From a virus (taxonomy: Duplodnaviria; Heunggongvirae; Uroviricota; Caudoviricetes), in the IMG/VR virus record IMGVR_UViG_2531839524_000004: 64,000 nucleotides of DNA. One strand, written 5' to 3'. Positions within the stretch are counted from its first letter, which is position 1; every line of letters starts with the position of its first letter. Both the position numbers and the translations under genes were made by a program. Of this stretch, positions 1-64,000 are shown piece by piece. A model generated the notes under the pieces. That model did no database searches, was not told the origin of the DNA, and saw only the letters and a list, made by a program, of their open reading frames with translations.

Positions 1-444
1 GACGCCTACATTAATGAGGTGTCTAAAGCCGTTGGTGTAACCGCAGACATGATCATCGATCTGCATGATTACGACATTCTTCGACCTTTGGTTGAGGCAA
101 TCATTCGCCATGAGAATGGGCGAGGTCCGCTAAAAACGCTGAACACCTGGTATGCGGCAGAAGTTATTGAGGAAGGTCTGCGTCGAGCTGGCGTCGTTAA
201 GCCGGTGAAAACCGTGAAGGCTGTTCCTGTAACTAAAGAAACAGCAGGCGCAACTGTCACAGCAGGTATTGGTCTGGCGCAGCTGGCCGATGTTATGCCG
301 CAGGTTTCCGCTGCTATGGATAAAGCACAAGGTCATATCTCTAGCGGGGATACAGTACGCATCATCTTCGGTATTGCCACTATTGTTGTGGCTGGATTTA
401 TCGCCTGGTCGCAGGTAAGAAGACACCAGAAAGGGATGGTCTAA
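1..444 (+). CDS. hypothetical protein, C-terminal fragment (gene begins upstream of window); C-terminal hydrophobic helix
   Basis: Frame open from position 1 with no start in window, stop at 442-444; sits directly upstream of spanin-like pair, so possibly lysis-related. Confidence 0.4.
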   Translation, partial: DAYINEVSKAVGVTADMIIDLHDYDILRPLVEAIIRHENGRGPLKTLNTWYAAEVIEEGLRRAGVVKPVKTVKAVPVTKETAGATVTAGIGLAQLADVMPQVSAAMDKAQGHISSGDTVRIIFGIATIVVAGFIAWSQVRRHQKGMV

Positions 445-445
445 T

Positions 446-697
446 ATGCTAGGCAGCCTGATGACAAAGCTCAAAGTTGCTTTGATTACGCTGGCTGCCG
501 TTCTTTTCGTTCTGGTCGGCGCTTACACGATGGGCGGAAATGCGGCGCGACGAGCAATGGAAGAGAAGGCAAAACAGGAAGACAGGAAACGACTTCAAAG
601 CACAGTGGACGTCAAAAATGAAACACTTGATGAGTTACGGCGCAAGGATGCTTCTACTGTTCATCATGAGTTGCACAATAAGTGGTTGCGTGATTAA
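446..697 (+). CDS. putative i-spanin (Rz-like)
   Basis: 83 aa; N-terminal TM helix (KVALITLAAVLFVLVGAY) then highly charged helical region; overlapping partner ORF in another frame. Confidence 0.45.
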   Translation: MLGSLMTKLKVALITLAAVLFVLVGAYTMGGNAARRAMEEKAKQEDRKRLQSTVDVKNETLDELRRKDASTVHHELHNKWLRD

Positions 698-848
698 GCC
701 TCAATCCTCTGGTGTGCTTTTCTGCGATGCGGCTACACCGCTATACATCAGCCGTGATGATCTCATGACCGAAGAGACTGAAAGGGAAGTACTTTTTCAC
801 AATATGATAGGGGAGCGATTGTGTGGATGGGGCAGAAAAGTGCCATAA
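618..848 (+). CDS. putative o-spanin (Rz1-like) lipoprotein, overlapping the i-spanin frame
   Basis: ATG at 618 inside 446..697 in a different frame; signal peptide ending in lipobox-like ISGC; extends past i-spanin stop (overlapped architecture). Confidence 0.4.
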   Translation: MKHLMSYGARMLLLFIMSCTISGCVIKPQSSGVLFCDAATPLYISRDDLMTEETEREVLFHNMIGERLCGWGRKVP

Positions 849-1022
849 TAAAAGCGGAATTTTCTAACATAAAATTTGCATATTATTAGAGCACAAGGTA
901 GATTTGAAGCATGGATGTCAAGTAAATCATACCTTGTTTTAATAAATCGACGCATACTCGTAGCCTCTAAACCGACAAGGTCGCCGCTATGACATAAAGT
1001 TATTACCGGCTAAGGTGGAAAC

Positions 1023-1421
1023 ATGCATACTGCACTTAACGCATCTCGTTCTATTCAGACGATAAGAGACTGTACCAAGATGATCGCATCGGTTCCGTTG
1101 CGACATTGGAATGACTCGCTCCAAATTCGTGAAATGAACAAACCGGGTATGCTTAAGGATCAGCGTTTCATCGTTAACCTTAAAAGTGACGTTGAAGAAG
1201 GCAAGTTTACCATCAAATTGTTTGCAGAAATGATGGTGCTCAACAATCGGTTACGTTTTCTTGTTAAGCCAGAAAAACAGTTTCCCGATGTTGTGCGTTG
1301 TGAACAGGATGCTTTCTATGAGATTGAAAGCAAAATAGCTAAATTTATCAAAGATAAATACCGCGTAGATGTTAAAATAGCGAAACTGGATTCATCTACG
1401 GATATGCGGCTTGCTAACTAA
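1023..1421 (+). CDS. hypothetical protein
   Basis: 132 aa ORF with AAGGTGG RBS a few nt upstream of ATG. Confidence 0.5.
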   Translation: MHTALNASRSIQTIRDCTKMIASVPLRHWNDSLQIREMNKPGMLKDQRFIVNLKSDVEEGKFTIKLFAEMMVLNNRLRFLVKPEKQFPDVVRCEQDAFYEIESKIAKFIKDKYRVDVKIAKLDSSTDMRLAN

Positions 1422-2198
1422 ATGTCACCATCATTCATAGCAGAGTATTCAAAAGTACTGTCTGGTTTCCCTGAATGTGAAGCAAGAGAGAAAATCAGAG
1501 TTGGCTACATGGTTAACTCTGATTTTTCTGTTTTACGGCTCACAGAGTGGTCCTTGATCGGGTCTAATTATGATTACTGTTTGACAGTGTCATTTGTAGG
1601 CGACCCTGATGCAGATTGGCTTCAAGAACATGCAATGGATCTTGACGAGCAGGGGTATTCAGAAGCAGAGATAGTTCATAGTGTTCGTGAATTAGTTGGT
1701 GATGAGCAAGAAGATGATGACGGCATTCAGATCGCCAGGTTCGTCTACAAACGATTCCAGTTTCGCTCACAAAAAGGCTCTCATCTTGGGGTCCAGATTA
1801 AAGGGGCATTTGTAACCCCTTCAAAGGAACAAAAGGGACTTGCTAGAAGAGTTTACAATTTCCTTCTCAATTGGCATGACCATGTGGTATGTGATGACCA
1901 TCAGACGGTTTACGGTGCCAGAATTTGGGCGGTCGGTATGCTTCTGGTCGGGCGTGTCCAAATCTATGACAATTTAAACAAAGAATTTATAGATGTCCTT
2001 GTTGAAGGTGGTATTGGGCAGAATGGCGTCAAACCGTGGGACGCGCTGCTATTGAGCAGCGAGGCCCAGTTACGTCACTGGAACCCTATGGCCGTCAGCA
2101 TAGACCCATCTAGTCAGATTCTCGCCATCATCTCCAAAGAAGACCGTCACATTGAAGTGGGCGTTACAACTTTTGACGCCAGGTCTACCAACCATTAA
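1422..2198 (+). CDS. hypothetical protein
   Basis: 258 aa ORF, ATG immediately after upstream stop (coupled); followed by intrinsic terminator. Confidence 0.55.
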   Translation: MSPSFIAEYSKVLSGFPECEAREKIRVGYMVNSDFSVLRLTEWSLIGSNYDYCLTVSFVGDPDADWLQEHAMDLDEQGYSEAEIVHSVRELVGDEQEDDDGIQIARFVYKRFQFRSQKGSHLGVQIKGAFVTPSKEQKGLARRVYNFLLNWHDHVVCDDHQTVYGARIWAVGMLLVGRVQIYDNLNKEFIDVLVEGGIGQNGVKPWDALLLSSEAQLRHWNPMAVSIDPSSQILAIISKEDRHIEVGVTTFDARSTNH

Positions 2199-2203
2199 TT
2201 CCT

Positions 2204-2225
2204 AAACCCGCTTCGGCGGGTTTTT
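2204..2225 (+). terminator. rho-independent terminator
   Basis: AAACCCGC-TTCG-GCGGGTTTTT hairpin plus T-run right after stop at 2198. Confidence 0.7.
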
Positions 2226-2353
2226 GATGTTTCAGTTTCTTTATCAACCTACTAATTAACCTTTACACCGCAGCCGTAGGCATTTAGGCTATATCACATA
2301 TAAGAAAACAAGTTGTTTCAGACGATAATTATATACGCAAAGGGAACTCTCCA

Positions 2354-3022
2354 ATGACCAAGATCTTTGTGGTTGGCGGCACAAAGGGCGGGCCTGGCAA
2401 ATCCACCGTTGCCCAGCAAATTGCCGTTTGCCTGAAAGTCAAAAAGAAGAAGAAGGTTTATATCACTGATATAGATATTCAGCGCACGACAACAAGCTGG
2501 TGTGAAGACCGTCGACAGAACGAAGACCTTGAGCTGATTCCTTTTGCATACGTTCAGGATGACATCATTAAGCACCTAAAATCGCTTCAGGGTAGAGCTG
2601 AGTTTGTAGTGGTAGATGCTGGTGGCTTTGACTCCGAAATTCAGCGACAAGCGATGCTGATGGCCGACGTTATCATTATCCCGCTGCGTCCTAAGCGTCG
2701 TGATTTGAAATCTTTACGTGACATCGATCCTATTATCGACAATGTTCGTAATGTAAACGATAAAGTGAAGGTCCGCGCGGTCATGAACCAGTGCCCGGCT
2801 TTGCCATCACAAGTGTCTCGCATTTTGGCGGCTAAAGAGATTGTCGAGACGTTTGGCATCGAGTCTGCGCCAGTCAATTTATATAACCGCAACGTCTATG
2901 ATGATGCGGAAGAGTCTGGTCGTTCTATCTTTGAAATGACCGGTAGCGAGCGCGACAAAAAGGCGGAAGCCGAGTTTGAAGAATTTGTAGATTATCTGTT
3001 GAGTCTGGAGGAAGAAGAATAA
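2354..3022 (+). CDS. parA: ParA-family partition ATPase
   Basis: Deviant Walker A GGTKGGPGKST near N-terminus, about 220 aa; followed by coupled small gene. Confidence 0.75.
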   Translation: MTKIFVVGGTKGGPGKSTVAQQIAVCLKVKKKKKVYITDIDIQRTTTSWCEDRRQNEDLELIPFAYVQDDIIKHLKSLQGRAEFVVVDAGGFDSEIQRQAMLMADVIIIPLRPKRRDLKSLRDIDPIIDNVRNVNDKVKVRAVMNQCPALPSQVSRILAAKEIVETFGIESAPVNLYNRNVYDDAEESGRSIFEMTGSERDKKAEAEFEEFVDYLLSLEEEE

Positions 3023-3381
3023 TGTCCATGAAAATGGGTGACCTAGCAAAGCGCAAAGAGCCTGATGCACCGGCTAAGAACACAACTCCTTTGCGCCAAC
3101 CAGTCAGACCACAGGGACGCCCGACTCGTGGCAAAGAGAAAATTAAAAGCCGCACAATGTCACTGGAGGACGAATACTTCGAACTGCTGGAGATGATGAA
3201 GTTCATCCCTCGCTTCGAGAAGTTCACTCGTTCTGACGTGATTCGAGCAGCCATTTTCCATCTGGCAGAGAAGTCACCGCAGGAAATCGAGGACATCGTG
3301 AAATTGAATGAGGCGATCACCGCTGCCGATGTCACGATGCGTACCGATGAAATCAAACGAGAGTTGATGAAGAAAGGTTAA
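3022..3381 (+). CDS. putative partition adaptor / centromere-binding protein (ParG/ParB-like small partner)
   Basis: 119 aa, start overlaps parA stop (TAATG); basic N-terminus; position typical of ParA partner; no direct domain proof. Confidence 0.45.
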   Translation: MSMKMGDLAKRKEPDAPAKNTTPLRQPVRPQGRPTRGKEKIKSRTMSLEDEYFELLEMMKFIPRFEKFTRSDVIRAAIFHLAEKSPQEIEDIVKLNEAITAADVTMRTDEIKRELMKKG

Positions 3382-3386
3382 AAATC

Positions 3387-3417
3387 ATGCATTGGCGCGT
3401 ACATTGCGCCAATGCAT
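3387..3417 (-). terminator. perfect 12-bp inverted repeat hairpin, probable terminator for the convergent minus-strand gene
   Basis: ATGCATTGGCGC-gtacatt-GCGCCAATGCAT; on the minus strand it is followed by a T-run (complement of AAAAAT at 3381-3386). Confidence 0.5.
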
Positions 3418-3433
3418 AACTACAGTGTCAGCT

Positions 3434-4201
3434 TTATGCCGCGCTAACACTATGTTCAGTCCTAACCACCCCAACCTTCACAAAAGGGCTACCGTAGCTT
3501 GGTGGCTTCTTGATTAATTTGCCTACATACAGTTTTCTAATATGCTCATCGGCTATTCTGCCAACAAATTCATAACGTTTTGTGTCGGGGCCAAGAGCTA
3601 TATCCCTTGTAAAGTACTGCTGAGAACCGGCTTTGACCCAGCATTCAATCTGATAAACTTCCATTATCAGCCCACCATATGTAGCGTAGGCATATTTGAG
3701 ATTCTCGTCTCTTGGAACCTTTGCCCATACGCCACGCGTAGCTTCATATAATGCCAGAGCGGACATTCCTGACTTGTAGGTGCTGTTTAGCAGGAAGGCA
3801 AGACCGGCGTGCTCAGGAGCAATTTCAGTTTCCTCTTGCAGCACTAAGTGATGGTAGGCGTCCAGTGATATTCTGCCCATCATGGAACCACTTCCTCGTA
3901 CCTTATTCGTAAGCTCTCCGACCCCCATAAGGTCGATGCATGTCGCCTCAACAAGTTTGGCTGTGGTTTCATCCATACCATGACGAAGTATATCTATGCC
4001 TAATTTTTTATTAGCCAAAAGTTCTTTGATCCGCATGGATTTGGGAGAGTCATCGGGATACTTGATGTGATCGAGACAACGAGTCGATTTGCCTTTTCCT
4101 ATGTAAAACGGTCTTTTCATCTTGTCTTCTGTATCATAGAGACAGTAAACATAGTATTTAGCCTTATCCAATGATCTCGCGTATACCGATAAATCGTCCA
4201 T
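3434..4201 (-). CDS. GIY-YIG-type nuclease domain protein (possible homing-endonuclease-like)
   Basis: N-terminal YVYCLYD...FYIGKGK...R motif typical of GIY-YIG; 255 aa; isolated minus-strand gene. Confidence 0.55.
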   Translation of the reverse strand: MDDLSVYARSLDKAKYYVYCLYDTEDKMKRPFYIGKGKSTRCLDHIKYPDDSPKSMRIKELLANKKLGIDILRHGMDETTAKLVEATCIDLMGVGELTNKVRGSGSMMGRISLDAYHHLVLQEETEIAPEHAGLAFLLNSTYKSGMSALALYEATRGVWAKVPRDENLKYAYATYGGLIMEVYQIECWVKAGSQQYFTRDIALGPDTKRYEFVGRIADEHIRKLYVGKLIKKPPSYGSPFVKVGVVRTEHSVSAA

Positions 4202-4319
4202 TATTGCATCTCTTTGCTACTGACTAATGCGTTCTATTTTACACATAAGTTTTTAATCAATTTAACAGGCTCAAAGTGTAGAGCTTCTGGGCGTCTAAGA
4301 CGACAAGTTAGCCTGCTTC

Positions 4320-4380
4320 TGTATATATAAATAATAAGTAACTTATTAAATATATATACGGAAGCAGGTCTTTTAAAAGA
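4320..4380. repeat. about 60-bp near-perfect AT-rich palindrome; first of two related copies in the window
   Basis: AGCCTGCTTCTGTATATATAAATAATAAGTAACTTATTAAATATATATACGGAAGCAGGTC; left arm identical to 52709..52733. Confidence 0.6.
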
Positions 4381-4484
4381 CACCACCAGAACAACTCCCT
4401 TCCGTTTCCACTTCCAAAAACTGCCACCAGTCGCTATCATCCGCTCATTGTGATAAGTAAGTAACTACCTACCAGGTGAGCCAC

Positions 4485-5225
4485 ATGAGCCAAATCTTTT
4501 TCGATACCATCGACAACGACCAGTACGACTTCATGACAGAGTGGAATACCGCTGTTATGGACAAGTGGGTCGCTGAAAACATTGGTTTGTCGCGCTGTAA
4601 AGACGAGGCTGAACTCTTCGAGACGAAGTGGTTTGATTACCGCGACATGCATCCTCTCATGGCCACCTGTCTTTTTACGGAGGCATACAAACGTCAGTAC
4701 TCAAATATCATGCTGACGCACGGTCGCGAACACTTTGAAACAGCTCCGTTCACCACCGGGTTAAAACGCCTGCCTTATCAGGAGTTGTCGACTGCCAATA
4801 AAACGTCGCTATGGAAAGCACGCCAGTTTGCGGATCGCTATTGCTGCTCATACGACTACTTTATCTCCACCGTTCTTTCCGCAGCTGCACGACGGCTGTG
4901 GGACAAGCTGCCGCGCCCACAGCATTTGTGGCAGCCAGAACTGATTGAGATATTTGAAGAGAAATTAGCCAGACGCGCAACAACCCGTCTGGATGACTCT
5001 CTGGTTAGCTTTAAGCATATGGGAGACATGCAGTTCAACCCGATTCAGGAAAGCTATTTTGAGTGGATTCTGGAGCGTTTGCGCACCATCCCTCGCAGCA
5101 AGCGCATACGCGCAATTTTCTCCGCTATCTGGCTAATGGAAATCGTTCCAGAGCGCCTTATTTCCGCCCACTTTCCAGAAGAACTGGAAGAAGCACGGCG
5201 GTTTATTGATCCCCTATCTAATTAA
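4485..5225 (+). CDS. hypothetical protein
   Basis: ORF with AGGTGA RBS 5 nt upstream of ATG 4485 (track ORF begins at in-frame GTG 4476). Confidence 0.5.
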   Translation: MSQIFFDTIDNDQYDFMTEWNTAVMDKWVAENIGLSRCKDEAELFETKWFDYRDMHPLMATCLFTEAYKRQYSNIMLTHGREHFETAPFTTGLKRLPYQELSTANKTSLWKARQFADRYCCSYDYFISTVLSAAARRLWDKLPRPQHLWQPELIEIFEEKLARRATTRLDDSLVSFKHMGDMQFNPIQESYFEWILERLRTIPRSKRIRAIFSAIWLMEIVPERLISAHFPEELEEARRFIDPLSN

Positions 5226-5268
5226 CTAATACTAGAAAACAATTTGTTTAAAAAACAAAGGAAAGCAC

Positions 5269-6609
5269 ATGACCGAACTTTGCCATACAGGACGCGGGCT
5301 GTCCGAAGAGTTTGATGAAGATTTCCAGAACAGACTGACGGCATATTTTTGTCGTGATCACGAGTTTCTTACTCGTGCGGGAGATCTGGTTGTGCCTAGC
5401 CAATTTGCCAATGCGGCCAATGCCATATTGGTTAATATGGTTTCGGGCTATTACCGTATGTACAAGAGCGCGCCCTCTTCATCTGCAATTCTGGATATGC
5501 TTAAGCGTGCGAAACGCGATAAGACTATCCGTGAGGAACTATTCGCCGATGTTGTTGCTGCGTTTAAGCGCATTCTTGCAGAAAAATTGTCCGATACCTC
5601 GTACATGGTTGACCAGGTATCAACCTTCGCAAAAAGTGTAGCGTTTGATGATGCTCTGATTAAGGCTGCTGAACTGAAAGAGAAAGGCGACTTTCACGGG
5701 GCGATGGCAATCATGGCCAAGGTTCAGCAGATTGGATCGAACGAAGCGACCGGAATCTATGACTACTACACCTCCGCAAGTGAGCGATTGAAAGCGCGTG
5801 AATATGAGGCTTCAGAGGAGTATGTACCAAACAGTATTACAACTGGACTCCCTCTTCTCGATAGGTTGCTGTACCAAAAAGGCTGGGCAAAGCGCGAAAT
5901 GGTGCTCTTCATGGGGTTCGCTAAATCCGGTAAATCGACCGCAATGGGTGAGTTTTCCATAAACGCAACACTTGCTGGCTACAATGTTCTGTATCTCTCG
6001 CTGGAGGTTCACACCACCATTTTATCCGACCGTTTTGATGCAAGATTGTCGGAGACGGAAATGTCCAAGTTGGTGGAACGGCGCGATGAAGTTCATCGCA
6101 AGTTGGCAGAGTTGGGAGCTACGAAGGGTATTGGTAGTTTGTGGGTTGTTGAGCGTCCGTCAGGAAGTATGTCACCGGCAGATCTGGACCGTATGCTTAA
6201 CAGCATGAAAGCCAACGGCATGGTGCCTGACATGGTTGTTGTCGACTACGCAGATTTGATGCGTGCCAGTTATGACCTTCGTGATGATCGCGCCAACATT
6301 CGTAGTATCTACACCGATTTACGTGCTCTTTATGACAAGCATAACGTTGCTGGGATCACGGCATCGCAGACAAACCGTGAAGGTGGCGCGTCAGAAGTTG
6401 CCACAATGATGCACGCTGCCGACAACATCGAAAAAGTACGTATTGCTGACCTGGTAATAACGATCAACAAAACCGAAGAAGAAGAAGCGAAAGGAGAGGC
6501 TCGTCTCTACTTTGCTGGTTCACGTAACCAGCAGGGAGGGATCAGCATTCGCGTTAAACAAAACCTCGAACAAATGCGCTTCATTGAGCGAATCTTAGAC
6601 GTTACCTAA
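5269..6609 (+). CDS. DnaB-like replicative DNA helicase
   Basis: 446 aa; C-terminal RecA-like domain with Walker A GFAKSGKST and DnaB-like architecture; conserved leader AAAGGAAAGCACATG. Confidence 0.8.
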   Translation: MTELCHTGRGLSEEFDEDFQNRLTAYFCRDHEFLTRAGDLVVPSQFANAANAILVNMVSGYYRMYKSAPSSSAILDMLKRAKRDKTIREELFADVVAAFKRILAEKLSDTSYMVDQVSTFAKSVAFDDALIKAAELKEKGDFHGAMAIMAKVQQIGSNEATGIYDYYTSASERLKAREYEASEEYVPNSITTGLPLLDRLLYQKGWAKREMVLFMGFAKSGKSTAMGEFSINATLAGYNVLYLSLEVHTTILSDRFDARLSETEMSKLVERRDEVHRKLAELGATKGIGSLWVVERPSGSMSPADLDRMLNSMKANGMVPDMVVVDYADLMRASYDLRDDRANIRSIYTDLRALYDKHNVAGITASQTNREGGASEVATMMHAADNIEKVRIADLVITINKTEEEEAKGEARLYFAGSRNQQGGISIRVKQNLEQMRFIERILDVT

Positions 6610-6690
6610 AAAATAAGCGTGGAGAACACCTCCACGCTTGATTCATTGGTGAAACAACTTTTCTTTTGCCAAACCACAAAAGAAAAACAC

Positions 6691-7872
6691 ATGAGCCTTT
6701 ATGTTATATCAACATTTAGGTTGGTCACAATATTGCCTGTTAAAAGTGGAATTATCGTGAGCGAGCTGAAAGAGCTAATTACCGAATTAGATTTTGAACA
6801 ATGGTTGGATACTGAAGGTATCGTTTATCGACGTGGAGGCGTGAGTACTCGCGGTCGTGAAGTGAATATCAAGGAGTGTCCGGTATGTGGCAGCTCCAAC
6901 TGGAAGGTATATTTCAATCTGACCAGTGGCGTCGGTAAATGCTTCGCTGGTGATCATCCCGAAGAGATTCAGTTCAATAAGCTGGTCTTCCTCAAGCACT
7001 ACAGCGGCAAATCACGACGACAGTTCGAGGAATATGTGCAGAACGCCCTTCTTTCCCAGGGGTGGGCACCAAAGAAAGAAGAGCTAGTGCTTGCAAGCAC
7101 AGTCGAGTTAGAGGGGCCAGTTGCACTCCCTCGTCATTACGAGCTTCCTATAGATGGTCGTCTTCCAGACTATCTGGTTGAACGAAACATATCGCCTGAA
7201 ATGGCAAAGTATTTTGACCTACGATACTGCGTCGAAGGCAAGCACGCCTATGTAGATCCGTATACAGATCAGGTTAAAGGACAGATATTCGATATGCGAA
7301 TACTGATACCGGTTTACGATCTGGATGGGGTAATGAAGACATTTCAGGGACGAGACATTACCGGTACAGCAGAACGTCGCTACCTCTTTCCTATGCAGCT
7401 TCCAGCTTCAGGTAAGTTTCTCTACAACGGCCATAATGCAGTCGGCAAACAGACGGTAGTTGTCTGTGAGGGGGCGTTCGATGTTATGGGGGTCAAACGA
7501 GCTATTTTTGACGAAGAAACATTACGTGATTACGTGGAACCAATAGGAACGTTCGGGATGCATCTATCTGGCAACACCACTCAGGATGCAGAAGATCAGC
7601 TGGGCGCGTTCCTGACGCTCAAGGCGCGTGGATTACGTAATGTGATCATGATGTGGGATAGTGAAAAGCAAGCTATACGCAACACTATGGCCGCAGCTAG
7701 GCGACTCACAAGTATTGGCCTTAATGTCAAAGTTGCGTGTTTGGGCGAGGAAGGACTCGACCCCGGCGATGCGACACCGGGGCAGATTATCAAAGCCTAC
7801 TATTGCGCAAAACCTTATTCACGACAGCTTGAACTCTTAAGCAAGGTGAAAGGCATTGCAGCACTAGTTTGA
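6691..7872 (+). CDS. DNA primase (zinc-ribbon plus TOPRIM)
   Basis: CPVCGS...C...H zinc-binding motif and TOPRIM-like VVVCEGAFDVMG; start chosen at ATG 6691 preceded by conserved AAAGAAAAACAC leader. Confidence 0.7.
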   Translation: MSLYVISTFRLVTILPVKSGIIVSELKELITELDFEQWLDTEGIVYRRGGVSTRGREVNIKECPVCGSSNWKVYFNLTSGVGKCFAGDHPEEIQFNKLVFLKHYSGKSRRQFEEYVQNALLSQGWAPKKEELVLASTVELEGPVALPRHYELPIDGRLPDYLVERNISPEMAKYFDLRYCVEGKHAYVDPYTDQVKGQIFDMRILIPVYDLDGVMKTFQGRDITGTAERRYLFPMQLPASGKFLYNGHNAVGKQTVVVCEGAFDVMGVKRAIFDEETLRDYVEPIGTFGMHLSGNTTQDAEDQLGAFLTLKARGLRNVIMMWDSEKQAIRNTMAAARRLTSIGLNVKVACLGEEGLDPGDATPGQIIKAYYCAKPYSRQLELLSKVKGIAALV

Positions 7873-8901
7873 ACCAGTATTAGTCACGTAAACATTGACC
7901 GAAAATGATTTAACTTCTGTGTTGAAGTTGTCAGTCATTACCGCGAGGTAGGCATTCTTGGTATCTCTGAATTGCTTCAGGATGATTTGAACGTTATCGG
8001 TGCAAACAAACGAGGTAGCCAGATTGCCTCCTTTCTCTGAAAAATCCTTTAGGAAAGTGCAGTCAATTTTGCCATCATTAGCGGTGAAGGTGGCATCATC
8101 ACCCTGCCAGGTAAATGTTGCGTTAACGCCTTTATCAATGGATTTAGCAATAAGTCGCTGAGTGGAGGATTTTGCTTTAGATCTTGCTGCTGATGGTTGG
8201 TATTTACCGCTTTCTTTTAGTTCTGCAATGTAATCACAGCCATTTTTATCTTCTTTATCGCAAGCTGCCTGATAAAGCTCAGCTGCTTTTTTATAATCTT
8301 TTTTAACCCCTTCACCATACTCATACATAATGCCAAGATTCGCCAATGCAGATGCACTGCCTAGTTCGATTCCTTTTTTATAATACTCTATTGCCTTTTT
8401 GTAGCTTTTTGGCACGCCTGCGCCAACATAATATAACTGTCCTAGATATGACGCAGATTCAGGGTCGCCAGCCTCTACTGCAAGTTTGTGATATTTCAGG
8501 GAAAGTTTTTGGTCTTTCTTACCCGCAAGTCCTTTATGATAAATAACACCCAGATTGTGATAAGAGTTGCCTCCAGCTGCATCACCAGCTTTCTTAAAGA
8601 GTTCCTCTGCCTTTTTGAAATTTTTATCAACCCCATACCCAAGGGCATACATTATACCTAGAGCATTAAACGCTTCTTTGTTCCCCTTAGAAGTCGCCAG
8701 TTCAAGCCATTTTCTGGCTTCATCGTAGTTTTTTTCGACACCATGAATACCTTTCATATAGTCGATACCTAAAGCACTCTGTGACTCAACGTCGCCTGCT
8801 TTTGCCGCATCGATCAGCTTTTGTATTTCATAGGCATGTGCACTCCCCGAAACAAGTAATAGCGACAACATAAAGAAAGATATTGGTTTGAAATGTTTCA
8901 T
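7864..8901 (-). CDS. secreted Sel1-like repeat (SLR/TPR-like) protein with extra C-terminal domain
   Basis: N-terminal signal peptide MKHFKPISFFMLSLLLVSGSAHA; multiple repeats with A-G-x-x-Y-x-x-G pattern typical of Sel1 repeats. Confidence 0.7.
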   Translation of the reverse strand: MKHFKPISFFMLSLLLVSGSAHAYEIQKLIDAAKAGDVESQSALGIDYMKGIHGVEKNYDEARKWLELATSKGNKEAFNALGIMYALGYGVDKNFKKAEELFKKAGDAAGGNSYHNLGVIYHKGLAGKKDQKLSLKYHKLAVEAGDPESASYLGQLYYVGAGVPKSYKKAIEYYKKGIELGSASALANLGIMYEYGEGVKKDYKKAAELYQAACDKEDKNGCDYIAELKESGKYQPSAARSKAKSSTQRLIAKSIDKGVNATFTWQGDDATFTANDGKIDCTFLKDFSEKGGNLATSFVCTDNVQIILKQFRDTKNAYLAVMTDNFNTEVKSFSVNVYVTNTGSN

Positions 8902-9082
8902 TTTTGGATTTTCACAAGATGGTTAGGTGGTTGTGGCTACTCGGTGTAAGGCTTTGTAATCACCGATTGGTAAGGTTACTTCAATTTAGCTTAACTGTCA
9001 GCATACCCAATCGCCGAAAAGATAAGTAGATGATTACTTATTAGTGTGTAAGAATACTGCCATCTGTTAGCTAGGAGTTGGT

Positions 9083-9865
9083 ATGAAAGAAGAAATTAAG
9101 AGATTAGCCTGCAACATCATTGATAAAACTGGTTTAGAAATCAGCGAGAGCAATCGGCTAGACATCATTGAAAAAGCCGTCAATACGGCAATGGATCATA
9201 TCGCCACTCGTTTGGTCGAGATCCCGCTACCGGGGCTACCTTATCTGAAGGTTAAGTTGCGCGTATGGGGCGAACCTGCACATGCACGACGTTCTGCATT
9301 AGTTGTTTTTGTACGCAAAGAAAACTTACGAACTCTAAAAGTGCAGGTTGGGGCGTGGTTTGATGGCAGAGTCATCTATACAGATACCATTATCTGTCCT
9401 CCAGGTGACGAACATATTGAAGCCGTCATTCGAGAATCAATTCGAGCTATGCGCAGTTTAGCTTTGCTGGAAGACAAGCAAAACTTTGAAGATTACTTGC
9501 TGTCGGTAAAAGCTGAACCAACATTGTCTCTGAAAGCCGATTTCGTCACCCCGACAAATCTGTTGGAGGTTTTGATTAATAAAGGGGCTAATGATGCTGT
9601 AAACCTAATCAGGGAAAGCGAATATTCGACTCTTTGCGACATGTGCAAAAGCCAGTTGGATCTGGTGCATATCGTTATTGATGCTGGGAAGGCATGTGAT
9701 GGCGTAATGGCTGAATTTGCTGGGAAGATGGTCAGGATTGCTAACGAATTACCGATGATAGAGCAAGAGGCCAAATCATACGCCACCAATCATGTCACAG
9801 AGCTTCTTGCCCCCTATCGCTTAGAAAGCGATCAGCGCAAGATGATTAGCTGGGGAAGTTGGTAA
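9083..9865 (+). CDS. hypothetical protein
   Basis: 260 aa ORF with AGGAG RBS. Confidence 0.5.
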   Translation: MKEEIKRLACNIIDKTGLEISESNRLDIIEKAVNTAMDHIATRLVEIPLPGLPYLKVKLRVWGEPAHARRSALVVFVRKENLRTLKVQVGAWFDGRVIYTDTIICPPGDEHIEAVIRESIRAMRSLALLEDKQNFEDYLLSVKAEPTLSLKADFVTPTNLLEVLINKGANDAVNLIRESEYSTLCDMCKSQLDLVHIVIDAGKACDGVMAEFAGKMVRIANELPMIEQEAKSYATNHVTELLAPYRLESDQRKMISWGSW

Positions 9866-9932
9866 GCTCTCTGTGTGTCGTTTTTTACGCAAATAATGAT
9901 AGGTAAGCACAAGATTATTTCTGGCGGTAATT

Positions 9933-10403
9933 GTGAAAGCTGATTTGTCAAAAATCCCTTCTATTTCAGGAAATAACGGTTATTCACTTCGTTGTGAGGA
10001 AGTAAAGATAAACGGTGAGTCGGCATATTGCAGCTATTCCGTTTGCCAGCACACCATTCTTGCCTTCAAAGAAAACCGTCTTCCTCGAACTTCTTTCCAG
10101 TCGTGCGCAACCGCTATCAAAGCAGGCAAATGCAAGGCGTTAAAAATGATGGTTGAAGAGATTCGTAAAGGAGAATCTCTGTATTTCGAAGATATGACCG
10201 CGCTCATTAAGGAGGTTGAAGAACGGAATAAACAAGCCAGAACTATAAAACGAAAACGTGACAGTGTAACGATTAATAGCATGGTTAAGAAGAGCACCAC
10301 ATCACAAACAGCGATCACTGACGTGTATGCGGCGTTGCTTGAAGAAACAACAAAAGAAACACATGAGCAAATCGATCAACATATGGAGGCAAAACAACAA
10401 TGA
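9933..10403 (+). CDS. hypothetical Cys-rich protein
   Basis: ORF overlapping ligase start; several N-terminal cysteines; start codon uncertain (GTG in track). Confidence 0.4.
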   Translation: MKADLSKIPSISGNNGYSLRCEEVKINGESAYCSYSVCQHTILAFKENRLPRTSFQSCATAIKAGKCKALKMMVEEIRKGESLYFEDMTALIKEVEERNKQARTIKRKRDSVTINSMVKKSTTSQTAITDVYAALLEETTKETHEQIDQHMEAKQQ

Positions 10404-11722
10404 AAAAGTTGATCGCACTTAAGCATAAGCTGGACGAAATGAAAGCTATGGGAACCAATGCAAAAAAAGAGGCATTGGCCAACATGGATGACTTCGAGCA
10501 AAGCATGGTTTCATTGATGCTCAACCCTTTCATCCGTTTTGGGGTAAAGAAATACAAAGTGGCAGAGCCGCTTAGTGAGTCCGTCCCAAGTGACGAAAAA
10601 GCCATTGATATACTGAATAAGCTGGCCTCTCGCGAGCTGACGGGGAACGCAGCAATAGCTGCTGTTGAGTCTATCGTGGCGTCAATGTGCGCCGATGGGC
10701 AGGACGTGTTCCGTCGTTTCCTCTTAAAAGATCCGAAAGCTGGCGTTGGGATTAGCCTATGTAACAAGGTTTTTGAAAATCCCATTCCGAAATTCGAGGT
10801 GCAGCTGGCGTCACCGTATAAAGAAAAAGGCGACAAATACCCCTTCAAGCCAAATCCTAAAGCCAAATGGCCGATGATTGGCAGTCTTAAGCTCGATGGT
10901 TTGCGAGTAATTTGCGAGGTTATTGTTGACGAGGAAGAGGTTAACTTCCTTTCTCGTACTGGTAATCCAATCACGTCTCTCGATCACCTAAAGCCAGCCA
11001 TGCTCGAATTAGGCAAACTTTCAGGCCACAAACACATCTTCTTCGATGGTGAAGGAACTGCCGGTTCATTTAACCAGTCCGTATCTGCATTGCGCAAAAA
11101 GAACGTGCAGGCAATTGGCGCTATTTATCATGTTTTCGACTTCTTCCTACCGGAATGGCGAGCACAGGCTAAATCCAAAGAGTATGCAAAGACAGGTATG
11201 AAGCTGAAAGAGCGCCTGGCTATGCTGGTGGCGTTGTTCAAAAACGATCGCAGTGAAGGCTACACACAAGACATTCACCTGCATCCGTTCTATATCATCC
11301 ATAGCCACGAAGACTTCATCGAACGCTTCATGAAACGCCTGGACGATAACGAAGAAGGGGAGATGGGCAAAGATCCGAACTCTGTTTACGAGTTTAAACG
11401 TACCCGCAGCTGGTGGAAGTTAAAAGACGAAGATTCAGAAGATGGTGAAATTATCGACTTTGAGCCGGGCGACCCGGACTCTGGTTTTGCCAACACACTT
11501 GGAAAAATTGTTATTCGTCTTGAAAACGGCGTCATCGTTCGTGCGAGCGGTATTAAGCATAAATATCTGGACGAGATCTGGAACAACAAAGAGAAGTACC
11601 GTGGTCGTATTGTTGAGGTTCATTGTCACGAGAAAACACCGGATGGCAGCTTACGCCACCCCCGACTGAAATGGCCGCGTTGCTTACGCGATACAGAAGA
11701 TCGAATCGGAGATAAAGAATGA
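10400..11722 (+). CDS. ATP-dependent DNA ligase
   Basis: Adenylation motif I KLDGLR (KxDGxR) in PMIGSLKLDGLRV; length about 440 aa. Confidence 0.8.
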   Translation: MKKLIALKHKLDEMKAMGTNAKKEALANMDDFEQSMVSLMLNPFIRFGVKKYKVAEPLSESVPSDEKAIDILNKLASRELTGNAAIAAVESIVASMCADGQDVFRRFLLKDPKAGVGISLCNKVFENPIPKFEVQLASPYKEKGDKYPFKPNPKAKWPMIGSLKLDGLRVICEVIVDEEEVNFLSRTGNPITSLDHLKPAMLELGKLSGHKHIFFDGEGTAGSFNQSVSALRKKNVQAIGAIYHVFDFFLPEWRAQAKSKEYAKTGMKLKERLAMLVALFKNDRSEGYTQDIHLHPFYIIHSHEDFIERFMKRLDDNEEGEMGKDPNSVYEFKRTRSWWKLKDEDSEDGEIIDFEPGDPDSGFANTLGKIVIRLENGVIVRASGIKHKYLDEIWNNKEKYRGRIVEVHCHEKTPDGSLRHPRLKWPRCLRDTEDRIGDKE

Positions 11723-11898
11723 TGCTCGGCTGGATGATTGCATTTTTAGCAGTTGGGTTTTTCATAGGTATTGTGGTGATGTCCAGTTGCATCAATGACT
11801 ACATTAAAAGCGGTGTTATAGAAAGACGCGGTCGTATTTATCGCATTGTAGAAATAACCAACACCCTGAAGGAGATTAAGGATGATCGTATTAAGTAA
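11719..11898 (+). CDS. small membrane protein (59 aa), first of tandem paralogs
   Basis: ATG overlaps ligase stop (ATGA); N-terminal TM helix then GRIYRIVE motif shared with 12094..12246; below the ORF-track size cutoff. Confidence 0.45.
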   Translation: MMLGWMIAFLAVGFFIGIVVMSSCINDYIKSGVIERRGRIYRIVEITNTLKEIKDDRIK

Positions 11899-12097
11899 AC
11901 GGGAGAAGGAAACGCTTCATGAAATCAGTAAGTGGCCGGAGTTCCCTGAGTACTGGAAGCCTAAAACGCGAGCTAAGTTAGAGCGTTTAGGGTTGGTTGC
12001 AAACGTTTCTGAAACGTGGTGTTCGGCCAACTACCAGTTAACTGATAAAGGGAAAGTATTGCTACAGCAATTAGTAGAATCAGGAGTGTTAAAATGA
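11882..12097 (+). CDS. hypothetical protein
   Basis: 71 aa ORF, translationally coupled to flanking small genes. Confidence 0.4.
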   Translation: MIVLSKREKETLHEISKWPEFPEYWKPKTRAKLERLGLVANVSETWCSANYQLTDKGKVLLQQLVESGVLK

Positions 12098-12246
12098 TTC
12101 CATACATCTCATTAGCTTTTATGGGTGGCTTCCTTATCGGCTTCGGCATCTGTCGTGATTTAATTAAGCAGGAACTTAAAACCAAAACACTGTGCATCGG
12201 AAAGCGTGTGTATCGGGTAGTTCATGAAACAAAGGTGAAAAAATGA
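12094..12246 (+). CDS. small membrane protein (50 aa), paralog of 11719..11898
   Basis: ATGA overlap with upstream stop; TM helix FMGGFLIGFGI then KRVYRVVHE; not in ORF track (under 60 aa). Confidence 0.45.
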   Translation: MIPYISLAFMGGFLIGFGICRDLIKQELKTKTLCIGKRVYRVVHETKVKK

Positions 12247-12533
12247 GCAATTTAACTTCTTGGGAATGGTGGTTGGCCACCTATTTCTTAGCGGCCGGAG
12301 TCGCATTCGCCTTTTACGTAGGTCAGTTAGTCGTAAAACTGTTGCTGATTAAATTTGCTAGTCATAAACGTATCGATGATGGTCTGTGGCGTCTTGGCAC
12401 CCTGGTGGAAACTCGCTACGGGCAACTTAAGGAGAACGAAACCATTACTATCCAAGCGAAACGATTCACTGCCACCATTACAAGAACACCTAGTCGTAGA
12501 GTGGCCTTGATCAAAAAAGTCACAACCGAATAA
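12243..12533 (+). CDS. small membrane protein (96 aa)
   Basis: ATGA overlap with upstream gene; N-terminal TM helix YFLAAGVAFAFYVGQLV. Confidence 0.45.
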   Translation: MSNLTSWEWWLATYFLAAGVAFAFYVGQLVVKLLLIKFASHKRIDDGLWRLGTLVETRYGQLKENETITIQAKRFTATITRTPSRRVALIKKVTTE

Positions 12534-13311
12534 AAACATATTGATAAGTATTTACTTACTTATCTTTTGTGTATAAGATGACTTTGTTTTCGTTGAGACG
12601 CGACTGTTTGAACTTAAATACAAGTGCAAACGAAGAAGTCTATCTGGCAGTAGCCTAATAAGCCAAACACCAGCGAGGTCAGTTTCCAGCCTCGTTACCG
12701 AAATGGGACACACTGAGCGAGTGGGATTGCAGAACGCAGGAGGGAACATTCATGTTCCCTCCGATGAAGTAACAGAATGGGCGGTTGGTATATTTTCAAC
12801 TCCATATGACTCCCGGATTCTTAGCCACTGACCGCCCATTCTGTTACGTCATTTTGTTCAATTATGTCGTTTATACTGGGTTAAAAAGCGGCGACGTAGC
12901 CCGGCTGGTATGGTTAGCCAGCACACAACGTTGAGGCCATTACATTTTTATCAATTCTAAGGTTCTATTCACAGAGATACCGGCGAGCGTTGATATGTAA
13001 CATGTTGGGCAAACATTCAATCGGAGTAGTGGCCTCAACGTTGTGAAGACGGGATTGTTGTGTAGGTTTAACCACTGTTGCCATTGGTGCCTGTTTTCAC
13101 AACAAATGATTCCATACATCACATTGTATAAATTACAAAGTAGGTGCTGTCCTCAGAAACATCATCTACTTAAAGATTTTGCCTTCTACTATTGAGCGAA
13201 GTCGAAAGCGTCTGGCACTAACGAAAAGTGCAAGTAGCGGTGCGTTTCCTGGCAGAAACTAAACCGTCGCGATTGGCACTGTTGAGTAATAAATACTGGC
13301 AGTGCTGAATT

Positions 13312-13386
13312 GATGGTGTAGCTCAGCGGTAGAGCAGTTGGCTGTTAACCAACTGGTCGGTGGTTCGAATCCACCCACCATCGCCA
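13312..13386 (+). tRNA. tRNA-Asn (anticodon GTT)
   Basis: Hand-folded cloverleaf: acceptor GATGGTG/CACCATC, anticodon loop CTGTTAA, T-loop TTCGAAT, encoded CCA. Confidence 0.85.
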
Positions 13387-13391
13387 ATTTA

Positions 13392-13478
13392 GGGGAGTTA
13401 GTCCGTAGAGGTAGCGGTGTAGACTGTAAATCTACTGTCATGGCGACTCGGGTGGTTCGACTCCATCACTCCCCACCA
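13392..13478 (+). tRNA. tRNA-Tyr (anticodon GTA), long variable arm
   Basis: Acceptor GGGGAGT/ACTCCCC, anticodon loop CTGTAAA, long variable arm, encoded CCA. Confidence 0.8.
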
Positions 13479-13482
13479 AATT

Positions 13483-13558
13483 GCCGGTTTAGCTCAGTTG
13501 GTAGAGCGCCTGCCTTGTAAGCAGGATGTCAGCGGTTCGAGTCCGTTAACCGGCACCA
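13483..13558 (+). tRNA. tRNA-Thr (anticodon TGT)
   Basis: Acceptor GCCGGTT/AACCGGC, D-arm GCTCAGTTGGTAGAGC, anticodon loop CTTGTAA, T-loop TTCGAGT, CCA. Confidence 0.85.
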
Positions 13559-13775
13559 ACACAACAGGAAAGAGCATTGAAACCCGCCGAGACTGCCCTG
13601 TTTTAAGCGTAAGTCCGTGCAAACGTCATACAGTGCTCTTTTCGTTGTGGTTGATGCGCAGACTGATGCGCGGAAAGAAATGCCCCAGCGACACACGAGG
13701 CGAGTTCACACACTGCAATGCAGTCAGTAGCCGGGGTCGCTAAGCCGGAGATCAGTACCGGTAACCACAACAATT

Positions 13776-13862
13776 GGAGAGTAGGGAGCATGGTGCTCAA
13801 GCGGTCTTGAAAACCGTCCCATTGTGCAAACGATGATGGTTCGATTCCATTACTCTCCGCCA
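13776..13862 (+). tRNA. tRNA-Ser (anticodon TGA), long variable arm
   Basis: Acceptor GGAGAGT/ACTCTCC, anticodon loop CTTGAAA, long variable arm, T-loop TTCGATT, CCA; D-arm pairing slightly irregular. Confidence 0.7.
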
Positions 13863-14016
13863 GACACAGCGTTGAGCGGTTTGGCCTTTTAATCAACTCG
13901 ATTAAGACTCCGCTAACATAAACCAGACCGCTCAACGCTGTGATAGATAATTACGGCAGACGTTCTTAACCATAGCTTGCTAACATCCTAGCAACACTTT
14001 TTTCAGCGCAAAATTC

Positions 14017-14041
14017 AAAGGGGCTTCGGCCCCTTTTTTGT
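14017..14041 (+). terminator. rho-independent terminator closing the tRNA cluster
   Basis: GGGGC-TTCG-GCCCC followed by TTTTTT. Confidence 0.8.
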
Positions 14042-14054
14042 TGAACAGTGCAAT

Positions 14055-15317
14055 TTACTTTGCATAGTCGCCCAATTTTAATATTTCGCGCTTATATTCA
14101 TTAACCATGCTACTGGATTCAGTATAAATTCGATTTAAAAGATTATCGTTATCTTTATTTTCATTTATCTTAATTAGTGCTAATTTATATTCATAGTCAT
14201 CAAATGCCACAATTAAATGGTGGCCTGGGATTATATCTTCGTCACTCTTAAAGTATATATCTTCAAGTATGTAATCTAGTTGATTAGATTTTCTTTTCTC
14301 GATGTAATCTTCAGCCATAGCTATTACATCATTCCTGTCATTTAACCTGTTTTTTTCGGAAGGCACATCTTCGTAATGTTGCACGATTGAACAACCAATA
14401 AGGCGTGGGATGTAAACGTCAAAATGAGTAACTCTATCATTCGCGGTTTTAAGTAGTTCCTCAAAGTAGTTTCTTACATGTAAAGGCAACTTCTCAAAGT
14501 AATCATTAATTATAGGAGAACAAGGAGTTTTATAATTCATAAGAACCGACGGTACGAGCTTTGGGTGTCGAAACATCCAGTCCCTTTTAACGTCCGATGG
14601 AACATAATAACTTTTAATGATATTATCAAAATAATTTATCATTCGAGATTTGAATATTTTGTTGAATCTAAGGTTTATGAATGTATCCAGATAAGGCATA
14701 TTTGAATAAGCATCATCAAAAAATATTTCATCATTGAAAAAATCATATTTATTCAATAAACAACACAGTTTTTCCGAATTAATATGTTCACAATAATCGA
14801 TTTTTAATCCAAAGATAGCAATGATCAACTTCATCTGAGGTGGGATTTTAAAAATTAATTGTGACACATACGCTCTTTTTTCCTTGAGACATTCCCCATC
14901 AATATAAAATGAACCATCCACATACTCAAATATATTAATAATATGCTTCACATACTGTATTACCTCATGCTGTCTTACCAATGGATAATATAGTCTATGT
15001 AACTCATCGCTGTTTAAATTAATTTTGTGTTTATCGATAATTTGTTTTGCAAGAAGACATAACTCATCATGTTGATTTAATAAGGAATCAAACCATTGTT
15101 TAAATGCACTCTTTCGCATTTCGAACAATGATTCAGTTGTTAATTGAAGGGCTGAAAAAGCTGCTTTTGCACTTTTTCTCGCTTCGTAGGCATTCCATGC
15201 TGTTGCTATAAAAGCAAATGCTGTAGCCAATGTTCCAACAGTTTGACCATTTAAAACAACCCAATCCCAAAAAATGACGGTGAGCAGTAGTATAATAATG
15301 AAAATTAAAAAAGGCAT
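14055..15317 (-). CDS. membrane-anchored hypothetical protein, strongly AT-rich accessory gene
   Basis: 420 aa; two N-terminal TM helices; base composition much more AT-rich than flanking genes; isolated on minus strand. Confidence 0.6.
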   Translation of the reverse strand: MPFLIFIIILLLTVIFWDWVVLNGQTVGTLATAFAFIATAWNAYEARKSAKAAFSALQLTTESLFEMRKSAFKQWFDSLLNQHDELCLLAKQIIDKHKINLNSDELHRLYYPLVRQHEVIQYVKHIINIFEYVDGSFYIDGECLKEKRAYVSQLIFKIPPQMKLIIAIFGLKIDYCEHINSEKLCCLLNKYDFFNDEIFFDDAYSNMPYLDTFINLRFNKIFKSRMINYFDNIIKSYYVPSDVKRDWMFRHPKLVPSVLMNYKTPCSPIINDYFEKLPLHVRNYFEELLKTANDRVTHFDVYIPRLIGCSIVQHYEDVPSEKNRLNDRNDVIAMAEDYIEKRKSNQLDYILEDIYFKSDEDIIPGHHLIVAFDDYEYKLALIKINENKDNDNLLNRIYTESSSMVNEYKREILKLGDYAK

Positions 15318-15491
15318 GTATGTATTTCACTCTACTAACTATAAAATATTAGGCTAATGTTAACCAAACAATGCCTTAATTAATAGATTGATCGAGGCTT
15401 TAATAGCTTTATAATGCAGACTGTAAAGATAAGTATGCACATACCTATCTTCTTTGTAAGTAAAGTTGCATATCAATTCTATGAGGTAACA

Positions 15492-15737
15492 ATGACGATC
15501 ACTATCTACGGACGAGATAACTGCTCATACTGCAAACGTGCGGTCGAGCTGGCGAAGCAACTAAAGGGACATGGCTACGGTGATTATGAGTACATCGACA
15601 TCACCACTGCCGGTATCGACAAGGAAAAACTAAGTGAAATTGTTGGTAAACCGGTAGAGACTATCCCCCAAGTGCTGATCGATGGCCAACCGATTGGCGG
15701 ATACACAGAACTGGCTGCATACGTCAGCACCCTCTGA
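15492..15737 (+). CDS. glutaredoxin/NrdH-like redoxin
   Basis: MTITIYGRDNCSYCKRA with CxxC active-site motif; GAGG RBS 4 nt upstream of ATG 15492. Confidence 0.7.
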   Translation: MTITIYGRDNCSYCKRAVELAKQLKGHGYGDYEYIDITTAGIDKEKLSEIVGKPVETIPQVLIDGQPIGGYTELAAYVSTL

Positions 15738-15741
15738 TTTT

Positions 15742-15766
15742 AACGGCTCACAGGAGCCGTTTTTAT
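15742..15766 (+). terminator. rho-independent terminator
   Basis: AACGGCTC-acag-GAGCCGTT followed by TTTATT. Confidence 0.65.
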
Positions 15767-15947
15767 TCCCACCAAACTCACTCCCGTTTCCCTTAAAATT
15801 CAAAAAACAACGTCAAAATGATTCCATACCTACTATGTATGGAATCATTACTGAAAATGAGTTACTTTGACTCTTGATCCTATAAGAATCTATGCCTAAT
15901 ATACTGTTTACTTATACAGTGAATCGGCGTAACTCGGTGATTGTCAT

Positions 15948-17051
15948 ATGAAAAATAGCTTTGACAGAGCACGCGCTGCGGAGAACACCTCAAAAGAGGC
16001 GATTGAGTATCTCGAAAGAGCATCTCAAATGCAGGCCGTTATGATCTCGCAGGTTAGCAATGATATGAGATTCTCGGACGCATTCATGTTATTTACTCGC
16101 TTATCTCTGCTGATAACAAGACGTCGGCCGGAGATCGCTGTTCATTGTATTTTGATACATGTTTTGCCGCACATTGCTGATGTAAAAGTAAGTGACATTA
16201 ATAGGTTCATGGTGAACCAACTGGTCAACCCCCTAATACTGGATGGCAAAATTGTTATGGGCCGCCGCGTTTTCTCTCTGATGAAGCAGTTCCTTAGCTG
16301 GTGTGCCTTCCAGGGGATGATCGACGTGTCACCGTTAAACGATATGTCACTAAACAAAGTTGCCGGTGGCGCAAAGCCCACGCCTCGCGAGCGGAAGCTA
16401 ACCGACGCAGAGGTATGGGTGTTCTGGAATATATGGGACTACTTCAATGTGTGCGCTGGTACAAAATGGGCGGCCAGGCTATGTCTTGTATCCGCAAGAC
16501 GACCTGACGAAGTACTGCGGGCTAAAAAAAGTGAGTTCAACCTCCAGCGTGGGGTTTGGAATCAAGGCAAGAGAAACAAATCAGCCCGTGAGCATTCTCT
16601 GCCTTTAAGCACATTAATGCGCACATGCATTGAAGAGTTATTCGAATATGGTAAAGGCAGCCAGTGGCTTGTGCCTTCGAATAAAAAAATCGGGAAAGAT
16701 CTTCCGATGTCTAAAGTGGCAATAGCCCAGGCATTACGCCGTATCCTGGAACGACCAGAACTGATGGAGCTTGAGCCATTTACACCACGAGATTTGCGTC
16801 GTACTGCGCGTAGTTACTTCCCAGCATTAGGCATAAGCCAGGAGGTATCACGTAAAATCATGAACCACAGTCTTGAGGGGATAGATCGGGTCTACGACCG
16901 GCACGATTATATGGACGAGATGCGAGACGCCTTAGAAAGTTTCTCGACGTACATCGCATCAATCGTAGAGCAACCGGATTTAGACGAAATTGACCACAAA
17001 TTCAAGGGAGATCGTCTATCGACAGAGCTTATTCGTGTAAATTTTTCATAG
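15948..17051 (+). CDS. tyrosine recombinase / phage-type integrase
   Basis: C-terminal catalytic region with DLRRT box and NHSLEG...RVYDRHDY (His and Tyr nucleophile); first His of HxLRR appears to be Arg. Confidence 0.65.
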   Translation: MKNSFDRARAAENTSKEAIEYLERASQMQAVMISQVSNDMRFSDAFMLFTRLSLLITRRRPEIAVHCILIHVLPHIADVKVSDINRFMVNQLVNPLILDGKIVMGRRVFSLMKQFLSWCAFQGMIDVSPLNDMSLNKVAGGAKPTPRERKLTDAEVWVFWNIWDYFNVCAGTKWAARLCLVSARRPDEVLRAKKSEFNLQRGVWNQGKRNKSAREHSLPLSTLMRTCIEELFEYGKGSQWLVPSNKKIGKDLPMSKVAIAQALRRILERPELMELEPFTPRDLRRTARSYFPALGISQEVSRKIMNHSLEGIDRVYDRHDYMDEMRDALESFSTYIASIVEQPDLDEIDHKFKGDRLSTELIRVNFS

Positions 17052-17432
17052 AGACTTTATGGCCTCAACAACCTTTTGTGATGCGCCTTTCTCTTTACCG
17101 AATCGCTCGTTATATGCAGCAAGAACCTGTTTTTCGTCCTCGTTAAGAGGAGCAGTGCCTTCTTTGTATAAAAATGCTGCGAGTTCGGGTTGGCGTTCTT
17201 CCAGCACCATCATCATAAGACGACTTGGCTCAATACCCAGTGCCAGCGCCAGCGGACGAACCTTATCGATAGGCAAAGGAATTTTGCCGCTTTTAATTAA
17301 AGAAAGGTTGTTGGCGTTTTTATACCCAATTGTTTTGGCTATCTGGGCCTGGCTCATAGGTGAGGATTCAATCAACCCTGCGATAAAAGCAGCGTAGCGA
17401 CTTTCTATAAATTCAATCTTGTTGTCAGACAT
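17046..17432 (-). CDS. XRE-family helix-turn-helix transcriptional regulator
   Basis: HTH signature SQAQIAKTIGYKNANNLSLIKSGK; convergent with and overlapping recombinase 3' end. Confidence 0.7.
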   Translation of the reverse strand: MSDNKIEFIESRYAAFIAGLIESSPMSQAQIAKTIGYKNANNLSLIKSGKIPLPIDKVRPLALALGIEPSRLMMMVLEERQPELAAFLYKEGTAPLNEDEKQVLAAYNERFGKEKGASQKVVEAIKSL

Positions 17433-17684
17433 TGTTACAACCTTTGCGCGTTCAATTCTCTCTGGTAAGTGCTTACCGATATTACATCAAAGGTTAGGGT
17501 TGTAAAGCTATTATCATTTTTTTCGATAGGCACTTAAAAGACCGGTTAAAGGCCATTGCACGGAGAAAAAATTAGCCCAAAACAGGTAAGAAAATTAACT
17601 TGCATCTAATATGGATGTATTCAGTATTGATATAAATTTTAGTAGTATTCCTTACAATAGTATAAGTAAGAATGGATTGATTGA

Positions 17685-17897
17685 ATGAACACCACTATTT
17701 CCAGCCTAATAGCTCTTGAGATCGGACACGTACAAAAATTAGCTGATGAGTGTGTAGCTGACATCCTCACCGAGCTACCGAATGAGCAGATTGAGGTTGG
17801 TGTGAATGACACAACTGGCTTTATATTCGAACTTAACAACAAACGCTTCACGCTTATCAATACCGGCTCCGGGTCTTTAGCCGTCAGAACCTGTTAA
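17685..17897 (+). CDS. hypothetical small protein
   Basis: 70 aa ORF divergent from HTH regulator across an AT-rich intergenic region. Confidence 0.3.
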   Translation: MNTTISSLIALEIGHVQKLADECVADILTELPNEQIEVGVNDTTGFIFELNNKRFTLINTGSGSLAVRTC

Positions 17898-17995
17898 TCC
17901 CTCTTCTACCTGCGCGAATGGCTTAGTTCCCTGTTCGCGCAGTGCTACATTAAACACACTAGTAAATAATTTGTTTTCATAACAAAGGATTAGCC

Positions 17996-20104
17996 ATGTC
18001 TAAAAAACGTTCCATCAAAGAGGTTCAGGACTTCCGTGACAGTGTAAAACGAGTAGTCGCTCTCCTTTCAGGTAAAAACATCCCTGTTGCAGAACGAGGG
18101 GACGACGCTTATGTACGCTATAACGATGATGGAGAGCCAATTCTCGTAAACATCCCATCAATCCCGGATAACGCAACACCGGCATTGATGAATGCTGTGC
18201 GCGGATTTCTCGATCATGAGGTTGCTCACATTTTGTTTACCGATATTCGTGTGTCCAACAAAATGAGAGAAAAAGGACGCGTTCCTTCCTGGTCGCTATG
18301 GAATGCCTTAGAAGACGTGTTCATCGAGCGAAAAATGGGTCAGGTCTTTAACGGAACAAGACGTAATCTGATGGCAACTCAGCGCCTTATAATCGAAAAA
18401 GTCTTTAAACCAAAGGCTTCAGAGGCTATTGCTTATTGTGGCAAAGATCAGCGCGCGCTTTTTCTAAACTTCTTTCTCTGTCCGGTTGTAAGAGCCTGGG
18501 ATGGCCAAGCACCGTTCGTAGATTTCATGGATGAATATTGGCCTGTCATTGAGAAACCAATTTCATTATTAAAAGAACATGGTATCGATGTGGCCGTGCG
18601 TAACATGTCTTGCACCGAGGATTGTGTAAAGGTGGCTGCGACCATAGCTAAGATCCTCAAAGACACTGAAAGTGAAAGCAAAGGTAAGGAGTCAGCTCCG
18701 GGAAAAACTTCCGATCCTTCAGACGCTGACCAGACGGATGCCTCTGGAGAAAACAATGAAGACAACGAAGATCATGAGACACTCTCAGTGTTAGATAATC
18801 ACAAATCTATCAAATCAGAATCACATAGTAAGTACAAACATGATAATAACGACAGTGATGATTCAGATAATTCTGAATCATCAGAAACAATATTCGATGA
18901 TACAGAAAATGATAAAGAGGTATCAGATTCTGATGCTTCTGATAACGCGGCGTCAGAATCATTAACCGCTGACCACGAAAAAAGAAAAACGACAGAAGAC
19001 GGCTCTTCAGATATCCCAACTCCGTCAAAAATGAGTCTGGAAGAGGCTTTAGAGGAGCTGGATAGCATAGAAGATGAAGTCGGAGGCATGACAGAAGATG
19101 CTCTATCCGAAACGATTAAAAGCGAGTTAACAGAAAGCTCGAAAAGCGAATACAGGCCATACAATCGCTCATACGACTTCATCGGCTCGATTGATCAGGC
19201 AGAAGCCCATATCAAACGGCTTATTAAAACATTCTCCGATATTGATTTAGGTGGATATCCAATCAGCCGTTATCGCATCGTTCCTGAAGGCAACCAACTC
19301 TTCGACAAATATATTGAAAAGCACCTTTCGTCAGGTGTTTCGTCGACGCTGGCAAAAGACCTGGAACGTGCAATAGCAAGCAGAAACAGAGTTCAGTTTA
19401 TACCTGGCCAGCGTCGGGGGCGCATTCATGGTTCAAGTATCTACAGATTAACAATGAATGATGATCGCGTGTTTCGTAAAAAAGAAGAATCTAAAGCCGT
19501 TAACGCCTGTGTTCAACAAGTGATTGATTTATCAGGTTCAATGAGTGGTATAACGATACAATTGGCTCTTGCAAGTGCATATACCATCGCCGATGCCCTT
19601 GATCGAATAAATGTTCCCAACATTATCACCGGCTTCACTACATTTGGTAGTCATATGGCGGCAGGAGAACTTAAGGCTGTCAAGTATGAGTTCTCTCGCT
19701 TTGAATCTTTAATGCTACCTATCATCAAAAATTGGAATGAAAAGGTAAATTCTCGCGAAGTTCGCTCACGTATGGGGTGCGTAGGCTACACATTCCCACT
19801 TCTTAATAACGTGGATGGTGAAAGCATAGCCAGCCTTGCATCGTTATTTTCCGGTCGCATGGAGGACAGGAAGATCATGCTTGTTCTGAGTGATGGCGCG
19901 CCGTGGGCTGTTGGGAGAGGTTTTGACGCTCATTTGCGTTCAGTTGCGAAGCAAATTGAAACGCAGACTGATATTGATTTGATGGCAATTGGCATCATGA
20001 CTGACGCACCGGAGAGATTTTACGCAAATCATGCCCTGGTAACGAGCGTTGATAGTCTTGGTGCATCTGTAGTTACTGAACTATCTCGTATCATTTTGAA
20101 GTGA
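17996..20104 (+). CDS. VWA-domain protein (CobT-like) with acidic Ser/Asp-rich insert
   Basis: MIDAS motif in VIDLSGSMSG; long low-complexity acidic segment (residues about 230-330). Confidence 0.7.
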   Translation: MSKKRSIKEVQDFRDSVKRVVALLSGKNIPVAERGDDAYVRYNDDGEPILVNIPSIPDNATPALMNAVRGFLDHEVAHILFTDIRVSNKMREKGRVPSWSLWNALEDVFIERKMGQVFNGTRRNLMATQRLIIEKVFKPKASEAIAYCGKDQRALFLNFFLCPVVRAWDGQAPFVDFMDEYWPVIEKPISLLKEHGIDVAVRNMSCTEDCVKVAATIAKILKDTESESKGKESAPGKTSDPSDADQTDASGENNEDNEDHETLSVLDNHKSIKSESHSKYKHDNNDSDDSDNSESSETIFDDTENDKEVSDSDASDNAASESLTADHEKRKTTEDGSSDIPTPSKMSLEEALEELDSIEDEVGGMTEDALSETIKSELTESSKSEYRPYNRSYDFIGSIDQAEAHIKRLIKTFSDIDLGGYPISRYRIVPEGNQLFDKYIEKHLSSGVSSTLAKDLERAIASRNRVQFIPGQRRGRIHGSSIYRLTMNDDRVFRKKEESKAVNACVQQVIDLSGSMSGITIQLALASAYTIADALDRINVPNIITGFTTFGSHMAAGELKAVKYEFSRFESLMLPIIKNWNEKVNSREVRSRMGCVGYTFPLLNNVDGESIASLASLFSGRMEDRKIMLVLSDGAPWAVGRGFDAHLRSVAKQIETQTDIDLMAIGIMTDAPERFYANHALVTSVDSLGASVVTELSRIILK

Positions 20105-20199
20105 TTAAAACAGCCTTAATGATAAGTAACTACTTATCATAGTTAATGGTATATTTATATAAGAAATTAAACGCTCATTAGAGAACAAAGGAAAAGCGC

Positions 20200-21435
20200 A
20201 TGACTACGACTGCACTGCAAAATGATAAAAATCCTTCTGATTACCTTGTTTGCAAGTGGTGCGGCAAATCATTTCATTATTTTAAGTCCCATGTAGCCAA
20301 TGGTAATTGCGAGGGCATTCCTGAGTCAGTAAAAGATGCCGATCCTGACACTGTACTGAAAATGTACACAACGCAGTTTCCAGACGAGCCGACGCTATCA
20401 AAAAAGGCACTTGATGCAATTCAAGCCAAACGTGCCGAGCAAAAAAGCGAAATAGCCAAATCTTCTGGCGTAACCAGTAACCCAGGCTACACAGGCACAG
20501 TTGAGTACAAGACAGATCTGGTCGCAGCTCACGAACTGCTAGGTGTAACGGTGAAAGAACTCGGGACAAAACGTGGGGCGCCGCTCATGGTTAGCGTCAA
20601 CGTCAATACGCCGTTTCCAGAGTTCGTTCCAGAAGTGAAGCAGGGCTACGTATATGGCGACTTTGAACTGATCAAAGACATTTTCATGATGCTTGAACTT
20701 GGCATACCAGGCTATTTGTGGGGTCATGCGGGAACAGGCAAATCATCATTACCTACACAGCTATGTGCTTTGCTCAATCGTCCGTTAATCCGTGCCCAAC
20801 ATACAGCATCAATGGAAGAGGCTCATGTTACTGGTCAAATTCTGGCGCGTGATGGCTCTACGTATTTCGAACCTGGCTTACTTGCGCTTGCCATGAAGCA
20901 TGGCTGGGTTTACCTCGCGGATGAATACGACTTTGCGTTTCCACAAATTCTTGGCGTGTACCAGCCAGTGCTGGAAGGTGAGGCGTTGGTTATCAAAGAG
21001 GCGACTCCAGAATGGCGTCGCATTACTCCGCATGAACGATTTGCTTTCATTGGTACTGGCAACACAAACGGTTCTGGTGATGAAACCGGCTTGTACCAGG
21101 GTACAAATATCCAGAACGCCGCAAACTTTTCGCGTTTTGGCATCGTTTCGAACGTGAAATACATGAGCAAAGAGGCAGAGATCAACATGTTGATAAATGC
21201 CGGCATCGTGGATGAATACGCTGAGAAGATGGTTAAGTTTGCCGGTATCGTTCGCGATGGATACGAAGAACACAATATCAGCCAACCAATTGGGCCTCGT
21301 GAGCTTTTGTTGTCGGCCAAGATTGGAATGATGCGAGGCGACTTTGTGACAGGCATTGAGCGTTCTTTCATTAACAAACTCCCTTCAGCTTCTGCGCAAG
21401 CGGCTCGTGAAATTGTTCAGAAAATATTTGGTTAA
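20200..21435 (+). CDS. AAA+ ATPase (CobS/MoxR-like), partner of VWA protein
   Basis: Walker A GHAGTGKSS, Walker B VYLADEYD; N-terminal Cys-rich segment; adjacent to VWA gene. Confidence 0.75.
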   Translation: MTTTALQNDKNPSDYLVCKWCGKSFHYFKSHVANGNCEGIPESVKDADPDTVLKMYTTQFPDEPTLSKKALDAIQAKRAEQKSEIAKSSGVTSNPGYTGTVEYKTDLVAAHELLGVTVKELGTKRGAPLMVSVNVNTPFPEFVPEVKQGYVYGDFELIKDIFMMLELGIPGYLWGHAGTGKSSLPTQLCALLNRPLIRAQHTASMEEAHVTGQILARDGSTYFEPGLLALAMKHGWVYLADEYDFAFPQILGVYQPVLEGEALVIKEATPEWRRITPHERFAFIGTGNTNGSGDETGLYQGTNIQNAANFSRFGIVSNVKYMSKEAEINMLINAGIVDEYAEKMVKFAGIVRDGYEEHNISQPIGPRELLLSAKIGMMRGDFVTGIERSFINKLPSASAQAAREIVQKIFG

Positions 21436-21615
21436 TCGTGCGTAAAGGATGTTTCGGCTCTCTTATCGCTGCTTCTGAAACTGGTAAGGCTTGTCTGGTA
21501 TGTCCAGACAAGCCCGATTGTCACCAATCAGCAAAAGAAGTTGCGATTTCGATGTATGGGAAGTTCGTAGGCTTCCCCAATGACAAAATCAAAAAAACCA
21601 GAAAGGTAAAAACAC

Positions 21616-24600
21616 ATGAAGGCTCTAATGGTTCGAACTGACTTCTCTCTTGGGGAGTCGGCTCTAAAAGCAGAAAACGCGGGGAAGATTGCCAGAGAAG
21701 CTGGCTACACCGCTGTAATTTCGGCAGATAGCATGAATATTGCGAGTGTTATTCCACTACAACGTGCCGCTGGTGACGACATGGCGGTTATTTGTGGTGT
21801 GAAACTAAACATCGTTGATGATCCCACATACGAGCACCGGGCTAAACTTGCTAAAGAGTCTATGAGATGTATGGAATCATTAGAGCGTGGGCGGAACTAC
21901 TCGTTTACCGCTCTAATTAAAAATGAGCAAGGATATCGCGACATCTGCGAACTAATGACGGTGGCCAACACACGAGAACAATTCTACTTTGTACCGCGTC
22001 TCTCGCTCGATCAGCTGGTTTCTACATATGCCAAAGGCAACATCATCCTGCTTACTTCCGACATCGGTAGCGTGTTCCAACGCAACGATTTTGCAAAAAT
22101 CATAAGCTCACTGATTACAGCGGGTGGAAAAGACAACTTCTATAGCGTGGTTTATCCGCACCCTACCCCATTCTACGACCAGATTAACGTCCGAGCGATG
22201 AAAGTAGCTAGCGCACTGAAAATAGAGCCAGTGGCGTTCTATCCCGCTTATTACGAATCGATCGACGATGCAGACATTAAAGACATTGCGCACATGGTTA
22301 CGAACAACATCAAAATAGCCCAGCCGCATCGTCTGCGTATCCCCCACCAGCGAGATAACGCCGTCAATGGTCGCCGCCATCTCCTTGAGGCGCTTAAAGC
22401 CTTCTCCGTTCGCATGGATGTGCCGGTAACAGCTGCAATGGCCTCAACAACGCAGGACACCATTATCGAAGCCTGCACATGGCGCTGGCATGAATTGCCA
22501 CCAGCACTTCCTAAGATGGCAGACGACGAACCTGCAACACTGATGAAACTTGCTGTTGCAGGGCTGCGTAAGCGTCTTACCACAAAAGAGTTTGGCTATA
22601 TACCACCGGCTTCTGAGAACAGGGTTTATGTTGAACGACTTAAGTACGAAATGGACACGCTGACTCGCCTGGGATTCTGTGGTTACTTCCTGATGGTGCG
22701 CGATCTGATGAATCATAGTCGTGAAACTGGCATTCCCGTTGGGCCTGGTCGTGGTTCCTCTGCCGGTTCTCTGGTGGCGTGGTGCATAGGCATAACCAAC
22801 GTCGACCCAATCCGTCACGGTCTTCTGTTTGAACGTTTCATCAACCCTGAGCGTCTCGACTTGCCGGATGCGGATTTGGACTTCAGCCAGGCACGTCGCC
22901 ATGAGGTGATCGAGTATCTGAATGAACGCTACGGCGAAGATTACGTTGCAGGCATTCCGAACTTCACCTACCTGGGCGCCGCCTCTGCACTACGTGACAC
23001 TGCTCGTATTTATGGTGTGGAGTCCGCAGATATGGCGGTATCAAAAGAGCTGAAGAACGTCGAGGATGATAGCCTTCCATTGGAGGAGCTGCGCGAACAA
23101 CTGGCAAGTCTCGACAAATACGCGACAAAATACCCTGATGCATTCAATGCAGCCTGCAAGTTACAAAGCCTTATGCGTGGCTTTGGTAGGCATGCGGCTG
23201 GGATGATCGTAGCAGGTGTTCCTCTGACTGAACGTACACCGGTTGAACGTCGTGGTGACGCGCGTTGTATCGCATTTGACAAGCGTTACTGCGAGGCTAT
23301 GGGCCTAATTAAGCTGGACGTACTTGGCCTAGCAACTCTCGATTTGCTCGATAGTGCAAAACGCTATATCAAAGAGAACACGGGTGAAGATATCAACCTT
23401 GATGCCATTTCTCTTGAAGATCGCAAGGTGCTGGATGGTTTTGCTGCTGGGTACACTCAAGGTGTTTTCCAGCTTGAATCAGGCCCAATGCGCAAGCTGC
23501 TTAAGGACTTAGGTAGTGGCATTGAGCCAATGAGCTTTAAAACGGTCGTTGCTACGACTGCGCTCTTCCGACCGGGGCCAATTCAGTCAGGCATGTTGGA
23601 TGACTATGTTTCTGTCGCCAAAGGTTTTATGACGCCAGAGTCACTACACCCCGTTCTTGATGAGCTTACCGCAGAAACCAACGGTGTGATTCTCTATCAG
23701 GAGCAGACGATGAACGCGACCCGATTGCTTGCCGGCTTCACAATGGCTGAAGCTGACGGCGTTCGTAAAGCGATCGGCAAAAAAGATATGGAAAAAATGA
23801 AGAGCATGGGCGAGAAGTTCATCGTTCAGGCTCAAGCTGGCTGGATAGACGTTGAGCTGGAAGATGGCACTACACAGCGCATTCACCGTGCGGAACATTT
23901 TAAATGCGAAGACGGAACTCTGAAAACTGTCGAAGAGGCACTTGAGCACGGCGCAAAACTACCTATAAACGCAGTACGCGTGACAGCGTCACACCCAGGG
24001 CTATCAGAGATGAAAGCGAAGGAGATCTGGACCGCATTCGAAAAAAATGGTGCCTACCAGTTCAACAAATCACACTCTGTTGCTTACTCCTTAATCAGTT
24101 ATCAATCTATGTGGTTGAAAACTCATTATCCCGCAGAGTTTTTCGCTGCTGCTCTTACTATTCTTGGTGAAGATAAACACCAGGGGCTGGTTAAAGATGC
24201 GCTGACCTATGGCATTCGCGTATTGCCACCAGACGTTAATGTGTCATCTAACCGAATAGAGATCCGCACGCTTGAAGATGGCAGCCAGGTGCTGTTCGCG
24301 CCTTTCTCTGCTGTGAAGGGGTGTTCAGAGAATGGCTGCCAAGCCATCATGAGAGCGCGTGAAAAAGTTGGAGGTAAATTCGAGTCACTGGCGCAATTCG
24401 AAGAAGCTGTCGAGAAACGTGCCTGTAATAGTCGAGTACGCGAATCACTGCAAAAAGTAGGGGCGTTTGCATCCATTGAGCCTGGTAGTCTGCCAGCAAC
24501 TGATCCAGAGCGTCTCCGCGACCAAGCAGAATTGATGGGAAACCTTGTCATAGACGCAGTTAAAGCCTCACGTCCGTTTGAAATGAACCCCAAACGATCG

Positions 24601-25134
24601 GCTGAAATTAACGTGCTCATGACACGGATGGCGGCTGAAATGGGTTTAGGTGATGAACTAATCCGCCCCAGCATTGGTATTAAGCCGAAAATCATGATCA
24701 TTCTGGACAATGCGAACGGCAATGATGCTCGAACCGGTTACTTTATGGAGAACGGATACGACGATTTTAAGGCCAAGTTGCTGACGGCCGGAGATTTGCG
24801 TATGGGCGATCTCTATGTCACAGGCGTTTGCAAGAAGGTTAAAGACAAAGAAAAAGACTACACCAAAGACGAGATCGGCCAGTTCACCGACTTTATGCGT
24901 GAAGAGATCAATCTGGTGCGTCCGACCTATGTTCTGACGTGTGGTAGTCGGGCGACGTCGCTCTTCAACAACAAGAGCAAACCATCCGACCTGGTTGGAC
25001 GCAAAGAGTATCTGCCAGAGCTGGATGTGACCGTTTTCTACGGCTTTAACCCGAATATTTTGTACTTTCGTCCAGAGGAAGGCGAGAAGCTGGAAGCAAT
25101 TCTGGCAGAGGTAGCGGAGACTATTAGCAAATGA
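21616..25134 (+). CDS. DNA polymerase III alpha-like (DnaE-family C-type polymerase)
   Basis: 1172 aa; strong match to DnaE catalytic core, e.g. GPGRGSSAGSLVAWCIGIT..DP and FERFINPERLDLPDADLDF. Confidence 0.9.
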   Translation: MKALMVRTDFSLGESALKAENAGKIAREAGYTAVISADSMNIASVIPLQRAAGDDMAVICGVKLNIVDDPTYEHRAKLAKESMRCMESLERGRNYSFTALIKNEQGYRDICELMTVANTREQFYFVPRLSLDQLVSTYAKGNIILLTSDIGSVFQRNDFAKIISSLITAGGKDNFYSVVYPHPTPFYDQINVRAMKVASALKIEPVAFYPAYYESIDDADIKDIAHMVTNNIKIAQPHRLRIPHQRDNAVNGRRHLLEALKAFSVRMDVPVTAAMASTTQDTIIEACTWRWHELPPALPKMADDEPATLMKLAVAGLRKRLTTKEFGYIPPASENRVYVERLKYEMDTLTRLGFCGYFLMVRDLMNHSRETGIPVGPGRGSSAGSLVAWCIGITNVDPIRHGLLFERFINPERLDLPDADLDFSQARRHEVIEYLNERYGEDYVAGIPNFTYLGAASALRDTARIYGVESADMAVSKELKNVEDDSLPLEELREQLASLDKYATKYPDAFNAACKLQSLMRGFGRHAAGMIVAGVPLTERTPVERRGDARCIAFDKRYCEAMGLIKLDVLGLATLDLLDSAKRYIKENTGEDINLDAISLEDRKVLDGFAAGYTQGVFQLESGPMRKLLKDLGSGIEPMSFKTVVATTALFRPGPIQSGMLDDYVSVAKGFMTPESLHPVLDELTAETNGVILYQEQTMNATRLLAGFTMAEADGVRKAIGKKDMEKMKSMGEKFIVQAQAGWIDVELEDGTTQRIHRAEHFKCEDGTLKTVEEALEHGAKLPINAVRVTASHPGLSEMKAKEIWTAFEKNGAYQFNKSHSVAYSLISYQSMWLKTHYPAEFFAAALTILGEDKHQGLVKDALTYGIRVLPPDVNVSSNRIEIRTLEDGSQVLFAPFSAVKGCSENGCQAIMRAREKVGGKFESLAQFEEAVEKRACNSRVRESLQKVGAFASIEPGSLPATDPERLRDQAELMGNLVIDAVKASRPFEMNPKRSAEINVLMTRMAAEMGLGDELIRPSIGIKPKIMIILDNANGNDARTGYFMENGYDDFKAKLLTAGDLRMGDLYVTGVCKKVKDKEKDYTKDEIGQFTDFMREEINLVRPTYVLTCGSRATSLFNNKSKPSDLVGRKEYLPELDVTVFYGFNPNILYFRPEEGEKLEAILAEVAETISK

Positions 25135-25312
25135 ACAAAGAGAACACCATAAAGGTGGTCAAAGAATTTATGGAAGTGAACAGATTGGCGATGTGAGACA
25201 GTATCGGCTGAAGCGTCAAACCAGAGTAACGCGATCCAACATTTTTAGTAAGAAAGTCGCTTAATTGTAAGGCTCGCTAAGTAGCGAGCCTTAATAGCAA
25301 CAATAAGAGGAC

Positions 25313-26161
25313 TCAATATTTAACAAATATTTCATTAAGCCTAGGGTTAACTTGGTCATATTTATCTATGTCGTCTTTTAAAACTGAATGACATTTGACA
25401 CCAATTTCAAATGCTATCAATATCGAATTTATATATTGATTATAGCATTCAATCAAAGATTTAATATCAGATGATAGTTGTATCAACCGTGGATTGACTC
25501 TAAGAGCACTAATAACCTTATCATACTTGTTAAGCAACCCATTCAATTCATTAGCAAAATTATATGGATAACCATTTTGGTATGTATTTTCATCATCAGC
25601 AGGACCTAAATAATCACCAATGCACTTAAGTTTATTCTTAATGAATACAGCATCTTCAGTGGCATCTATATCATTTTTCGTTAAGAAAAGTTCTATCCAC
25701 TTGTTCTTGTCCGACTCTTTCAAAAGGTTATTTTCTTTATCAAAAGTAATACAATAGCTATCACTTTTTTTCTCGTTGGAAATACTAATCATTTCCGCCA
25801 ACTCGTCTTTACCTAAATGTTTCCAAAATATTACAGGGAGACCGTTGTCGTTTAGAAAAACGCGAACAATGACAATCGGATCATTAATACTTTGCCAATA
25901 AATTAAATTTTTAATAGGTACAGAAACTCTTAGTGAATCATCGATTTTTTTACTTGTTGTTTTAACTTGAACTCCAATAAACATACCTGTTGAATGACAG
26001 TTGTCATCATAAATCTCAACCTGAGCATCCAACCCCATGTCAATATCAAGAATTCGGCAAGGCCATACAAATTTATTTGAAATCCAATATGCGAAATAAA
26101 ACTCACCAGCATTTCCGTTAGCAACTCTTTCGATATATCTCATGCCCTGATCGTTTGCCAC
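25313..26161 (-). CDS. hypothetical protein with PD-(D/E)xK-like N-terminal motif (recalled DUF4365-like pattern); AT-rich accessory gene
   Basis: 282 aa; LDIDMGLDAQVEIY ... IGVQVKTT arrangement; isolated minus-strand AT-rich gene convergent with polymerase. Confidence 0.55.
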   Translation of the reverse strand: MANDQGMRYIERVANGNAGEFYFAYWISNKFVWPCRILDIDMGLDAQVEIYDDNCHSTGMFIGVQVKTTSKKIDDSLRVSVPIKNLIYWQSINDPIVIVRVFLNDNGLPVIFWKHLGKDELAEMISISNEKKSDSYCITFDKENNLLKESDKNKWIELFLTKNDIDATEDAVFIKNKLKCIGDYLGPADDENTYQNGYPYNFANELNGLLNKYDKVISALRVNPRLIQLSSDIKSLIECYNQYINSILIAFEIGVKCHSVLKDDIDKYDQVNPRLNEIFVKY

Positions 26162-26315
26162 TTCCGTATCCCTTGTTAAGTTATCACTGGAGCACTTTAG
26201 AGAACACTTTGATAATTAACAAGTTGCAGCCTAGTGGACAGACAAAGGCTATTGTTTGATGTAACACCAGATAGTCATATAATTGATATATAGAAATAAG
26301 TAACAGGATACATTT

Positions 26316-26747
26316 ATGAACGCCGATATTTACGAGAAAATAATGTCTGATCTCGAGTTTGACCGAGACAATCTGGAAGACGTCTGGCGTAGACAACCTC
26401 GCCTGTTGATGGAGTATGGTTCAAAGCTCGCCCATGCAGAAAGAAGTGTCGCAGAGGCAAAACTTAACCTTGAAGCTGTTGAAGCAAAGCTATACGACAC
26501 AGAGCGTAAGAACTTGAGTATGAACGGCATTAAGTTCAACGAATCTGTACTAGACGCTAAGGTTAAAACAAACCCACAGTATCTATCTAAACGGCAGAAG
26601 TTGGATGAAGCACGGCACATCGCAGACATATACAAACATGCTGTCGCCGCCTTTTCGCATCGCCGAGACATGATCGTTCAGGCGTCGAAGATGGCCATTG
26701 TTGAATTAGAGCGATTAGGCTCTGAACGCTTTATCACTCCCCGTTGA
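26316..26747 (+). CDS. hypothetical protein
   Basis: 143 aa, predicted helical; directly upstream of SSB. Confidence 0.5.
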   Translation: MNADIYEKIMSDLEFDRDNLEDVWRRQPRLLMEYGSKLAHAERSVAEAKLNLEAVEAKLYDTERKNLSMNGIKFNESVLDAKVKTNPQYLSKRQKLDEARHIADIYKHAVAAFSHRRDMIVQASKMAIVELERLGSERFITPR

Positions 26748-26864
26748 TTTTTGATAGATAATAAGTAAGTACTGATCTATCATTTAGCAGCTCGAAAGAG
26801 TCACGAATGAACGAAAGCCCAACGCGCATAGCGCCATCGGCCAAATCACAACAAGGAGAAACAC

Positions 26865-27893
26865 ATGTCTAAGACATTACTTGATTTGCTTAACAAAACT
26901 CGTGAAGACATTGCCGCCAAACGTGGTAACAACGTTGATCTGACTCGCTTAAAAGACGGCGTCAACTATATCCGCATCTTCCCGAATAAAGACGACCCAA
27001 ACGGTAAGTTCTTCCAGACTTTCGGTATGCACTACGTTAAGTATCAGAACGAGGAAGGTAAAGAAGCAACCAACGCTTATATTTGTGAGCAACATACTCA
27101 CGGTCGCGCTTGTCAGCTATGCGAAATGGTGATGGAAGGTCGCGCTCGTCACAAGGGTAACAAAGCAATGGAAGAACGCATCGGTCAAATGCGTGCCACT
27201 CCTCGCTACCTGGTCAACGGCATTCTTTCTGCTCGTGAGGATTTCGCAGATGCTGAGAAATGCCAGTTAATCGAGCTGCCGTCTACTGTATTCGATGATA
27301 TCTGCAAAGCAATCACCGAAGACATCGCTGATGATATCGGCAATCCACTGAGCAAAGAGGAAGGCTACGCATTCCTGATTAAACGTACTGGCTCTGGTCG
27401 CGATACCAAATATGACGTCTCGCCTAAGCGTAAAGTCTACAAAGGCGATATCGAAGATAAATTCTGGAACACCCAGCATGATCTGATCGCATACGCAAAT
27501 CAGGCTGATGAAACTCGTCTTCTGTCGACAGTTCGCACTATGGGTCGTCTGATTGGCATCGCTGCACCAACTGCCGCAGCATCTGCACCAGCAATTTCCT
27601 CAACCGCGAAAACATCGGCTGCGGCACTACCTGGATTTGGCTCTGTCACTGGTCATACAGAAGGAGCGACGGCTGTAGCTACCGCTCATACCCCAGCTTC
27701 TGAACCAACCAGTCTGGTTGATGAAGAAATCCTCCGTGCCGTTGAAACTGAATTTAAACCAGAAGCAAGTTCCGCTGCCGTTGCCGTATCAGTCAAAGAG
27801 TCTGAAGCAGTCGCAGCGACATCTGTAGCAGCCGCATCTGCGACGGAAGATGAAGGTCTGGATGACCTACTGAGAGAGCTGGACTCTCTGTAA
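26865..27893 (+). CDS. single-stranded DNA-binding protein (gp32-like)
   Basis: Cys/His cluster CEQHTHGRACQLCE; Ala/Ser-rich linker and acidic C-terminal tail DEGLDDLLRELDSL. Confidence 0.6.
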   Translation: MSKTLLDLLNKTREDIAAKRGNNVDLTRLKDGVNYIRIFPNKDDPNGKFFQTFGMHYVKYQNEEGKEATNAYICEQHTHGRACQLCEMVMEGRARHKGNKAMEERIGQMRATPRYLVNGILSAREDFADAEKCQLIELPSTVFDDICKAITEDIADDIGNPLSKEEGYAFLIKRTGSGRDTKYDVSPKRKVYKGDIEDKFWNTQHDLIAYANQADETRLLSTVRTMGRLIGIAAPTAAASAPAISSTAKTSAAALPGFGSVTGHTEGATAVATAHTPASEPTSLVDEEILRAVETEFKPEASSAAVAVSVKESEAVAATSVAAASATEDEGLDDLLRELDSL

Positions 27894-27909
27894 TCCCATT
27901 ACGTGACCA

Positions 27910-27938
27910 GTAAGGCGTCTACGGACGCCTTACTTTTT
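27910..27938 (+). terminator. rho-independent terminator (GGCGTC/GACGCC stem family)
   Basis: GTAAGGCGTC-tacg-GACGCCTTAC followed by TTTTT. Confidence 0.7.
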
Positions 27939-27953
27939 GGAAGGAATGTACCG

Positions 27954-28898
27954 GTGAATTATCTCTTCGTAGATGGCAATAGCCTGGGTTATTACCACCA
28001 ACAATCTGACAAATTGCACAACGGCGAAATGGAAGTACAGGCTGCTTTCGGCTTTGTTAAGAACGTCCGTCGTTATGCCTCCATCCTCCATGCCCGACCT
28101 ATGATTCTTTGGGATGGATTTAGTGACAAGCGTCGCGACTTTTACCCGGACTACAAAGCAAATCGCGACGACGATCCTGATATGAAAAAGATGAAGGAAG
28201 GCTTTGCTATCCAGAAGCCATACATCCTCAAAATGATGACCGCGCTTGGTGTTAACCAAATCATTGCAAAAGATGCAGAAGCGGATGATCTGGCCGGGCT
28301 GCTGGTATCCCGCATGGCACCGCAGCCAACCGTTGAACACATCTATCTGTTAACAGGCGATAGCGACTGGCTTCAGTTAGTTCGCGAAAACGTAAGCTGG
28401 GTAAGCCTGCGTGAAGACGCCAAAAACAAGCAGGTTAATTTTGAGCAATTTGCGGAGCTGACAGGATTCGCCACGCCTCGCGCATTTTTGGAAGCAAAAG
28501 CATTACAAGGCGATAACTCGGACAACATTAGCGGTGTTGGTGGCATTGGTGCTGGCGGTGCGAAAGAGCTGCTGCATGAATGGGGAAGTGTCGCAACGAT
28601 GGTACGCGGCATCAACGACGGCTCAATCGTGGTTAATAAAGGGCGTCATAAGACCGCCTTCAACAAACTAGCGAAGAATGCCTTCAACGAGAAAACAGGC
28701 TGTCGAATGCTCGAAGCGTTCAAGAGAAACATCACGCTAATGAACCTGATTGAGACGAAGTTTCCGCCTACCGAAATCGAAACAATCAAAGGCAATCGTG
28801 ACGTGAAAGCATTCGAGCAACTGTGCTACGAGCTGAATTTCCGTTCGTTCCTTGAAGACCTTGAAGTGTTTGTTCTTCCATTCGAAAGGTATTGCTAA
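27954..28898 (+). CDS. flap endonuclease / 5'-3' exonuclease
   Basis: LFVDGNSLGYY N-terminal motif, GDSDWLQL, H3TH-like GVGGIGAGGAKELL; start set at in-frame GTG 27954 after GGAAGG RBS. Confidence 0.75.
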   Translation: MNYLFVDGNSLGYYHQQSDKLHNGEMEVQAAFGFVKNVRRYASILHARPMILWDGFSDKRRDFYPDYKANRDDDPDMKKMKEGFAIQKPYILKMMTALGVNQIIAKDAEADDLAGLLVSRMAPQPTVEHIYLLTGDSDWLQLVRENVSWVSLREDAKNKQVNFEQFAELTGFATPRAFLEAKALQGDNSDNISGVGGIGAGGAKELLHEWGSVATMVRGINDGSIVVNKGRHKTAFNKLAKNAFNEKTGCRMLEAFKRNITLMNLIETKFPPTEIETIKGNRDVKAFEQLCYELNFRSFLEDLEVFVLPFERYC

Positions 28899-29164
28899 TG
28901 CTTAAATCGATTATCAATGGCGCTACAACCACCCCTGCCCAACTGGCAAAAGAGATTGTCTTTTATCACGGTGAGTACGCTGTCATCGCACTGCCGTCAA
29001 TTCTAGGCGCTGCCGGAATGAAAGCGACAGATCGCGAGTTTGGATTAGTCAGCGAGCAGGTCGTAAAAATCCTCGCTCGTGTATCCAGACTCCTTAACCA
29101 CGATGCGATTGTATTCGACGAATCCGCCGCTTTAAAACGAATCAACGAAACAAAAGGAGCCTGA
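28892..29164 (+). CDS. hypothetical protein
   Basis: 90 aa ORF overlapping FEN stop. Confidence 0.4.
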   Translation: MLMLKSIINGATTTPAQLAKEIVFYHGEYAVIALPSILGAAGMKATDREFGLVSEQVVKILARVSRLLNHDAIVFDESAALKRINETKGA

Positions 29165-29166
29165 TC

Positions 29167-30240
29167 ATGGCAAAAGGAAAATCCGCACTGGCACTTGCTC
29201 TGAAAAAGAAAATCGGTAGCAACGACGAAATTCAGAAAGTAACTCATTGGATTGATACAGGCTTTCCACCGTTAAACAAAGCTATTTCTGGTCGTTACGA
29301 TGGCGGCTTCCCATGTGGTCGTATCGTCGAAGGATTCGGTCCTCCAAGTGCAGGGAAAACGTTCCTTGCAACAGCAGCGATGATCTCCGCTCAAAAACAA
29401 GATGGTCTGGCGGTATTCCTCGATCATGAAAACAGTTTTGACGTTGGCCTGGCTGTAGCCAATGGCCTGAACGCAGATGAGGATGACGGTCAGTGGGTAT
29501 ACAAGCAGCCTGATACCTTCGAAGACTCTGTAGAGTTGATCGGCACAATTCTTAAATTGGTACGTGATGAAGAGCTTATTCCTGAATCAGCACCTATCTG
29601 TATCGTGGCTGACTCACTTGCGTCTATGGTTCCGAACTCCAAAGCCGAGAAGTTCGAAAAGATGGCTGAAGGCACTGCCAAAGACAAAGATCAGCTAAAC
29701 ATGAACGACAATACGGCACTGGCTCGTGCGACAAGTGCGAACTTCCCTACTCTGGCTTTGTGGGCACGCAAATACAACGCCTGCATCATCTTCTTGAATC
29801 AGGTTCGCACAAAAATCGGTGTAATGTTTGGCGACCCTACTACGTCGCCAGGTGGAGATTCACCGAAGTTCTACGCTTCTGTACGTATCCGTCTTGGTGC
29901 ATCGGTGATGAAGGATGGTAAAGAGAAGATCGGCCAGGACGTAGGCGCAGAATGCATCAAAAACAAAGTTGCACCACCGTATGGCAAATGCACCTGGAAA
30001 TTCTACTTCGATCCTACTCGTGGCCTCGACGTTATCGAATCGCTCGTCGAGTACATGCTGGAAGAAGGATACCTGCCAAAGAACGCCAGCGGGCGAGTTG
30101 AAATTGGTGACAAGAAATACACCAAATCGCAGATCGTCGAGATGTATCGGGAGAAGCCACTGGCTGAAATCATTGCGGCTTTGCAGGCAATCGACGACCG
30201 AAGAGCAAAAGACAACCCCACCGAGTCAGTAGAAGAGTAA
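29167..30240 (+). CDS. RecA-family recombinase (UvsX/Sak4-like)
   Basis: GRIVEGFGPPSAGKTFLA Walker A context closely resembling the RecA core; 357 aa. Confidence 0.8.
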   Translation: MAKGKSALALALKKKIGSNDEIQKVTHWIDTGFPPLNKAISGRYDGGFPCGRIVEGFGPPSAGKTFLATAAMISAQKQDGLAVFLDHENSFDVGLAVANGLNADEDDGQWVYKQPDTFEDSVELIGTILKLVRDEELIPESAPICIVADSLASMVPNSKAEKFEKMAEGTAKDKDQLNMNDNTALARATSANFPTLALWARKYNACIIFLNQVRTKIGVMFGDPTTSPGGDSPKFYASVRIRLGASVMKDGKEKIGQDVGAECIKNKVAPPYGKCTWKFYFDPTRGLDVIESLVEYMLEEGYLPKNASGRVEIGDKKYTKSQIVEMYREKPLAEIIAALQAIDDRRAKDNPTESVEE

Positions 30241-30245
30241 ACACA

Positions 30246-30269
30246 AGGCGTCCACAGGACGCCTTTTTT
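30246..30269 (+). terminator. rho-independent terminator (GGCGTC/GACGCC stem family)
   Basis: AGGCGTCC-aca-GGACGCCT followed by TTTTTT. Confidence 0.75.
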
Positions 30270-30332
30270 ATCTCTTGAAAATATATAAGTACTTACTTAT
30301 TATTTTCGCATAACAACCACATAGGAAAACAC

Positions 30333-30533
30333 ATGATCAAAATCTATCTATTGGCAGTAGCCACAGGCCTTTCAGTGGCTCTCATCTACGGTTTACTGGT
30401 TCCGTCGCTGATTTCTACCAAGAGTGATTTAGCCGTCATGTTTGGAGTTATCGTTGGTTTTGGTGCTCCTGTAATCGGTCTTATTGCTGGTCGTAAGTTT
30501 ATCAACTCATTAATCAAAGCAAAGGGGAAATAA
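30333..30533 (+). CDS. small two-helix membrane protein
   Basis: 66 aa, two hydrophobic helices; immediately upstream of SPFH gene. Confidence 0.5.
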   Translation: MIKIYLLAVATGLSVALIYGLLVPSLISTKSDLAVMFGVIVGFGAPVIGLIAGRKFINSLIKAKGK

Positions 30534-30536
30534 GTA

Positions 30537-31367
30537 ATGAAGAAAGGTTTACTTGCAGTTGCTCTGGCGGCTATTTGCACAATGGGTCTTACTGGCTGTG
30601 ATCGCGTGGAGCCTGGATACGTTGGCATCAAAGTAAACAAATTAGGTGAAGACAAAGGGATCGGTGAAGTGGTTGGCGTTGGTCGCCAATGGACAGGTCT
30701 TAACACCGAACTTTACGTATTCCCGACCTTCAAACAAATGAAGACCTACGACGAACCGTTCACATTCCAGATGAGTGACGGTACTGCTATTGGTCACAAA
30801 ATTGGCGTTGCGTATCTGGTTAATCGTGACAAGGTAACGACGGTGTTCCAGACCTATCGCAAAGGCGTAGACGATATCACCGAATCAGATCTGCGTCAGA
30901 AAATTGCCGACTCTCTAAACCGTTTGGCCAGCCGTATGACCACTGACTCATTTATCGACGGTGGTAAGGCGCAATTGCTGGACAACGCACTGAAAGATAT
31001 TCAGAAAGAGATGTCTCCGGTTGGTATTGAGGTACTGAGCCTGTCATGGGTTGGAAAGCCTGATTACCCAAAAACCGTCATTGAATCTATCAACGCCAAA
31101 GTAACGGCTAACCAGCGTACTCTGCAACGTCAGCAGGAAGTTGAACAGCGTAAAGCTGAGGCGAATATGCTACGTGAACAGGCTAATGGTGAAGCTGATG
31201 CTATCCGTGCTCGTGCGCAAGCAGAAGCCGACGCCATTCGTCTGCGCGGTGAAGCTCTGCGTCAAAACCCGAACGTTATGGAGCTGGAAGCCATCAATAA
31301 ATGGAATGGCCAGTTACCGCAGTACATGACTCAAGGGGCTAACACTCCTTTCATTACAGTGAAATAA
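30537..31367 (+). CDS. SPFH/band-7 domain lipoprotein
   Basis: Signal peptide with lipobox LTGC; band-7 core and C-terminal Ala/Glu/Arg-rich coiled coil. Confidence 0.7.
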   Translation: MKKGLLAVALAAICTMGLTGCDRVEPGYVGIKVNKLGEDKGIGEVVGVGRQWTGLNTELYVFPTFKQMKTYDEPFTFQMSDGTAIGHKIGVAYLVNRDKVTTVFQTYRKGVDDITESDLRQKIADSLNRLASRMTTDSFIDGGKAQLLDNALKDIQKEMSPVGIEVLSLSWVGKPDYPKTVIESINAKVTANQRTLQRQQEVEQRKAEANMLREQANGEADAIRARAQAEADAIRLRGEALRQNPNVMELEAINKWNGQLPQYMTQGANTPFITVK

Positions 31368-31385
31368 CTCTCATTAAGAAGATCA

Positions 31386-31409
31386 GGCGTCCAGTTGGAC
31401 GCCGTTTTA
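31386..31409 (+). terminator. rho-independent terminator (GGCGTC/GACGCC stem family)
   Basis: GGCGTCCA-gt-TGGACGCC followed by GTTTTA. Confidence 0.7.
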
Positions 31410-31462
31410 TTCTCGTTATTATCACACACAAGAAAACAATTTGTTAAAAGGTTAAGTTAATT

Positions 31463-32287
31463 ATGCCCAACCACATTACAAACGAAATCCGAGTCATAGG
31501 TGGTACAAATAAACAACGCTTAGATTTCATACGTGCCATAACTAACAAAAAAGGTCTAATTGACTTTAATACCATTTGCAGACGTCCGAAAAGTATAGAA
31601 ATGGAAGAAAACAATCATATCAGGCGCATGGCCTCTGCAATGGCGGGCGAAACAGTTTACGACCACATGTTCGGTGAATTAAAGACTCCAGAACAGGTCG
31701 AATTAGCTATGCGTGAATCAGGAATGACACGCAAGGAAATTCGCAAAATCAAAGAGCAGGCTCTTATGCGGCTTGAGAATTATCGTCGCTATGGCTATTA
31801 CTCATGGTTTGACTGGTCGCGAGCTAATTGGGGAACAAAATGGAATGCCTACAACATCGAAATGCCCGTAAAACGTATCCCTACACGTATTAAGTACGGC
31901 CATAATTTCCGCCATACACACGTTCGAGCATATGCAAAACGAATCTATAAAAAACGTCTTGCAAGACATGCCGCAACTGGTAGTGAGTTGGTGATTCGCT
32001 TTGAAACAGCCTGGTCTATGCCAAAACCAATTTATCAAGAGATGGCTAGAAAGTTCCCGCACCTTGAGTTTGTAATACGTTATGCAGACGAAGACTTCGG
32101 CAATAACTGCGGATTCATTTTACTTCGCAACGGCAAATGGGAATATGACTACATTGCACCGGCGAATAACAAACAATCGTCAGAAGAAAAAATCAAATGG
32201 CGCAAGTTCGCCTTTGAGTTATGTTGTCCTGGTATCACTCCACAAGAATACGGTCTAAATGAAGAATACGAATACGCCGGATATTAA
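31463..32287 (+). CDS. conserved hypothetical protein with SWFDW...NWGTKWN motif
   Basis: 274 aa; AT-rich gene; motif recalled from a plasmid/phage family (DUF1281-like), unverified. Confidence 0.5.
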   Translation: MPNHITNEIRVIGGTNKQRLDFIRAITNKKGLIDFNTICRRPKSIEMEENNHIRRMASAMAGETVYDHMFGELKTPEQVELAMRESGMTRKEIRKIKEQALMRLENYRRYGYYSWFDWSRANWGTKWNAYNIEMPVKRIPTRIKYGHNFRHTHVRAYAKRIYKKRLARHAATGSELVIRFETAWSMPKPIYQEMARKFPHLEFVIRYADEDFGNNCGFILLRNGKWEYDYIAPANNKQSSEEKIKWRKFAFELCCPGITPQEYGLNEEYEYAGY

Positions 32288-32334
32288 AAAAAATTGTCAT
32301 TTAGCTTTACGCATGAAGCATAGAGGTTAATAAG

Positions 32335-33075
32335 ATGAAAAGAAAAATTGAAGAACCAAAAACGACCCTTAATAAACATGGGGAAAAAATTCAAACACAT
32401 CCAGCGTTCGGTCTTGTGAAAACAAGCCGTGTTAGCACAACTGGCATTCGCCTATTTGATTCAGAACTGGAACATAGAGACTATATTGAAATAGGCGTTT
32501 ACGAGGCGGAACTGTCCTTAGACAATGAACGAACCCGCCCACAAAGAAGTTGCAATAGACGGCCTTTAGTTGAAATTAGACTTAGCCAGGCACAATGGGC
32601 TGCTATGGTTAGCAGTTTTGGAGTGGGCGAAGGTGTGCCATGCACTATTTCATATAAAACCATTGGAGACTCAATTAGAGTTCATGATATTGCCGAGCAA
32701 AAAAGTATTCGGCAAAAATTCAACGATCAAATAAAGGCCGCTACGAATAGTGAGATTGATCGACTTAATCAGCAAGTTTCAGAGCTAGGTGAACTTGTGA
32801 AAAAAGGAAGAGCTGGAAAACGTGACCTTGAAGAACTATATAGAAAACTAGCATCTGCTGTAGCTAACCTTCCTGAAAATCTGTGCTTTGCTACCGAATT
32901 AATGCAGGAACAAATGGATGAAATTGTCTCATCTGGAAAGGCGGAGATTGAGGCGTATGTTGCGGGCACGGTTATGCGTAAAGGGTTAGCAGCATTAGGC
33001 ACAGAATCATGCATTAACGATGATCCTACTGTCTCTATCACCAAAATGGAAAGCGGTAAAGAATTACTGCCATAA
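32335..33075 (+). CDS. hypothetical protein
   Basis: 246 aa ORF with GAGG RBS. Confidence 0.45.
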   Translation: MKRKIEEPKTTLNKHGEKIQTHPAFGLVKTSRVSTTGIRLFDSELEHRDYIEIGVYEAELSLDNERTRPQRSCNRRPLVEIRLSQAQWAAMVSSFGVGEGVPCTISYKTIGDSIRVHDIAEQKSIRQKFNDQIKAATNSEIDRLNQQVSELGELVKKGRAGKRDLEELYRKLASAVANLPENLCFATELMQEQMDEIVSSGKAEIEAYVAGTVMRKGLAALGTESCINDDPTVSITKMESGKELLP

Positions 33076-33095
33076 ATGCATCTGAGGTACTGACA

Positions 33096-33485
33096 ATGTT
33101 TTTAATTCAACCTGGGTTCGGTTTAAAGATAAAAAAAGGGCATATGTTTGGTGAGCGAGATTCCAAACGAAAAATTCTGTCTATTCGATTACCATTTATC
33201 ACCATTCATTGGTTAAACAGAGAGTCAACCGATTATTGGTATAAATGCGCAAGAGCAGCATTTAACGACCCTGACTGGTTTGTAGAAAATCACCACGCGG
33301 TTCGTCAGGCAAAAAGAAAGGCTAATACGACATATATGAAGGCATATCAGGATGCCTGGGAAGAACATCGTGGCCGATACCAAAAAAACATTGAAAAACT
33401 TGAATCAGAAAATATGGACCTAAGAAGAAAACTCGGTGAAGCACGTCGAGACATCGAAGCATATAAACGTCTTGTATCGGAGTGA
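33096..33485 (+). CDS. hypothetical protein (start uncertain)
   Basis: ORF with coiled-coil C-terminus; internal ATG possible. Confidence 0.4.
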   Translation: MFLIQPGFGLKIKKGHMFGERDSKRKILSIRLPFITIHWLNRESTDYWYKCARAAFNDPDWFVENHHAVRQAKRKANTTYMKAYQDAWEEHRGRYQKNIEKLESENMDLRRKLGEARRDIEAYKRLVSE

Positions 33486-33546
33486 ATATATCTTTGCTTT
33501 ATTTTTTCAAAGGTGATTATTTTCCTATTTATAAGGAGAAGTAAAC

Positions 33547-33972
33547 ATGGCAGCAATTAAGAAACTCTACGATGCCGCAAACGCGGCTCTGGATGTTATT
33601 GATGATGAAGTATCAAAAGGCTTTCCTGAACCTGATTGGGCGCATCAGCTACGAAACGCTATCGCAGAAATGACCCCATCAGATCCAACCCCCGACGAGA
33701 CAAACTGGCAGCGATTCATCCGTATGTACGCTCAGGAAATAGGTCCAACGCCAACGGCAGAGCAGGCAATGCTGCTGAAATACTTCAAAGAGGCGGGAGA
33801 GGATTTACCAATTGATGACTCAGCATATTGGTTCCACTGCGCATGGCGTAAGTATGACGTGATATTCACACAAGGCATGGGAAGCAAAGATATGGTTGTG
33901 TGGCATCTACTCCATATAGACACAGCCGTTGACAGAGTTATTGAACAGTTTTTCCCTAACCAAGAAGATTGA
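33547..33972 (+). CDS. hypothetical protein
   Basis: 141 aa, AAGGAGA RBS. Confidence 0.5.
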   Translation: MAAIKKLYDAANAALDVIDDEVSKGFPEPDWAHQLRNAIAEMTPSDPTPDETNWQRFIRMYAQEIGPTPTAEQAMLLKYFKEAGEDLPIDDSAYWFHCAWRKYDVIFTQGMGSKDMVVWHLLHIDTAVDRVIEQFFPNQED

Positions 33973-34027
33973 TCGCCTATTCATAACTAACAAAATAAGT
34001 AAACACTAACCACAAAAGGAAAAACAC

Positions 34028-34303
34028 ATGAGAGTTTTAGTTCGAATCGTTACCAGCACTGTCTATGACGTGTTTCCGCTTTTTATGGTCAAAGTCGATG
34101 GCCTTAACGATGAAGAAACTGACGCGCTGATCCAGCGTATTCTCGTTGAATATACAGGTCATGACGCTGATTCAGTGATGGTTGATGATGATGGTGTTTG
34201 TTGGCATAACGGCAACTGTTGGTACGTAGAAGAGACTCAACAAATCAGTGATGAAGATGCCGCACATCTTGAGCGTATTTTAAGCATCAGCACTTTTGAG
34301 TGA
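34028..34303 (+). CDS. hypothetical protein
   Basis: 91 aa; conserved leader AAAGGAAAAACACATG. Confidence 0.5.
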   Translation: MRVLVRIVTSTVYDVFPLFMVKVDGLNDEETDALIQRILVEYTGHDADSVMVDDDGVCWHNGNCWYVEETQQISDEDAAHLERILSISTFE

Positions 34304-34518
34304 GTTTACAGTAAAATTTATATAAGTTAGTATCTACCTATCATGAAGATTTTTATTGAATACTTGTTACTCATCGTTTCAATAGCTTTTGTCATCGACT
34401 GCATTTTCACCGGTGTCATTCGTAAAGTCTTTTCCCCGGTGAACGACGTAGTCATAAACGCTTTGGCTATCGTGCTCGTATTTAATTCAGCATTTGATCT
34501 AATCAAAGAGGTGGCAGC

Positions 34519-34854
34519 ATGAAGGCCATCCCATTCGCGCTGTTGTTCCTTTCTTCGATCGTTGTGGCCGACACCACTGTTTATCAGTGTGAAATGTCTG
34601 TAGCCGACGTTAAGAATGGCGCTCTTACCGACGTCATAAAAGCACCATATGGAGCGATGGTCGTAGACAGCGGCGACCAGTTCTATGTTGTGCGTGACGA
34701 TCGAGTGTTGTCATCCCCATATCTCACAAATCGTAATGGCAAATTAACCGGCGTCGGAGAAGACCACTTCGTATACAACAAATACAAGGGCTTCTATGGC
34801 GTTCACGCTTCTCAGCAAAGCTACCTTTTCGATGACTGCAAGGAGGTTGGGTAA
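34519..34854 (+). CDS. hypothetical secreted protein
   Basis: N-terminal signal peptide MKAIPFALLFLSSIVVA; GAGG RBS. Confidence 0.5.
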   Translation: MKAIPFALLFLSSIVVADTTVYQCEMSVADVKNGALTDVIKAPYGAMVVDSGDQFYVVRDDRVLSSPYLTNRNGKLTGVGEDHFVYNKYKGFYGVHASQQSYLFDDCKEVG

Positions 34855-35066
34855 TGGCATTAACACTGGCAGGTCTGGAAATCGAGAAAACAAGCGGCTA
34901 CTGGCGTGCTAAGGGTTTCAAGCAGCCTGGCATTCTTGAGCGTCTGGAACGTGAAGATGGGTATATCGTCCACCAGCGGCGTGAATGGCGTATGTACGAT
35001 CCAGAAACAGGAAAACTGACTACAAAAGCCGGAACACTTTGGGGTCTGTTGAAGAAAATACACTAA
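34854..35066 (+). CDS. hypothetical protein
   Basis: 70 aa ORF coupled to upstream gene. Confidence 0.4.
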   Translation: MALTLAGLEIEKTSGYWRAKGFKQPGILERLEREDGYIVHQRREWRMYDPETGKLTTKAGTLWGLLKKIH

Positions 35067-35112
35067 ATGCAAACTGACTGCGGCTCGTTCCGCAGTCATA
35101 TTTCATAGTCGT

Positions 35113-35646
35113 CACCGCTGACAGCATACACAATCAACTACCGCTGATAGCATATCGAGAGTCTATCTCACCGCTCACAGCATACTTTACTCGATTTTTT
35201 ACCGCTGACAGCATACTTAAGAAATTGCATGAATAATGTGTCCCAGTATGGGTATAACCAGAACAAAATTACCGCTGGCAGCATACGAATGTCTGACATA
35301 TACCATTAATTACCGCTGATAGCATATCCAAACAAAAATTCCTCAATAAAACACCGCTGACAGCATACGTTCTATCAGGGAGTAGCAGGCAATAAATGCC
35401 TTTCACTACAAGCAATCAGCGCAATAGCAATAGAATGTTAGTGAGCGCAAACCTATATGGAATGCACTCTTCGAGGTTAGTAACCACTGGGGAGGTATGA
35501 CAGAGCATTGAGTGGTGATAGATGATTTACCGCTCACAGCATACGTTCATCTCACTATACCGCTGGTAGCATATCTTTAACCGTTCACAGCATACTTTTC
35601 AGAAAAATAGCCGCTGATAGCATACATTTCACCGCTGACAGCATAT
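35113..35646. repeat. iteron array (about 12 copies of about 17 bp ACCGCTGACAGCATAC), incA-like copy-control locus
   Basis: Copies at about 35113, 35149, 35169, 35200, 35270, 35311, 35352, 35528, 35558, 35579, 35609, 35630 with minor variants; downstream of Rep gene. Confidence 0.8.
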
Positions 35647-36740
35647 CAAAGCAGTTTGAGACTATTGGAAAGGATCTCAATCATCTTGATATTTTCAGGC
35701 GTCAAATTCTGCGAAAGTTCGGTTATCTTGTTGATAATGTTCTGTTTGGCATCAATTTCCCCAGCTTTCTCATCTGGTTTTTTGGGTTCGATGTCTTCAG
35801 GTTTTGGCGGTGCGACTTTGAGTTTTGGATTGCGGCTGTGAATCTGGATATAGATCGACCGCCCACGCTTAATCTCGCTGTATTCGAGATAGCCCAAATC
35901 TTGGAGAGCTTTTAAGCCGTTACGTATAGTCTGATTCTGCGAGCTGACATTCCTGCTACTCAAATTGAGTCGCGCACGCAATCGAGCAAGCGATACCGGC
36001 GCAGGCTTGGTTGGAAGACTTTCGATGAAGGTGTACAGAGCCTGTGCTGTTTCTTTGCGTGGTAGCTTATTGATAACCTTTAACTGCAAAAGAACCTTAT
36101 GGTCAAAGCGATATAGTTCGGCCAGCTTCGGTTCTGCATAGAACACCACCGTATCTTTCTGCTCGTTGTAGTCCACGCTATTGATGAGGTGCACCATCAG
36201 AAGCGAGATCTTGTTAGAGCCGTCGACGTTCTTTTCTTCATACGTTCTCTGGAAAGACAGAGTTGTACGCATGATCTTCAAAAGACTGTTTGTAAGCCGG
36301 TCGCGGAGTGTTTTGCGGATCTGTGACGATGGATAGCCACAAAACTTAGCAAATTTCGTGATGCTTAACTCGACACGACCGTTAGGTTCGCCGTATTCTG
36401 CCAGCGAACGCACAACGCCCACCCACGTTTTGAAATCATGATCCATGTCGAGACGAGGACCGGTTATCTTGATATCGGAATAGCCTTCAGAACGGGCTAC
36501 TTCGAGCTGGACAAGCTCCTTTGAAGCATCGATCTCATTTGGCTTGTTACGTTTACTGTATTTTGTTCCCTTAAGCGTGGGGACGAACAACCCCAGTCGC
36601 ATCAACGCAATTGGTTGGACTGTATTGTTGCTATTAGGGACAAGTTCCCCTGTGTACAATTCAAGGGAACCTTCTTCAAAGTTGTCGATGTTATCTTCTA
36701 CTTCTTTGTTATTTTTACCTTTTTTATTTTTTGTGGACAT
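35646..36740 (-). CDS. plasmid-type replication initiator (Rep) protein
   Basis: Minus-strand 364 aa ORF flanked on both sides by iterons; start set at ATG (MSTKNKKGK) with AAGGTG RBS because the longer track ORF would overlap upstream iterons. Confidence 0.6.
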   Translation of the reverse strand: MSTKNKKGKNNKEVEDNIDNFEEGSLELYTGELVPNSNNTVQPIALMRLGLFVPTLKGTKYSKRNKPNEIDASKELVQLEVARSEGYSDIKITGPRLDMDHDFKTWVGVVRSLAEYGEPNGRVELSITKFAKFCGYPSSQIRKTLRDRLTNSLLKIMRTTLSFQRTYEEKNVDGSNKISLLMVHLINSVDYNEQKDTVVFYAEPKLAELYRFDHKVLLQLKVINKLPRKETAQALYTFIESLPTKPAPVSLARLRARLNLSSRNVSSQNQTIRNGLKALQDLGYLEYSEIKRGRSIYIQIHSRNPKLKVAPPKPEDIEPKKPDEKAGEIDAKQNIINKITELSQNLTPENIKMIEILSNSLKLL

Positions 36741-36759
36741 GTGGACACCTTTGTCATTC

Positions 36760-36863
36760 AACCGCTGACAGCATACTTGATTTGCCGCTGACAGAATACC
36801 AAAAACAGTTGGCAGCATACGGTGAACCGCTGACAGACTATCAATTACCGCTGACAGCATACA
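36760..36863. repeat. iteron array (5 copies) upstream of rep, origin/incC-like
   Basis: ACCGCTGACAGCATAC-type repeats at about 36760, 36783, 36805, 36825, 36845. Confidence 0.75.
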
Positions 36864-36920
36864 TGAACATGACTTCAGACCAGGCGTGGCGCGGCTTACA
36901 GCGATCGGGGATCTTATTTG

Positions 36921-36996
36921 ATCTATATAAGGATCTATCTATGGATCTCTTTATTAGGATCTATCCTGTGGATATGTGAATAATTAAAACAGGCAT
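36921..36996. promoter_or_regulatory. origin-associated GATC-rich repeat block with DnaA-box-like site
   Basis: Six GATC sites within about 65 bp, mostly as GGATCT repeats; TGTGGATAT (complement of DnaA-box-like ATATCCACA) at 36988-36996. Confidence 0.6.
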
Positions 36997-37061
36997 TTAC
37001 TACCTTCGGCGCACCTGGTGGGTTATCGTTGCCTCGGCTAACAATCACAGAAAAATGACAT

Positions 37062-37706
37062 ATGGATCTAAAACGCACGCGCTGGGTTCGTCGTCTTGAA
37101 GACGGCTCCTACACTATCGAATCAAATTCCAACCTGAATAAGCAGAAGTTGCTTTGTGACATCTGCGGTATAGCGGCGAAGTGCCCGATCTACGAAACCA
37201 GAATTAAACTTGATAAGGCTGGTGTGAATTTTCATTTAAACAGTTGCATCAGGTACGTTCCATTACTCGCATTTCGTAAACCGATCATCGGATTGGATGC
37301 TCCCTACTTCAACACACTCCGTTCAGGTGTGACGTGGCGAGATCGTTTATCACCAGACAAGCTGATTTGCCTCGTATCCGCAGACACAGGGAAAATCATC
37401 CGTTTTGGGAAAGTAGACAAGGTTTACTCAGGCCCAGTAGACGAAATGTTGCGGAAACACAGCCGGTTTAATCATCTCTGTATGGGTGGTGAGAAAATCG
37501 AGAAGGTAGAAGAAGTGATCCGCAAATCCTACGGACACTTTCTGACCAAAGATAGCCTGCTCACCGCAATCTACATCAGACATGTAAAACGTGAGTTCGA
37601 CCTCGAATACCACAGCGAAGAAGAGCTTAACCTTGTTGACCCACGTCCAAAAGCTGGCGTCATAAGCATAAACGCAGCGCGTAAAAAGCCCACTGACGCG
37701 CTGTAA
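37062..37706 (+). CDS. hypothetical protein
   Basis: 214 aa ORF. Confidence 0.5.
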   Translation: MDLKRTRWVRRLEDGSYTIESNSNLNKQKLLCDICGIAAKCPIYETRIKLDKAGVNFHLNSCIRYVPLLAFRKPIIGLDAPYFNTLRSGVTWRDRLSPDKLICLVSADTGKIIRFGKVDKVYSGPVDEMLRKHSRFNHLCMGGEKIEKVEEVIRKSYGHFLTKDSLLTAIYIRHVKREFDLEYHSEEELNLVDPRPKAGVISINAARKKPTDAL

Positions 37707-37960
37707 CCCTCCAGATCGTATATTGGCGTAGATAGAATCTACGCCTCCTCAAAATAGCTCTCATAGCGTTCTACAGTGATTCTGTCTTATTTTTAGTCAT
37801 ATAGACAAGCAAACTTGCGCCACAATAAATAGGTATATACTTACTTATAAATTTTGTATATTAAGGCGCTCGTTTCATTCCTAACATACCGTTATGCATA
37901 GTTGTTTACCTCATCATTGCTCTTAGAATTTGTATCAAAATAACCACAAAGGAAAAATAC

Positions 37961-39046
37961 ATGACTTTGCCATACGGCGTCATTTCTGACTGCCACTACC
38001 ACAAATGGGATGCGTTCTCCACGACGAACGCTGAGGGGCTTAACTCCAGACTTGAAATACAGTTGGAAGCAACGAAAGAAGCAGCCATCGCCATGAAGAA
38101 GGCCGGTTGTAAGTACATGTTGGTTGCCGGTGATACATTTCACGTCCGAGGAACTGTGTCCCCTTCTGTTTTGCATTACGTAACTGAAACGTACAAGTGG
38201 ATTATCAACGAGCTTGATCTGATAGTAGTAATGCTGGCCGGTAATCACGATCTTGAAACCAACGATTCAGTATATAGCGCCAACGCAGCAGCATCGCTGA
38301 GTTCTATCGGCGTGGTAATCGTATGTGGCAAGCGCCCACACTCAATAAAAATTGGTGATGTGACTGTCCACCTGATTAGCTGGCGTAACAATCATGCGGA
38401 GCTTATCAGCGATCTGAAAGCATTACGTAAGAGCGTAGAAGGTGATAATCATGACGTTGTTATCCATACATCCATTAACAAAGCCATTCCAACAATGCCT
38501 GACGTCGGTATCGATGCGCAGGAGTTAAAGGATATCGGCTTTCGTCTCGTGCTTAGTGGGCATTACCACAACCACAAAGAGGTCATTCCTGGAGTTATCA
38601 GTGTCGGTGCGCTGACCCATCAAAATTGGGGAGATGTTGGATCTCTGGCTGGTTACATGATCGTAAACCCGGACGGCAGTTTCAGTCACTACGAAACCAG
38701 TGCGCCTAAATTCATTAACCTGGAAGATTATGTTGCCGATGACCAAATTCGCGGCAACTACGTGCGTTTCCGCGCCGTAATCGAGAACGATGAAGAAGGC
38801 ATTAAGTACCAGAACATCCTTAAAACAATGGGTGCAAAAGGTGTTGTGTGCAACTTCATCCGTAAGTCATCAATGATGGAAGGGACAGCAAGCACAACGG
38901 AAACCAGCAAAATCGATAGCCTGGGAGAGTCGGTATCTGCTTATTGCAAGATTGTCCACGATACTGACGGCGGATTTGATCTGAGCAAGTTGGATATTTT
39001 GTGTCAGGAAATCCTCACCGAAGCGGAGAGTTCGGAGGCTGTGTGA
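37961..39046 (+). CDS. sbcD: SbcD/Mre11-like metallophosphoesterase nuclease
   Basis: Calcineurin-like motifs DCHYH, AGDTFH, GNHD; followed by SbcC-like gene. Confidence 0.75.
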   Translation: MTLPYGVISDCHYHKWDAFSTTNAEGLNSRLEIQLEATKEAAIAMKKAGCKYMLVAGDTFHVRGTVSPSVLHYVTETYKWIINELDLIVVMLAGNHDLETNDSVYSANAAASLSSIGVVIVCGKRPHSIKIGDVTVHLISWRNNHAELISDLKALRKSVEGDNHDVVIHTSINKAIPTMPDVGIDAQELKDIGFRLVLSGHYHNHKEVIPGVISVGALTHQNWGDVGSLAGYMIVNPDGSFSHYETSAPKFINLEDYVADDQIRGNYVRFRAVIENDEEGIKYQNILKTMGAKGVVCNFIRKSSMMEGTASTTETSKIDSLGESVSAYCKIVHDTDGGFDLSKLDILCQEILTEAESSEAV

Positions 39047-39275
39047 GGCAAAGTCGTTATGGGAGCTTTCGAGACTTTGCCATCACGATGAAAAGACTTG
39101 AACGAGGCCAGACGGTGATGTTTCACAAGCCCTACCCGCCACAAGGAAATCCCGTAGCGTTTTATCTTGGAAGGTTAACCAGAAAAGGCGTATTGAGGCG
39201 CAGATCCTTCCCGGCGCATACGGAGTTCAGATTGAAAGAAGGTCAAAAGCTAACACACGGTATCAAAGGTGTTAT

Positions 39276-41192
39276 ATGAAGTTTTTAAAGCTCCAGGTTG
39301 AGAATTTTATGGCTATCGCCAGCGCGGAGGTCGAGTTAGATCAGCGTGGTTTAGTGCTCATTCAGGGTGTTAATAGTGATGATAGTTCCGCATCAAGTAA
39401 TGGCTCTGGAAAGTCAACTCTAATGAATAGCCTGATGTGGTGTCTTTATGGCGAAACAGCTCATGGTGTGAAGGGGGACGATGTGTTGTCTACCGACCAT
39501 GAAAAGAACTGTCGTGTTGCAGTAACCATCGAGGATGAAGGCAAGAGATATGCGATCATTCGTCACCGTAAACACAAAGAGTTCAAAAATCGTCTTATCG
39601 TTCGTGGTGAAGACGGCGATATGACGAAAGGCAAAGATGCGCTGACGCAAGAGTTCGTCGAGCGTCTGATCGGTGCATCTAAAGAGGTTTTCATGGCTTC
39701 CATCTATGCGAGCCAAGAAGCTATGCCAGATTTACCTGGAATGTCCGACAAAAACCTCAAAACCATCGTAGAAGAAGCCGCTGGCGTTGACAGACTGACA
39801 CGCGCCTACGCTATTGCTCGTGAGCGAGCTAATGCAGCTGCCGCACGTATGGATGTGGTTAAAACCAAATTGGAGTCGACAATCTCGACCATTGAGGCAA
39901 CACAGTCAGAAATTGAGTCAGCGAAAGCCTCCTCTGAATCATGGGAGCAAGAGCGTTCTAAACGTTATGACGATGCCCTGGCTGGGCTGGCCAGTGCCGA
40001 AGTTGAGTTAACGGAAGTTGAACTTGAGATCCGCACTCTTCCCGAACAGATCCGTGATACCGAGAAGGCAATCGAAAGTGAGCGCAAAAAGTTAGCCTCA
40101 AAAGAAGAACATGACGCCAAGTTGCTCAAAGTTCGTGGTGCGATAACTGATATTCGGGCAAGCATCAAAGCTACAGAAAATAGTCAGGCTGATGCAATGA
40201 ACCGCGCGCGTAATTTTAAGACCAAAGCAGAAGAGGTTGGTACTAAAGTGGGATCACCATGCCCTACTTGTGGCAAAGCCTACTGCGAAGAAGATCTATC
40301 AACGGTGAAGGAGAATTTCATTGAACAAGCACGTCAGGAAATTGGTCAGGCGAAGACACTTGCAGAGGCAATGGCTAAACACAAAACGAATCTTGAGAAA
40401 GCGTTAAGCATTGAGTCTGCCCTTGTTAAAACGACACCTGATGTAACGGCTATCATTGCCCGGATTGAAGAGCTTACGAAACAACTCTCATCTTTGCGTC
40501 ATCGTGAGAAGGAGGTTGTTGCTATTGAGTCTCTTGTGACTCGTGCTCGTACTGAGGTCGATCGTATATCAAAAGAGATTAATCCGTTTATTGCTCTTAT
40601 CGCCAGACACGAAGATAACCTGGTATCCAGTAAGTCTACCTTCAAGTCCTTAAAAGATGAGTTGAAGGCTATTCAGGAACAAACGTTGCTATTGGAAAAA
40701 GCTCGTCAGGTCTACTCTCCTGCCGGGGTGCGTTCTCATATTTTGACGTCTGTTACGCCTTTCCTGAATACACGCACTGCCGAGTATCTCAATACGTTGT
40801 CTGACGGGAATATTACTGCTGAGTGGTCGACGATGGATGTCACTAAAAAAGGTGAGTATCGCGACAAATTCAACATTAGTGTGCAGAAGAAAGGTTCAAG
40901 TAAGTCGTTCCAGACCCTCTCTGGTGGTGAGAAGCGGAAGGTTCGCATTGCGTGTTCTTTGGCATTGCAGGATCTGGTTAGTAACCGGGCGAGTAAAAAC
41001 ATCGATTTGTTTATCGGCGACGAAATTGACGATGCACTCGATACAGCCGGTCTTGAACGCCTCATGGGTATTCTGGAGTCCAAAGCTCGCGAGCGAGGTA
41101 CTGTGCTGATTATCTCCCATAAAGAGATGAAGTCATGGTTCCGGGAAACTATTACGCTGGAAGTTAAAGAGGGGCGCAGCTATGTCGTTTAA
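39276..41192 (+). CDS. sbcC: SbcC/Rad50-like ATPase
   Basis: N-terminal Walker A NGSGKSTL, long coiled coil with CPTCG zinc hook, C-terminal signature and Walker B (LFIGDEIDDALD). Confidence 0.75.
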   Translation: MKFLKLQVENFMAIASAEVELDQRGLVLIQGVNSDDSSASSNGSGKSTLMNSLMWCLYGETAHGVKGDDVLSTDHEKNCRVAVTIEDEGKRYAIIRHRKHKEFKNRLIVRGEDGDMTKGKDALTQEFVERLIGASKEVFMASIYASQEAMPDLPGMSDKNLKTIVEEAAGVDRLTRAYAIARERANAAAARMDVVKTKLESTISTIEATQSEIESAKASSESWEQERSKRYDDALAGLASAEVELTEVELEIRTLPEQIRDTEKAIESERKKLASKEEHDAKLLKVRGAITDIRASIKATENSQADAMNRARNFKTKAEEVGTKVGSPCPTCGKAYCEEDLSTVKENFIEQARQEIGQAKTLAEAMAKHKTNLEKALSIESALVKTTPDVTAIIARIEELTKQLSSLRHREKEVVAIESLVTRARTEVDRISKEINPFIALIARHEDNLVSSKSTFKSLKDELKAIQEQTLLLEKARQVYSPAGVRSHILTSVTPFLNTRTAEYLNTLSDGNITAEWSTMDVTKKGEYRDKFNISVQKKGSSKSFQTLSGGEKRKVRIACSLALQDLVSNRASKNIDLFIGDEIDDALDTAGLERLMGILESKARERGTVLIISHKEMKSWFRETITLEVKEGRSYVV

Positions 41193-41925
41193 ATTAAGCC
41201 GCTCGCAGTTTTTGCAGGTATTTGCAGTGATGCAGTCGATAAAACTGATCAATGGGCATACTTCCAATGGTGCGGCTCCACGTATTCTGTGGGGCAGCAA
41301 CAATATTGACGGAGTACAATTCGCCGCGTTGCTTGGTCTAATATCCGAGACGCCATTGATGCAAAGTTTGAAATCACTACCACCTGGATGTATTGCGCCG
41401 ATCCTGATTAATCCTTTTGTTGAGGGGGGATATCTTCCCAACGTCGGGCCTGGGTTTATTGCATCCCATGAAACTGAAGATCTTAACATTAATAGCGAAG
41501 GGTTCTTTGGGGGAATGGGTGCGCATCACTGTATGGCTTTCACGAACCTTATTCGACTTGCCAATAAGCGGGTGGATAGTTTGGCATCGCCAGGTGATGC
41601 TTTTACTGGTTTCCTTATCCAAAGGAGGGATAAAAAGTACAGTGCGGACAAACTACAGTTTGTTGGTAAGTATGGAGAAATGGTAGAAATCGAACTTCAG
41701 CTCCCTCATGTTTTAGCAAACGATAGTGCAGACAGTCGGAGGCTGTTGGGCATCATGCGTCATTTCATAGCAAGTGGTGTTAAACATGCCGCAGATAAAC
41801 GTGTCACGCAGGAAAATGAGTATTCAGACTTTGCAAACTATCCCCAACCAACGTTGCAAACGGCAATAGTAGCCAATTCGTTGGAGGCGAGATTATTGGA
41901 AAACCCTATATGGGGAACATGGTAA
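41182..41925 (+). CDS. hypothetical protein
   Basis: 247 aa ORF overlapping sbcC stop. Confidence 0.5.
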   Translation: MSFKLSRSQFLQVFAVMQSIKLINGHTSNGAAPRILWGSNNIDGVQFAALLGLISETPLMQSLKSLPPGCIAPILINPFVEGGYLPNVGPGFIASHETEDLNINSEGFFGGMGAHHCMAFTNLIRLANKRVDSLASPGDAFTGFLIQRRDKKYSADKLQFVGKYGEMVEIELQLPHVLANDSADSRRLLGIMRHFIASGVKHAADKRVTQENEYSDFANYPQPTLQTAIVANSLEARLLENPIWGTW

Positions 41926-41934
41926 GGAGACTAT

Positions 41935-42504
41935 ATGAGTAAAAAAATCAGCGTAGTTGGTGTTGATCCCTCAATGAGCAACTTTGGGCTTGCTGTGGGC
42001 ACTTTAGACCTTGAGACGGACGAACTTGAGATTCACGGCCTTACTCTTGTTGAGACTAAAGCGGGGAGTAACAAAAAGACCGTTCGTGTGAACAGTGACG
42101 ATCTGCGCCGAGCCAGTGAAATATGGCGTGTTGCGAAGCCAATCATTGATAAGGCAAATATGGTTTTTTGTGAGCTACCGGTTGGGAGCCAAAACTCTCG
42201 TTCGCAGACGTCTTACGGTATTTGTATCGGTGTACTTGCGTGTGTGGATAAGCCATTGATCCAGGTTACTCCAAACGAAATCAAGCATTTTGTCGGCAAT
42301 AAACTTACTACATCGAAAGAAGAGATTATCCAGTGGGCTACGAAAAAACACCCTAAAGCACCGTGGCTGCGTCGTAAGCAATCTGGACAGGATGTTCTCG
42401 TGAACAAAAACGAACATTTGGCTGATGCGGTGGCTGCCATCCATACCGGTATGCAAACAGATCAGTTCCGCCAGGTGCGCGATGTTCTTAAGTCTCTCAT
42501 TTGA
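41935..42504 (+). CDS. RuvC-like Holliday junction resolvase
   Basis: VVGVDPSMSNFGLAV N-terminal motif, acidic FCELPV, C-terminal ADAVAAIHTG resembling RuvC catalytic motifs. Confidence 0.6.
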   Translation: MSKKISVVGVDPSMSNFGLAVGTLDLETDELEIHGLTLVETKAGSNKKTVRVNSDDLRRASEIWRVAKPIIDKANMVFCELPVGSQNSRSQTSYGICIGVLACVDKPLIQVTPNEIKHFVGNKLTTSKEEIIQWATKKHPKAPWLRRKQSGQDVLVNKNEHLADAVAAIHTGMQTDQFRQVRDVLKSLI

Positions 42505-42538
42505 TTTCATTGATAGGTAAGTGCTTATCTATTAACAT

Positions 42539-42569
42539 GGGCCACTATATTTAGTGGCCCTCTTTATTT
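42539..42569 (+). terminator. rho-independent terminator
   Basis: GGGCCACTA-tatt-TAGTGGCCC followed by T-rich run. Confidence 0.65.
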
Positions 42570-42577
42570 GGTGATAC

Positions 42578-44893
42578 ATGATAAGCATCGTAAAACGTAA
42601 CGGCCAAACAGAGCCGTTATCCGAAGAAAAATACAACCGCGTCGTAATGTATGGCGTAGAAGGCATTCGTGGTGTAAGCGCATCCGCTGTAGCAATGGGA
42701 GCTGCGGCCAGCATTTTTGATGGGATGACCACCAGCCAGTTGCATGAGGCTTTGGTTAAATCTGCCGCTGATTTGATCTCACCAGAAGCACCAAATTACT
42801 CACAGGTGGCTGCCCGCCTGAACATTTTTAAAATCCGCAAAGATGCCTTCGGTCGTTACGACTATCCGAACTTCTACCAACACATTGTCAAGAACGTTAA
42901 CAAGGGCGTTTATGACAAGGATTTGCTGACACATTATTCGTTTGAAGAGATCGAAGAACTCGGCAATTACATTAAGCCGAAACGTGACGATCTTTTTGGC
43001 TATGCAGCTACGGTGCAGTTGCAAAGCAAATACCTCGTTCAAAACCGTGTTACTGGTGAGATTCATGAGGGGCCGCAACATATCTATATGCTGGTAGGCA
43101 TGTGTCTGTTCCAGAATTGGGAAGACGACTGCGCTGGCAAAACACGTATGGAGATGGTCAAAGGTTTCTATGACGTTACAAGTACGTTCAAACTGTCTCT
43201 GCCCACACCAATCATGGCCGGCGTCCGTACTCCAACCCGTCAGTTCTCCAGTTGTGTGCTGATTGAGTCTGGCGATAGTCTGAAAGGGATTAGTGCAGCT
43301 TCAGCCGCAATTATCGACTACGTTTCACGTCGTGCTGGAATTGGTATTGGTTTTGGCCGTATCCGTGCGCTGGGCAGCGAGATCCGCAATGGTGAAGCCA
43401 CCCATACCGGAGTTATTCCATTCCTGAAGCATTTCCAGACGGCTGTTAAATCTTGTTCGCAAGGTGGTGTTCGTGGTGGCGCAGCAACAGCGTTTTACCC
43501 GATCTGGCATCTTGAAGTTGAAAGTCTGCTGGTGGTGAAAAATAACCGTGGTATTGATGAAAACCGCGTTCGCCATCTTGATTACGGCGTCATGAGTAAC
43601 CGTCTAATGTACCGTCGACTCGTCAGAAGCGAGAACATCACTCTGTTCAGCCCGCATGATGTGCCTGATATGTACGAAGCCTTCTTCACAGACCAGGAGC
43701 TGTTTGAAAAGCTGTACCATAAATACGAAGCCGATGATTCAATTCGCAAGAAGTCAGTACCTGCCATTGAGCTGTTCTCATCTCTGATGCAGGAACGAGC
43801 GTCCACGGGCCGAATTTATATTGCGAACGTCGATCATATTAATGAGCATGGCGCTTTCATTCCTGCTCTTGCACCTGTCCGCCAGTCAAACCTGTGCATG
43901 GAGATCACTCTACCCACTCGTCCACTGGCATTTACCGACGACCCGAACGGTGAGATCGCGCTATGCACTTTATCCGCTTTTAACCTCGGAGCCATCCGTT
44001 CACTGGAGTCTCTTAAAGAGGTGGCGTTCTATGCCGTTGCTGCACTGGATTCGTTACTGGATTATCAAGACTATCCGATGGAGGCAGCCGAAGTGCCTGC
44101 CAAAGCTCGTCGTAGCTTGGGAATTGGTGTAACCAACTTTGCTTATTACCTGGCAAAGAATGGCGTTCGTTATTCTGATACCGCTGGCAATAAACTGGTG
44201 CATGAAACGTTCGAAGCTATCCAGTATTACCTTCTTGATGCCAGCTGCCGACTTGCTGAAGCAAAAGGTGAGTGTGACTGGTTTGAGCAGACCAAATACG
44301 CAATTGGTCAGTTGCCGATCGACCATTACCGTTCTTCATTAGACGAAAGTGGCGAAACCAACTTTGAGTTAAAGATGCCGTGGGAAGAACTGCGTGAACG
44401 TATTGCAAAATACGGCCTTCGCAACTCCACACTGACGGCACAAATGCCATGCGAGACTTCCAGCCAGATCACTAATTCCACCAACGGCATCGAACCGCCT
44501 CGTGGCCCGGTGTCAGTGAAATCTTCTAAGGACGGCATCGTCAAGATGGTCGTGCCTGAGTTTGAAAAACTGAAGGAACAGTATGAATACCTGTGGGATA
44601 TGCCGGACAACCGCGGCTATCTGACAAAGGTGGCGATCATCCAGAAGTTCTTTGACCAGGCTATTTCGGCCAATACCAACTATGACCCTTCTCGCTTTGA
44701 AGGCGATAAAGTCCCAATGATGACGCTACTGTCAGATTTGCTTCTCGCCTACAAGATGGGAGTTAAAACGCTTTACTACCACAACACCAGAGATGGTGCA
44801 GGAAAGCGTGATGACGACGAACCGCAGAATCCACTGGCGCAAGCTGTAGCCGTCGAGCCAGAAGATGAGTGCGACGGAGCCTGCAAAATCTGA
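42578..44893 (+). CDS. nrdA: ribonucleotide reductase class Ia alpha subunit
   Basis: 771 aa; long identical stretches to enterobacterial NrdA (e.g. LVQNRVTGEI, SLPTPIMAGVRTPTRQFSSCVLIE, PVRQSNLCMEI); C-terminal CDGACKI. Confidence 0.9.
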   Translation: MISIVKRNGQTEPLSEEKYNRVVMYGVEGIRGVSASAVAMGAAASIFDGMTTSQLHEALVKSAADLISPEAPNYSQVAARLNIFKIRKDAFGRYDYPNFYQHIVKNVNKGVYDKDLLTHYSFEEIEELGNYIKPKRDDLFGYAATVQLQSKYLVQNRVTGEIHEGPQHIYMLVGMCLFQNWEDDCAGKTRMEMVKGFYDVTSTFKLSLPTPIMAGVRTPTRQFSSCVLIESGDSLKGISAASAAIIDYVSRRAGIGIGFGRIRALGSEIRNGEATHTGVIPFLKHFQTAVKSCSQGGVRGGAATAFYPIWHLEVESLLVVKNNRGIDENRVRHLDYGVMSNRLMYRRLVRSENITLFSPHDVPDMYEAFFTDQELFEKLYHKYEADDSIRKKSVPAIELFSSLMQERASTGRIYIANVDHINEHGAFIPALAPVRQSNLCMEITLPTRPLAFTDDPNGEIALCTLSAFNLGAIRSLESLKEVAFYAVAALDSLLDYQDYPMEAAEVPAKARRSLGIGVTNFAYYLAKNGVRYSDTAGNKLVHETFEAIQYYLLDASCRLAEAKGECDWFEQTKYAIGQLPIDHYRSSLDESGETNFELKMPWEELRERIAKYGLRNSTLTAQMPCETSSQITNSTNGIEPPRGPVSVKSSKDGIVKMVVPEFEKLKEQYEYLWDMPDNRGYLTKVAIIQKFFDQAISANTNYDPSRFEGDKVPMMTLLSDLLLAYKMGVKTLYYHNTRDGAGKRDDDEPQNPLAQAVAVEPEDECDGACKI

Positions 44894-44898
44894 CATAT

Positions 44899-44930
44899 GG
44901 TGGGGGATATCCCCACCTTCTCTTTGATTT
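44899..44930 (+). terminator. rho-independent terminator
   Basis: GGTGGGGGATATCCCCACC hairpin followed by TTCTCTTTGATTT. Confidence 0.65.
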
Positions 44931-44999
44931 GTAAGCCTTGTTTAAACACATAAGATAACAACTTGTTTAAACGCACCAAAAAAGAAAAAGGAAAAACAC

Positions 45000-46142
45000 A
45001 TGTCATATTCAACGTTCCGTTTGGGTGCTAATGATGCAACCAAAGAGCCTATGTTCCTCGGACAATCTGTCAACGTGGCACGTTACGATCAGCAAAAATA
45101 CCGTGATTTTGAAAAGTTGATTGAACGTCAATTGTCTTTCTTCTGGCGGCCGGAAGAAGTTGATATTTCGAGCGATCGTATCGACTTCAACACGAAGCTG
45201 CGGGACCACGAACGTCACATTTTTCTGAGCAATCTCCGTTATCAAACGTTACTCGATTCAGTTCAGGGACGTAGTCCAAATGCAACGCTGCTGCCGCTTA
45301 TCTCTATTCCTGAACTGGAAACGTGGGTTGAAACGTGGTCTTTCTCTGAGACTATCCATAGCCGCAGCTACACCCACATTATTCGTGGCATGGTGGACGA
45401 TCCGAGCATTGTTTTTGACGGTATTGTTACGGATGAAGAAATCATCAACCGAGCGATCAGTATCTCTGCTGAATATGACAGGCTTTATGGGATGACCTGC
45501 GAGCGCCAGTCGTTAGGTGAGAAGGAATTTGAGCGTCTGTACGTAAATGAATATGGCTGGGAGCCATACCCTTTGCATCGTCAGCTTTTCCGCACGTTGG
45601 TGTCCATTAATGCGCTTGAGGCGATCCGTTTCTACGTAAGTTTTGCATGTACGTTTGCCTTTGGTGAACGGAAGTTGCTTGAGGGTAACACCAAAATTAT
45701 GCGCTTTATTGCCCGTGATGAAGCTCTGCATTGCGAAGGAACTGAACGCATGATCCGCTTCATGCGTACCGGTCGCGAAGGTTTATTGTGGAAAGAGATT
45801 GCTGCTGATGAAGAAAACGTCATTTACGACACCATGAAATCAGTCGCCGAACAAGAAATGAACTGGGCAGACTATCTCTTCAAAGACGGTTCGATGATTG
45901 GTTTAAACGCGGATATTCTCAAAACCTATGTAAAATACCGCACCAATCTGGCTATGAATCGTCTTGGCCTGAAGGCTTTATTTCCAGAAGTTACCACAGA
46001 TCCGCTGGTCTGGATGAACAAGTGGTTGTTAACCGACACACTGCAAATTGCACCACAAGAGGCAGAGCAAAGCACATATCTGGTAGGTCAGATCGATTCT
46101 ACCGTGGATAAGGCTTCTCTAAGCCAGTTTGCAGACCTGTAA
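45000..46142 (+). CDS. nrdB: ribonucleotide reductase class Ia beta subunit
   Basis: 380 aa; near-identity to enterobacterial NrdB in blocks such as FFWRPEEVD and [33 protein letters not shown]. Confidence 0.9.
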
Positions 46143-46219
46143 ACCGATACAAAGCATTATGTGGCCTGGCAACGCTGGGCCACAATGGATCACAAGAATT
46201 AAGAAGGAACAAAACTAGC

Positions 46220-47089
46220 ATGAACTTTACCAAACTGACTGACCCCCTGAAACTTGCCACCGATCGTCTCATTGGATTTAAGCCAGAACCATATGAGTTG
46301 CATGAAGGTCATGGTGTAGCTACTGAAAGTATTTACAAGATGGTCGATCAGTTTCATGAACTCTTCCAGCATCCGAGACGCGTTATGCCGACACCAGAGC
46401 TGCTTCGTCTCCGTGCAAGCCTGATTCATGAAGAAGCTGTAGTGGAAGGTATTCCAGCCGCAATGAATGGGGATATTGAGCAACTGCTGGATGCAATGGC
46501 CGACTTTTTATACGTTGGTGTTGGTACGATGGTCGCCATCAAAGGTGGTATTTCTACCGGCATGACCTATTACACGCAGGAACAGAGCATTGATCGCTTT
46601 ATGCAGACAATTTTTGTGCCCGGTAACACTGTTTTCGATGATATGGCAATGCCATTTCAGGAAGCTCGTGAGGCGTCATATATGCTCGAAGAGCTGGCAG
46701 ATAAACTTGAGAACAAGACTGTTAAGGATTCTGAGCTGATTCAGGAACTGCGCCGTGTCATGAACAAAATCTATGTGGCGTGCATGATGACCTATCGACT
46801 GGCTGATTTCCTCGGTATCAATGTAGTCGAGCTGGTTGGCGAAATTCATCGGTCTAACATGACAAAATTATGGCCTGCTGATGTCGAGGAACGTCGCCAG
46901 GCTGTGGCCAACTGCAAATACGACTCTTCAGACCTGGGATTTCGCCATGCTGATGGTACCGATAAGATGATCGGTTTTCGAATTTCCGATGGAAAGATTC
47001 TGAAGTCTCCAACCTATAGTGATGTCGATTTATCCTCCTTTGTTGAGCAAGCTAAAGCCTCAGCAATGTACGGAATGATCAAAAAATAA
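46220..47089 (+). CDS. putative MazG-like nucleoside triphosphate pyrophosphohydrolase
   Basis: All-alpha candidate with acidic EEAVVEG...DIEQLLDAMADFLY pattern reminiscent of MazG/HisE; weak, by eye. Confidence 0.35.
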   Translation: MNFTKLTDPLKLATDRLIGFKPEPYELHEGHGVATESIYKMVDQFHELFQHPRRVMPTPELLRLRASLIHEEAVVEGIPAAMNGDIEQLLDAMADFLYVGVGTMVAIKGGISTGMTYYTQEQSIDRFMQTIFVPGNTVFDDMAMPFQEAREASYMLEELADKLENKTVKDSELIQELRRVMNKIYVACMMTYRLADFLGINVVELVGEIHRSNMTKLWPADVEERRQAVANCKYDSSDLGFRHADGTDKMIGFRISDGKILKSPTYSDVDLSSFVEQAKASAMYGMIKK

Positions 47090-47156
47090 TTGTAGGTAGT
47101 TATCTATCTATGTATATTGTGTTAGCGCGTTAAATTCCTGAAACAACTATTCGTTT

Positions 47157-47182
47157 TGGTGGCCTATGGCCACCATTTTTTT
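47157..47182 (+). terminator. rho-independent terminator
   Basis: TGGTGGCC-tat-GGCCACCA followed by TTTTTTT. Confidence 0.75.
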
Positions 47183-47259
47183 ATCTATCTGGCCTTGTTC
47201 CCTCAATAAATGTAAACTCACGCAATGAATAAGTGATTACTTATCTTTGTGAGGTTTTT

Positions 47260-48363
47260 GTGTCACTCCTTTTGAATCGTGAGCATACGAACGGTCAGGT
47301 AACAAACGCATCGTATGCAAAAGTTATTGAGACGGTGCTTAAAAGCGGCGTGCAGGCTGATGATCGCACAGGCACTGGTACTTTAAGCACCTGCTACGTT
47401 CCCTCTTACTACATGCTTACTGGTGGGACTGTGCCGCTTATTTCTGGAAAGGCGGTAAATCTTAAGCCACTGCTTGTCGAACTTGAGTGGTATCTGAAAG
47501 GCACGGGCAACATCCAATTTCTCAAGGATAACGGCGTTAAGATTTGGGATGCATGGGCCGATGAGAATGGCGATTTGGGGCCAGTTTACGGTAAGCAGTG
47601 GCGTCGATGGGAAGATACCCGCATCGTGAGCCATAGTGAATATCTGAGCAAGATCGCTACTTTCCGTGAACGCGGGTACAAAGTCGAGGGATACCTAGGT
47701 ATCAGTGAAGATCGCGTAGTGCTGTCCCGTGAAATCGATCAGCTACAGCGTATTGTCGATACACTGCGCACGAACCCTACCGATCGTCGCATCATGCTTA
47801 ACGCATGGAACGTAGGCGAGCTTGAGGATATGAAACTGCCACCTTGCCACTTTGTCTTCTCTTTGTGGAGTCGTGAGCTTGATTTTGAAACCCGTTTAAC
47901 GATGGCAACTGACATTGGTCTTCAACACAGTCGCCTCGGTTACGAGTCTATCTACACCAAGATGCTATACGATCTGGAGATGGACGGCAGTGTTACTGAA
48001 GCTGAACTGGATGAACTTGGAATCCCCAAACGCATCCTCAACTCCTGCCTCGTACAGCGTAGCGTAGACACTTTTGTTGGTATGCCATTCAATATTGCTG
48101 GCTATGGCATTCTCACTCATTTTCTCGCGAAGATTACGGGTCACATGGCCGGTGCATTTGTGCATTTTGGCTTTGACGTGCATTTGTACAATAACCACAT
48201 GGAAAGTGTGCGTGAGCTAATGCAACGACAGGCTCCAGAGCATTCAGATCCGGTCGTTATATTCCCTAATGAATGGTCTGAGCTGGATGATTTCAAATGG
48301 GACGAGATTCTTATTCTTGGCTATGCCCCTCTACCGTGGATCAAGGTTCCAGTGGCGGTGTGA
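47260..48363 (+). CDS. thyA: thymidylate synthase (ThyA) with two in-frame insertions
   Basis: DRTGTGT, WADENGDLGPVYGKQWR, catalytic LPPCH, MPFNIA motifs; GTG start at 47260 after GAGG RBS; about 100 aa longer than E. coli ThyA. Confidence 0.85.
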   Translation: MSLLLNREHTNGQVTNASYAKVIETVLKSGVQADDRTGTGTLSTCYVPSYYMLTGGTVPLISGKAVNLKPLLVELEWYLKGTGNIQFLKDNGVKIWDAWADENGDLGPVYGKQWRRWEDTRIVSHSEYLSKIATFRERGYKVEGYLGISEDRVVLSREIDQLQRIVDTLRTNPTDRRIMLNAWNVGELEDMKLPPCHFVFSLWSRELDFETRLTMATDIGLQHSRLGYESIYTKMLYDLEMDGSVTEAELDELGIPKRILNSCLVQRSVDTFVGMPFNIAGYGILTHFLAKITGHMAGAFVHFGFDVHLYNNHMESVRELMQRQAPEHSDPVVIFPNEWSELDDFKWDEILILGYAPLPWIKVPVAV

Positions 48364-48364
48364 T

Positions 48365-48778
48365 ATGGCAAGAGGTATGTATGTCTTATGCGAAATTGAA
48401 GGTGTGCTGGCAAATACCAGCCATCGTAAATCTGTATCTGACTCGGATGCAGGCCAATTCATTGCCGGTGATGAACTCATTTTCCCCACCAGCCGTATGT
48501 TGCGTGGTTTTGCTCGCTCAGGGGCTGAAGTGGTGCTTATCAGTAGCCGCTCTGAAACTCTTGAAGCGCCCACTAAACGATGGCTGAAAGATTTTGGTGT
48601 TGATTACGACTGGCTTCATCTCGTACCGAATAGCACTAGTTATGAGAAGCATATTAAGCGCACATTAGCGGAGCATAAAGGCGATCTGCTTATCGCTGCG
48701 CTGGTGCACGATCCTCGACTCCGTGCCGCTTTAGCTGACTCTCATCATAGACCGGTCATCTATGAGGTGAGCAAATGA
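48365..48778 (+). CDS. hypothetical protein
   Basis: 137 aa ORF between thyA and DHFR, translationally coupled. Confidence 0.45.
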   Translation: MARGMYVLCEIEGVLANTSHRKSVSDSDAGQFIAGDELIFPTSRMLRGFARSGAEVVLISSRSETLEAPTKRWLKDFGVDYDWLHLVPNSTSYEKHIKRTLAEHKGDLLIAALVHDPRLRAALADSHHRPVIYEVSK

Positions 48779-49251
48779 AGATGATAGCTGCTGTTGGCCG
48801 TAACTATGAGATCGGCATAGCGAACGAACTGCCCTGGCGTTGTTCTACCGATCTGAAGCTATTTAAGAGACTCACCAAAAACGCCACTGTCGTTATGGGG
48901 CGTAAAACGATGGAAAGTCTCAAACGCCCTCTTCCAGAGAGTCATAACCTCGTTTTGACGCGCTCTCATGGCTTTGTACCAAATGGATTCTACCCTGCTG
49001 GTGTGGATGATGTGTTGCGATTACCAGAGCCTGTGTGGGTGATTGGCGGGGAACAAATTTACTCGCTATTCATGCCGCATGTTGAAGAGATTTGGCTCTC
49101 CCACATCGGCGTTGATGTGCCAAACGCCGATGCATTCTTCCCGGCAAGCATGATGCGTAATTTAGGCTTTGTGCCTGTTGAAACAGCTTATACCCAACGA
49201 GCCAGCGAGGAAGAGCCTGGCTTTTCGCAGATCGTATACAGAAGGTCGTAA
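48775..49251 (+). CDS. folA: dihydrofolate reductase
   Basis: MKMIAAVGRNYEIGIANELPWR N-terminus and overall DHFR-like length/pattern (VMGRKT, VIGGEQIY). Confidence 0.75.
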   Translation: MKMIAAVGRNYEIGIANELPWRCSTDLKLFKRLTKNATVVMGRKTMESLKRPLPESHNLVLTRSHGFVPNGFYPAGVDDVLRLPEPVWVIGGEQIYSLFMPHVEEIWLSHIGVDVPNADAFFPASMMRNLGFVPVETAYTQRASEEEPGFSQIVYRRS

Positions 49252-49895
49252 TGGATTACCGGATTGGGATCACTGGTGCTCAGGGCAGTGGGAAAACAAC
49301 CCTGGCTAAATATATCGACAAACATTACGGAATCCCTTACGTGGATGCTGGTGTCGGAAGTTTGATGAGCCGCCTCGGTGTTCGAGTAGGTGATTCTATG
49401 CCTCTATATGAGCGGCTTCAGATTCAAATGGAAATAGCAAAGCATATAGAGCTACTTACGCGTGGTGTTGAAGGCTTTGTTATCGATCGCACACCTGCTG
49501 ATGTTATGGCCTACACGTTGGATTTGGTCGGCCATACAAATGAAGATCGGTGTATTGAGTTAGCCCTCGATATCGAAAAGTTTTGCCACAAAACTGCTAT
49601 TTCAAACTTTAACGCCATTGCTGGCCTACGCCCGGGGGTCGCTCTCTCAGAGCGAGATTACTTGCGGTCACAACGAGCATCATTAGACCGTCTGTATGTC
49701 GCTCGTATTGATGCGTTGATGTGCGGGGAACTGACAAAAATTCACCTGCATCCGCAAAGGGGAGATCTGCAAACCTTCGTCGTTTCCAACCGGTATCGCA
49801 CAGTTGAAGCAAGAGCCAGATCAGTGATGAGAATGCTAGATAACGCTGTAGAAAAGATAGAAAACCGCTTCTGTGGCCGAGTAACCGTTCATTAG
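49251..49895 (+). CDS. deoxynucleoside monophosphate kinase-like P-loop kinase
   Basis: P-loop GAQGSGKTT at N-terminus; 214 aa; nucleotide-metabolism context. Confidence 0.6.
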   Translation: MDYRIGITGAQGSGKTTLAKYIDKHYGIPYVDAGVGSLMSRLGVRVGDSMPLYERLQIQMEIAKHIELLTRGVEGFVIDRTPADVMAYTLDLVGHTNEDRCIELALDIEKFCHKTAISNFNAIAGLRPGVALSERDYLRSQRASLDRLYVARIDALMCGELTKIHLHPQRGDLQTFVVSNRYRTVEARARSVMRMLDNAVEKIENRFCGRVTVH

Positions 49896-49956
49896 AAATT
49901 GTTCGCCTCTTCGACATTGCGACAATAAAACTCTCAAAATGGGTTAAGGATAAAAA

Positions 49957-50376
49957 ATGTTTAGTGAAATGTTGCTTGAAGATGAACTGGATCGGAAAAC
50001 AACAGAGGCTTTGATTCGTGTAGCGGACGAACATTCCCGGTCGCTTATGAGCGATCGAGAGGCTCGTCTGGCTATTCGTGCCATATTCGAAACTGCGCAG
50101 GGGCTTGTTGGTACACAAGTGGGTGAAGCCATTAACATCGCCATGTCTCAGTTCAGTGAAGGCAGTAAAAAGCCTCTGTTTCCTATGCATTTGATGCTGG
50201 CTGGTGGCACGGTGCTTTATATCTCTGTTTGTCTGGATAGCAACCAAATCAATATTCTCAACACTGTGTCAGGTAAGTGGAAAGATCCGATTGTCTGTGA
50301 AACCAGTGAAGAAACTTTGAAAAAAGCGGCTCAATTTGTACGTAGCGCACTACTTAAGGGCGCTAAGAAGTTGTAA
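49957..50376 (+). CDS. hypothetical protein
   Basis: 139 aa ORF. Confidence 0.45.
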   Translation: MFSEMLLEDELDRKTTEALIRVADEHSRSLMSDREARLAIRAIFETAQGLVGTQVGEAINIAMSQFSEGSKKPLFPMHLMLAGGTVLYISVCLDSNQINILNTVSGKWKDPIVCETSEETLKKAAQFVRSALLKGAKKL

Positions 50377-50385
50377 GGAGTTCTG

Positions 50386-50943
50386 ATGACAACGATTGTT
50401 GCAGGCATCGATATCGAGTCTACGGGACTGGATTTCCTTGCTGGTCATAAAATTATTGAAATCGCAATTACCCGCTATGAACTGGAGACACAGAGACATA
50501 TTGATAGTCTGGAGATGCGTTTTAACCCTCGCAGAAACATAGATCCGAAAGCTCAAGCCGTTCATGGCATTTCATTGGAACAGCTCGCAGCTGAACCTTT
50601 GTTGTCAAATCATGCCAGCGAAATTGGCGCTTATATGGGGGCATGTAGTGTGTGGGTTGCTCATAACGGCGAAGCATTTGATATACCATTTATTCGACAC
50701 GAGTTTTCAGGGTATGGAGTAAGACTGCCAGAAGTTCCTGTTATAGATACTATGTTATCGGGATTGTGGGCCACAGAAGACGGCAAACGTCCCCGCCTTG
50801 AAGAGTTGGCCTTCTCTCTTGGCTATATATACGATCATGCCAAAGCACATAGTGCCTTATATGACACAAACTTAATGATGCAATGCTTCTTTAAGGCACG
50901 TAATAAGTACGGATTTTTTAAATTACCCTCTGAAATTGTGTAA
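50386..50943 (+). CDS. DnaQ-like DEDDh 3'-5' exonuclease (candidate proofreading subunit)
   Basis: Exo I GIDIESTG, Exo II HNGEAFDIPF, Exo III HSALYDTNL. Confidence 0.75.
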   Translation: MTTIVAGIDIESTGLDFLAGHKIIEIAITRYELETQRHIDSLEMRFNPRRNIDPKAQAVHGISLEQLAAEPLLSNHASEIGAYMGACSVWVAHNGEAFDIPFIRHEFSGYGVRLPEVPVIDTMLSGLWATEDGKRPRLEELAFSLGYIYDHAKAHSALYDTNLMMQCFFKARNKYGFFKLPSEIV

Positions 50944-50947
50944 AACA

Positions 50948-50986
50948 AAAGCCTACTTTAAAAAGTTTAAAGTAGGCTTTCTTTTA
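50948..50986 (+). terminator. rho-independent terminator
   Basis: AAAGCCTACTTTAAA-aag-TTTAAAGTAGGCTTT followed by CTTTT. Confidence 0.7.
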
Positions 50987-51101
50987 AAGAACAGTAGCCT
51001 TTCAATCATTTCCTGCCTGTATTTAATACTTTTCCGCCTGATAGGTTTAGTCAAAATGCAGCCATCGAAACGCAAATGTAACCAAACAGAAGGAGACTTA
51101 C

Positions 51102-51911
51102 ATGAGTTCGGTTGAAAATGTAATGACAAATGATGATCTGGACGAGCTGACAGCCATGTTGCAATCACTTGATGAACCAGTAAAAAAAGCTGCACAGGTT
51201 GAAAATACTGATGATATTGACGATCTGCTGCTCGGCCTAGATGCTGGCGTAGCCATGAGTTCTGATGATGTTGCCGAAGAACTGTTCAATGAAGAAAAAG
51301 CAGGTGATTTCAGCTCTGCTTTAAATGAGTTGGAGTTAGCGCATGAGCCTATAAACGTAATTAACGCTGAAAGTGTTGAAGCTGCCGAAAACGAGCCAGA
51401 ACAATTGGGATTTATTGAGGTTGAAGAGTGTGTTGAGGTTAATGATGAATTAAAAGTTCAACAGTCAAATGATAGCAATACAAATAAAAAAGCTCGTACT
51501 GCAAGAGGTCCTCGTTTTACTTTAAGTGATAAAGATGATTCGTTTTTCAATAAAGCGGGCTTAGAAAAAGATATTTTCTTAGACGCTTACGATAACGCGC
51601 CTGTCAAAGCAAAGGATAAGATATTAAACCTTCTTAATTGGTTTAGCGGAGGTCCAGATATTAGTGTTTACACGGTAATTTCCATGAGACACCTTCTCAC
51701 AGAAAAGAAGGCTACAAGTAATAGTATTAAGATTGCTTTAATGAGCAATCCAGAAAAACCGTATCCGCTTAATACTGCGTCAACTCAGGCTGGGCAAATG
51801 ATGGCTGTATTTCCAGCGACAGGAATTGCCGTTAGAGACGGTGGAAATCTAACATTGAACGAAGAATCACCGATCGTTAAGAAGTTTGTCGCGGAGTACA
51901 CTATTGGATGA
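51102..51911 (+). CDS. hypothetical acidic protein
   Basis: 269 aa; highly acidic N-terminal half; GGAGA RBS. Confidence 0.5.
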   Translation: MSSVENVMTNDDLDELTAMLQSLDEPVKKAAQVENTDDIDDLLLGLDAGVAMSSDDVAEELFNEEKAGDFSSALNELELAHEPINVINAESVEAAENEPEQLGFIEVEECVEVNDELKVQQSNDSNTNKKARTARGPRFTLSDKDDSFFNKAGLEKDIFLDAYDNAPVKAKDKILNLLNWFSGGPDISVYTVISMRHLLTEKKATSNSIKIALMSNPEKPYPLNTASTQAGQMMAVFPATGIAVRDGGNLTLNEESPIVKKFVAEYTIG

Positions 51912-52094
51912 CGTTCCCCTACTTAAAATAAAGCCCATAGAGAGCTTTATAGTACTGGGTAAGCCAATCACATACCCAGCACCACAAAAACGCGCCAGAG
52001 AGCTTCTCGTTTGCATTTCTGGCGCGTTTTATTTGATTGCCAGACATAAAATCAAATGCAAAAATAGGTATATACTTACCTATCGAGAAAGAAG

Positions 52095-52688
52095 ATGATT
52101 GCAGCCGAAAAAATCAAACAGCGAAAGCGCGACAACTCTCTTCGTGACCTCTGGAGAACACCTGACTGGCTGTTTTCTGCCATTCAACGTTATCTTGGAG
52201 TGACATTTGATGTTGACGTTGCCTGCAACAAGGACAATGCAAAGCTGCCTAATTTCATAGGCGTTGAGCGTGATGCTTTGAAATCTGAATGGGGACAGCC
52301 AGGTACAATTGCCTTCCTCAATCCACCCTACTCCAAAATCTCCCCCTGGATTGATGCGGCTATACGTGAGCAGGCTCCCGGAGTTACAACAGTGATGCTA
52401 ATTCCTCAATCCCTAGATACAAAGTGGTATGAGCGTGCAACAGAGTGTGCGAATGAGACGATTATTCTGTCTGGTGGCCGCGTAGCGTTTGTCGAGCCTG
52501 ACGTAAATCTGGGTCAGGTAGAAGTAAACATCAACCCAGGTGGCAGTATGCTCGTTGTTTTTCGAGGATTCTGTCAGGACGCTGGGCACTCTATAAGCAA
52601 GATCCCTTTGGACGTCATGAAAAGTCTGGGAGGGTATGATCCTGCGAATGTGATCAGGAAAAAAAGACCATCAAAGAAGGCTGCTTAG
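52095..52688 (+). CDS. phage-type N6-adenine DNA methyltransferase (Dam-like)
   Basis: Catalytic motif FLNPPYS (DPPY/NPPY class) and small size (197 aa) typical of phage Dam family. Confidence 0.7.
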   Translation: MIAAEKIKQRKRDNSLRDLWRTPDWLFSAIQRYLGVTFDVDVACNKDNAKLPNFIGVERDALKSEWGQPGTIAFLNPPYSKISPWIDAAIREQAPGVTTVMLIPQSLDTKWYERATECANETIILSGGRVAFVEPDVNLGQVEVNINPGGSMLVVFRGFCQDAGHSISKIPLDVMKSLGGYDPANVIRKKRPSKKAA

Positions 52689-52708
52689 TTTGTTCTGGTG
52701 TCTGTAAT

Positions 52709-52768
52709 TAGCCTGCTTCTGTATATATAAATAACTACATATTAATTATTAATATACGGAAGAAGGCT
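52709..52768. repeat. second copy of AT-rich palindromic element
   Basis: AGCCTGCTTCTGTATATATAAATAA identical to 4320..4344; partner arm TTAATATACGGAAGAAGGCTG degenerate. Confidence 0.55.
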
Positions 52769-52873
52769 GTTTTGTATCAGAGACTCCAGACCTGAACATC
52801 ACTACAGAATCCACTAGAACCCCTTCCCAGACGCTTTAAAATCGATTTTATGAACCACTTTAAGGAAACCAAC

Positions 52874-53104
52874 ATGTCATACCCGACTAATGTCGTTGCG
52901 CTCGTAGAGAGCGATTTTCTGGCCCAGGCTCGTGAAATGATGAAAGATCGTGAGCAGGCTTTCAACTTGTACGAATGGGCAATTAAGTGCTTGCATCTTG
53001 GCGAGCATCGCGAACTTGTTGAACAGCTTTTAGGTGAGTTGATCAATGAGGTGTTTGCCTTGAATGTTCAACTACATGGTAGAGAAAATAATCAATCACA
53101 ATGA
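52874..53104 (+). CDS. hypothetical small protein
   Basis: 76 aa from ATG 52874 with AAGGAAACC RBS. Confidence 0.35.
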   Translation: MSYPTNVVALVESDFLAQAREMMKDREQAFNLYEWAIKCLHLGEHRELVEQLLGELINEVFALNVQLHGRENNQSQ

Positions 53105-53686
53105 TAGATAAGTACAAACTATTCATAAAGTGAATTGTAAGTGCTAAGATCTGATAGTTTCCAGTCGTAGACTGGAGACTCGACCTGATGGGTGGGGGTA
53201 AGCGTCACTGGCGTCAGGTTTAAAAAAGCTCACTACCAGCGTAGAACTGGTGCCGTTTAGGTGTCGGGGAAGGGGGAACCAAAGTGAGCAGAGACAAGGG
53301 TCACTTTATGATTGTCGAGTCTGGGGTGTTTCGAGAGGTTGAATCCAGTACTCCCCTTCATAAAGTGTGGGAAGATCTCGGTTCTGGGGTGCTGTCATCC
53401 ATAACTTCCCAAGTCTAAGCTGGCAGTAGACTTAGACCATAACTTTTCAGGTTATGAAACGACCAGGTTGGTGAGAGATTTTTATACTCACCTCCCTGGG
53501 AGAGTATTACCTGAAAAGACAACCTCTCACTTCGTTCGAGGTGAACTTCACTCACTTCGTTCGTTCAGTTCAGGTTTATAAAAACCTGTTCTGGGAAGTA
53601 ATTTGTTTATTTTAATAATTATTAACACGCACGCGTGTGCGCACGCGCGAGGAAAAATCGGCGCGGCGCTTGATTCAGGAGTTTAT

Positions 53687-54277
53687 ATGACGACGAAGAC
53701 ACCAGCCCGATCGCAAGCAAAAACTCGCAAAAAAGCCAAAAACAAAAATTCCCCCCGCACCAATCCCACAACGCCTGTCGTAGAGTTCAATCCCCAGCTT
53801 AAAACCGTGAAAATCTTTAGTGATGGCTCTTGCCTTAAAAATCCGGGTGGCCCGGGCGGTTACGGTATCGTTCTCCAGTATCGTGGTGAGGAACGCGAGT
53901 TCTCAGATGGTTTTCATAGCACCACCAATAACCGCATGGAGATGATGGGGGCACTTATCGGGCTGGAGCGTTTGAAATATCCATGCAACGTTATTTTGCA
54001 CTCTGATAGCCAGTATCTGAAAAACGGCATGACACAGTGGATGAAATGGTGGAAACGCAATGGATGGATGACTTCTGACAAAAAACCGGTAAAGAATGTT
54101 GATCTGTGGAAGCGTCTGGATGAGGCCGCAAGTCGACATAATGTTCGCTGGAAGTGGGTTAAAGGCCACGCCGGGCATCGTGAGAATGAAATATGCGATC
54201 GACTCGCGAAGATCGCAGCTTTTTCAGCAGCAGATATGCCTCACAAGAAAGATATTGGTTTTGTTTATAATAAGTAG
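53687..54277 (+). CDS. rnhA: ribonuclease HI with basic N-terminal extension
   Basis: [57 protein letters not shown] closely match RNase HI. Confidence 0.85.
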
Positions 54278-54425
54278 TAAGTAAGTGTTTACCTATCATT
54301 TTAAATCATGTATCTTATCGGCGTCAGGATGACAATGTGTCGGTAAGACACAGTTCCAGGATGGAACGAGAAAGGCGGCTGGCAATCGCCAGCCGCAACT
54401 CTTTCTGACACTGGATGGGGTCCAC

Positions 54426-54920
54426 ATGGCACGTCAAACCTATTTCACTTCTGCAACTAAACGTCCTCGTTCTTTACGTCAAATTTTGGCCGAATTATTT
54501 AGCGGTCGTGTTATGTCACGTCTTGATGAACTAGAGACTACCGTTCGGTTGCTGAATGAACGTTTAGATAATCAAGCGTCAGTTGTTGCGAACGTGGGGG
54601 CGATTGTTGCCTCTGGTTCTTCACGCGAAGCGAAAAGTACACGGCCTTTAGTGAAGGAGAAAAACAACAAGGACAGTTCGAATGGAAAATTTTCAAAGAA
54701 AGAGGCTGAAACCAATGGCCTACGTTCTCATTATAGTTTCACTGGCGACGGTAGCCGTTCCAGCCGGCCAGAGCCTTTTGATGCCGGATTCATCCATCAC
54801 CACACCTTCGTCGACGACAATTACCACCACTCCAGTGGAGCGTCCTGTCACTCTGGATGGGATGGCGGTGGATGCGATACCTCAAGTTCATCCAGTTACT
54901 CAGGATCATGCTGTGACTAA
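54426..54920 (+). CDS. hypothetical protein; 3' half frame-ambiguous with overlapping ORF 54715..54933
   Basis: N-terminal 85 aa look protein-like; C-terminal low-complexity Ser/Cys/Gly tail overlaps an alternative frame encoding a signal-peptide-like protein. Confidence 0.3.
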   Translation: MARQTYFTSATKRPRSLRQILAELFSGRVMSRLDELETTVRLLNERLDNQASVVANVGAIVASGSSREAKSTRPLVKEKNNKDSSNGKFSKKEAETNGLRSHYSFTGDGSRSSRPEPFDAGFIHHHTFVDDNYHHSSGASCHSGWDGGGCDTSSSSSYSGSCCD

Positions 54921-54929
54921 GGCGGTTGT

Positions 54930-55118
54930 ATGAACTGGTTTTCAAATCACTTTGGAAAAATTTGGCTGGCAATTCTTGCCCTTATGGTCGCCGGTTGGGT
55001 ATCGAACATTATAAAACTTGTTTGCTCTGGCGATCTCCAGTTTCAGGCTGGCATGACCTTGGCTCGTGTAGTTGGGATTTTTGTTTTTCCAGTTGGTTCG
55101 GTACTTGGTTATTTCTGA
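54930..55118 (+). CDS. small two-helix membrane protein
   Basis: 62 aa, two hydrophobic helices; ATGA overlap with upstream frame. Confidence 0.4.
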   Translation: MNWFSNHFGKIWLAILALMVAGWVSNIIKLVCSGDLQFQAGMTLARVVGIFVFPVGSVLGYF

Positions 55119-55211
55119 CGGCTGTTAGTGCATATGCATTGACCATCTCTGCGTAAGCAATTTATGTAATTAGAAAACAACTTGTTTTGACAAATAATAA
55201 AAGGAAAGCAC

Positions 55212-55637
55212 ATGTTAGGTTTCTTCAAAAAGAAAACTCGTAAAGCTGTTATCGAAGTCAAAAAAATGGAGAACCGTGATGCGGTTGAGGCCACCGTGTG
55301 GGGCGCGTACATGATCTCCTATGCCGACGGCACATGTGACGCAAAAGAAATTGCCATTCTTGAGAAGACAATTGCAGCTCTGCCTGCGTTTTCTCCGTTT
55401 GCTGGTGAAATTGCCCAAATGAGCGCCAATATCCGTGCTCGTTACGAAGCGTCCCCTCGTTCTGCTAATGCACAGGCTATTCGTGAGCTGTCTGATATTG
55501 CGGGTACTCCAGAGGCGGTCGATGTTCTGTGTCTGTGCCTTGATATTGCCGATCAGGACGGCATTGGTGAACAAGAAGAGCAGGCACTGAAAAAGATCGC
55601 CCAGGCGCTTCAGTTGTCACTGGATGCTTATCTCTAA
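55212..55637 (+). CDS. TerB-like domain protein
   Basis: By-eye resemblance to TerB tellurite-resistance domain (SYADGTCDAKEIAILE...DIADQDGIGEQEEQALKKIA); conserved leader upstream. Confidence 0.5.
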   Translation: MLGFFKKKTRKAVIEVKKMENRDAVEATVWGAYMISYADGTCDAKEIAILEKTIAALPAFSPFAGEIAQMSANIRARYEASPRSANAQAIRELSDIAGTPEAVDVLCLCLDIADQDGIGEQEEQALKKIAQALQLSLDAYL

Positions 55638-55796
55638 TGCTTGAGAGATTCCGGCTTGTGATCGTCATTGCTCTTCTGGTGATGGCGGGGTTGGTGGATT
55701 TTACGGGAAAGATGATGTCTGTCATTTCTGATGGCGTCCTCATTGGTTTGGCGATCTACTTCGCTTATCCGTTAGTTCGTAAAGCAAAGTGTTAAT
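55638..55796 (+). CDS. small membrane peptide (52 aa)
   Basis: ATG overlaps TerB-like stop (TAATG); hydrophobic sequence; followed by strong terminator; not in ORF track (under 60 aa). Confidence 0.4.
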
Positions 55797-55798
55797 GA

Positions 55799-55828
55799 CA
55801 AGGGCCAAATGGCCCTTGTGTTTCGTTG
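55799..55828 (+). terminator. rho-independent terminator
   Basis: ACAAGGGCC-aaat-GGCCCTTGT followed by GTTTCGTT. Confidence 0.7.
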
Positions 55829-55934
55829 ACCGAAATAGAGAGTTTGCACCTTTACGTTTAGCTTGCTCCCCTTTTATGCCACATCACAATAAAGCCAATA
55901 AGAAAACAACTTGTTTAAGCATTAGGAAAAACAC

Positions 55935-56504
55935 ATGTGCAAGAAATGCAAAGCGATAGCTGATGAACAAAACGCCTTATTCGAAGAAATGGATGCTAAT
56001 GAACTGGTCAAAATGTTAGCCATTCTTCGAGGAATAGAAGACGTTTCCATATTTGAGAGAGTGGTTACAGCACTTAATTTTGAGTCCACCTTTGAAGAGC
56101 CAACTCAGGTTGTAGCTTTAGCACATCATTTCGGTGTTCATTATCTTGCTGAAAAAGAGCGCGCTGATAAGTTGCAGGCGACTTTGGATATGGTGAGCGA
56201 GACTCAACGAACTGATGACACTAACAAGAGTGAGGCGATTATTGCCAGCAAAGATCGTGAAATTGCTGGGCTTAAATCCTCTCTAACGATGTTGATGTCT
56301 GCGTTCAATCTTATGTCTTCTCAGGCGGGTTATAAAATGCCATCACTAAACAGCGATGATCCGATGGCCGTTCGTCAGCTTTTGGGAGCAATGGCCGACC
56401 AACTCGACGACACAAAGAGTCGGCTTGAAGACATGATGCGTGAGTTAAGCCATCGACATAACCTCGCAACACAGCCACACAAAGCCTTTCAAAGCTCTAA
56501 TTGA
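55935..56504 (+). CDS. hypothetical protein
   Basis: 189 aa; conserved leader GGAAAAACACATG. Confidence 0.5.
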   Translation: MCKKCKAIADEQNALFEEMDANELVKMLAILRGIEDVSIFERVVTALNFESTFEEPTQVVALAHHFGVHYLAEKERADKLQATLDMVSETQRTDDTNKSEAIIASKDREIAGLKSSLTMLMSAFNLMSSQAGYKMPSLNSDDPMAVRQLLGAMADQLDDTKSRLEDMMRELSHRHNLATQPHKAFQSSN

Positions 56505-56559
56505 TCTGATATGGCCGCATGATCGGCCATATTGTGTTGATAAAAAACAAGGATGAAAA

Positions 56560-56841
56560 ATGGCATACGGTACAGGGATTTACAACAATAAAGGAATTAA
56601 CGTTACTGGCTTCCTTACTCCTATTTTTTTTCTTGATCGATTTACTGCGTCATCAGGCTCTAAGACGTACTCCAATCCGCCACCGGGTAAATCGCTACAT
56701 GCCGTGTGGTCATTGATGCCTCTTAACAACGACAACTACATTAATTTACCTGTTCCAACAGTTACTATTAATGGAAATACGGTTAGTTGGTCAAATTTAT
56801 ATACGGGGCTTGGTTCTTACATATACACATACTGGGGATAA
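56560..56841 (+). CDS. hypothetical protein (AT-rich cassette)
   Basis: 93 aa; Gly/Asn/Thr/Tyr-rich. Confidence 0.4.
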   Translation: MAYGTGIYNNKGINVTGFLTPIFFLDRFTASSGSKTYSNPPPGKSLHAVWSLMPLNNDNYINLPVPTVTINGNTVSWSNLYTGLGSYIYTYWG

Positions 56842-56843
56842 TT

Positions 56844-57458
56844 ATGTTCGGGATGTCAATTACTCAATCAGATGGAAGTTTGTGGATGAGTCCAGAATTT
56901 ACTCCGCAAAATCTGATTAATAAAGGGACAATGTCTACATCTAAAGGTTCTGTTTTTCAAACATCAATCCCATCAAACAAATCATGCTTTTTCTTCATAA
57001 AAAGCAGTAATAAGGCGAACATGATGTTTATTCATGAGCATAGTAACGGATACAATGCTCTCAGATTGCATCAGGTAAATGGTAGCCCCGGAACAATAAC
57101 AGTTTATGCTTTTTCTGATATGGTGTTACCACATTCTGGCTATGGCATTGCCATGTATAACAGCGCAGGCGCAATGGTGTATCACGGTGAGATGATGCCC
57201 CTTGATGCGAAACTTATCACTATTTCGGACCCTCAATTTACCATAGATGTGGGGTATCCGTGTGCGGTAATGCCTGCTATGGTTGGGGTTTATAACTATA
57301 GACGAACCGATTACGACAGACCTGTCTATGTAACTATGACCGGTGCAACTGGAAACCAAGTATATAACGGTCAATGGTATTCCGGTAATGTCACATGGGA
57401 TATTAAGAAGATTTATACAAACAAAATCCTGGTTATAAATACCTCAAAGTATGATTAG
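56844..57458 (+). CDS. hypothetical protein (AT-rich cassette)
   Basis: ATG 56844 directly after upstream stop; 204 aa; Gly/Asn/Tyr-rich. Confidence 0.45.
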   Translation: MFGMSITQSDGSLWMSPEFTPQNLINKGTMSTSKGSVFQTSIPSNKSCFFFIKSSNKANMMFIHEHSNGYNALRLHQVNGSPGTITVYAFSDMVLPHSGYGIAMYNSAGAMVYHGEMMPLDAKLITISDPQFTIDVGYPCAVMPAMVGVYNYRRTDYDRPVYVTMTGATGNQVYNGQWYSGNVTWDIKKIYTNKILVINTSKYD

Positions 57459-57561
57459 CAAATACCTTTATTTAAAGGATTGCCTGTTAATTTCTATTTA
57501 GCACCTTTTCATTTTTGAAATAATTGCACCATTAAACAAATCTTTTCTTAATGGTGCAATT

Positions 57562-59247
57562 ATGAATACAGCTCTTTCCATCATCGACGATGCCAACTCA
57601 AACACTGCTATCGATTATCGTCAGGAAATGAACGTCATCCACGAAATTGTGGCCGAGTGCGAGAAGGAGATCGCCTTCATGTATCAGGTTCACGACTTCG
57701 TTTATGGAGACGAACGCCACAACATGATTAATCGCCTGCTGCAACTGAACCACCGACCAGATGAAGAACGCTCACGTTTGAATCGAGCTTGGCTGGATAA
57801 AGTCGATCTGGAATGGGTGAAACAGAATATTTGGGCCGAGTACTGGAGGAAGGTCACGGATATGACTAACGTTCTGCTGATCATGCCAGCTTCCCGTCGC
57901 GACGAGTGGCGTGAGCAGTTTATCGAGGGTAAGCAGGAAGTCATCAAAACTGACAGAACCGGCTATCAGATGAAGGTAAAAGAGTTCGTTGGTGTACCGG
58001 AGTTCAAAGCAGAAACGGTCATACCCACGATGCTTAATTTGCTGAATGACAGGCACAAATATCTCTCTGAGCGCGTGTATGGCTTGTTTAAGGCGCTGAG
58101 TCCTGCGCACAAGACAAATAAGACAAACGGTTTCAGCGAACGTCTGATAATCGCTGACTGCATTTCTGATTTCTGGCGGGACAGCGTTAGTGTGAACTAT
58201 CGCAAAGAGGACTATATCGACGATCTGCGTGTCTTGCTTCATTTCTTCGCGCACAAAGAATTTATTACCATCAACCGCACTGCTGAGGTGCTATCAGCTG
58301 CGTATCGGGCAAACGACTGCCGGACCGGTGACTGGATGAACGTCGATGGAAATCTGATGCGCGTGAAGATGTTCAAGAACGGCAACGTTCACTTTGAAAT
58401 ACATCCTGACGTGGCCTGGAAGTTGAATGAGGGGCTGGCTTACAGTATGCCTGCTGCAATCCCCGCGCCATGTCGCACCGCGCCAAAAACACGGGCACCA
58501 AAGCAGTTCGGGTTAATCCAGAAGACGATCTCCGTGCCGGTTCGCACTGCGCTTCGTGACGGGCGATTGAGCAAAGACAAAGGCGTATGGTACTTCTCTG
58601 ATTCAGCTCTCCAGAAGTCGCAGGTGGAAGAGCTTGAGCGCACACTGAGCTTCATTGGCGGCGTGCAGGAGAAAAAGCACTGGCAGTTCCCGTATGACAT
58701 CGTCCATACGCTAAATACGATTGTGGCTACCGGTTTAATACCGGATACAAAATCACACCAGTTCTACCCTCCCCCACGCTTGATTGCTGAGTACGTTGCC
58801 AGAGCCACTGAATTGAAGTCTGGTGAGAAGCTGCTGGAGCCTCAAGCCGGACGTGGGGATCTTCTGGCCTATATTAACGCCGATCTGGAAGATGTTACCT
58901 GCATAGAAATCGCACCTCTCTTCGCTGATATCCTGCGTGGAAAAGGGTATACGAACACGATTTGCTGCGACTTCATAAAGTGGTCTGAGGACAACGTAGG
59001 TTATCAGTTCGACAAAATCGTTATGAACCCGCCGTATTCGCTTGGTCGTCATAGAGAGCACACGCTGGCTGCGCTGGGGCATCTGAAAGTCGGCGGGCGT
59101 CTTGTAGCAGTATTGCCGGGCACTGCGCCAATACTGGACTGGATGACGATGGATAATTACGTTTATGCCAGAGGGAAGTCGTTTACCAACGAGTTTGAAG
59201 ACACAGGGATCACAGTCAGCGTATACGTTTTCAAACGCGTTAAATGA
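57562..59247 (+). CDS. large protein with C-terminal amino-methyltransferase domain (gamma-class, NPPY)
   Basis: C-terminal motif I-like LLEPQAGRGDLL and motif IV IVMNPPYS; N-terminal about 400 aa without recognisable motifs. Confidence 0.65.
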   Translation: MNTALSIIDDANSNTAIDYRQEMNVIHEIVAECEKEIAFMYQVHDFVYGDERHNMINRLLQLNHRPDEERSRLNRAWLDKVDLEWVKQNIWAEYWRKVTDMTNVLLIMPASRRDEWREQFIEGKQEVIKTDRTGYQMKVKEFVGVPEFKAETVIPTMLNLLNDRHKYLSERVYGLFKALSPAHKTNKTNGFSERLIIADCISDFWRDSVSVNYRKEDYIDDLRVLLHFFAHKEFITINRTAEVLSAAYRANDCRTGDWMNVDGNLMRVKMFKNGNVHFEIHPDVAWKLNEGLAYSMPAAIPAPCRTAPKTRAPKQFGLIQKTISVPVRTALRDGRLSKDKGVWYFSDSALQKSQVEELERTLSFIGGVQEKKHWQFPYDIVHTLNTIVATGLIPDTKSHQFYPPPRLIAEYVARATELKSGEKLLEPQAGRGDLLAYINADLEDVTCIEIAPLFADILRGKGYTNTICCDFIKWSEDNVGYQFDKIVMNPPYSLGRHREHTLAALGHLKVGGRLVAVLPGTAPILDWMTMDNYVYARGKSFTNEFEDTGITVSVYVFKRVK

Positions 59248-59308
59248 TAGGTAAATACTTACCTAATTTGTGTAAGAATGTAGTTACTAAACGATAAGAG
59301 AAAAACAC

Positions 59309-60013
59309 ATGAACAACCTCCAGTTAGAGCATTTTAACGTCACAGGCCATTCTGATTTTCCTTTCAAGTTTACATTGAAAGGTTATGCAGAGGATGCGGT
59401 AGGCCAGATCATTATTGATAAAGGCATCGTTAAGTTTGAGGGGGATTTTGATGAATCCGCGAAAACATTCATAGACTTCGTTGCCAAACGTTGGAGCGAG
59501 CAATGGAAAAACCTGGAAAAGCGCGCCAATGAGTTTGATCGGTTCATGGATGCAATGGATACAGCAAAAGAGGCTCTTGATGCCGGGACTCCGTTAGATC
59601 TGGAGTCACTTTTCAACGGCGAAGTGGCCTCTGCGATGTTTGCCACCATGTTCGCGGGTGAGTTCGTCCGCAGCGGTGCCAAAAACTACCTTGAGCTGGA
59701 TTACAACGTCCCTGCAATTGGCGATTTCGTCGTTACCATCCAACGCAAAGAAGGTAAGACGCCAGGTGAACGCGTCGCAGAGCTTGAGGCCGTTGTGGAT
59801 CAGCGTAACGGAGAGTGTGACCGTTTGATCAACGAGCTTCATGCACTTCGGGAAGAAAGAATATGTGCGGGTAGCAATACACGTAATGCAGCGGATATCT
59901 ACTTCCAGTTAGTTGAGGAATGCCAGATTCCACCAGGTGGCTCTCTTGTCGATTACGTCAGACATTTAATGGCGGAAGTTAACTCCAGCCATAAAGATGG
60001 TGAGGTGCGCTGA
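59309..60013 (+). CDS. hypothetical protein
   Basis: 234 aa; conserved leader AGAAAAACACATG. Confidence 0.5.
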   Translation: MNNLQLEHFNVTGHSDFPFKFTLKGYAEDAVGQIIIDKGIVKFEGDFDESAKTFIDFVAKRWSEQWKNLEKRANEFDRFMDAMDTAKEALDAGTPLDLESLFNGEVASAMFATMFAGEFVRSGAKNYLELDYNVPAIGDFVVTIQRKEGKTPGERVAELEAVVDQRNGECDRLINELHALREERICAGSNTRNAADIYFQLVEECQIPPGGSLVDYVRHLMAEVNSSHKDGEVR

Positions 60014-60393
60014 TGTTTGGCATTGACGCACAGCGTATAGCCGCTTTTGCAAAAAGCCCTCTTGATAATCCCTTGTCTCGTAGTGAGCAAATGGAGCTGG
60101 CAAGGCTTTTTCTTCACATTCAAAAACAGGCAGACATTTTCAATAACATGCCTAATCAACCTATTCTGGATGGTCACATCCAGATGGTCATTAACAGTCA
60201 TGAGAAAGGCTGGGCTGCAATCGTCCCCTGCACAATTACATACAAGTTGGCGAAAGAGGTTCAAGAGTTTCGAAAAGCCAGTGTCGAATCGGAGTCTACC
60301 AAAGCCGCAATAAACACTCTTATTCGCATGGGGTTCACATGGACCGGTGGAGCCTACTGGCAAGCACCTCACCCCATTTTATCCGGCAATTAG
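60013..60393 (+). CDS. hypothetical protein
   Basis: 126 aa, ATGA-coupled to upstream gene. Confidence 0.5.
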   Translation: MFGIDAQRIAAFAKSPLDNPLSRSEQMELARLFLHIQKQADIFNNMPNQPILDGHIQMVINSHEKGWAAIVPCTITYKLAKEVQEFRKASVESESTKAAINTLIRMGFTWTGGAYWQAPHPILSGN

Positions 60394-60423
60394 ACGCTAC
60401 AAATCCTTCGGCATGAATAAATA

Positions 60424-60460
60424 AAGGCCATAAGTTGTGGCCTTAAATAAATTGTTTTCT
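60424..60460 (+). terminator. putative terminator
   Basis: AAGGCCA-taagttg-TGGCCTT hairpin followed by A/T-rich tract ending in TTTTCT. Confidence 0.4.
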
Positions 60461-60512
60461 ACCTTTTCTTATTTGTGAAAATAACCACAACTAGAAAACA
60501 ACGGAGTTAAGA

Positions 60513-61154
60513 ATGTCTAGTATTTCCGAAGCTCATATGTTCGCCGCTGGCGCTCATGGTGGCGTTGGTCAGAAAAGAAAATATACCGGCGAAGACTACA
60601 TCAACCACCCGGTTGCTGTCCGAGAGATTGTTGCATTGCATGACGGAACCGTGGAGATGCAAATCGCGGCGCTTCTGCATGATGTGGTCGAAGACACCCA
60701 TGTAACCATAGAGATGGTTCGTGATCACTTCGGTGAGCGCGTAGCTGAAATGGTTCAGGCTCTGACCAACATTGCAAGGCCAGAAGACGGCAATCGAATA
60801 CAGCGTTTCATCATCAATGTCCGGGAGCTGGAGCAAAATCTCGACATGCAGACGCGCATGATCAAGCTGGCTGACCTGCTCGACAATACCTCTTCTATCG
60901 TGAGTCGCGATCCCGAGTTTTCAGCTGTCTACCTCGCAGAGAAAGAACTGATGCTGGACGTACTCTTTCACGGCAAAGAGATTGGTGCCAATGCTGATGT
61001 TGTCGAGTACATGGAGAGGATCGGTATAGAACACCCGTTGCTATTAAGCGCAATGGCGAAAGTCACTGAAGGTATTGCGCTTCTGAAACCGGTACACATC
61101 AAACGTTATGAAAAACACAAATCGCTGATCTGGAGCGCGTGGGAGGCTGCATGA
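60513..61154 (+). CDS. RelA/SpoT-type HD-domain hydrolase (small alarmone hydrolase-like)
   Basis: HPVAV...AALLHDVVEDT...FGERVAEMV...IKLADLLDN matches the (p)ppGpp hydrolase HD domain motifs. Confidence 0.75.
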   Translation: MSSISEAHMFAAGAHGGVGQKRKYTGEDYINHPVAVREIVALHDGTVEMQIAALLHDVVEDTHVTIEMVRDHFGERVAEMVQALTNIARPEDGNRIQRFIINVRELEQNLDMQTRMIKLADLLDNTSSIVSRDPEFSAVYLAEKELMLDVLFHGKEIGANADVVEYMERIGIEHPLLLSAMAKVTEGIALLKPVHIKRYEKHKSLIWSAWEAA

Positions 61155-61693
61155 AGGTCGAAAAAATAGATGTTCTTTCCTTTGTGCTGACGGATCTGGA
61201 ACGCCTCGATCCGGTTCGAGTAATGATTGAAAACTACGAACCTGGTAAGGGAAGAATCACCATCATCTGCTACGGAAAAGCGTGGACTGCGGCTTGGTTT
61301 GCTATGGGCGGTGATGATGTGCAGACGTTCATTAAGCGGGTCAGCAACGAGTATCTAATCGGCTATTTCGACTCTCAACTGCGAAGCACGGTCGACGATG
61401 ACAACGATGCAAATCTGCTTTTCGTGAAGTCAGAAATCATAAAGTTACGAAGAGAGAGAGAAATAGACGCCGTACTGGCTCGCGAAATGTGGGACGAGGC
61501 GGAAAACGCCGATGACGTAAAAGAAAGCTGCTGTTGTTTCGGCGTCGGTAACAAACTGCTGAATCTCTTTGGTGATGATCCGTGGTATGCCGACTGGCCA
61601 ACGGTACCAAACCCGAAATACCAGTATCTGGAACGCATTGTGAACGCGGTACGTGAAGGGCTGAAAGAGTTAGATAAGTTAGAGGCATCGTAA
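61151..61693 (+). CDS. hypothetical protein
   Basis: ATG 61151 after GGGAGG RBS; overlaps HD hydrolase 3' end. Confidence 0.45.
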   Translation: MKVEKIDVLSFVLTDLERLDPVRVMIENYEPGKGRITIICYGKAWTAAWFAMGGDDVQTFIKRVSNEYLIGYFDSQLRSTVDDDNDANLLFVKSEIIKLRREREIDAVLAREMWDEAENADDVKESCCCFGVGNKLLNLFGDDPWYADWPTVPNPKYQYLERIVNAVREGLKELDKLEAS

Positions 61694-62115
61694 TGAGAGA
61701 GAAAATCAAGAACCCGGTCGTCGTATTGTATAAACGGGAAACCAGCGATTCTTATGCGGTATCCATCACTGATGGAAGCCAGAACATGCACGATGGTCTG
61801 CTAATGGCCTCCGTATCTCCTGATGATTCTGACTACCCTTTCGCCACTTTCGCTATGGTTGGTTACTACATGGCTGCCGAAATTGAGAAGTTGCGTGTTG
61901 AGCTGGAGACCGTTAAACAGCGGGAAAAGGATCTGTTTATGGAAAATGTTCGACTTAAGTCAGGTATAGCCGGTCTGATACACCTCGGTATTCGATATGC
62001 GGATGTTGAGGTCATGAAAATTGCTGGAGATGCCCAGCTTTCTACTCCATGCACTGACAGCATCATAAACAGCATTGCAGCAGGCATTTTCACCAAAGAG
62101 GGGGCAGCACGATGA
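61693..62115 (+). CDS. hypothetical protein
   Basis: 140 aa, coupled. Confidence 0.45.
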   Translation: MREKIKNPVVVLYKRETSDSYAVSITDGSQNMHDGLLMASVSPDDSDYPFATFAMVGYYMAAEIEKLRVELETVKQREKDLFMENVRLKSGIAGLIHLGIRYADVEVMKIAGDAQLSTPCTDSIINSIAAGIFTKEGAAR

Positions 62116-62297
62116 GAACACTAGAGGTTCGCGCTGAAGACGTAATCCCTGGTGATGTGCTCATAACATCTAAAGGTCAACAATGTGCGGTTAAATCTTT
62201 TTGGATGGAAAATGACAAAGTGACTCTGTTCGGTACGGATGGTTCCGAAACTGATTATGACTACGACGAATTGCTTGTTGTTGAGAGAGCTGCCTAA
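62112..62297 (+). CDS. hypothetical small protein
   Basis: 61 aa, coupled. Confidence 0.35.
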   Translation: MRTLEVRAEDVIPGDVLITSKGQQCAVKSFWMENDKVTLFGTDGSETDYDYDELLVVERAA

Positions 62298-62950
62298 TGA
62301 CCACCGTTAACAATAAGAAATGCTACCCAAGCGAGAAATATCTTAATGAGCTGATCACCAACATTGAGTTTGCTGCAAAGGCACCAGTTGAAGTCGTGAG
62401 AGCGATTGCAGCAGAGCTACAGAAGCACCGTAAGGCCTATGCCAATACAGCCGCATCTAAGGATGGTTGGATAAGCTGTAGTGAGCGAATGCCTGTAATT
62501 GGCGAGCTAAATTGGAGAACTAGTTTTCCTTTACTGGTTATGTGTGAGATCGGCGTTATACCTGCTTATTACGGCTTTGTGAGCGTTAATGGTGATAGGC
62601 ATTATGGCTTTATGGAGAGTCTTAAATACGGAGACGATAACGGCAACCATCCTCAAACTAATGAATATGGTCTGATTAGCAATGTCACACACTGGATGCC
62701 ACTACCAGAACGCCGCAGGAGTCGAACAGTGAATAATGCAGAGTTATTTCAGAAAATATCGGCTCTCGCGACTGAATGCCACGCTATAGCATCTGAGCTT
62801 GATGTTGGCGATGAACGAACCGAGATGTTCGAAATATACAGTGTGCTGCGCAATCTCTGTCGGCGTGGCTACGCCACTCAAGTAGGGCGAATGACTAACC
62901 CACTACTCTCATCCTGTGATGAGGATGACTCGGATGAGGATGACGAATGA
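62297..62950 (+). CDS. hypothetical protein (possible DUF551-like phage protein)
   Basis: 217 aa; WISCSERMP pattern recalled from a phage protein family, unverified. Confidence 0.4.
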   Translation: MTTVNNKKCYPSEKYLNELITNIEFAAKAPVEVVRAIAAELQKHRKAYANTAASKDGWISCSERMPVIGELNWRTSFPLLVMCEIGVIPAYYGFVSVNGDRHYGFMESLKYGDDNGNHPQTNEYGLISNVTHWMPLPERRRSRTVNNAELFQKISALATECHAIASELDVGDERTEMFEIYSVLRNLCRRGYATQVGRMTNPLLSSCDEDDSDEDDE

Positions 62951-63330
62951 TGCATAAATCAGTAGCCGGTGAGTTTCAGAAGGAAGTCGATAATACCACT
63001 GATCTATTGGACGATATTTTAAGCATTCTCGCGCTGCTTGAGGCTGGCGATTGGTCAGAACATTGCACTCAAACAGAGCTAGGCGGTCGGCTTGAAAGAG
63101 AGATTACACGACTGATTAGCGATGCCCAAAATGATTTGTCACCTGAGCATCTCCCCTGCGATGTAGTTCTTGTGCCAGGGATGAGGATACACGAAGGCGT
63201 CAGAACGAAAACATTATTAACCGCATTACAGAGAAGAGCCGAACTAAGCTCGCGGATAAAGTTGATGCCATCCAAAATATTTGATGTCGTCAAATTTACG
63301 CCATCGCAACATACTGAGAGAGATAAATGA
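62947..63330 (+). CDS. hypothetical protein
   Basis: 127 aa, coupled. Confidence 0.4.
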   Translation: MMHKSVAGEFQKEVDNTTDLLDDILSILALLEAGDWSEHCTQTELGGRLEREITRLISDAQNDLSPEHLPCDVVLVPGMRIHEGVRTKTLLTALQRRAELSSRIKLMPSKIFDVVKFTPSQHTERDK

Positions 63331-63707
63331 GCACGGTAGCGAAAGATCTCACAGAAGATATTCTCAATGAAATTATTGCTGGTGCAAATACCTCGCTTGA
63401 GCAACTTCTTGCGTTAGCACTGAGAGCCGAACGTCGAGACAGAAATCGTTTTTATGAGCGATTACCAGGGAAGCGACCAGATAGATCGGATGAAGAAGGT
63501 TGCGATATAGACTACATGGAGCCTTCAGAGATTTATCAACTTGGTAAAGATGACGGCTGGAACGCTTATCACGATGCTGTGATGAAGTTGGATGAAAAAG
63601 TTAAACCTCTTTCTCGACCGGTAGATCACGGTTTCCGCGATAACTGCGAATGCTCTAGTTGCCAGACCACGGCCCGTATTTGTTCCGAATTGACAGATAA
63701 GTCGTAA
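63327..63707 (+). CDS. hypothetical protein; stop codon lies inside the IS terminal sequence
   Basis: 126 aa; TAA at 63705-63707 is part of GTAAGCG at the putative IS end. Confidence 0.4.
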   Translation: MSTVAKDLTEDILNEIIAGANTSLEQLLALALRAERRDRNRFYERLPGKRPDRSDEEGCDIDYMEPSEIYQLGKDDGWNAYHDAVMKLDEKVKPLSRPVDHGFRDNCECSSCQTTARICSELTDKS

Positions 63708-64000
63708 GCGTAAACTGACCGCCGTATGTAGCCATCAGACGAGAATTGGTAACTTAGACGCCCATCTGATATAGACGGACATCTAAGTATGGAATTACAG
63801 GACTGGCGAAAAGAACCTCGTAAAAACTATTCGAATGAATTCAAACTTCGTATGGTGGAACTGGCATCACAACCTGGAGCTTGTGTTGCACAGATTGCAC
63901 GTGAAAATGGCGTCAATGATAATGTTATTTTCAAATGGCTCAGGCTCTGGCAGAACGAAGGGCGTGTTTCGCGGCGTCTTCCGGTAACGACCTCTTCTGA
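63704..64000 (+). mobile_element. left end of an insertion sequence (IS66-family-like), truncated by window edge
   Basis: GTAAGCG terminus recalled as typical of IS66-family inverted repeats; HTH transposase-accessory ORF starts about 85 bp inside. Confidence 0.45.
63789..64000 (+). CDS. IS transposase accessory protein (TnpA/OrfA-type HTH), 5' partial at window end
   Basis: MELQDWRKEPRKNYSNEFKLRMVELASQPGACVAQIARENGVNDNVIFKWLRLWQ is a typical IS HTH OrfA pattern; no stop before 64000. Confidence 0.5.
   Translation, partial: MELQDWRKEPRKNYSNEFKLRMVELASQPGACVAQIARENGVNDNVIFKWLRLWQNEGRVSRRLPVTTSS

Follow-up and report, generated by a model that had tools for sequence, protein, structure and literature searches.

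Within a 64-kb stretch of viral DNA (the window, hereafter), we examined a minus-strand gene, rep (35646..36740), that is flanked on both sides by arrays of a short direct repeat. The strictly conserved core of this repeat, the iteron, is 15 bp long (TATGCTGTCAGCGGT in the orientation of rep) and reaches 16–17 bp with semi-conserved flanking purines; 5 copies lie upstream and 12 downstream of rep. Searching the 64-kb window for ACCGCTGACAGCATA with at most three mismatches gave 19 matches, in comparison with 1.54 ± 1.15 in 100 shuffles (maximum 4). Seventeen of the matches, all on the plus strand, fall in the two arrays, 12 at 35114-35645 and 5 at 36761-36861, and the other two, at 13522 and 58150, have three mismatches each and are at chance level. 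An earlier reading made from the sequence only had placed about 12 copies downstream and 5 upstream of a minus-strand gene, and our mismatch-tolerant count arrived at the same numbers. All iterons are located outside the 364-aa rep coding sequence, which disposes of the possibility, raised in the same reading, that the repeats are part of a coding sequence; small ORFs found inside the arrays were rejected as artefacts of the repeats.

The five origin iterons (36761..36861, minus strand) are the counterpart of P1 incC. Their cores, at 36847-36861, 36826-36840, 36805-36819, 36784-36798 and 36761-36775, are spaced by 21, 21, 21 and 23 bp, and they agree in number, spacing and position with the five annotated incC iterons of P1; by analogy, these are presumed to be the Rep-binding sites directly upstream of rep. 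On the other side of the gene, the proximal five control iterons (35529..35645, minus strand; spacing 21, 30, 21 and 30 bp) start right after the rep stop codon and make up the first part of an incA-like array, just as the first incA iteron of P1 abuts the repA stop codon. Seven distal control iterons (35114..35367, minus strand), spaced by 26–70 bp, are divided from the proximal five by an iteron-free stretch of 161 bp (35368-35528), which shows no conservation in the Klebsiella relative discussed below and for which we found no function. Three of the distal copies are missing from phage PhiR41_1. By analogy, we infer that the 12 iterons at 35114-35645 form an incA-like array controlling the copy number.

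Beyond the origin iterons, the minus-strand features continue with a GC-rich spacer (36862..36902; 59% GC over 36866-36902), an AT-rich block with six GATC sites (36903..36965; 33% GC) and, at the outer edge of the origin, two tandem DnaA boxes overlapping by one base (36967..36983). The spacer sequence, GCCGCGCCACGCCTGG, is nearly identical to that of P1, GCCGCGCCACGTCTGG. The six GATC sites are packed within 59 bp (36903-36961), in comparison with at most three per 60-bp stretch elsewhere in the window, and clusters of this density are expected about 0.02 times per window by a Poisson estimate. Four of the six are within TAGATCC/GAGATCC-type repeats resembling the P1 heptamers, and in alignment the block falls opposite the five Dam sites annotated in P1 oriR; it is presumed to act as the DNA-unwinding element and as the target of Dam and SeqA. 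The DnaA box TTATTCACA at 36975-36983 has no mismatches to TTATNCACA and the box ATATCCACA at 36967-36975 has one, and both align with the two boxes annotated in P1 oriR. Together, the DnaA boxes, GATC block and spacer show 78% DNA identity to P1 oriR, with an alignment score of 103 in comparison with 15 ± 2.3 for shuffles; a blastn search matched positions 36994..36880 of the window to P1 oriR at 78% identity (E 7e-18). The sequence-only reading had recognized the six GATC sites, all of which are present; it was right about the presence of a DnaA-box-like sequence and wrong about the number, giving one where two overlapping tandem boxes are found on the minus strand. The upper bound of the region delimited in that reading falls in the DnaA-box region.

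The rep gene encodes a 364-aa initiator of the RepA (P1/RepFIB) family. Translation almost certainly begins at the ATG at 36740, which is preceded by an AAGGTG ribosome-binding site 5 nt upstream; a 404-aa ORF called by PGAP from 36860 reads through the origin iterons and was rejected as the rep start. The protein is 46% identical to P1 RepA over 278 residues (BLASTP, E 3e-86), about 50% identical to RepFIB RepA over residues 24-309 (tblastn) and 48% identical to SSU5 RepA. In a search against RepA/RepE-type initiator profiles, as had been suggested from the sequence, Pfam Rep3_N (PF01051, WH1) matched residues 118-239 with an E value of 3.9e-9 and 37.5 bits, above the gathering score of 22.4. 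The gene described earlier as initiator-like is a real ORF, of RepA type by its homology to P1 RepA and RepFIB and by the Rep3_N match. Among seven aligned family members, Rep3_N was matched in all seven and Rep3_C (PF21205, WH2) in six (best E 1.3e-4); for the window's own Rep, the Rep3_C match has an E value of 0.13 and is below the cutoff, and a WH2 domain is likely. A two-winged-helix fold is predicted solely from these profile matches: an NCBIfam scan of Rep matched no family, sequence searches of the PDB gave no match with either the single Rep or the seven-member family profile even at E up to 10, and a single-sequence AlphaFold2 model, with a mean pLDDT of 40 and a pTM of 0.28, was unusable. 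The C-terminal tail of 55 residues (310-364) is absent in P1 RepA and common to RepFIB RepA, whose tail is of the same kind and ends in an amphipathic helix.

A putative rep promoter (36773..36802, minus strand) consists of a −35 element TTGGTA (36802-36797), an 18-nt spacer and a −10 element AAGTAT (36778-36773). It matches 7 of 12 consensus positions, and its bases align opposite the annotated P1 promoter PrepA (TTGCTA, 18 nt, TAGGAT). From this alignment only, we infer that the rep promoter could lie inside the origin iterons; a strict sigma-70 consensus scan found no minus-strand rep promoter. At the left border, the gene adjoining the control array is a cra-like ORF of 70 aa (34854-35066). 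Between it and the iterons is a hairpin with a 9-bp stem (35075..35098), resembling a bidirectional terminator; the homology shared with Cyrano and pGD31-F25 stops at 35083, and the hairpin marks the left edge of a swapped replicon cassette. An Rfam scan of 34800-37200 gave no match at E up to 1 and, therefore, no sign of an antisense-RNA control element.

The partition pair (2354..3381, plus strand) is 32 kb from the replicon. It comprises a small type Ib ParA ATPase of 222 aa (2354-3022, plus strand), matching Pfam MipZ, AAA_31, CbiA and ParA, and a 119-aa partner (3022-3381, plus strand) that has no Pfam match and looks ribbon-helix-helix-like when its sequence is read. This is the sole ParA found, and the par operon is not adjacent to the incA-like array. 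Pfam also confirmed a DnaB-like helicase, a primase, an ATP-dependent ligase and DnaE in the window, so that both the ParA pair and the replication genes named in the sequence-only reading are present. The replicon's neighbors are SSB and a 5'-3' exonuclease on the left, with helicase, primase and DnaE further left, and SbcCD-like genes, NrdAB and others on the right. The element encodes a phage-type Dam methyltransferase (52095-52688), as does P1. GC skew rises steadily over the window with the plus-strand direction of the genes, showing no switch at the origin, and is uninformative because the phage genome is transcribed in one direction. The gene set of DnaE, primase, ParA, RNase H, Dam, DHFR and NrdAB listed for the pSLy3/pECOH89 lineage (PMC3999498) is present. 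The earlier view that it is unusual for an element with a plasmid replicon to carry its own DnaE, helicase, primase and ligase does not stand, as phage-plasmids of the SSU5/pHCM2/pECOH89 family are described as having these genes (PMC3999498, PMC7969092).

The window comes from a phage-plasmid of pSLy3/pECOH89 type in the SSU5 supergroup, and the replicon is already known as the catalogued maintenance origin of the common ~110-kb E. coli phage-plasmid (SSU5/pECOH89 type). Across about 120 PLSDB plasmids of E. coli and Shigella, the full 2.1-kb replicon region shows at least 95% identity, and a 701-bp stretch with the control array has kept its length in nearly all of them. Overall, the replicon matches at 99–100% identity in more than 120 PLSDB plasmids, p09EL50 and pECOH89 among them, and in phage PhiR41_1. 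Identity is 99.7% to p09EL50 over 2101 bp, 99.1% to pECOH89 (compared as NC_023916, the same plasmid as HG530657) over 701 bp and 99.0% to phage PhiR41_1 over the aligned 97% of 2101 bp. The RepA proteins of pECOH89 and p09EL50 are identical (PMC3999498), SSU5-supercommunity phage-plasmids have been typed as IncFIB (PMC7969092), and the PlasmidFinder target IncFIB(H89-PhagePlasmid) was apparently derived from pECOH89. Two complete circular plasmids of 109–112 kb, p09EL50 and pECOH89, are typed with this replicon alone (rep_cluster_488) and have no other annotated replicon that could maintain them. Maintenance as a low-copy plasmid, proposed from the sequence, fits what is known of the element family, which is circular, non-mobilizable and ~110 kb in size and whose relative Cyrano is present at about 5.5 copies per chromosome (PMC9928086). 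A 2026 preprint on RepA-linked copy-number heteroresistance was put aside, as it concerns an unrelated 49-kb phage-plasmid.

Very probably, then, the locus is a plasmid-prophage origin with its copy-number control, belonging to the P1 oriR/RepFIB family and residing in the pSLy3/pECOH89 lineage of the SSU5 supergroup. This assignment draws on the sequence anatomy, the P1 homology and the replicon distribution described above; for DNA binding, origin firing, dependence on Dam, DnaA and chaperones, autorepression and handcuffing, we extrapolate from P1 and RepFIB. Rep monomers would bind the five phased origin iterons (36761-36861) and host DnaA the two tandem boxes (36967-36983), and the two proteins would jointly open the AT-rich GATC block (36903-36965), where a helicase would be loaded and theta replication would begin. 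The six GATC sites would make firing dependent on adenine methylation, and SeqA would sequester the hemimethylated origin after replication and so limit re-initiation. Rep bound to the origin iterons may repress its own promoter, located inside them, and the 12 downstream iterons would hold down the copy number in two ways, through titration of Rep and through Rep-mediated pairing with the origin iterons ("handcuffing"). Segregation would depend on the distant type Ib ParA pair, and lytic replication is the most likely role of the DnaE, helicase, primase, SSB and ligase that the element encodes.

As the origin is embedded in a block of replication genes, the Rep/iteron origin might also fire during lytic growth, or bypass the host replisome by loading the DnaB-like helicase, primase and DnaE that the element encodes. 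The features examined in the window include no second origin, and the 55-residue tail of Rep, missing from P1 RepA, could be taken to point the same way. However, RepFIB RepA has the same tail on F-type plasmids that encode no replisome, and we therefore do not take the tail for an adaptation to the helicase or the replisome of the phage. The DnaA boxes point to the host pathway, and the lytic replication of P1 uses a separate origin (oriL/repL), which likewise counts against a double use; we regard it as unlikely. Quite improbable is also a more elaborate version, in which RepA, perhaps via its C-terminal tail, hands the origin to the element's own helicase, primase and DnaE, a single origin thus providing both low-copy maintenance and lytic replication, and in which the 1.8-kb block of Rep and iterons (35084-36900) is a swappable specificity cassette on a fixed DnaA-box/GATC opening module.

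That the locus no longer drives replication, its repeats being repressor operators and the plasmid being maintained from another origin, is in our judgment very improbable. The searchable literature gave no replication experiment on this exact allele, and no strong rep promoter emerged from the consensus scan. Nevertheless, the rep ORF is intact, over 100 independent plasmids share the origin region at 99–100% conservation and have kept the length of the array, and the replicon is the sole one typed in p09EL50 and pECOH89. Moreover, the DnaA-box/GATC module is conserved with P1, and an operator array alone would not need one. Finally, labels for att sites are typical of automatic prophage finders seeking flanking direct repeats. 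Although the record of Klebsiella phage pJN2-26 (GenBank MZ779062) labels two iteron copies attR and attL, we give almost no credence to the direct repeats around rep being recombination sites and reject this reading, since there are 17 copies in the window and 13 in pJN2-26 instead of two, the arrays are phased and flank a RepA homologue exactly like the P1 iterons, the element is an extrachromosomal circular plasmid, and the plasmid and phage collections searched contain no integrated junction at the repeats.

Taken as a plasmid-prophage origin, the replicon opens no new biological question. The value of the analysis is in the annotation: the rep start is fixed at 36740 in place of the 404-aa PGAP call, the "attL/attR" labels of a related phage record are shown to be iterons, and the origin of a phage-plasmid lineage disseminating CTX-M-15 in E. 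coli and Shigella is mapped to the base (DnaA boxes, GATC block and 5 + 12 iterons). Such a map would help in the construction of mini-replicons, in predictions of incompatibility among phage-plasmids sharing a host cell and in examining if variants in iteron number (12 vs. 9) alter the copy number and, hence, the dosage of resistance genes.

Among the known systems, P1 (oriR, incC, repA, incA; IncY) has the same order of DnaA boxes, GATC heptamers, GC-rich spacer, five iterons at ~21-bp spacing, initiator and control array. The incC-repA-incA layout perceived in the sequence-only reading is thus borne out, every element being present in the order annotated for P1 oriR. Sequence comparison argues that the resemblance goes beyond analogy and reflects common descent, as Rep is 46% and the opening block 78% identical and the Rep3_N profile is matched. 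The iterons themselves differ, TATGCTGTCAGCGGT in the window in comparison with GATGTGTGCTGGAGGGAAA in P1, and a different incompatibility specificity is therefore expected. The window has six GATC sites vs. five in P1 and 12 control iterons, all direct, vs. nine, six of which are inverted; its control array, unlike that of P1, is interrupted by the 161-bp iteron-free stretch. Its Rep has the 55-residue C-terminal tail and a longer N terminus than P1 RepA and, unlike in P1, there is no strong DnaA box between the iterons and rep. The par operon of P1 is located directly downstream of incA and is of type Ia, with a large ParA that carries an N-terminal DNA-binding domain, whereas that of the window is distant and of type Ib.

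The closest non-phage relative of Rep is RepFIB of the F-type (IncFIB) plasmids. It has similar flanking iteron arrays and a similar C-terminal tail but a different iteron sequence, and it is carried on conjugative plasmids without phage genes. While all 17 iterons of the window share one orientation, the distal copies are inverted in P1, SSU5 and RepFIB.

Within the phage-plasmids, SSU5, pHCM2 and Cyrano (pLF82) have their replicon in the same slot of the same backbone, between cra-like and ASCH-domain genes. The DnaA-box/GATC module is shared with Cyrano (90.5% identical) and SSU5 (77%), whereas the Rep proteins of SSU5, pHCM2 and Cyrano are only 44–48% identical to that of the window and their iterons differ, with a core around CCACTGTAGAGAG. 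In SSU5 and Cyrano, further iterons lie beyond the DnaA boxes, and the distal control copies are inverted. Judged from the alignments, 35084-36900 represents another allele of the replicon cassette. The Klebsiella pKPHS1-type phage-plasmids ("IncpKPHS1"; e.g., phage pJN2-26) have an 85% identical Rep, the same iteron core and five origin copies, but they have eight control iterons vs. 12 in the window, and the sequences between the iterons are not conserved; conserved iterons downstream of repA have been described in this group (PMC6735626). The relatives with a diverged Rep, SSU5, Cyrano, RepFIB and P1, keep the layout and carry different iterons, and such covariation of iterons and Rep within a retained layout is as expected for pairs of initiators and their sites.

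Scanning the 64-kb window for the repeat ACCGCTGACAGCATA, which is TATGCTGTCAGCGGT when read along rep, gave 19 matches with at most three mismatches, compared with 1.54 ± 1.15 (maximum 4) in 100 dinucleotide-preserving shuffles. Seventeen of the 19 fall into two arrays with a single orientation throughout; the two isolated matches (13522 and 58150), with three mismatches each, are at chance level. Twelve control iterons lie downstream of rep (35114–35645) and five origin iterons upstream of it (36761–36861; spacing 21, 21, 21, and 23 bp), exactly the copy numbers estimated in the sequence-only reading. The control iterons consist of five proximal copies (35529–35645; spacing 21/30/21/30 bp) and seven distal ones (35114–35367), with an iteron-free stretch of 161 bp between them (35368–35528) that had no match in an Rfam scan and for which no conservation was found in the Klebsiella relative. 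In phage PhiR41_1, three distal copies are gone through an exact 87-bp deletion from iteron to iteron (window 35114–35201 vs. L002 4115), leaving 9 control iterons in place of 12. The array length is retained in nearly all other close relatives in the PLSDB comparison, and the 9-iteron array could be a natural copy-number variant.

ORF finding placed the start of the minus-strand gene at 36860, giving a protein of 404 aa; we rejected this start, which reads through the five origin iterons. An AAGGTG ribosome-binding site precedes the ATG at 36740 by 5 nt, the PhiR41_1 record uses the equivalent start, and the N termini of the relatives agree with it in the alignment; we therefore place rep at 35646–36740, encoding 364 aa. 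With this start, the iterons are outside the gene and noncoding, and the concern that the repeats might be part of a coding sequence falls away. The 404-aa Rep of a PGAP-annotated relative (L001 6647–7861; window 36741–36860) is an error of public annotation, the likely start giving 364 aa. In the profile search against initiator families proposed earlier, Rep matched Pfam Rep3_N (WH1) above the gathering score; within the family alignment, Rep3_N was found in 7/7 members and Rep3_C (WH2) in 6/7. Structural confirmation of a two-winged-helix fold was sought and none was obtained. P1 RepA lacks the C-terminal tail of Rep (residues 310–364); the proteins of SSU5, Cyrano, and RepFIB have it, with a similar amphipathic helix at its end, and as it also occurs in RepFIB, the tail is not specific to elements with their own replisome.

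Six GATC sites are located at 36903–36961, in an AT-rich block (33% GC). Outside it, the maximum in the whole window is three per 60 bp, and a Poisson estimate gives an expectation of ~0.02 clusters of such density per window. Adjoining the GATC sites are two overlapping DnaA boxes on the minus strand, TTATTCACA (36975–36983), identical to TTATNCACA, and ATATCCACA (36967–36975), with one mismatch to it. GC skew across the window showed no origin signal. On the far side of the origin, past the DnaA boxes, SSU5 and Cyrano have a third iteron cluster (L004 912–999 and L006 900–1001, respectively), of which window 36984–37061 contains no equivalent. A phage-type DNA N6-adenine methyltransferase gene (52095–52688; Pfam Dam PF05869, E 1e-37) is found 15 kb from the six-GATC origin; P1 likewise encodes its own Dam. 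The predicted Dam-family enzyme could keep the origin methylated.

The mechanism of iteron plasmids has been reviewed for related systems (PMC6090056), and all functional steps of the origin are inferred here. Judged from the homology to P1 and RepFIB, the five origin iterons would be occupied by Rep monomers and the tandem boxes by DnaA, after which the AT-rich GATC block would melt and a helicase be loaded. Re-initiation would be gated by GATC methylation and SeqA sequestration, Rep would autorepress a promoter within the origin iterons, and the 12 downstream iterons would cap the copy number through titration and handcuffing. Solely by alignment with P1 PrepA, a weak candidate for the rep promoter was placed on the minus strand (36802–36773), with TTGGTA at 36802–36797, 18 nt, and AAGTAT at 36778–36773; a strict promoter scan did not detect it.

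The remaining genes of the window fit the gene set of the family: a type Ib ParA and its partner, a DnaB-like helicase, primase, ATP-dependent ligase, tyrosine recombinase, CobT/AAA pair, DnaE, gp32-like SSB, 5′-3′ exonuclease, NrdAB, thymidylate synthase, DHFR, the phage-type Dam methyltransferase, and RNase H. The combination of a plasmid replicon with its own replisome genes, earlier considered unusual, has already been described for the SSU5/pHCM2/pECOH89 family; as in other phages, the replisome genes are probably used for lytic replication. Directly after the par pair is a perfect 12-bp inverted repeat (3387–3417; ATGCATTGGCGC, 7 nt, GCGCCAATGCAT) with no T-run after it, a candidate partition site or terminator. 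Three minus-strand genes, for a GIY-YIG (LEM-3-like) nuclease (3434–4201), a Sel1-repeat protein (7864–8901), and a DUF4365 protein (25313–26161), lie among the plus-strand replication genes and resemble insertions of accessory or homing-type genes. The GC content is lowest at 14001–16000 (34.8% vs. ~45% elsewhere); within this stretch, a minus-strand ORF of 420 aa (14055–15317), with no Pfam match and adjoined by the tyrosine-recombinase gene (15948–17051), may be an acquired accessory gene.

The 2.1-kb replicon region is 99–100% identical to many circular, nonmobilizable ~110-kb plasmids of E. coli and Shigella, and 121 PLSDB records cover at least 80% of it. Among these is p09EL50 of E. coli O104:H4 2009EL-2050, typed as rep_cluster_488 by MOB-suite, where rep is annotated as "RepB family plasmid replication initiator protein". 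The same replicon is found in pECOH89 of E. coli H89 (NC_023916 = HG530657; 99.1% identity), and PhiR41_1, with E. coli MG1655 as the recorded host, is 99% identical to the region. We take HG530657 to be the reference accession of the PlasmidFinder target "IncFIB(H89-PhagePlasmid)". That target is named in 25 published papers. According to its genome paper, pECOH89 shares an identical RepA with p09EL50, and identity to the pLF82 protein is 48% (PMC3999498). IncFIB accounts for the majority of typed phage-plasmids, chiefly members of the SSU5 supercommunity (Pfeifer et al., PMC7969092), and according to a 2025 preprint the SSU5 (IncFIB) replication genes are already in typing tools (10.1101/2025.09.12.675607). 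Annotation pipelines and typing tools already list the replicon, which is widespread in sequenced plasmids; the novelty is therefore limited to a map at base level and the correction of two annotations.

In tblastn searches, Rep was 48% identical to the RepA of SSU5 and Cyrano in the phage collection and ~50% identical to thousands of RepFIB RepA genes in plasmids. Five phased upstream iterons and a downstream array are also present in SSU5, Cyrano, two RepFIB plasmids, and the Klebsiella phage-plasmid pJN2-26, each Rep being paired with its own iteron sequence; pJN2-26 has a Rep 85% identical to that of the window, an identical iteron core, and 5 + 8 copies. Iterons downstream of repA were described earlier for the Klebsiella "IncpKPHS1" group (PMC6735626). 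The pJN2-26 record mislabels two iterons as attR and attL (L005 1378–1397 and 2648–2667). The left flank of the replicon, up to 35083, is 98% identical to Cyrano and pGD31-F25, two phage-plasmids of E. coli, and the right flank, from 36901 on, is 90.5% identical to Cyrano, the only one of the two where it is checkable. The block between them (35084–36900), comprising the control iterons, rep, origin iterons, and spacer, is replaced in Cyrano and pGD31-F25 by an SSU5-type cassette with a 44%-identical RepA and different iterons. The lineage therefore has two alternative replicon alleles in one slot, and by this sequence comparison rep and its iterons form a cassette that can be exchanged, with the DnaA-box/GATC module outside it. 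Among the matches listed, an estimated ~69 PLSDB plasmids have the left flank only (189 matching, 120 covering most of the query).

The likeness to P1 extends from protein to origin DNA. Rep is 43.5% identical to the RepA of P1 and P7 (tblastn in the phage collection, E 2e-64) and, in direct BLASTP, 46% identical to P1 RepA over 278 residues (E 3e-86). The P1 record AF234172 has, in order, DnaA-binding sites, five Dam sites, five incC iterons with PrepA, repA, and nine incA iterons beginning at the repA stop codon, and the order of parts in the window is identical. Window 36994..36880 is 78% identical to P1 oriR (blastn E 7e-18), the origin-block alignment scoring 103 vs. 15 ± 2.3 for shuffled P1 sequence; common to the two are the tandem DnaA boxes, TAGATCC-type GATC repeats, and the spacer GCCGCGCCACG(C/T)CTGG. 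The replicon is thus truly homologous to P1 oriR and RepFIB, and the element noted in the sequence-only reading is real and its P1-like interpretation correct. Its anatomy, homology, and distribution were observed directly, and its function is proposed from the homology. The iteron is TATGCTGTCAGCGGT in the window vs. GATGTGTGCTGGAGGGAAA in P1, a difference expected for replicons of different specificity. Among the control iterons, P1, SSU5, Cyrano, and RepFIB have inverted distal copies, whereas all are direct in the window and pJN2-26, and the par genes, unlike those of P1, are 32 kb from the replicon and of type Ib. A 70-aa gene before the control iterons (34854–35066), with no Pfam match, is labeled "P1 Cra" or "Cre-associated protein" in relatives, which suggests a second P1-related gene beside the P1-related replicon. 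For P1-like elements, IncY and p0111 alleles have been reported (PMC7969092), and the two replicon alleles of the window's lineage parallel these.

Follow-up and report, generated by a model that had tools for sequence, protein, structure and literature searches.

The window analyzed here, a 64,000-nt stretch of viral DNA, carries a thymidylate synthase gene (thyA) whose product is clearly larger than the ThyA of Escherichia coli, which raises the question of what the extra residues are and whether they change what the enzyme makes. An earlier note had described the product as a host-like thymidylate synthase with two in-frame insertions that could alter substrate or partner specificity.

The DNA itself can be assigned to an SSU5-like phage-plasmid of E. 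coli because of its matches to phages and because of the plasmid locations of the same gene in E. coli. In the thyA region, identity reaches 99% with Escherichia phage CMS-2020a and 98% with phages Cyrano and PhiR41_1, and Salmonella phage SSU5 shares 77% DNA identity and 86% protein identity with it. The same thyA is present in 230 of 5,426 complete E. coli genomes, at 234 places, and 232 of these places are on plasmids of approximately 108 to 115 kb.

The reading frame (47260 to 48363, plus strand; Table 1) is unbroken, and its product of 367 residues is 100% identical to RefSeq WP_001718076.1, which is annotated “thymidylate synthase.” The annotations of PhiR41_1 and SSU5 place the thyA start at the same codon, which is ATG in PhiR41_1 and TTG in SSU5. 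The excess over E. coli ThyA (264 residues), estimated by the earlier note at about 100 residues, is accounted for by the two inserts, a 17-residue N-terminal extension that was modeled by AF2 with low confidence (pLDDT of 61), and approximately 2 residues near positions 325 to 330.

Table 1. Features of the thyA gene and its neighborhood (positions counted from the first nucleotide of the window)
Feature	Position	Strand	Remarks
nrdB, class Ia ribonucleotide reductase beta subunit	45000..46142	+	Pfam PF00268; RefSeq annotation
MazG-like / PRA-PH nucleotide pyrophosphohydrolase	46220..47089	+	Pfam PF01503; phrog_671
Terminator-like hairpin (8 bp, 6 G-C) and T-run	47157..47182	+	Between MazG-like gene and thyA; consensus match only
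GAGG, Shine-Dalgarno-like	47251..47254	+	5 nt upstream of GTG at 47260; read from sequence
thyA CDS	47260..48363	+	367 aa; GTG start; TAA/TGA stop included
Insert 1	47611..47730	+	Residues 118-157; net +34 aa vs E. coli ThyA
Codon of catalytic C196 (E. coli C146) in LPPCH	47845..47847	+	
Insert 2	47878..48030	+	Residues 207-257; net +51 aa vs E. coli ThyA
HAD / PNKP-phosphatase-like protein	48365..48778	+	137 aa; PF25109 E value 1.5e-4, under family cutoff; phrog_5387, phrog_415
dfrA51, trimethoprim-resistant DHFR	48775..49251	+	NCBIfam NF047324, 335.2 bits vs cutoff of 322; RefSeq name
AAA_28 P-loop protein	49251..49895	+	PF13521; weak phrog_2107 “thymidylate kinase” match

By every testable criterion, the predicted product is a member of the ThyA family. 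Pfam PF00303 matches it with an E value of 5e-79 (265.6 bits against a cutoff of 24.3), the match falling in two stretches, and a phmmer search against the PDB aligned E. coli ThyA as three collinear stretches with the two gaps unaligned. The NCBIfam equivalog for thymidylate synthase, TIGR03284, scored 221.6 bits against a cutoff of 108.35, and phrog_160, “thymidylate synthase,” matched with an E value of 1e-94. Scores for two models of the 264-aa type of ThyA, NF002497 (263.5 bits; cutoff, 327) and NF002499 (239.1 bits; cutoff, 405), were too low because the inserts split the match. An AF2 model built from 83 sequences (mean pLDDT, 95.0; pTM, 0.93) has the ThyA fold, as does E. coli ThyA (PDB 2TSC and 1TJS), with a Foldseek target-normalized TM-score of 0.94. 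The ortholog in the Cyrano record is labeled ThyX; this identity was rejected, as only PF00303 (ThyA) was matched, and the label is a mis-annotation.

The residues with which E. coli ThyA performs catalysis and binds its ligands are all kept in the window protein. The catalytic network comprises C196, H197, E74, and Y110 (E. coli C146, H147, E58, and Y94), and the dUMP phosphate cage comprises R36, R267, S268, R176, and R177 (E. coli R21, R166, S167, R126′, and R127′), of which the R126′ and R127′ positions come from the partner subunit. Folate contacts are made up of I95, W96, W99, D270, G274, and F277 (E. coli I79, W80, W83, D169, G173, and F176). The asparagine that specifies uracil, N278 (E. 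coli N177), is Asn in 158 of 159 insert 2-bearing homologs; the equivalent position is Asp in dCMP-specific relatives. The hydrophobic C terminus, which in ThyA closes the ternary complex, is retained as PVAV, and the counterparts of E. coli K48, L143, Q165, H207, and Y209 are conserved as well. Nearly all of the 159 homologs likewise retain these approximately 20 catalytic and ligand-binding residues. With the full set in place, including the asparagine for uracil and the C terminus, the suggestion that the insertions alter substrate specificity is not supported. The product is apparently an ordinary and fully functional thymidylate synthase, and the conserved interface arginines are consistent with a homodimer that would convert dUMP and methylene-tetrahydrofolate to dTMP and dihydrofolate. 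For this enzyme, dTMP synthesis is inferred, as our literature search found no assay for any enzyme of the insert 2 lineage.

The conserved blocks that had been singled out as near-identical to those of E. coli are so: WADENGDLGPVYGKQWR and PFNIA are identical, and LPPCH corresponds to LAPCH in E. coli. These are universally conserved ThyA motifs. Over aligned columns, the window protein is 44% identical to E. coli ThyA, no closer than to the enzymes of Paenibacillus (48%) and Geobacillus (43%), and its nearest relatives are phage and phage-plasmid proteins. E. coli ThyA lacks both inserts as well as the N-terminal extension. The scores below the cutoffs of the 264-aa type models, NF002497 among them, likewise argue that the gene is not a recent copy of a host gene, and the description “host-like” is therefore not supported.

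The sizes that had been estimated for the two insertions, about 34 residues after QWRRW and about 50 before LxQRS, agree closely with those measured. In the 83-sequence alignment, the segment from W117 to D160 has 42 residues, compared to 8 in the 264-aa ThyAs (+34), and the segment from H197 to Q266 has 68, compared to 17 (+51). Both inserts are absent from the E. coli and T4 enzymes. Structure prediction places them on two hairpins, with pLDDT values of 94 to 98. For insert 1, the short hairpin after QWRxW becomes strands 117 to 124, 141 to 146, and 152 to 159, accompanied by two short helices. For insert 2, three helices (209 to 225, 231 to 242, and 247 to 253; pLDDT, 96 to 98) cap a lengthened beta-hairpin formed by the Cys-bearing strand, 197 to 206, and a strand, 258 to 270, that leads into QRS. 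The second insertion had been placed just after the catalytic cysteine. This is accurate in sequence, since insert 2 follows a 10-residue strand (197 to 206) that itself begins beside C196, but in space the geometry of that strand suggests a separation of approximately 30 Å.

Several observations support the view that these are genuine protein insertions in a continuous frame, as the earlier note proposed: the segments are confidently folded in the model, their GC content and base composition are normal, and they are under purifying selection that is relaxed only about twofold. When the window, SSU5, and a Klebsiella phage-plasmid were compared, pN in the inserts was 0.03 to 0.23 against a pS of 0.58 to 0.96, and pN in the ThyA core was 0.06 to 0.12, with synonymous sites near saturation. 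The ends of insert 2 carry conserved motifs, its middle varies, and R212 and P256 within it are invariant in 47 two-insert homologs. Its charge is only mildly acidic (mean, −2.9) and not clearly different from that of the whole protein, thus giving no hint of nucleic acid binding.

Neither insert matches any Pfam family, and a Pfam scan of 64 insert 2 segments returned only scattered single matches (E values of 0.009 to 0.26) and no family. A profile of 64 diverse insert 2 segments, searched against a collection of 5.8 billion proteins, gave 32 word candidates and 0 matches, the query probably being too short and divergent for the word index. No solved structure covers insert 2, the best query-normalized TM-scores in the PDB, those of insert-less ThyAs, being 0.68 to 0.71. 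In the literature on SSU5 and phage-plasmids, jumbo phages, SPN3US, pHCM2, and TS inserts, we found no description of either insert.

The two inserts are markers of a large phage ThyA lineage and are not peculiar to the SSU5-like element. A protein search revealed a graded series of ThyAs of 324 to 378 residues with inserts at the same two positions. Down to approximately 46% identity, these belong to SSU5-like plasmids of Salmonella, Klebsiella, Enterobacter, Raoultella, Providencia, Morganella, and Xenorhabdus, and a 2.03-Mb replicon of Photobacterium contains a syntenic SSU5-like block. At 37 to 42% identity, homologs lie on contigs of 100 to 356 kb that have many small same-strand open reading frames and phage-type genes. 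A tblastn search of GenBank phages found full-length matches, inserts included, at 37 to 41% identity in SPN3US-like Salmonella phages, many Erwinia jumbo phages, and Cronobacter phage CR5, and direct alignment of the SPN3US and Machina enzymes showed both inserts with shared motifs. Inserts with these motifs were also seen at the same sites in metagenomic jumbo-phage contigs. The two sites correspond to E. coli positions ~99 to 109 and ~151 to 158, and the window protein, with an insert at each, falls within the lineage. Insert 2 begins with (Y/W)(S/T)RELxxxER and ends with LDxxxIPRRxL, and the insert motifs are kept across relatives that are only ~38% identical. The best structural matches in BFVD were models of 201phi2-1-type TS, with query-normalized TM-scores of 0.83 to 0.87.

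A profile of 47 two-insert sequences retrieved 20,281 ThyA-like proteins from 1.84 billion representatives. Among the best 150 of these 20,281, which are representatives at 50% identity, a site 2 insert of at least 20 residues is present in 118 (median, 42; range, 20 to 90) and a site 1 insert of at least 10 residues is present in 119 (median, 33; range, 10 to 272). Both inserts occur in 96 of the same best 150, so that at least 96 clusters at 50% identity share the architecture. Some homologs have either insert alone, so the pair is not necessarily a single unit. Of 234 aligned sequences, 47 have an insert at a third hot spot (E. coli ~83 to 87), and all but one of these also have insert 2; the window protein has no insert there. 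The three hot spots take from 10 to approximately 270 residues. An Ectothiorhodospira protein, P0170, has insert 2 only. In a neighbor-joining tree of ~220 core columns, the best split grouped 104 insert 2 bearers with 17 nonbearers, and the bearers did not come out as a single clean clade; the only clean clade is a 36-member SSU5-like group. Every genomic context examined for insert 2 was that of a phage or phage-plasmid. The relationships found in these searches place the window ThyA in a large phage lineage, as yet without a name, whose defining feature is the pair of inserts, and the gene is not a recent capture from the host.

A cellular enzyme of solved structure shares part of this architecture. 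The ThyA of Burkholderia thailandensis (PDB 3V8H) has an insert at the site of insert 1: a BLASTP alignment with the window protein runs through insert 1 with three small gaps only, and the two segments have equal total length and share RG(Y/F) and (R/K)V(V/L)L..IDQ. This correspondence is visible only by full-length alignment and structure, and a phmmer search of the PDB with insert 1 alone gave no significant match. Insert 1 is therefore an elaboration already known from the structure of a cellular enzyme. However, 3V8H lacks insert 2, having only 2 additional residues at site 2, and carries additional inserts, upstream of GDLG and close to the C terminus, that are absent as a set from the window protein. 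Furthermore, Burkholderia-type ThyAs are only 27 to 28% identical to the window protein overall, and the model of this type, NF010393, scored 140.2 bits against a cutoff of 576, which places the protein outside that subfamily.

Both inserts, at the same sites and with the same end motifs, are found in the TS of SPN3US, Erwinia phage Machina, Cronobacter phage CR5, and Pseudomonas phage 201phi2-1, and MazG-like genes are located nearby. These enzymes are ~37 to 41% identical to the window protein, their insert lengths differ, and some have further inserts that bring them to 457 to 471 residues; they also belong to virulent jumbo phages, whereas the element here is a temperate phage-plasmid. To our knowledge, no two-insert jumbo-phage TS has been characterized biochemically. 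The earlier note had named, as an outcome that would count against it, insertions common to a known ThyA subfamily with normal dTMP synthesis. This was largely borne out in that both inserts are common to a large lineage and insert 1 matches the insert of 3V8H.

Other ThyAs have been elaborated elsewhere. Phage T4 Td (the sequence used was verified against PDB 1TIS) is a phage ThyA with lineage-specific surface inserts that works beside a phage DHFR. Its inserts lie after helix C, before GELGP, and near the C terminus; it lacks both inserts of the window protein, and its site 1 segment is shorter even than that of the E. coli enzyme. The ThyA of Lactobacillus casei (PDB 1LCA) has an insert of ~50 residues, the “small domain,” that leaves the chemistry unchanged; it occupies the third hot spot, which is empty in the window protein.

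The thyA gene lies in a tightly packed, same-strand block with the order nrdA-nrdB-MazG-like-thyA-HAD-like-dfrA51-AAA_28, and this order is the same in SSU5, a Klebsiella phage-plasmid, and a Photobacterium element. The HAD/PNKP-like gene begins 2 nt past the thyA stop, and its end overlaps the start of dfrA51 by 4 nt. The AAA_28 P-loop protein is possibly a nucleotide kinase. In folate chemistry, only methyl transfer oxidizes the folate to dihydrofolate and hence needs DHFR. The presence of a DHFR gene in the same operon thus favors genuine production of dTMP over hydroxymethylation. Experiments have demonstrated that the DfrA51 of SSU5 is active and that it makes E. coli expressing it resistant to trimethoprim; the purified enzyme was also examined by ITC (PMC12217456). 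We saw no genes for a 5-hmdU DNA kinase or for glycosyl- or amino-acyl-transferases in the 41 kb of annotated sequence surrounding thyA.

This neighborhood bears directly on whether the additional residues signal a changed chemistry, in which ThyA would have given rise to a dUMP hydroxymethylase or some other pyrimidine-modifying enzyme and its neighbors would form a pathway replacing thymine in the DNA of the element. The MazG-like, HAD/PNKP-like, and AAA_28 proteins are of accessory kinds known from modified-base pathways, the same gene kinds recur near two-insert ThyAs in jumbo-phage contigs, and ~85 extra residues are without an assigned role. However, the residues specific to ThyA (N278, W96/W99, Y110, D270, and the C-terminal PVAV) are all kept, the thymidylate synthase equivalog is passed, the operon has a functional DHFR that only methyl transfer would need, and the 41 kb surveyed has none of the DNA-modifying genes named above. 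T4 gp42 and MilA, which represent the dCMP, CMP, and dUMP hydroxymethylases, differ from the window protein, which retains the uracil Asn, the ThyA C terminus, and the folate contacts, passes the ThyA equivalog model, and is paired with DHFR; assignment to the dCMP/dUMP hydroxymethylase branch was rejected on these grounds. A changed chemistry is thus very improbable, and we would hardly expect the lineage to make a base other than thymine. An origin of the inserts as functionless remnants of selfish elements (a mini-intein, an in-frame intron, or homing-endonuclease debris) lodged in surface loops has precedent in that group I introns and homing endonucleases are well known for invading TS genes (T4 td, I-TevI, and I-BmoI). 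Some metagenomic ThyAs also have site 1 inserts of 200 to 270 residues, one of which has a weak I-HmuI NUMOD-like match (E value of 8e-4). Inserts of 34 and 51 residues, however, are too short for an intein or intron, match no Pfam family, have normal GC content, and are modeled as integral parts of the folded enzyme. Purifying selection, the retention of motifs among distant relatives, and the ordered state of insert 1 in the crystal structure of a cellular ThyA (3V8H) also make remnants of this kind highly unlikely. Derivation from an intein or intron in particular was rejected, given the lack of any Pfam match, the short lengths, normal GC content, and purifying selection.

The inserts may instead have brought a specific gain of function beyond stability, as a docking platform for a phage dNTP synthesis complex (with DHFR, RNR, or the kinase-like protein) or as a means of evading a host factor. 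In the contexts sampled, insert 2 occurs only in phages and phage-plasmids, and the invariant R212 and P256 and conserved ends around a variable middle follow the pattern of an anchored surface module. In T4, multienzyme dNTP complexes include TS and DHFR, which offers a precedent. Against this, DHFR is not adjacent to the two-insert ThyA in the four jumbo-phage contigs examined, insert 2 is mildly acidic with an undistinctive composition, and the range of 20 to 90 residues among site 2 inserts argues against one conserved partner. On balance, we think such a gain of function unlikely. We are similarly doubtful of its more specific form, in which insert 2, possibly with insert 1, would be a phage-specific adaptor at the tip of the catalytic-strand hairpin that recruits TS into a virus-encoded assembly for dNTP synthesis (with DHFR, RNR, or the kinase-like protein) or shields it from a host factor.

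The reading that we prefer, and consider very likely, is that the gene encodes the canonical ThyA of an SSU5-like phage-plasmid that has its own dTMP supply with DfrA51 and NrdAB and that the inserts are lineage markers and peripheral modules. From the conserved residues and fold, the homodimer would methylate dUMP to dTMP using 5,10-methylene-tetrahydrofolate, with C196 acting as the nucleophile, R36, R267, and S268 together with R176′ and R177′ holding the phosphate, and N278 reading the uracil. Genomic context suggests that the dihydrofolate produced would be rereduced by DfrA51, encoded two genes downstream, and ThyA, DfrA51, and NrdAB together would give the element a dTMP supply for replication that could be used under trimethoprim. 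Each insert lengthens a preexisting ThyA beta-hairpin and provides it with a cap, made up of strands and two short helices for insert 1 and three helices for insert 2. As peripheral structures, ~30 Å along the strand from the cysteine, the inserts would probably leave the chemistry unchanged. The weakest step of this explanation concerns what they do. We suggest only tentatively, because of the conserved anchors around a variable middle and the phage or phage-plasmid nature of every context examined, that they might form a stabilizing or partner-docking surface module.

Few enzymes have been studied as thoroughly as ThyA, yet an insert at site 2 is present in at least 118 clusters at 50% identity, and most of the contexts examined were those of phages. 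In the window protein, this insert is a confidently folded three-helix module with no solved structure, Pfam match, or described role. The function of the gene is expected to be unchanged, and the value of the finding would lie mainly in cataloguing unless a partner or regulatory role emerges. If the adaptor reading were true, it would explain why the module is kept in phage-plasmids and jumbo phages and is mostly absent from cellular ThyAs. Approximately 4% of complete E. coli genomes carry an element with its own thyA-dfrA51 pair. This pair would form a self-contained dTMP cycle in which the DHFR step is trimethoprim resistant, and the extra ThyA bears on the effects that such plasmids may have on antifolate susceptibility and thymidine dependence.

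Genes encoding PRA-PH/MazG-like, HAD_PNKP-like, and AAA_28 proteins lie within a few kilobases of the thyA gene in three jumbo-phage-like metagenomic contigs (L004, L005, and L006) whose ThyA proteins, like that of the window, carry two inserts relative to the Escherichia coli enzyme. These neighbors recur despite the contigs being otherwise unrelated, and a mazG gene is likewise found near the thymidylate synthase gene in the jumbo phages SPN3US and Machina. This suggests that a conserved nucleotide-metabolism gene set travels together with the two-insert ThyA lineage.

Coordinates of features within the operon-like block of the window and of a related block in Photobacterium
Feature	Location	Strand	Basis
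Terminator-like hairpin directly 5' of nrdB	44899-44917	+	8 bp, 6 G-C
Terminator-like hairpin directly 5' of thyA	47157-47182	+	8 bp, 6 G-C, then T-run
DHFR gene, dfrA51	48775-49251	+	NCBIfam DfrA51 score, RefSeq name
SSU5-like block (L011)	Photobacterium ganghwense CP071326.1, 800763-821824		Gene order as in SSU5-like elements

Within the window, the apparent single same-strand block contains the two strong hairpins, which, judged from their sequence, could be attenuators or internal terminators. The start codon of thyA varies between close relatives at one shared position (47260 in the window): the window has GTG, the phage PhiR41_1 has ATG, and both SSU5 and the Klebsiella phage-plasmid have TTG. 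The ortholog in the phage Cyrano (GenBank OV696614.1, 72603 to 73733) is 98% identical and is labeled “ThyX Thymidylate synthase” in its record; this assignment to the flavin-dependent family was rejected, as the protein is a ThyA (PF00303). Two genes 3' of thyA, the DHFR scores 335 bits against an NCBIfam cutoff of 322 for DfrA51, a trimethoprim-resistant DHFR of which the SSU5 allele has been shown to confer trimethoprim resistance (PMC12217456). The neighboring thyA is not mentioned in that paper.

Larger elaborations are found among metagenomic ThyA representatives, seven of which (P0127, P0135, P0154, P0159, P0186, P0225, and P0259) have inserts of 200 to 272 aa at the position of the first insert (E. 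coli positions ~101 to 108), for total lengths of up to 530 to 590 aa. A Pfam scan of the large inserts in the first four of these returned no matches; the smaller insert at this site in P0141 has a weak I-HmuI NUMOD-like match (E = 8e-4). These inserts may be entire domains added to ThyA, or they may derive from an endonuclease whose sequence is translated in frame. Five other representatives (P0122, P0137, P0140, P0213, and P0255) have an N-terminal extension of 133 to 145 residues, which in P0122, the one scanned, has no Pfam match. In addition to its extension, P0122 carries the two inserts.

The closely related RefSeq plasmid pWP4-S18-ESBL-07_2 (NZ_AP022089.1) has, beside its phage genes, copies of apbC and metG, a frameshifted rnhA, and genes for RecA, a RepB initiator, and a TerB-family protein. 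In the Vibrionaceae species P. ganghwense, the SSU5-like block lies within a 2.03-Mb replicon and runs in the order SbcCD-like, nrdA, nrdB, PRA-PH, two-insert thyA, HAD_PNKP, DHFR, and AAA_28, followed by an RNase_T exonuclease, a methylase, and RNase H. Integrated copies of the SSU5-like module may therefore occur as well, and its range may extend beyond the Enterobacterales.

Follow-up and report, generated by a model that had tools for sequence, protein, structure and literature searches.

The window analyzed here is a single strand of 64,000 nucleotides and represents an SSU5/pHCM2-type phage-plasmid. Positions 53105 to 53686 lie within a replication and nucleotide-metabolism module that encodes an exonuclease, Dam, RNase H, and PNK, with genes for a helicase, a primase, DnaE, UvsY, and a gp32-like protein nearby; the recombination module is T4-like, of the UvsY/gp32/RecA type. 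Immediately upstream on the + strand, a gene at 52874 to 53104 encodes a helical protein of 76 amino acids that matches phrog_5343, a family with no assigned function (PHROG match, 7e-53). Immediately downstream on the same strand, an RNase HI gene occupies 53687 to 54277 (Pfam RNase_H, 9.8e-45) and carries a Lys/Arg-rich N-terminal extension. The RepA (IncFIB) replicon, whose repA is the counterpart of CYRAN_63, is located approximately 17 kb away, and ParA is likewise encoded far from the locus. A tRNA/tmRNA scan recovered only a tRNA cluster at 13.3 to 13.9 kb. The cumulative GC-skew curve does not inflect at the locus, a test that is uninformative here because all genes run one way.

The original prediction described the interval as both GC-richer than its surroundings and rich in G tracts, and only the latter holds. 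The GC content of 0.454 falls at the 46th percentile of the window (0.451), and the interval contains 17 overlapping GGG triplets, where equal-sized tiles hold 4.5 ± 3.0 and only 0.9% of those across the window reach at least 17. Its GC skew of +0.15 is at the 95th percentile. We also agree that no convincing open reading frame (ORF) is present. The sole annotated ORF has 44 codons (53284 to 53418) and corresponds to CYRAN_81 of phage Cyrano, annotated as a "hypothetical protein." Of 61 unique homologs, 40 keep this ORF intact and the other 21 have it broken, and the variable columns of the ORF are distributed evenly by codon phase (29/26/31), with no third-position bias; the broken copies and the absent codon-phase bias rule out CYRAN_81 as the gene of a 44-amino-acid protein. 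Pfam and PHROG searches with the six-frame translation of 53090 to 53720 returned zero matches and revealed no decayed protein domains. The further suggestion of a degraded intron or gene fares poorly, as no Rfam intron model matches at an E value of ≤10 and no domain remnant survives in any of the six frames. Identity within the core of the locus is 88 to 95% across genera and drops to about 80% once the flanking genes are included, and this reading is unsupported because the core is better conserved than the genes on either side.

The locus is, with high confidence, a gene for a structured noncoding RNA. The RNA is about 440 to 500 nucleotides long, spans approximately 53157 to 53600, and is specific to SSU5/pHCM2-type phage-plasmids. 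A structured RNA had been suggested from the letters alone, and the suggestion is now borne out by covariation, fold stability favoring the + strand, a promoter, and a transcript. The sigma-70-type promoter at 53122 to 53150 (+ strand) is conserved in homologs and consists of a -35 element, TTCATA (53122 to 53127), and a -10 element, TAAGAT (53145 to 53150), with a TG at 53142 to 53143 and a 17-bp spacer. Across the 61 unique homologs, the consensus is TTnAnn for the -35 element and TAnnAT, mostly after TGn, for the -10 element; the spacer is 17 bp in all except one of them (60/61), and the sequence between the elements diverges freely. Transcription is predicted to start at approximately 53156 to 53158.

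Published RNA sequencing (RNA-seq) data from the Escherichia coli lysogen LF82 supply the coverage check that had been proposed and show a discrete transcript over the region. CYRAN_81, which lies within the core, has a value of 117, compared to 9.5 for the upstream gene and 8.4 for the downstream gene, and the transcript (strand unspecified) exceeds both flanking genes 12- to 40-fold across the data. The 76-amino-acid protein gene is about 12-fold below the RNA, and the RNase H mRNA is about 14-fold below it and no higher than background. Expression rises in fresh medium and in macrophages, where CYRAN_81 reaches log2 values of up to 10.3 compared to about 5 for its neighbors. A terminator scan of the + strand from 52914 to 54374 identified no canonical intrinsic terminator.

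The minimum free energy (MFE) fold of the + strand has -165.5 kcal/mol (z = -4.5), compared to -138.1 kcal/mol for the - strand, and the alignment fold gives -237 for the + strand, -210 for the - strand, and -163 ± 7 for column shuffles. An alignment of 13 copies contains 147 predicted pairs, 32 of which are compensatory. Across a larger set of 22 divergent copies that represent five clades, the paired fraction of cells is 89%, compared to at most 49% when the partners are slid. This larger set includes 57 compensatory pairs, a number reached by none of 500 shuffles (28.2 ± 3.4) and well above the 15 to 27 obtained with slid partners. Two positions in helix P1 are G-U pairs in all 22 copies.

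The fold comprises some ten helices, all on the + strand. At the 5' end, the MFE fold has a terminal hairpin (53157 to 53166 with 53170 to 53179) around the core CCAGTC-GTA-GACTGG (53161 to 53175). This local hairpin is real and is retained as a hairpin in every clade with an entirely different sequence in each. It is followed by P1 (53182 to 53220; GACCUGAUGGGUGG with CACUGGCGUCAGGUU), which has a G-rich apical loop and 15 pairs, 7 of them changed on both sides, with 96.6% of cells paired. The next domain (53228 to 53289) is closed by P2 (53228 to 53234 with 53283 to 53289), which is compensatory at 4 of 7 pairs with 94% of cells paired; the domain holds the conserved ACCAGCG and GGGGAAGGGGGAACCAAAG, and the helices inside it are poorly supported. 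P3 (53302 to 53367; UCACUUUAUGA with UCAUAAAGUGA) is compensatory at 6 of 10 pairs, with independent changes in several clades, and encloses the more weakly supported P4 (53317 to 53325 with 53344 to 53353, and 53330 to 53334 with 53339 to 53343). P5 (53368 to 53411; UGGGAAG with CUUCCCA) contains a conserved internal loop, GAUCUCGGUUCU, and carries the apical helix P6 (53387 to 53391 with 53396 to 53400); 100% and 99% of cells are paired in P5 and P6, with three and two compensatory pairs, respectively. The hairpin P7 (53413 to 53437; GUCUAAGCUG with CAGUAGACUUAGAC) is compensatory at 7 of 10 pairs with 99.5% of cells paired, and a long irregular arm, P8/P9 (53443 to 53475 with 53487 to 53518), has three and four compensatory pairs with 92 to 94% of cells paired. 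Covariation does not support the long-range pairing of GACTCGAC with GTCGAGTC proposed earlier. The partner of CTCGACCTGA is the nearby CGTCAGGTT, and seven pairs of the helix that these two form are compensatory.

The 3' end of the RNA carries a hairpin of a type associated with origins at 53522 to 53542 (+ strand), with the stem ACCUC/GAGGU and an 11-nucleotide loop, UCACUUCGUUC. Its stem covaries within the SSU5 family, from ACCUC/GAGGU to CUCUC/GAGAG in one divergent copy (L090), and the loop is present only in degenerate form in the most divergent copy (L093). RNAalifold had paired CCUCUC (53522 to 53528) with GAGA..GGU (53291 to 53301), which we rejected because these helices lack compensatory change and the local hairpin explains the conservation. 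The only repeat found at the locus is a 13-nucleotide direct repeat, CTCACTTCGTTCG, whose second copy (53551 to 53563, + strand) lies 25 nucleotides downstream of the first. Together with GAGGUGA, the second copy can form an alternative helix (53534 to 53544 with 53552 to 53562) that excludes the origin-type hairpin; it has three compensatory pairs, and the second repeat copy is missing in clade 2. The last hairpin (53565 to 53594, + strand; UCAGUUCAGG...CCUGUUCUGGG) is followed by a conserved UCUGGGAAGUAA.

Beyond the RNA is an AT-rich spacer (53598 to 53624) of 27 bp that can reach about 45 bp in relatives and retains its composition, not its sequence, in the alignments. An alternating (CG/CA)n tract of variable length follows at 53625 to 53657 (+ strand). 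The GC-rich palindrome predicted near 53630 belongs to this tract and is real (53625 to 53649), with a length that varies among homologs. The tract ends in a conserved CGCGCGAGG (53644 to 53652) and an A run (53653 to 53657), both of which every clade retains, even L093, L091, and clade 2, which diverge most.

The RNA locus travels with the upstream 76-amino-acid protein gene, not with RNase H. The upstream gene precedes the RNA in every locus examined, and its protein family is limited to SSU5-like elements; a search of species-representative genomes with this protein added only two Kluyvera loci. A degenerate three-block pattern of the RNA recovered 56 metagenomic contigs, all SSU5-like. The AlphaFold model of the protein consists of three helices (pLDDT 81) and has no match in a PDB fold search, Rop included, and Pfam yields only a sub-threshold match. 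RNase H, on the other hand, is replaceable cargo in a variable slot outside the conserved element. It is swapped for other genes in 10 loci (L004, L009, L010, L012, L013, L088, L091, L094, L097, and L098), and in L088 the downstream gene lies on the opposite strand. Placing the interval upstream of RNase H is true of the window itself, and the implied link is wrong, as the element is fixed to the 76-amino-acid protein gene and RNase H is not a constant neighbor. Across relatives, the slot holds Gabija-like OLD/UvrD, Tad2-like, DUF262, and RNase H genes, and the cargo boundary falls just 3' of the GC tract. One locus, L095, has a different yet equally structured spacer at the same place (z = -4.85).

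We collected further instances of the hairpin by an exact pattern of its 17-mer CTCTCACTTCGTTCGAG (53524 to 53540, + strand) with one free position. The pattern occurs in at least 120 IMG/VR contigs and in 38 non-SSU5 sequence families, although nucleotide identity is partly ascertained by such a collection and about half of the matches may be due to chance. At least three further complementary flanking bases are present in 19 of the 38 families, compared to 1 of 38 in the control. In 11 families, the hairpin lies inside a replication-initiator gene of the Phage_rep_O, HTH_36, or DnaD-like/replisome-organizer type, between the portions encoding the N- and C-terminal domains, where the flanking amino acids vary and the flanking nucleotides stay complementary. 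Direct repeats are found in the 90 nucleotides upstream of the hairpin in 14 of 18 families versus 2 of 36 controls, and AT-richness also occurs directly upstream in unrelated phages. Lambda-type origins usually sit inside initiator genes, directly after iterons. The CUC-UCACUNCGUUC-GAG hairpin module is shared with O-like, HTH_36, and DnaD-like initiator genes. A CGCGCG block was considered as a regular partner of the hairpin elsewhere and rejected as anecdotal (3 of 38 families versus 1 of 38 in the control). No GenBank match was found for the largest hairpin family (L103 type), and a gathering-mode Rfam scan of 11 hairpin loci returned nothing relevant.

Our preferred interpretation, to which we assign a probability of roughly 40%, is that the RNA acts in cis as a replication origin that relies on RNA and not on iterons plus an initiator. 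Transcription from the promoter would cross the structured domain and then the origin hairpin, and the transcript would extend into the AT-rich block and the GC-rich/purine tract (CGCGCGAGG-A5), where it may open the duplex or persist as an R-loop. RNase H, supplied by the adjacent phage gene in most members and by the host in the others, could trim the hybrid to a primer from which the phage helicase, primase, and DnaE-type polymerase would take over. In favor of this interpretation are the occurrence of the hairpin in initiator genes of unrelated phages after iteron-like repeats, the replication-module setting, the AT-rich block and conserved GC/purine tract 3' of the RNA, and the precedent of RNA-based prophage origins that are expressed in lysogens. 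The proposed scheme is analogous to ColE1 RNA II, T4 oriF/oriG, and the mycobacteriophage prophage origins. Against it stand the RepA replicon already present approximately 17 kb away, the abundance of the RNA in the lysogen, a state in which silence might be expected of a lytic origin, and the absence of RNase H from many members. Given the RepA (IncFIB) replicon, maintenance does not call for a second origin. Around the hairpin in the window, we found neither iterons nor an initiator ORF or domain, and we saw no antisense control RNA; the only promoter-like site on the - strand (53163 to 53134) points away from the RNA. More speculatively, SSU5-type phage-plasmids may possess a second, initiator-free origin driven by the ~450-nucleotide RNA with its terminal CUC-UCACUNCGUUC-GAG hairpin, a previously unrecognized origin module that might be shared by many unrelated phage families and hidden in the linker-coding part of their initiator genes; we regard this broader proposal as possible and still doubtful.

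The strongest competing explanation is a trans-acting noncoding RNA unrelated to replication, such as a regulator of lysogeny or lysis, a protein-sequestering or scaffold RNA (possibly with the 76-amino-acid protein), or a defence or anti-defence RNA of the accessory island immediately downstream. We consider it a serious contender, if on the whole an unlikely one. A stable, discrete lysogen transcript induced in fresh medium and macrophages would suit such a role, as would a fold larger and more elaborate than a primer needs, the strict linkage to a small helical protein gene, the defence and anti-defence cargo in the adjoining slot, and the different, equally structured spacer of L095. However, the RNA has no complementarity of at least 13 nucleotides elsewhere in the 64-kb window, only chance 12-mers, and is not similar to any Rfam family, and the 76-amino-acid protein has no recognizable RNA-binding fold. 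This explanation also leaves the origin-type hairpin, the AT-rich block, and the CGCGCGAGG-A tract unexplained.

It is improbable that the locus functions only as DNA, whether as an origin, a boundary of a recombination or insertion hotspot, or a packaging-related site, in which case the hairpins would arise by DNA extrusion or in single strands and the transcript would be incidental. The presence of the hairpin module in the coding DNA of other phages' initiator genes, the cargo boundary just 3' of the GC tract, and the variable, DNA-repeat-like length of the alternating purine-pyrimidine tract fit this view, and yet the invariant G-U pairs of P1, a + strand fold better than that of the - strand by 27 kcal/mol, the conservation of the promoter exactly one start-site distance 5' of the first helix, and the strength of the transcript over its neighbors all argue for function as RNA. 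Even less probable is a long structured 5' leader that controls the downstream gene by attenuation, processive antitermination, or a riboswitch-like mechanism. There is no recognizable promoter or canonical terminator between the RNA and RNase H, and two mutually exclusive 3' helices are available (53522 to 53542 versus 53534 to 53562), but the downstream gene differs among members and can lie on the opposite strand, the RNase H mRNA does not rise above background, and no riboswitch or leader family was matched. Finally, a decayed gene or intron, or a small protein gene as annotated for CYRAN_81, can be set aside as highly implausible, since an ORF annotated as a coding sequence is outweighed by its broken copies, its unbiased codon phases, the missing protein-family remnants and intron models, and conservation above that of the flanking genes.

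The literature searched on the RNAs of SSU5, pHCM2, and phage-plasmids and on the exact hairpin sequence describes neither the RNA nor the hairpin, and the LF82 expression table is the sole relevant item on the RNA. Clinical E. coli, Klebsiella, Enterobacter, and Salmonella (including S. Typhi) commonly harbor phage-plasmids of the SSU5/pHCM2 type, which bear resistance and defence cargo. The conserved, abundant RNA, overlooked or misannotated as a "hypothetical protein," adds a new functional component to these elements. In one data set its expression peaks inside macrophages, and it forms the constant left edge of a hotspot in which defence and anti-defence genes are carried as cargo. If the RNA-dependent origin is real, it would explain how these elements begin lytic or secondary replication, would offer a point of attack for curing plasmids, and would yield new origins for vectors, and the hairpin may serve as a sequence marker for origins in uncharacterized phages.

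Comparison with known structured RNAs places the locus outside the families of Rfam. The best Rfam 15 matches to 52600 to 54500 are spurious miRNA and HCV models with E values of 0.03 or worse, far below gathering thresholds, and the divergent copies L004, L091, L093, and L095 have no matches. The families left unmatched include RNase P, tmRNA, group I/II introns, c4, and the riboswitches. The RNA resembles GOLLD, ROOL, OLE, HEARO, and raiA in exceeding 400 nucleotides, in its many covarying helices, and in its phage or mobile-element context, but matches none of their covariance models at an E value of ≤10 and is narrowly confined to one phage-plasmid lineage of Enterobacteriaceae. A retron msr-msd or DRT-type RNA was also considered and rejected, as no reverse transcriptase adjoins the locus; the downstream gene is RNase HI only, which the Cyrano record labels "Reverse Transcriptase 3" through a domain-name artifact, and the neighbors vary.

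Among origins, the R-loop systems of T4 oriF/oriG and the mitochondrial LSP-CSBII share with the locus G-run motifs such as GGGGAAGGGGG, the T4-like UvsY/gp32/RecA-type module, and a promoter-driven transcript, here a putative one, that forms a primer where the duplex unwinds. Those origins need no elaborate RNA fold, however, and in the window approximately 300 nucleotides separate the G runs from the AT-rich block 3' of them; clade 2 does not conserve these runs strictly. Lambda-type origins are comparable in the inverted repeat (53522 to 53542) and the AT-rich block (53598 to 53624), but the hairpin in the window is noncoding and sits at the 3' end of a large RNA without iterons or an initiator; the inverted repeat of lambda itself has a different loop. 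In cluster A mycobacteriophages, the RNA-based prophage origins are expressed in lysogens, adjoin parABS, and replace RepA (Wetzel et al. 2020, PMC7157519). The likeness, drawn by description, lies in an extrachromosomal prophage, a lysogen-expressed noncoding RNA, and proposed RNA-dependent initiation, whereas the host belongs to another phylum and both RepA and ParA are present here, far from the RNA. RNA II of ColE1/pMB1 differs in sequence and covariance model (Rfam RNAI is unmatched), and no antisense RNA I or Rop homolog was identified at the locus; moreover, the window replicon has its RepA origin elsewhere and a phage-encoded replisome (DnaE-type polymerase, helicase, and primase) that is not Pol I dependent. 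What the two have in common is a promoter roughly 500 nucleotides 5' of the proposed start region, a long, highly structured, G-rich transcript with an RNase H gene at hand, expression in the plasmid state, and a site free of initiator-binding iterons.

The window, a phage-plasmid of the SSU5/pHCM2 type, shares 99.5% identity with Escherichia phage CMS-2020a, about 98% with Cyrano of E. coli LF82, and about 80% with Salmonella phage SSU5. Its + strand DNA-metabolism genes run DHFR, epsilon-like exonuclease, Dam-type methylase, a 76-aa protein, the gap at 53105-53686, and RNase HI. Upstream of the gap are genes for a helicase, primase, ligase, DnaE, UvsY, gp32-like SSB, and RecA; the gene for the plasmid's RepA also lies on that side, at a distance of about 17 kb. 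The 582-bp stretch occurs in 687 PLSDB plasmids from Klebsiella, Escherichia, Enterobacter, Salmonella, Citrobacter, and Cronobacter, nearly all non-mobilizable. Elsewhere in the window, a four-gene tRNA cluster (Asn-GTT, Tyr-GTA, Thr-TGT, and Ser-TGA; 13312-13862) has three counterparts at the equivalent place in Cyrano. An AT-rich perfect-stem hairpin between the methylase and 76-aa genes (52705-52773; arms 52710-52726 and 52752-52768) drew a spurious miRNA Rfam match and may be a terminator or operator. A strong GC-rich hairpin 3' of RNase H (54375-54396, GCGGCTGGC-AATC-GCCAGCCGC) scores as terminator-like on both strands, with a weak, sub-threshold CsrB-like match just 5' of it (54322-54367).

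We put the probability that the gap is a structured non-coding RNA gene at roughly 90%. The original prediction of a structured RNA is strongly supported by covariation, the + strand fold, a conserved promoter, and a discrete transcript. Its other suggestion, a degraded gene remnant, is not supported: six-frame translation of the gap gave no protein-domain match. The gap is also non-coding and G-tract-rich as described (17 GGG versus 4.5 ± 3.0 in tiles of equal size, with 17 reached in 0.9% of tiles; GC skew, +0.15), but it is not GC-richer (0.454 versus 0.451 for the window). A local hairpin at 53161-53175 is present, and the segment assigned to a long-range CTCGAC/GTCGAG pairing sits instead in a local helix with strong covariation.

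In MAFFT alignments, hairpins from different genera have wholly different sequences with pairing kept, and for 13 copies RNAalifold gave 147 predicted pairs, with compensatory changes in 32. Further divergent copies came from an IMG/VR two-block pattern, species-representative genomes, and contigs encoding the linked small protein; the collected copies form five clades with overall identity down to about 40%. Across 22 representatives, with pairs taken from the window's minimum-free-energy structure, standard pairs fill 89.1% of cells versus 36-49% when the 3' partners are slid, and 57 pairs change on both sides versus 28.2 ± 3.4 in shuffles (0/500 at 57) and 15-27 after sliding, counts that come from related sequences and from a structure derived from one of them. 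Support is best for helices P1, P2, P3, P5, P6, P7, and P8/P9. The folded strand is the + strand (-165.5 kcal/mol, z = -4.5, versus -138.1 for the - strand; alignment fold, -237 versus -210, with column shuffles at -163 ± 7), and several G-U pairs are invariant. One copy with C-to-T conversion throughout, L096 (Logan SRR8137545), apparently assembled from bisulfite-treated reads, was left out of the alignments.

Conservation is poor 5' of the first helix except for TTnAnn and TGnTAnnAT and the spacer between them, which is exactly 17 bp in 60 of 61 unique copies. Together these form an extended -10 sigma-70 promoter, from which the RNA is predicted to start at about 53157, where the 5' hairpin (53157-53179) begins. 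A generic promoter scan did not call it because only 8 of 12 consensus positions match, and a terminator scan found no canonical terminator separating the RNA from RNase H. The -10 element (TAAGATC, 53145-53151) and GAUCUCGG, a conserved internal loop (53373-53376), each overlap a GATC (Dam) site; the GATC in the promoter is not kept in other clades. The phage Dam-type methylase gene lies 0.5 kb upstream.

Published RNA-seq shows a discrete transcript from the gap. CYRAN_81, a 44-codon "hypothetical protein" in the Cyrano annotation (window 53284-53418), falls within the RNA core and is counted among lysogen-expressed genes in an LF82 prophage study (PMC9928086). In its S1 table, from a library that may not be strand-specific, normalized reads in LB overnight are 117 for CYRAN_81, 9.5 for the upstream small gene, and 8.4 for RNase H; log2 values across conditions are 6.8-10.35 for CYRAN_81 and about 3-6 for both neighbors, with CYRAN_81 peaking in macrophages at 6 h and in fresh medium at 1 h (PMC9928086). 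A protein-coding CYRAN_81 is ruled out by breaks in the ORF (21 of 61 copies) and absent codon-phase bias, and since the ORF is not conserved, the expression signal is that of the RNA, which at least one curated record mis-annotates as a protein. By far the top-expressed phage-plasmid feature in the lysogen, at 723x over prophage background, is CYRAN_43 (PMC9928086), a "hypothetical protein" adjoining integrase and repressor genes (Cyrano 40268-40822; window orthologue at approximately 14.9-15.5 kb, - strand).

The RNA is a new family: Rfam 15, the check originally proposed, gave zero family matches for the window or divergent copies, and the RNA is absent from the searchable literature. The family appears confined to SSU5-type elements: all 56 contigs from a degenerate three-block pattern scan of metagenomes are SSU5-like. 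Within the window, neither a second copy nor an antisense target of ≥13 nt was found. The RNA lies 3' of the 76-aa gene in every case; that protein is phrog_5343 ("unknown function"), modeled as three helices with zero matches in a PDB fold search. The predicted position upstream of RNase H holds in most members but not as a constant link, since the downstream gene may instead be DUF262, BetT, Tad2-like (anti-Thoeris type), of no recognized kind, or, in one relative, Gabija-like OLD-TOPRIM and UvrD genes on the opposite strand. Given this variation, the RNA is not an RNase H leader; it forms the constant left boundary of a cargo hotspot directly after it (window ~53660-53690; equivalents in L004, L009, L010, L012, L013, L088, L091, L094, L097, and L098). 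At the equivalent place (2745-3440), the SSU5-like locus L095 (Logan SRR28417476) carries another G-rich spacer, about 700 nt long, and downstream of it come a long AT-rich run and a pair of RNase H-like genes. This spacer has no detectable similarity to the RNA, is predicted to fold just as strongly (z = -4.85), and may be an analogous RNA.

The last-but-two element of the RNA is a hairpin at 53522-53542 whose stem covaries within the SSU5 family (ACCUC/GAGGU versus CUCUC/GAGAG); its loop sequence recurs 25 nt downstream, and a helix with this second copy competes with the hairpin. Downstream of the hairpin lie a terminal hairpin and an AT-rich block, then an alternating (CG/CA)n tract that varies in length and ends in CGCGCGAGG plus an A run, both kept in every clade. 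The GC-rich tract, where the original prediction placed a palindrome, is present at 53625-53649; versions in pHCM2 and in one plasmid each from Salmonella Tennessee and Enterobacter are shorter. Close relatives differ by multiples of short units, which suggests slippage or Z-DNA-prone behavior.

Seeking distant homologs, we used the best-conserved 17-mer in the 3' part of the RNA, CTCTCACTNCGTTCGAG (53524-53540), as a query against IMG/VR; it matched at least 120 contigs, most of those listed not SSU5-like. Among the matches listed, at least 3 extra complementary bases directly flank the 17-mer in 19 of 38 unrelated sequence families versus 1 of 38 in a control, so the shared unit is a hairpin with a variable stem, CUC/GAG, and the 11-nt loop UCACUNCGUUC; the remaining matches may be chance. 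Eleven families among the matches listed carry it in sense orientation within replication-initiator genes (Phage_rep_O, 2.5e-27; HTH_36; PHROG "replication initiation protein," "DnaD-like helicase loader," and "O-like," 1e-19 to 1e-69), each time between the N- and C-terminal domains, and in one case with a DnaB-like helicase gene 3' of the initiator. The usual translation is x-L-T-(T/S)-F-E; flanking residues vary while flanking nucleotides remain complementary, the frame is different in one phage, and further copies lie between genes, so selection acts on the nucleic acid. Immediately 5' of the hairpin are direct repeats (14 of 18 families versus 2 of 36 control windows, among the matches listed) and a higher AT content (0.58 versus 0.47). 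The initiator gene of a classical lambda-type origin contains iterons, AT-rich DNA, and an inverted repeat, and these loci share the repeats, AT-richness, and inverted repeat. L132, L102, L176, and L125 (IMG/VR loci L100-L176) have 2-4 copies on one strand, and an intrinsic terminator lies 3' of the hairpin in L106, L110, and L133. We found no mention of the hairpin sequence in the literature, and this module, common to the initiator-embedded origins of many phages, appears undescribed.

The structured RNA with its promoter, the origin-type hairpin, the AT-rich region, and the GC/purine tract, together with the position in a replication module and frequently adjacent RNase HI, lead us to propose tentatively an RNA-dependent replication origin, which would act via the RNA in place of iterons and an initiator protein. 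Counting against it, the same phage-plasmid already has a RepA replicon, and RNase H is dispensable. The main rival, a trans-acting regulatory, scaffold, or anti-defense RNA, seems to us only somewhat less likely; the abundance of the RNA in the lysogen would fit it equally well. If the element is an RNA-dependent origin, its mode of action would resemble that of ColE1 RNA II, T4 R-loop origins, and the RNA-based prophage origins of mycobacteriophages (PMC7157519), and by analogy such origins are probably its closest functional counterparts.

Follow-up and report, generated by a model that had tools for sequence, protein, structure and literature searches.

The TerB-like gene and the small membrane partner that lie between positions 54426 and 55828 of the window (the whole stretch of viral DNA analysed, 64,000 nt in length) are, we are confident, the long-annotated tciA-tciB pair of phage P1, present here as cargo. 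The interval as a whole is likely to comprise two unrelated units, i.e. a trio of backbone genes (54426..55118) and the tciAB module (55173..55819). The window itself is an SSU5-like E. coli phage-plasmid on sequence comparison, with 98-99% identity to other such elements, and in one of these SSU5-like relatives, Cyrano, the corresponding genes are annotated as 'P1 TciA-like' and 'P1 TciB-like'. A recount of the open reading frames of the window recovered all those named in the preliminary description of this DNA. Its suggestion that they form a single cassette fails. ORF1, the +1-frame ORF that overlaps it and the 62-aa gene are found in SSU5, pHCM2 and other relatives that have no TerB gene, and tciA-tciB occupies a variable slot, so that the ORFs do not belong to one cassette.

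The gene tciA (55212..55637, + strand) encodes a TerB-fold protein of 141 aa that is predicted to be cytoplasmic. A profile search gave a match to PF05099 at 31.5 bits (E 2.4e-7), above the gathering cut-off of 24.4 bits and extending over profile positions 9-109 of 118; precomputed matches to PF05099 are present for close TciA homologues. The protein also belongs to phrog_632 (E 5e-63). The TerB-like character proposed earlier for this gene is thus upheld; what had been missed is its identity with a member of the known P1 tciA/tciB pair. TciA is 78.7% identical to P1 TciA over 141/141 residues, and the P1 gene adjoins P1 tciB. A direct search of solved structures with the TciA sequence gave nothing relevant and reached no TerB structure, and a fold search was therefore needed. 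This indicated that the TciA model is all-helical, forming a TerB-like bundle (TerB-like structures 2H5N and 2OU3). The N-terminus is hydrophobic and polybasic (MLGFFKKKTRK), and there are two acidic motifs, YADGTCDAKE and ADQDGIGEQEE. Among 20 homologues there is little or no variation at D39, D43, E46, D111, D114 and G117, and the acidic ones are candidate metal-binding residues. Synonymous divergence of the gene is saturated and its pN/pS is 0.07, a sign of very strong purifying selection. TciA is the most conserved protein of the neighbourhood and its gene is among the most constrained there, which we count as evidence that tciAB is functional.

The second gene of the pair, tciB (55637..55795, + strand), encodes a 52-aa DUF3927 protein that is predicted to form a two-helix membrane hairpin with an N-in/C-in topology. 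This ORF was also described previously and does exist, although its coordinates had been placed one base off (55638..55796). TciB matches PF13064 (E 2.2e-11) and falls within phrog_1470, 'TciB-like'; the hydrophobicity of both helices is seen in the hydropathy plot. Word-indexed searches with TciB returned close relatives only. Its pN/pS is 0.28-0.57. The overlap of tciA and tciB is the single A of TAATG, and the translation of tciB is probably coupled to that of tciA through this sequence. The hairpin thus lies right after tciA, where a small membrane peptide had been noted as the downstream partner.

The two genes stay together. In 58/58 complete loci tciB directly follows tciA, and the same order is found in P1, P7, D6, FSL SP-058/076, Pollock, Fostie and ZY21, i.e. 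in phages of unrelated type (P1-like, lambdoid and the virulent N4-like Schitoviridae). There is one natural TerB+DUF3927 fusion protein, P0101. In a Vibrio phage it is TerC, not TciB, that adjoins the TerB-like gene. There is no tciC in the window; no 35-aa ORF comes after tciB, and the terminator starts 3 nt past the tciB stop codon. An annotated tciC is also missing from Fostie, JLK-2012 and FSL SP-058, so tciC is not universal.

The tciAB unit ends in an intrinsic terminator (55798..55819, + strand) that has a 9-bp stem followed by GTTTCGTT. When extended, the structure folds at -21.6 kcal/mol (z = -5.2), a stability reached by 0/200 shuffled sequences. The strong terminator of the preliminary description is therefore real, and its picture of a TerB-like gene with a membrane partner as a self-contained, terminated unit is borne out. 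At the other end, the palindromic motif GAAAACAACTTGTTT (55173..55187, + strand) ends 24 nt 5′ of the tciA ATG; this motif is also written as the GAAAACAAnTTGTTT motif. A second exact copy of GAAAACAACTTGTTT (55902..55916, + strand) ends 18 nt 5′ of the ATG that opens the following backbone gene (55935..56504, phrog_5508), so that two copies bracket the tciAB insert. In the relative L013, where the slot is empty, there is a single copy 5′ of the homologue of the 55935..56504 gene. In other relatives the slot holds Rha/antirepressor genes (13 cases), and altogether it is empty in 2. From these comparisons tciAB is evidently cargo in a variable slot of the SSU5-like backbone.

The window contains 10 matches to the GAAAACAACTTGTTT motif where 0.44 would be expected, and these include sites 5′ of the ParA-like, DnaB-like helicase, Api92-like and ribonucleotide reductase small-subunit genes. 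The motif is not found near tciA in P1, Fostie or JLK-2012, and in the relatives from Cronobacter and E. ludwigii it was not found 5′ of the gene. Its position suggests that GAAAACAACTTGTTT may be a promoter- or operator-like element of the SSU5 family. A scan for sigma-70 promoters gave fewer matches than were found in shuffled sequences and was left unused. Scans of the interval against Rfam and for tRNA genes gave nothing at threshold, and an NCBIfam scan of its six proteins gave zero matches.

The first unit begins with ORF1 (54426..54920, + strand), an SSU5-backbone gene of 164 aa (phrog_10411). It is bounded on the 5′ side by a G+C-rich hairpin (54375..54396, + strand) that lies 3′ of the RNase HI gene and has a 9-bp stem with 8 G-C pairs (-24.8 kcal/mol, z = -5.6); this is terminator-like on both strands, without a clean T-run. 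In a single-sequence AF2 model ORF1 has a helix at residues 17-63, while residues 64-164 have a pLDDT below 52. This tail is rich in Ser, Gly, His and Asp and is predicted to be disordered, and it carries a conserved C-terminal motif, C-x-SGWD-x-x-G-x-D...CCD. The ORF1 family is tiny. Exhaustive HMMER searching of 1.8 billion proteins found 16 representatives, all of the same lineage-specific family, and a search with the ORF1 alignment found 3 loci in genome contigs and 68 in viral contigs.

Overlapping ORF1 in the +1 frame is an ORF of 83 aa (54682..54933, + strand) belonging to phrog_15659 (E 8e-47 in PHROG). An alternative-frame ORF had been noticed before and indeed exists; the start given for it, position 54715, is the second ATG, which would yield 72 aa, and the ORF opens at 54682. 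The predicted protein has a basic N-terminus and then one hydrophobic segment that resembles a signal peptide or membrane anchor, together with a linker rich in Thr, Ser and Pro and a conserved LDGM-x-x-D-x-IP motif. Word-indexed searches with it returned close relatives only. The third gene (54930..55118, + strand; phrog_6006) encodes 62 aa with two hydrophobic helices. It is likewise an SSU5-backbone gene, is retained in relatives both with and without tciAB, and has a pN/pS of 0.43-0.46. The stop codon of the +1-frame ORF overlaps its start as ATGA, or GTGA in the Klebsiella clade, so the start of the 62-aa gene appears to be coupled to that stop. In our reading ORF1 supplies a helical N-terminal domain and a disordered tail, and the 83-aa gene, which is separately initiated inside that tail, encodes a peptide that is predicted to be signal-anchored or secreted. 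All three genes are real, and the trio is probably directed to the envelope.

ORF1 and the +1-frame ORF quite probably constitute a conserved overlapping gene pair, i.e. true dual coding. This was analysed in 55 unique homologous sequences. Both frames are open in 53 of these; the two exceptions, L083 and L062, have frame-breaking indels. Among the 53 intact variants the ATG of the +1 frame is invariant and the frame open in every one, although the corresponding codon of ORF1 may be N, H, D or Y, and in every clade there is an AAGGA or GGAG 7-9 nt upstream of the ATG. ORF1 codons 1-85 have the coding signature of frame 0, with a pN/pS of 0.43-0.56 and the third position most variable. The codon-position variability is then reversed at the overlap boundary (P = 1e-4, 7e-4 and 4e-8), and the number of invariant third positions rises across it from 6/79 to 35/76 (P = 4e-8). 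Over ORF1 codons 86-110 the pN/pS is 0.30 in the +1 frame, compared with 1.94 in the frame of ORF1. The openness of the +1 frame is not significant given the composition of ORF1 (P = 0.13-1.0), and is uninformative because the hydrophilic composition of ORF1 leaves that frame free of stop codons in most synonymous shuffles. Classes of polymorphism within clades did not discriminate between the frames. The preliminary description had held that there must be either a frameshift or a mis-called frame here; the two frames are in fact both kept open, and selection is seen in divergent relatives.

If the frame had simply been mis-called, only the +1-frame ORF would be functional past 54682, and the C-terminal half of ORF1 would be a non-functional, open read-through tail. 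We consider this unlikely, yet the signal for selection on ORF1 inside the overlap is weak. In addition to the high value over codons 86-110, the pN/pS of the ORF1 frame is 1.15 over codons 111-140, and since it is around 1 or higher across codons 86-140 most of the ORF1 tail may be unconstrained. Over the whole overlap it is 0.98, no better than the 0.82 of the +2 control frame. The predicted disorder of the tail points the same way, as does the better conservation of the +1-frame protein across clades (56-63%, compared with 41-49% for ORF1). Against this, the ORF1 frame is open in 53/53 intact variants, and its stop codon is always 9-10 nt before the next gene. Given the +1-frame protein, the probability of such openness is 0.02-0.19 in each of five clades, which we took as significant. 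The C-terminal motif of ORF1 is conserved, and over codons 141-164 the pN/pS is lower in the ORF1 frame (0.62) than in the +1 frame (0.92), with synonymous divergence depressed in both.

A programmed +1 (or -2) ribosomal frameshift near codon 80 would generate a fusion in which a transmembrane segment joins a helical cytoplasmic domain to a Thr/Pro-rich tail in the periplasm, a sensible layout for a type-II membrane protein. The coding signature does move from frame 0 to +1 at about the same place, and sequences of the Cronobacter clade have no stop codon in the +1 frame over the entire length of ORF1. Nevertheless a frameshift is very unlikely, because in every clade the +1-frame ORF starts with an invariant ATG of its own, preceded by AAGGA or GGAG. 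The +1 frame is closed 9 codons 5′ of that ATG in the window, and 24 codons 5′ in the SSU5 and Klebsiella clades, and this short stretch has no conserved slippery or stall site. Moreover the ORF1 frame is open to its end, and for a dedicated frameshift there would be no need of this.

The arrangement also recalls the spanins, in that a small, signal-like, proline-rich gene lies in the +1 frame of the gene for a coiled-coil protein, as in Rz/Rz1 or P2 LysB/LysC, and a small two-helix membrane protein that might be holin-like comes next; the unit would then be a lysis cassette. This is highly improbable. ORF1 has no transmembrane segment (its 17-residue hydropathy peaks at 1.03 and is thus below 1.6 throughout), and in most clades the embedded protein lacks a lipobox cysteine. 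Its signal region is free of Cys in the E. coli, SSU5, Cronobacter and E. ludwigii clades, and the LITIC sequence of the Klebsiella clade does not fit a lipobox. There is no adjacent endolysin, the neighbours of the unit being RNase HI, Dam and other DNA-metabolism genes. As in lambda Rz/Rz1 and P2 lysB/lysC, the small gene extends slightly past the larger gene and both are conserved; unlike them the outer gene lacks a transmembrane domain, the inner one lacks a lipobox and the context is not one of lysis genes. Lastly, a sequencing or assembly indel that split one gene into two frames is refuted by the comparative data and has virtually no likelihood, since although L083 and L062 do have frame-breaking indels here, the window shares its 495 nt length and frame arrangement with 21 unique sequences of its own clade, and all other clades keep both frames.

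Turning to tciAB, we suggest that TciA might dock on TciB on the cytoplasmic side of the inner membrane, by analogy with TerB and TerC, or with the membrane-anchored TerB module of DjlA. The complex would act during phage development, rather than as a tellurite-resistance gene of the lysogen. It may monitor or buffer the state of the inner membrane or of ions, and so allow an infected cell to tolerate membrane insults such as superinfecting phages, colicins or the effectors of host abortive infection. This specific physiological role is tentative, and the part in membrane stress or exclusion that was suggested in the preliminary description is likewise a hypothesis, both here and in published work. 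As to timing, tciAB shares its upstream motif with the genes for the helicase, the ribonucleotide reductase and the ParA-like protein. In P1 the C1-repressed ban promoters precede tciABC, and in lambdoid phages tciA-tciB is downstream of Q. The P1 tciABC genes were named by homology only, and were non-essential in a CRISPRi screen, being dispensable for plaque formation. We found no experimental report in the literature on any phage tciA/terB.

It is doubtful that tciAB is a resistance determinant of lysogenic conversion (i.e. to tellurite or colicins, or by phage exclusion) in the manner of terZABCDE. In its favour are the membership of the TerB domain family, the moron-like layout of a unit that brings along its own terminator and upstream element, the occurrence of TerB domains in the Bunzi and Shango defence systems, for which membrane surveillance has been proposed, and the variation of the tciABC region among P1-like elements. 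However, no other ter gene is adjacent, and a lone terB is regarded in the literature as insufficient for resistance. The pair is present in strictly virulent phages, the P1 and lambdoid copies lie within lytic-cycle operons, and PADLOC gave no match, none of the six proteins matching a defence model at E <= 0.01.

Two further ideas are, taken jointly, improbable. TciA-TciB might be a counter-defence factor or membrane guard of lytic growth, for example by serving as a TerB decoy or buffer against the abortive-infection responses of the host, whether TerB-/TerC-based or pore-forming; such a role would explain the extreme conservation of tciAB and its spread in both temperate and virulent phages. 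Or the trio might be an undescribed module of SSU5-like phage-plasmids, acting on the envelope and built around an overprinted gene.

The closest known counterpart of the module is tciA-tciB(-tciC) in the 'ban operon' region of P1. There TciA has the same length (141 aa, 79% identical), the gene for the DUF3927 hairpin comes directly next with a stop/start overlap, and the genes are non-structural accessory cargo. It differs in that the window has no tciC, and TciB is only 37% identical. In addition the pair of the window fills a slot in the SSU5 backbone and has a motif and a terminator of its own, whereas that of P1 is in a C1-controlled tRNA/ban operon. TerB of terZABCDEF (PF05099; 2H5N, 2OU3) is of the same domain family and all-helical fold as TciA, with paired acidic Asp-Gly...Glu motifs, and membrane association is expected for both. 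Unlike terZABCDEF, tciAB is not accompanied by TerZ, TerA, TerC, TerD or TerE, and a 52-aa hairpin takes the place of the multi-pass TerC as membrane partner; no TerC, TerD-family or TerZ/A/E protein was found among the neighbouring genes scanned (52095 to 60013). The Bunzi and Shango anti-phage systems share with tciAB a TerB domain and a proposed membrane role, but no helicase, ATPase or other effector gene adjoins tciAB, and it is phages, some of them virulent, that encode the pair.

Neither the tciAB pair nor the overlapping gene changes current concepts. The overlapping gene has been overlooked by RefSeq and by most phage annotations of the SSU5/pHCM2 group, a very common family of enterobacterial phage-plasmids that includes a plasmid of Salmonella Typhi, and the embedded gene is a clean example of overprinting on a disordered tail. 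The strong constraint on tciAB, its pairing with a membrane hairpin and its lytic-cycle settings make it a defined and cheap target for functional work, and argue against its being labelled a resistance gene in surveys of plasmids.

The interval 53500..57500 of the window is 98-99% identical to the SSU5-group Escherichia phage-plasmids CMS-2020a and Cyrano, and matches Klebsiella and Salmonella SSU5-like elements piecewise. All the open reading frames named in a preliminary description are present on the plus strand: ORF1 (54426..54920, 164 aa), a +1-frame ORF overlapping it (54682..54933, 83 aa), a 62-aa ORF (54930..55118), tciA (55212..55637, 141 aa) and tciB (55637..55795, 52 aa). The last of these had been placed one base away, and the start assigned to the +1-frame ORF, 54715, is its second ATG, the frame opening at 54682. 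By hydropathy analysis the 62-aa and 52-aa proteins each have two hydrophobic segments and the +1-frame protein has one; ORF1 and the 141-aa protein have none. The strong terminator proposed after tciB is indeed a good intrinsic terminator (a hairpin at 55798..55819, plus strand, then a T-rich run), with an extended fold of -21.6 kcal/mol (z = -5.2). Rfam and tRNA scans of the interval that holds these genes found no family and no tRNA.

The surrounding genes are those of nucleic-acid metabolism and DNA modification. Upstream these encode a Dam methylase, RNase HI and an exonuclease resembling RNase T; downstream is a DUF4942 protein that is annotated in relatives as a DNA-modification methylase. 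The mechanical call of RNase HI (53603..54277, 224 aa) opens at TTG. In annotated relatives the gene starts at an internal ATG (197 aa, 594 nt), and the 27 codons 5′ of this are probably untranslated. Between RNase HI and ORF1 there is a highly stable G+C-rich symmetric hairpin (54375..54396, -24.8 kcal/mol) that scores as terminator-like on both strands, but lacks a clean T-run.

The profile search bears out the TerB-like domain proposed for the 141-aa protein, which matches Pfam TerB at 31.5 bits (cut-off 24.4) and falls in phrog_632 ('tellurite resistance'). It is 78.7% identical to P1 TciA over its full length. The 52-aa protein matches Pfam DUF3927 (E 2.2e-11) and phrog_1470 ('TciB-like...'). 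In P1 tciA is followed by tciB and tciC, and the authors of the Cyrano record labelled the two genes 'P1 TciA-like' and 'P1 TciB-like'. TciA is a TerB-fold protein whose conserved positions include two acidic motifs, around D39/D43/E46 and D111/D114/G117, and an N-terminal MxGxxKK-x-RK. Its partner TciB forms a small hairpin in the membrane. The positively charged residues at the two termini of TciB suggest an N-in/C-in topology, and this would be compatible with P0101, a 196-aa database protein from one contig in which P1-type TciA and P1 TciB are joined in a single polypeptide (PF05099 + PF13064). P0101 could be a real fusion, or result from loss of a stop codon or a sequencing error. Two further database gene calls, P0013 (226 aa) and P0009 (175 aa), extend TciA with a 62-aa membrane gene that carries a frameshift, or with non-coding sequence from upstream. 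They come from elements of the Cronobacter and Klebsiella type and are probably mis-calls or pseudogenes.

The tciA and tciB genes are always adjacent and are translationally coupled, overlapping at TAATG. We classified 83 SSU5-like loci (81 fetched loci, the reference phage locus and the window), and both genes occur together in 58. A TciB-like gene also follows a TerB-like gene in P1, P7 and D6, in the lambdoid-type phages Fostie and JLK-2012, and in the virulent Schitoviridae FSL SP-058, FSL SP-076 and Pollock. In Pseudomonas phage ZY21 the following gene is a mis-started DUF3927, and in Erwinia jumbo phage Asesino it is a 60-aa hairpin ORF with a similar C-terminal WPVIK and no Pfam match. 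PMBT3 has a TerB-like gene with no partner. The virulent Schitoviridae Vibrio phage PhiImVa-1 (1..1123 of its locus) has no DUF3927 gene; there a gene for the integral membrane protein TerC lies directly upstream of the TciA-like TerB gene, which suggests that TciB and TerC may be alternative membrane partners.

We compared the window with the Klebsiella, Cronobacter and Enterobacter ludwigii clades. For tciA pN is 0.04-0.05 and pS 0.62-0.68 (saturated), giving pN/pS of 0.07; for tciB the ratio is 0.28-0.39. Identity across clades is 91-92% for TciA, compared with 80-84% for RNase HI and 41-67% for the immediate neighbours of TciA. The low ratio with saturated pS, and an identity above that of the neighbours, show that tciA is very strongly constrained, by long-term purifying selection and not through recent transfer.

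The tciAB pair lies in a slot between the 62-aa gene and a 189-aa gene (phrog_5508). Apart from the 58 loci with both genes, the slot contains a Rha/antirepressor gene in 13 (SSU5 and pHCM2 included), other content in nine and nothing in two, while in one a contig end cuts the locus after tciA. The preliminary description had tentatively united the TerB gene and the upstream ORFs in a single cassette, but the loci retain ORF1, the +1-frame ORF and the 62-aa gene whatever the slot holds: tciAB is cargo, and the upstream genes are backbone. A gene pair just 3′ of the slot (56560..56841, phrog_557 'outer membrane protein', and 56853..57458, phrog_425 'membrane associated protein', category moron) has ~78% DNA identity to genes of the unrelated phages JenP1, JenP2 and BRET, and looks like a second shared cargo piece.

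Two exact plus-strand copies of the motif GAAAACAACTTGTTT, at 55173 and 55902, bracket the tciAB insert, and there are 10 matches in the window where 0.44 would be expected. The palindromic form GAAAACAAnTTGTTT, usually preceded by ATAA or TTA, occurs on the plus strand at 2304, 5235, 31432, 44954, 55173 and 55902, with weaker matches on the minus strand at 17978 and 60459. A gap of 16-35 nt separates its end from the start codons of the genes that follow it, which are tciA, the 189-aa gene and those for ParA/MipZ-like, DnaB-like helicase, Api92-like and ribonucleotide reductase small-subunit proteins. Other SSU5-like loci have it at corresponding places, but it was not found near tciA in P1, Fostie or JLK-2012. 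From its position the motif is likely to be a family-specific promoter or operator, and is possibly a junction for module exchange. Thus tciAB is a unit of its own, made up of the motif, the two coupled genes and the terminator, and its wiring is that of the backbone DNA-metabolism genes.

The overlap of ORF1 and the +1-frame ORF had been ascribed to a frameshift or a mis-called frame. The comparative data favour neither. The 81 homologous loci reduce to 55 unique sequences, and both frames are open in 53 of these. In the other two, the IMG/VR relatives L083 and L062, indels inside the overlap break both frames, and in the ORF1 region (from ~3001) both ORFs are shifted into the third frame; these are either pseudogenised copies or assembly errors. 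The inner ORF always starts with ATG, preceded by AAGGA or GGAG, and its stop overlaps the start of the 62-aa gene (ATGA, or GTGA in the Klebsiella clade). Klebsiella phage pJN2-26 has an unannotated 62-aa homologue (~3480..3770 of its locus; tblastn 67% identity) that appears to have a GTG start overlapping the embedded stop (GTGA). At the inner start the ORF1 codon is AAT, CAT, GAT or TAT (Asn, His, Asp, Tyr), then GGA, in 53/53 sequences; thus the ORF1 residue varies while the inner ATG is constant.

Variability in the 53 sequences (extra nucleotides per column) at codon positions 1/2/3 is 1.09/0.76/1.62 over ORF1 codons 1-85 and 1.18/0.80/0.68 over codons 86-164. Invariant third positions rise from 6/79 to 35/76 (P = 4e-8), and the contrast between positions 1 and 3 flips at the overlap boundary (P = 1e-4 and 7e-4). 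Over the whole overlap in seven representatives pN/pS is 0.98 in the ORF1 frame, 0.58 in the +1 frame and 0.82 in the +2 control frame; outside it the ORF1 frame gives 0.50. Between clades the values for the ORF1 and +1 frames respectively are 0.43 and 0.99 (codons 1-45), 0.56 and 0.82 (46-85), 1.94 and 0.30 (86-110), 1.15 and 0.72 (111-140), and 0.62 and 0.92 (141-164); in the last segment both frames have a lower pS (0.39 and 0.27) than upstream (0.54-0.70). Within-clade polymorphism is uninformative on frames. In synonymous-codon shuffles the +1 frame is open anyway given the hydrophilic ORF1 tail (P = 0.13-1.0), while the inner protein makes an open ORF1 frame unlikely (P = 0.02-0.19 for each of the five clades). 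By these measures both the inner gene and the first half of ORF1 are certainly coding, the former with its strongest signal across the membrane segment. Beyond that half the ORF1 frame is held open along a tail under weak constraint, as far as the conserved motif C-x-SGWD-x-x-G-x-D...CCD at the C-terminus. When ORF1 was modelled with AF2 from its sequence alone, residues 17-63 formed a single long helix and 64-164 had low confidence, which fits overprinting of the inner gene on a disordered tail. In PHROGs each frame already has a family of its own (phrog_10411 and phrog_15659), both confined to the SSU5-like phage-plasmid lineage; ORF1 homologues occur in 680 plasmid records, nearly all non-mobilisable and ~105-115 kb, among them pHCM2 of Salmonella Typhi. 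The inner ORF is called in a few assemblies, while the RefSeq and GenBank records inspected annotate ORF1 and omit it. We consider true dual coding by a conserved overlapping gene pair to be probable.

Two observations speak against a programmed frameshift from ORF1 into the +1 frame: the inner ORF has an invariant ATG and ribosome-binding site, and in most clades the +1 frame has stops 9-24 codons 5′ of that ATG. The architecture resembles that of Rz/Rz1 spanins, but we do not file the upstream genes as such because ORF1 has no transmembrane segment, most clades have no lipobox cysteine in the inner protein, and the gene context is not one of lysis. The comparative data exclude a sequencing error in the window.

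No experimental function for tciA or tciB was found in the literature; P1 tciABC was named 'by homology', is non-essential in a CRISPRi screen and is among the variable regions of P1-like elements, and lone phage terB genes are regarded as unexplained in papers on them. The TerB/DUF3927 pair is already known and annotated by homology, and its presence here is unsurprising. What is new is the evidence of constraint on tciAB, the obligatory pairing, the cargo-slot setting bracketed by a backbone motif, and the recognition of the 'ambiguous' ORF as a conserved overlapping gene pair mostly missing from annotations.

The carriers of tciAB are both temperate and virulent. In P1 the genes lie downstream of the C1-repressed ban promoters, in lambdoid phages after Q and before the lysis genes, and in the window after a motif common to replication and nucleotide-metabolism genes. 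Tellurite resistance at the level of the lysogen is unlikely, since there is no other ter gene among the neighbouring genes scanned (52095..60013) and virulent phages retain the pair. DjlA has a membrane-anchored TerB module. TciA-TciB may be a minimal version of such a module, or of the TerB-TerC pairing. For the TerB domains of the Bunzi and Shango defence systems a role in membrane surveillance has been proposed; TciA has this domain in common with them, but matched none of the PADLOC models. We are highly confident of the identity of tciAB and of its modular character, and offer a physiological role only tentatively. TciB, together with the hydrophobic-polybasic N-terminus of TciA itself, would hold TciA at the cytoplasmic face of the inner membrane. 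The complex would act in phage development and might buffer or sense inner-membrane or divalent-ion status, so that the infected cell may withstand membrane insults, for example from superinfection, colicins or the abortive-infection effectors of the host.
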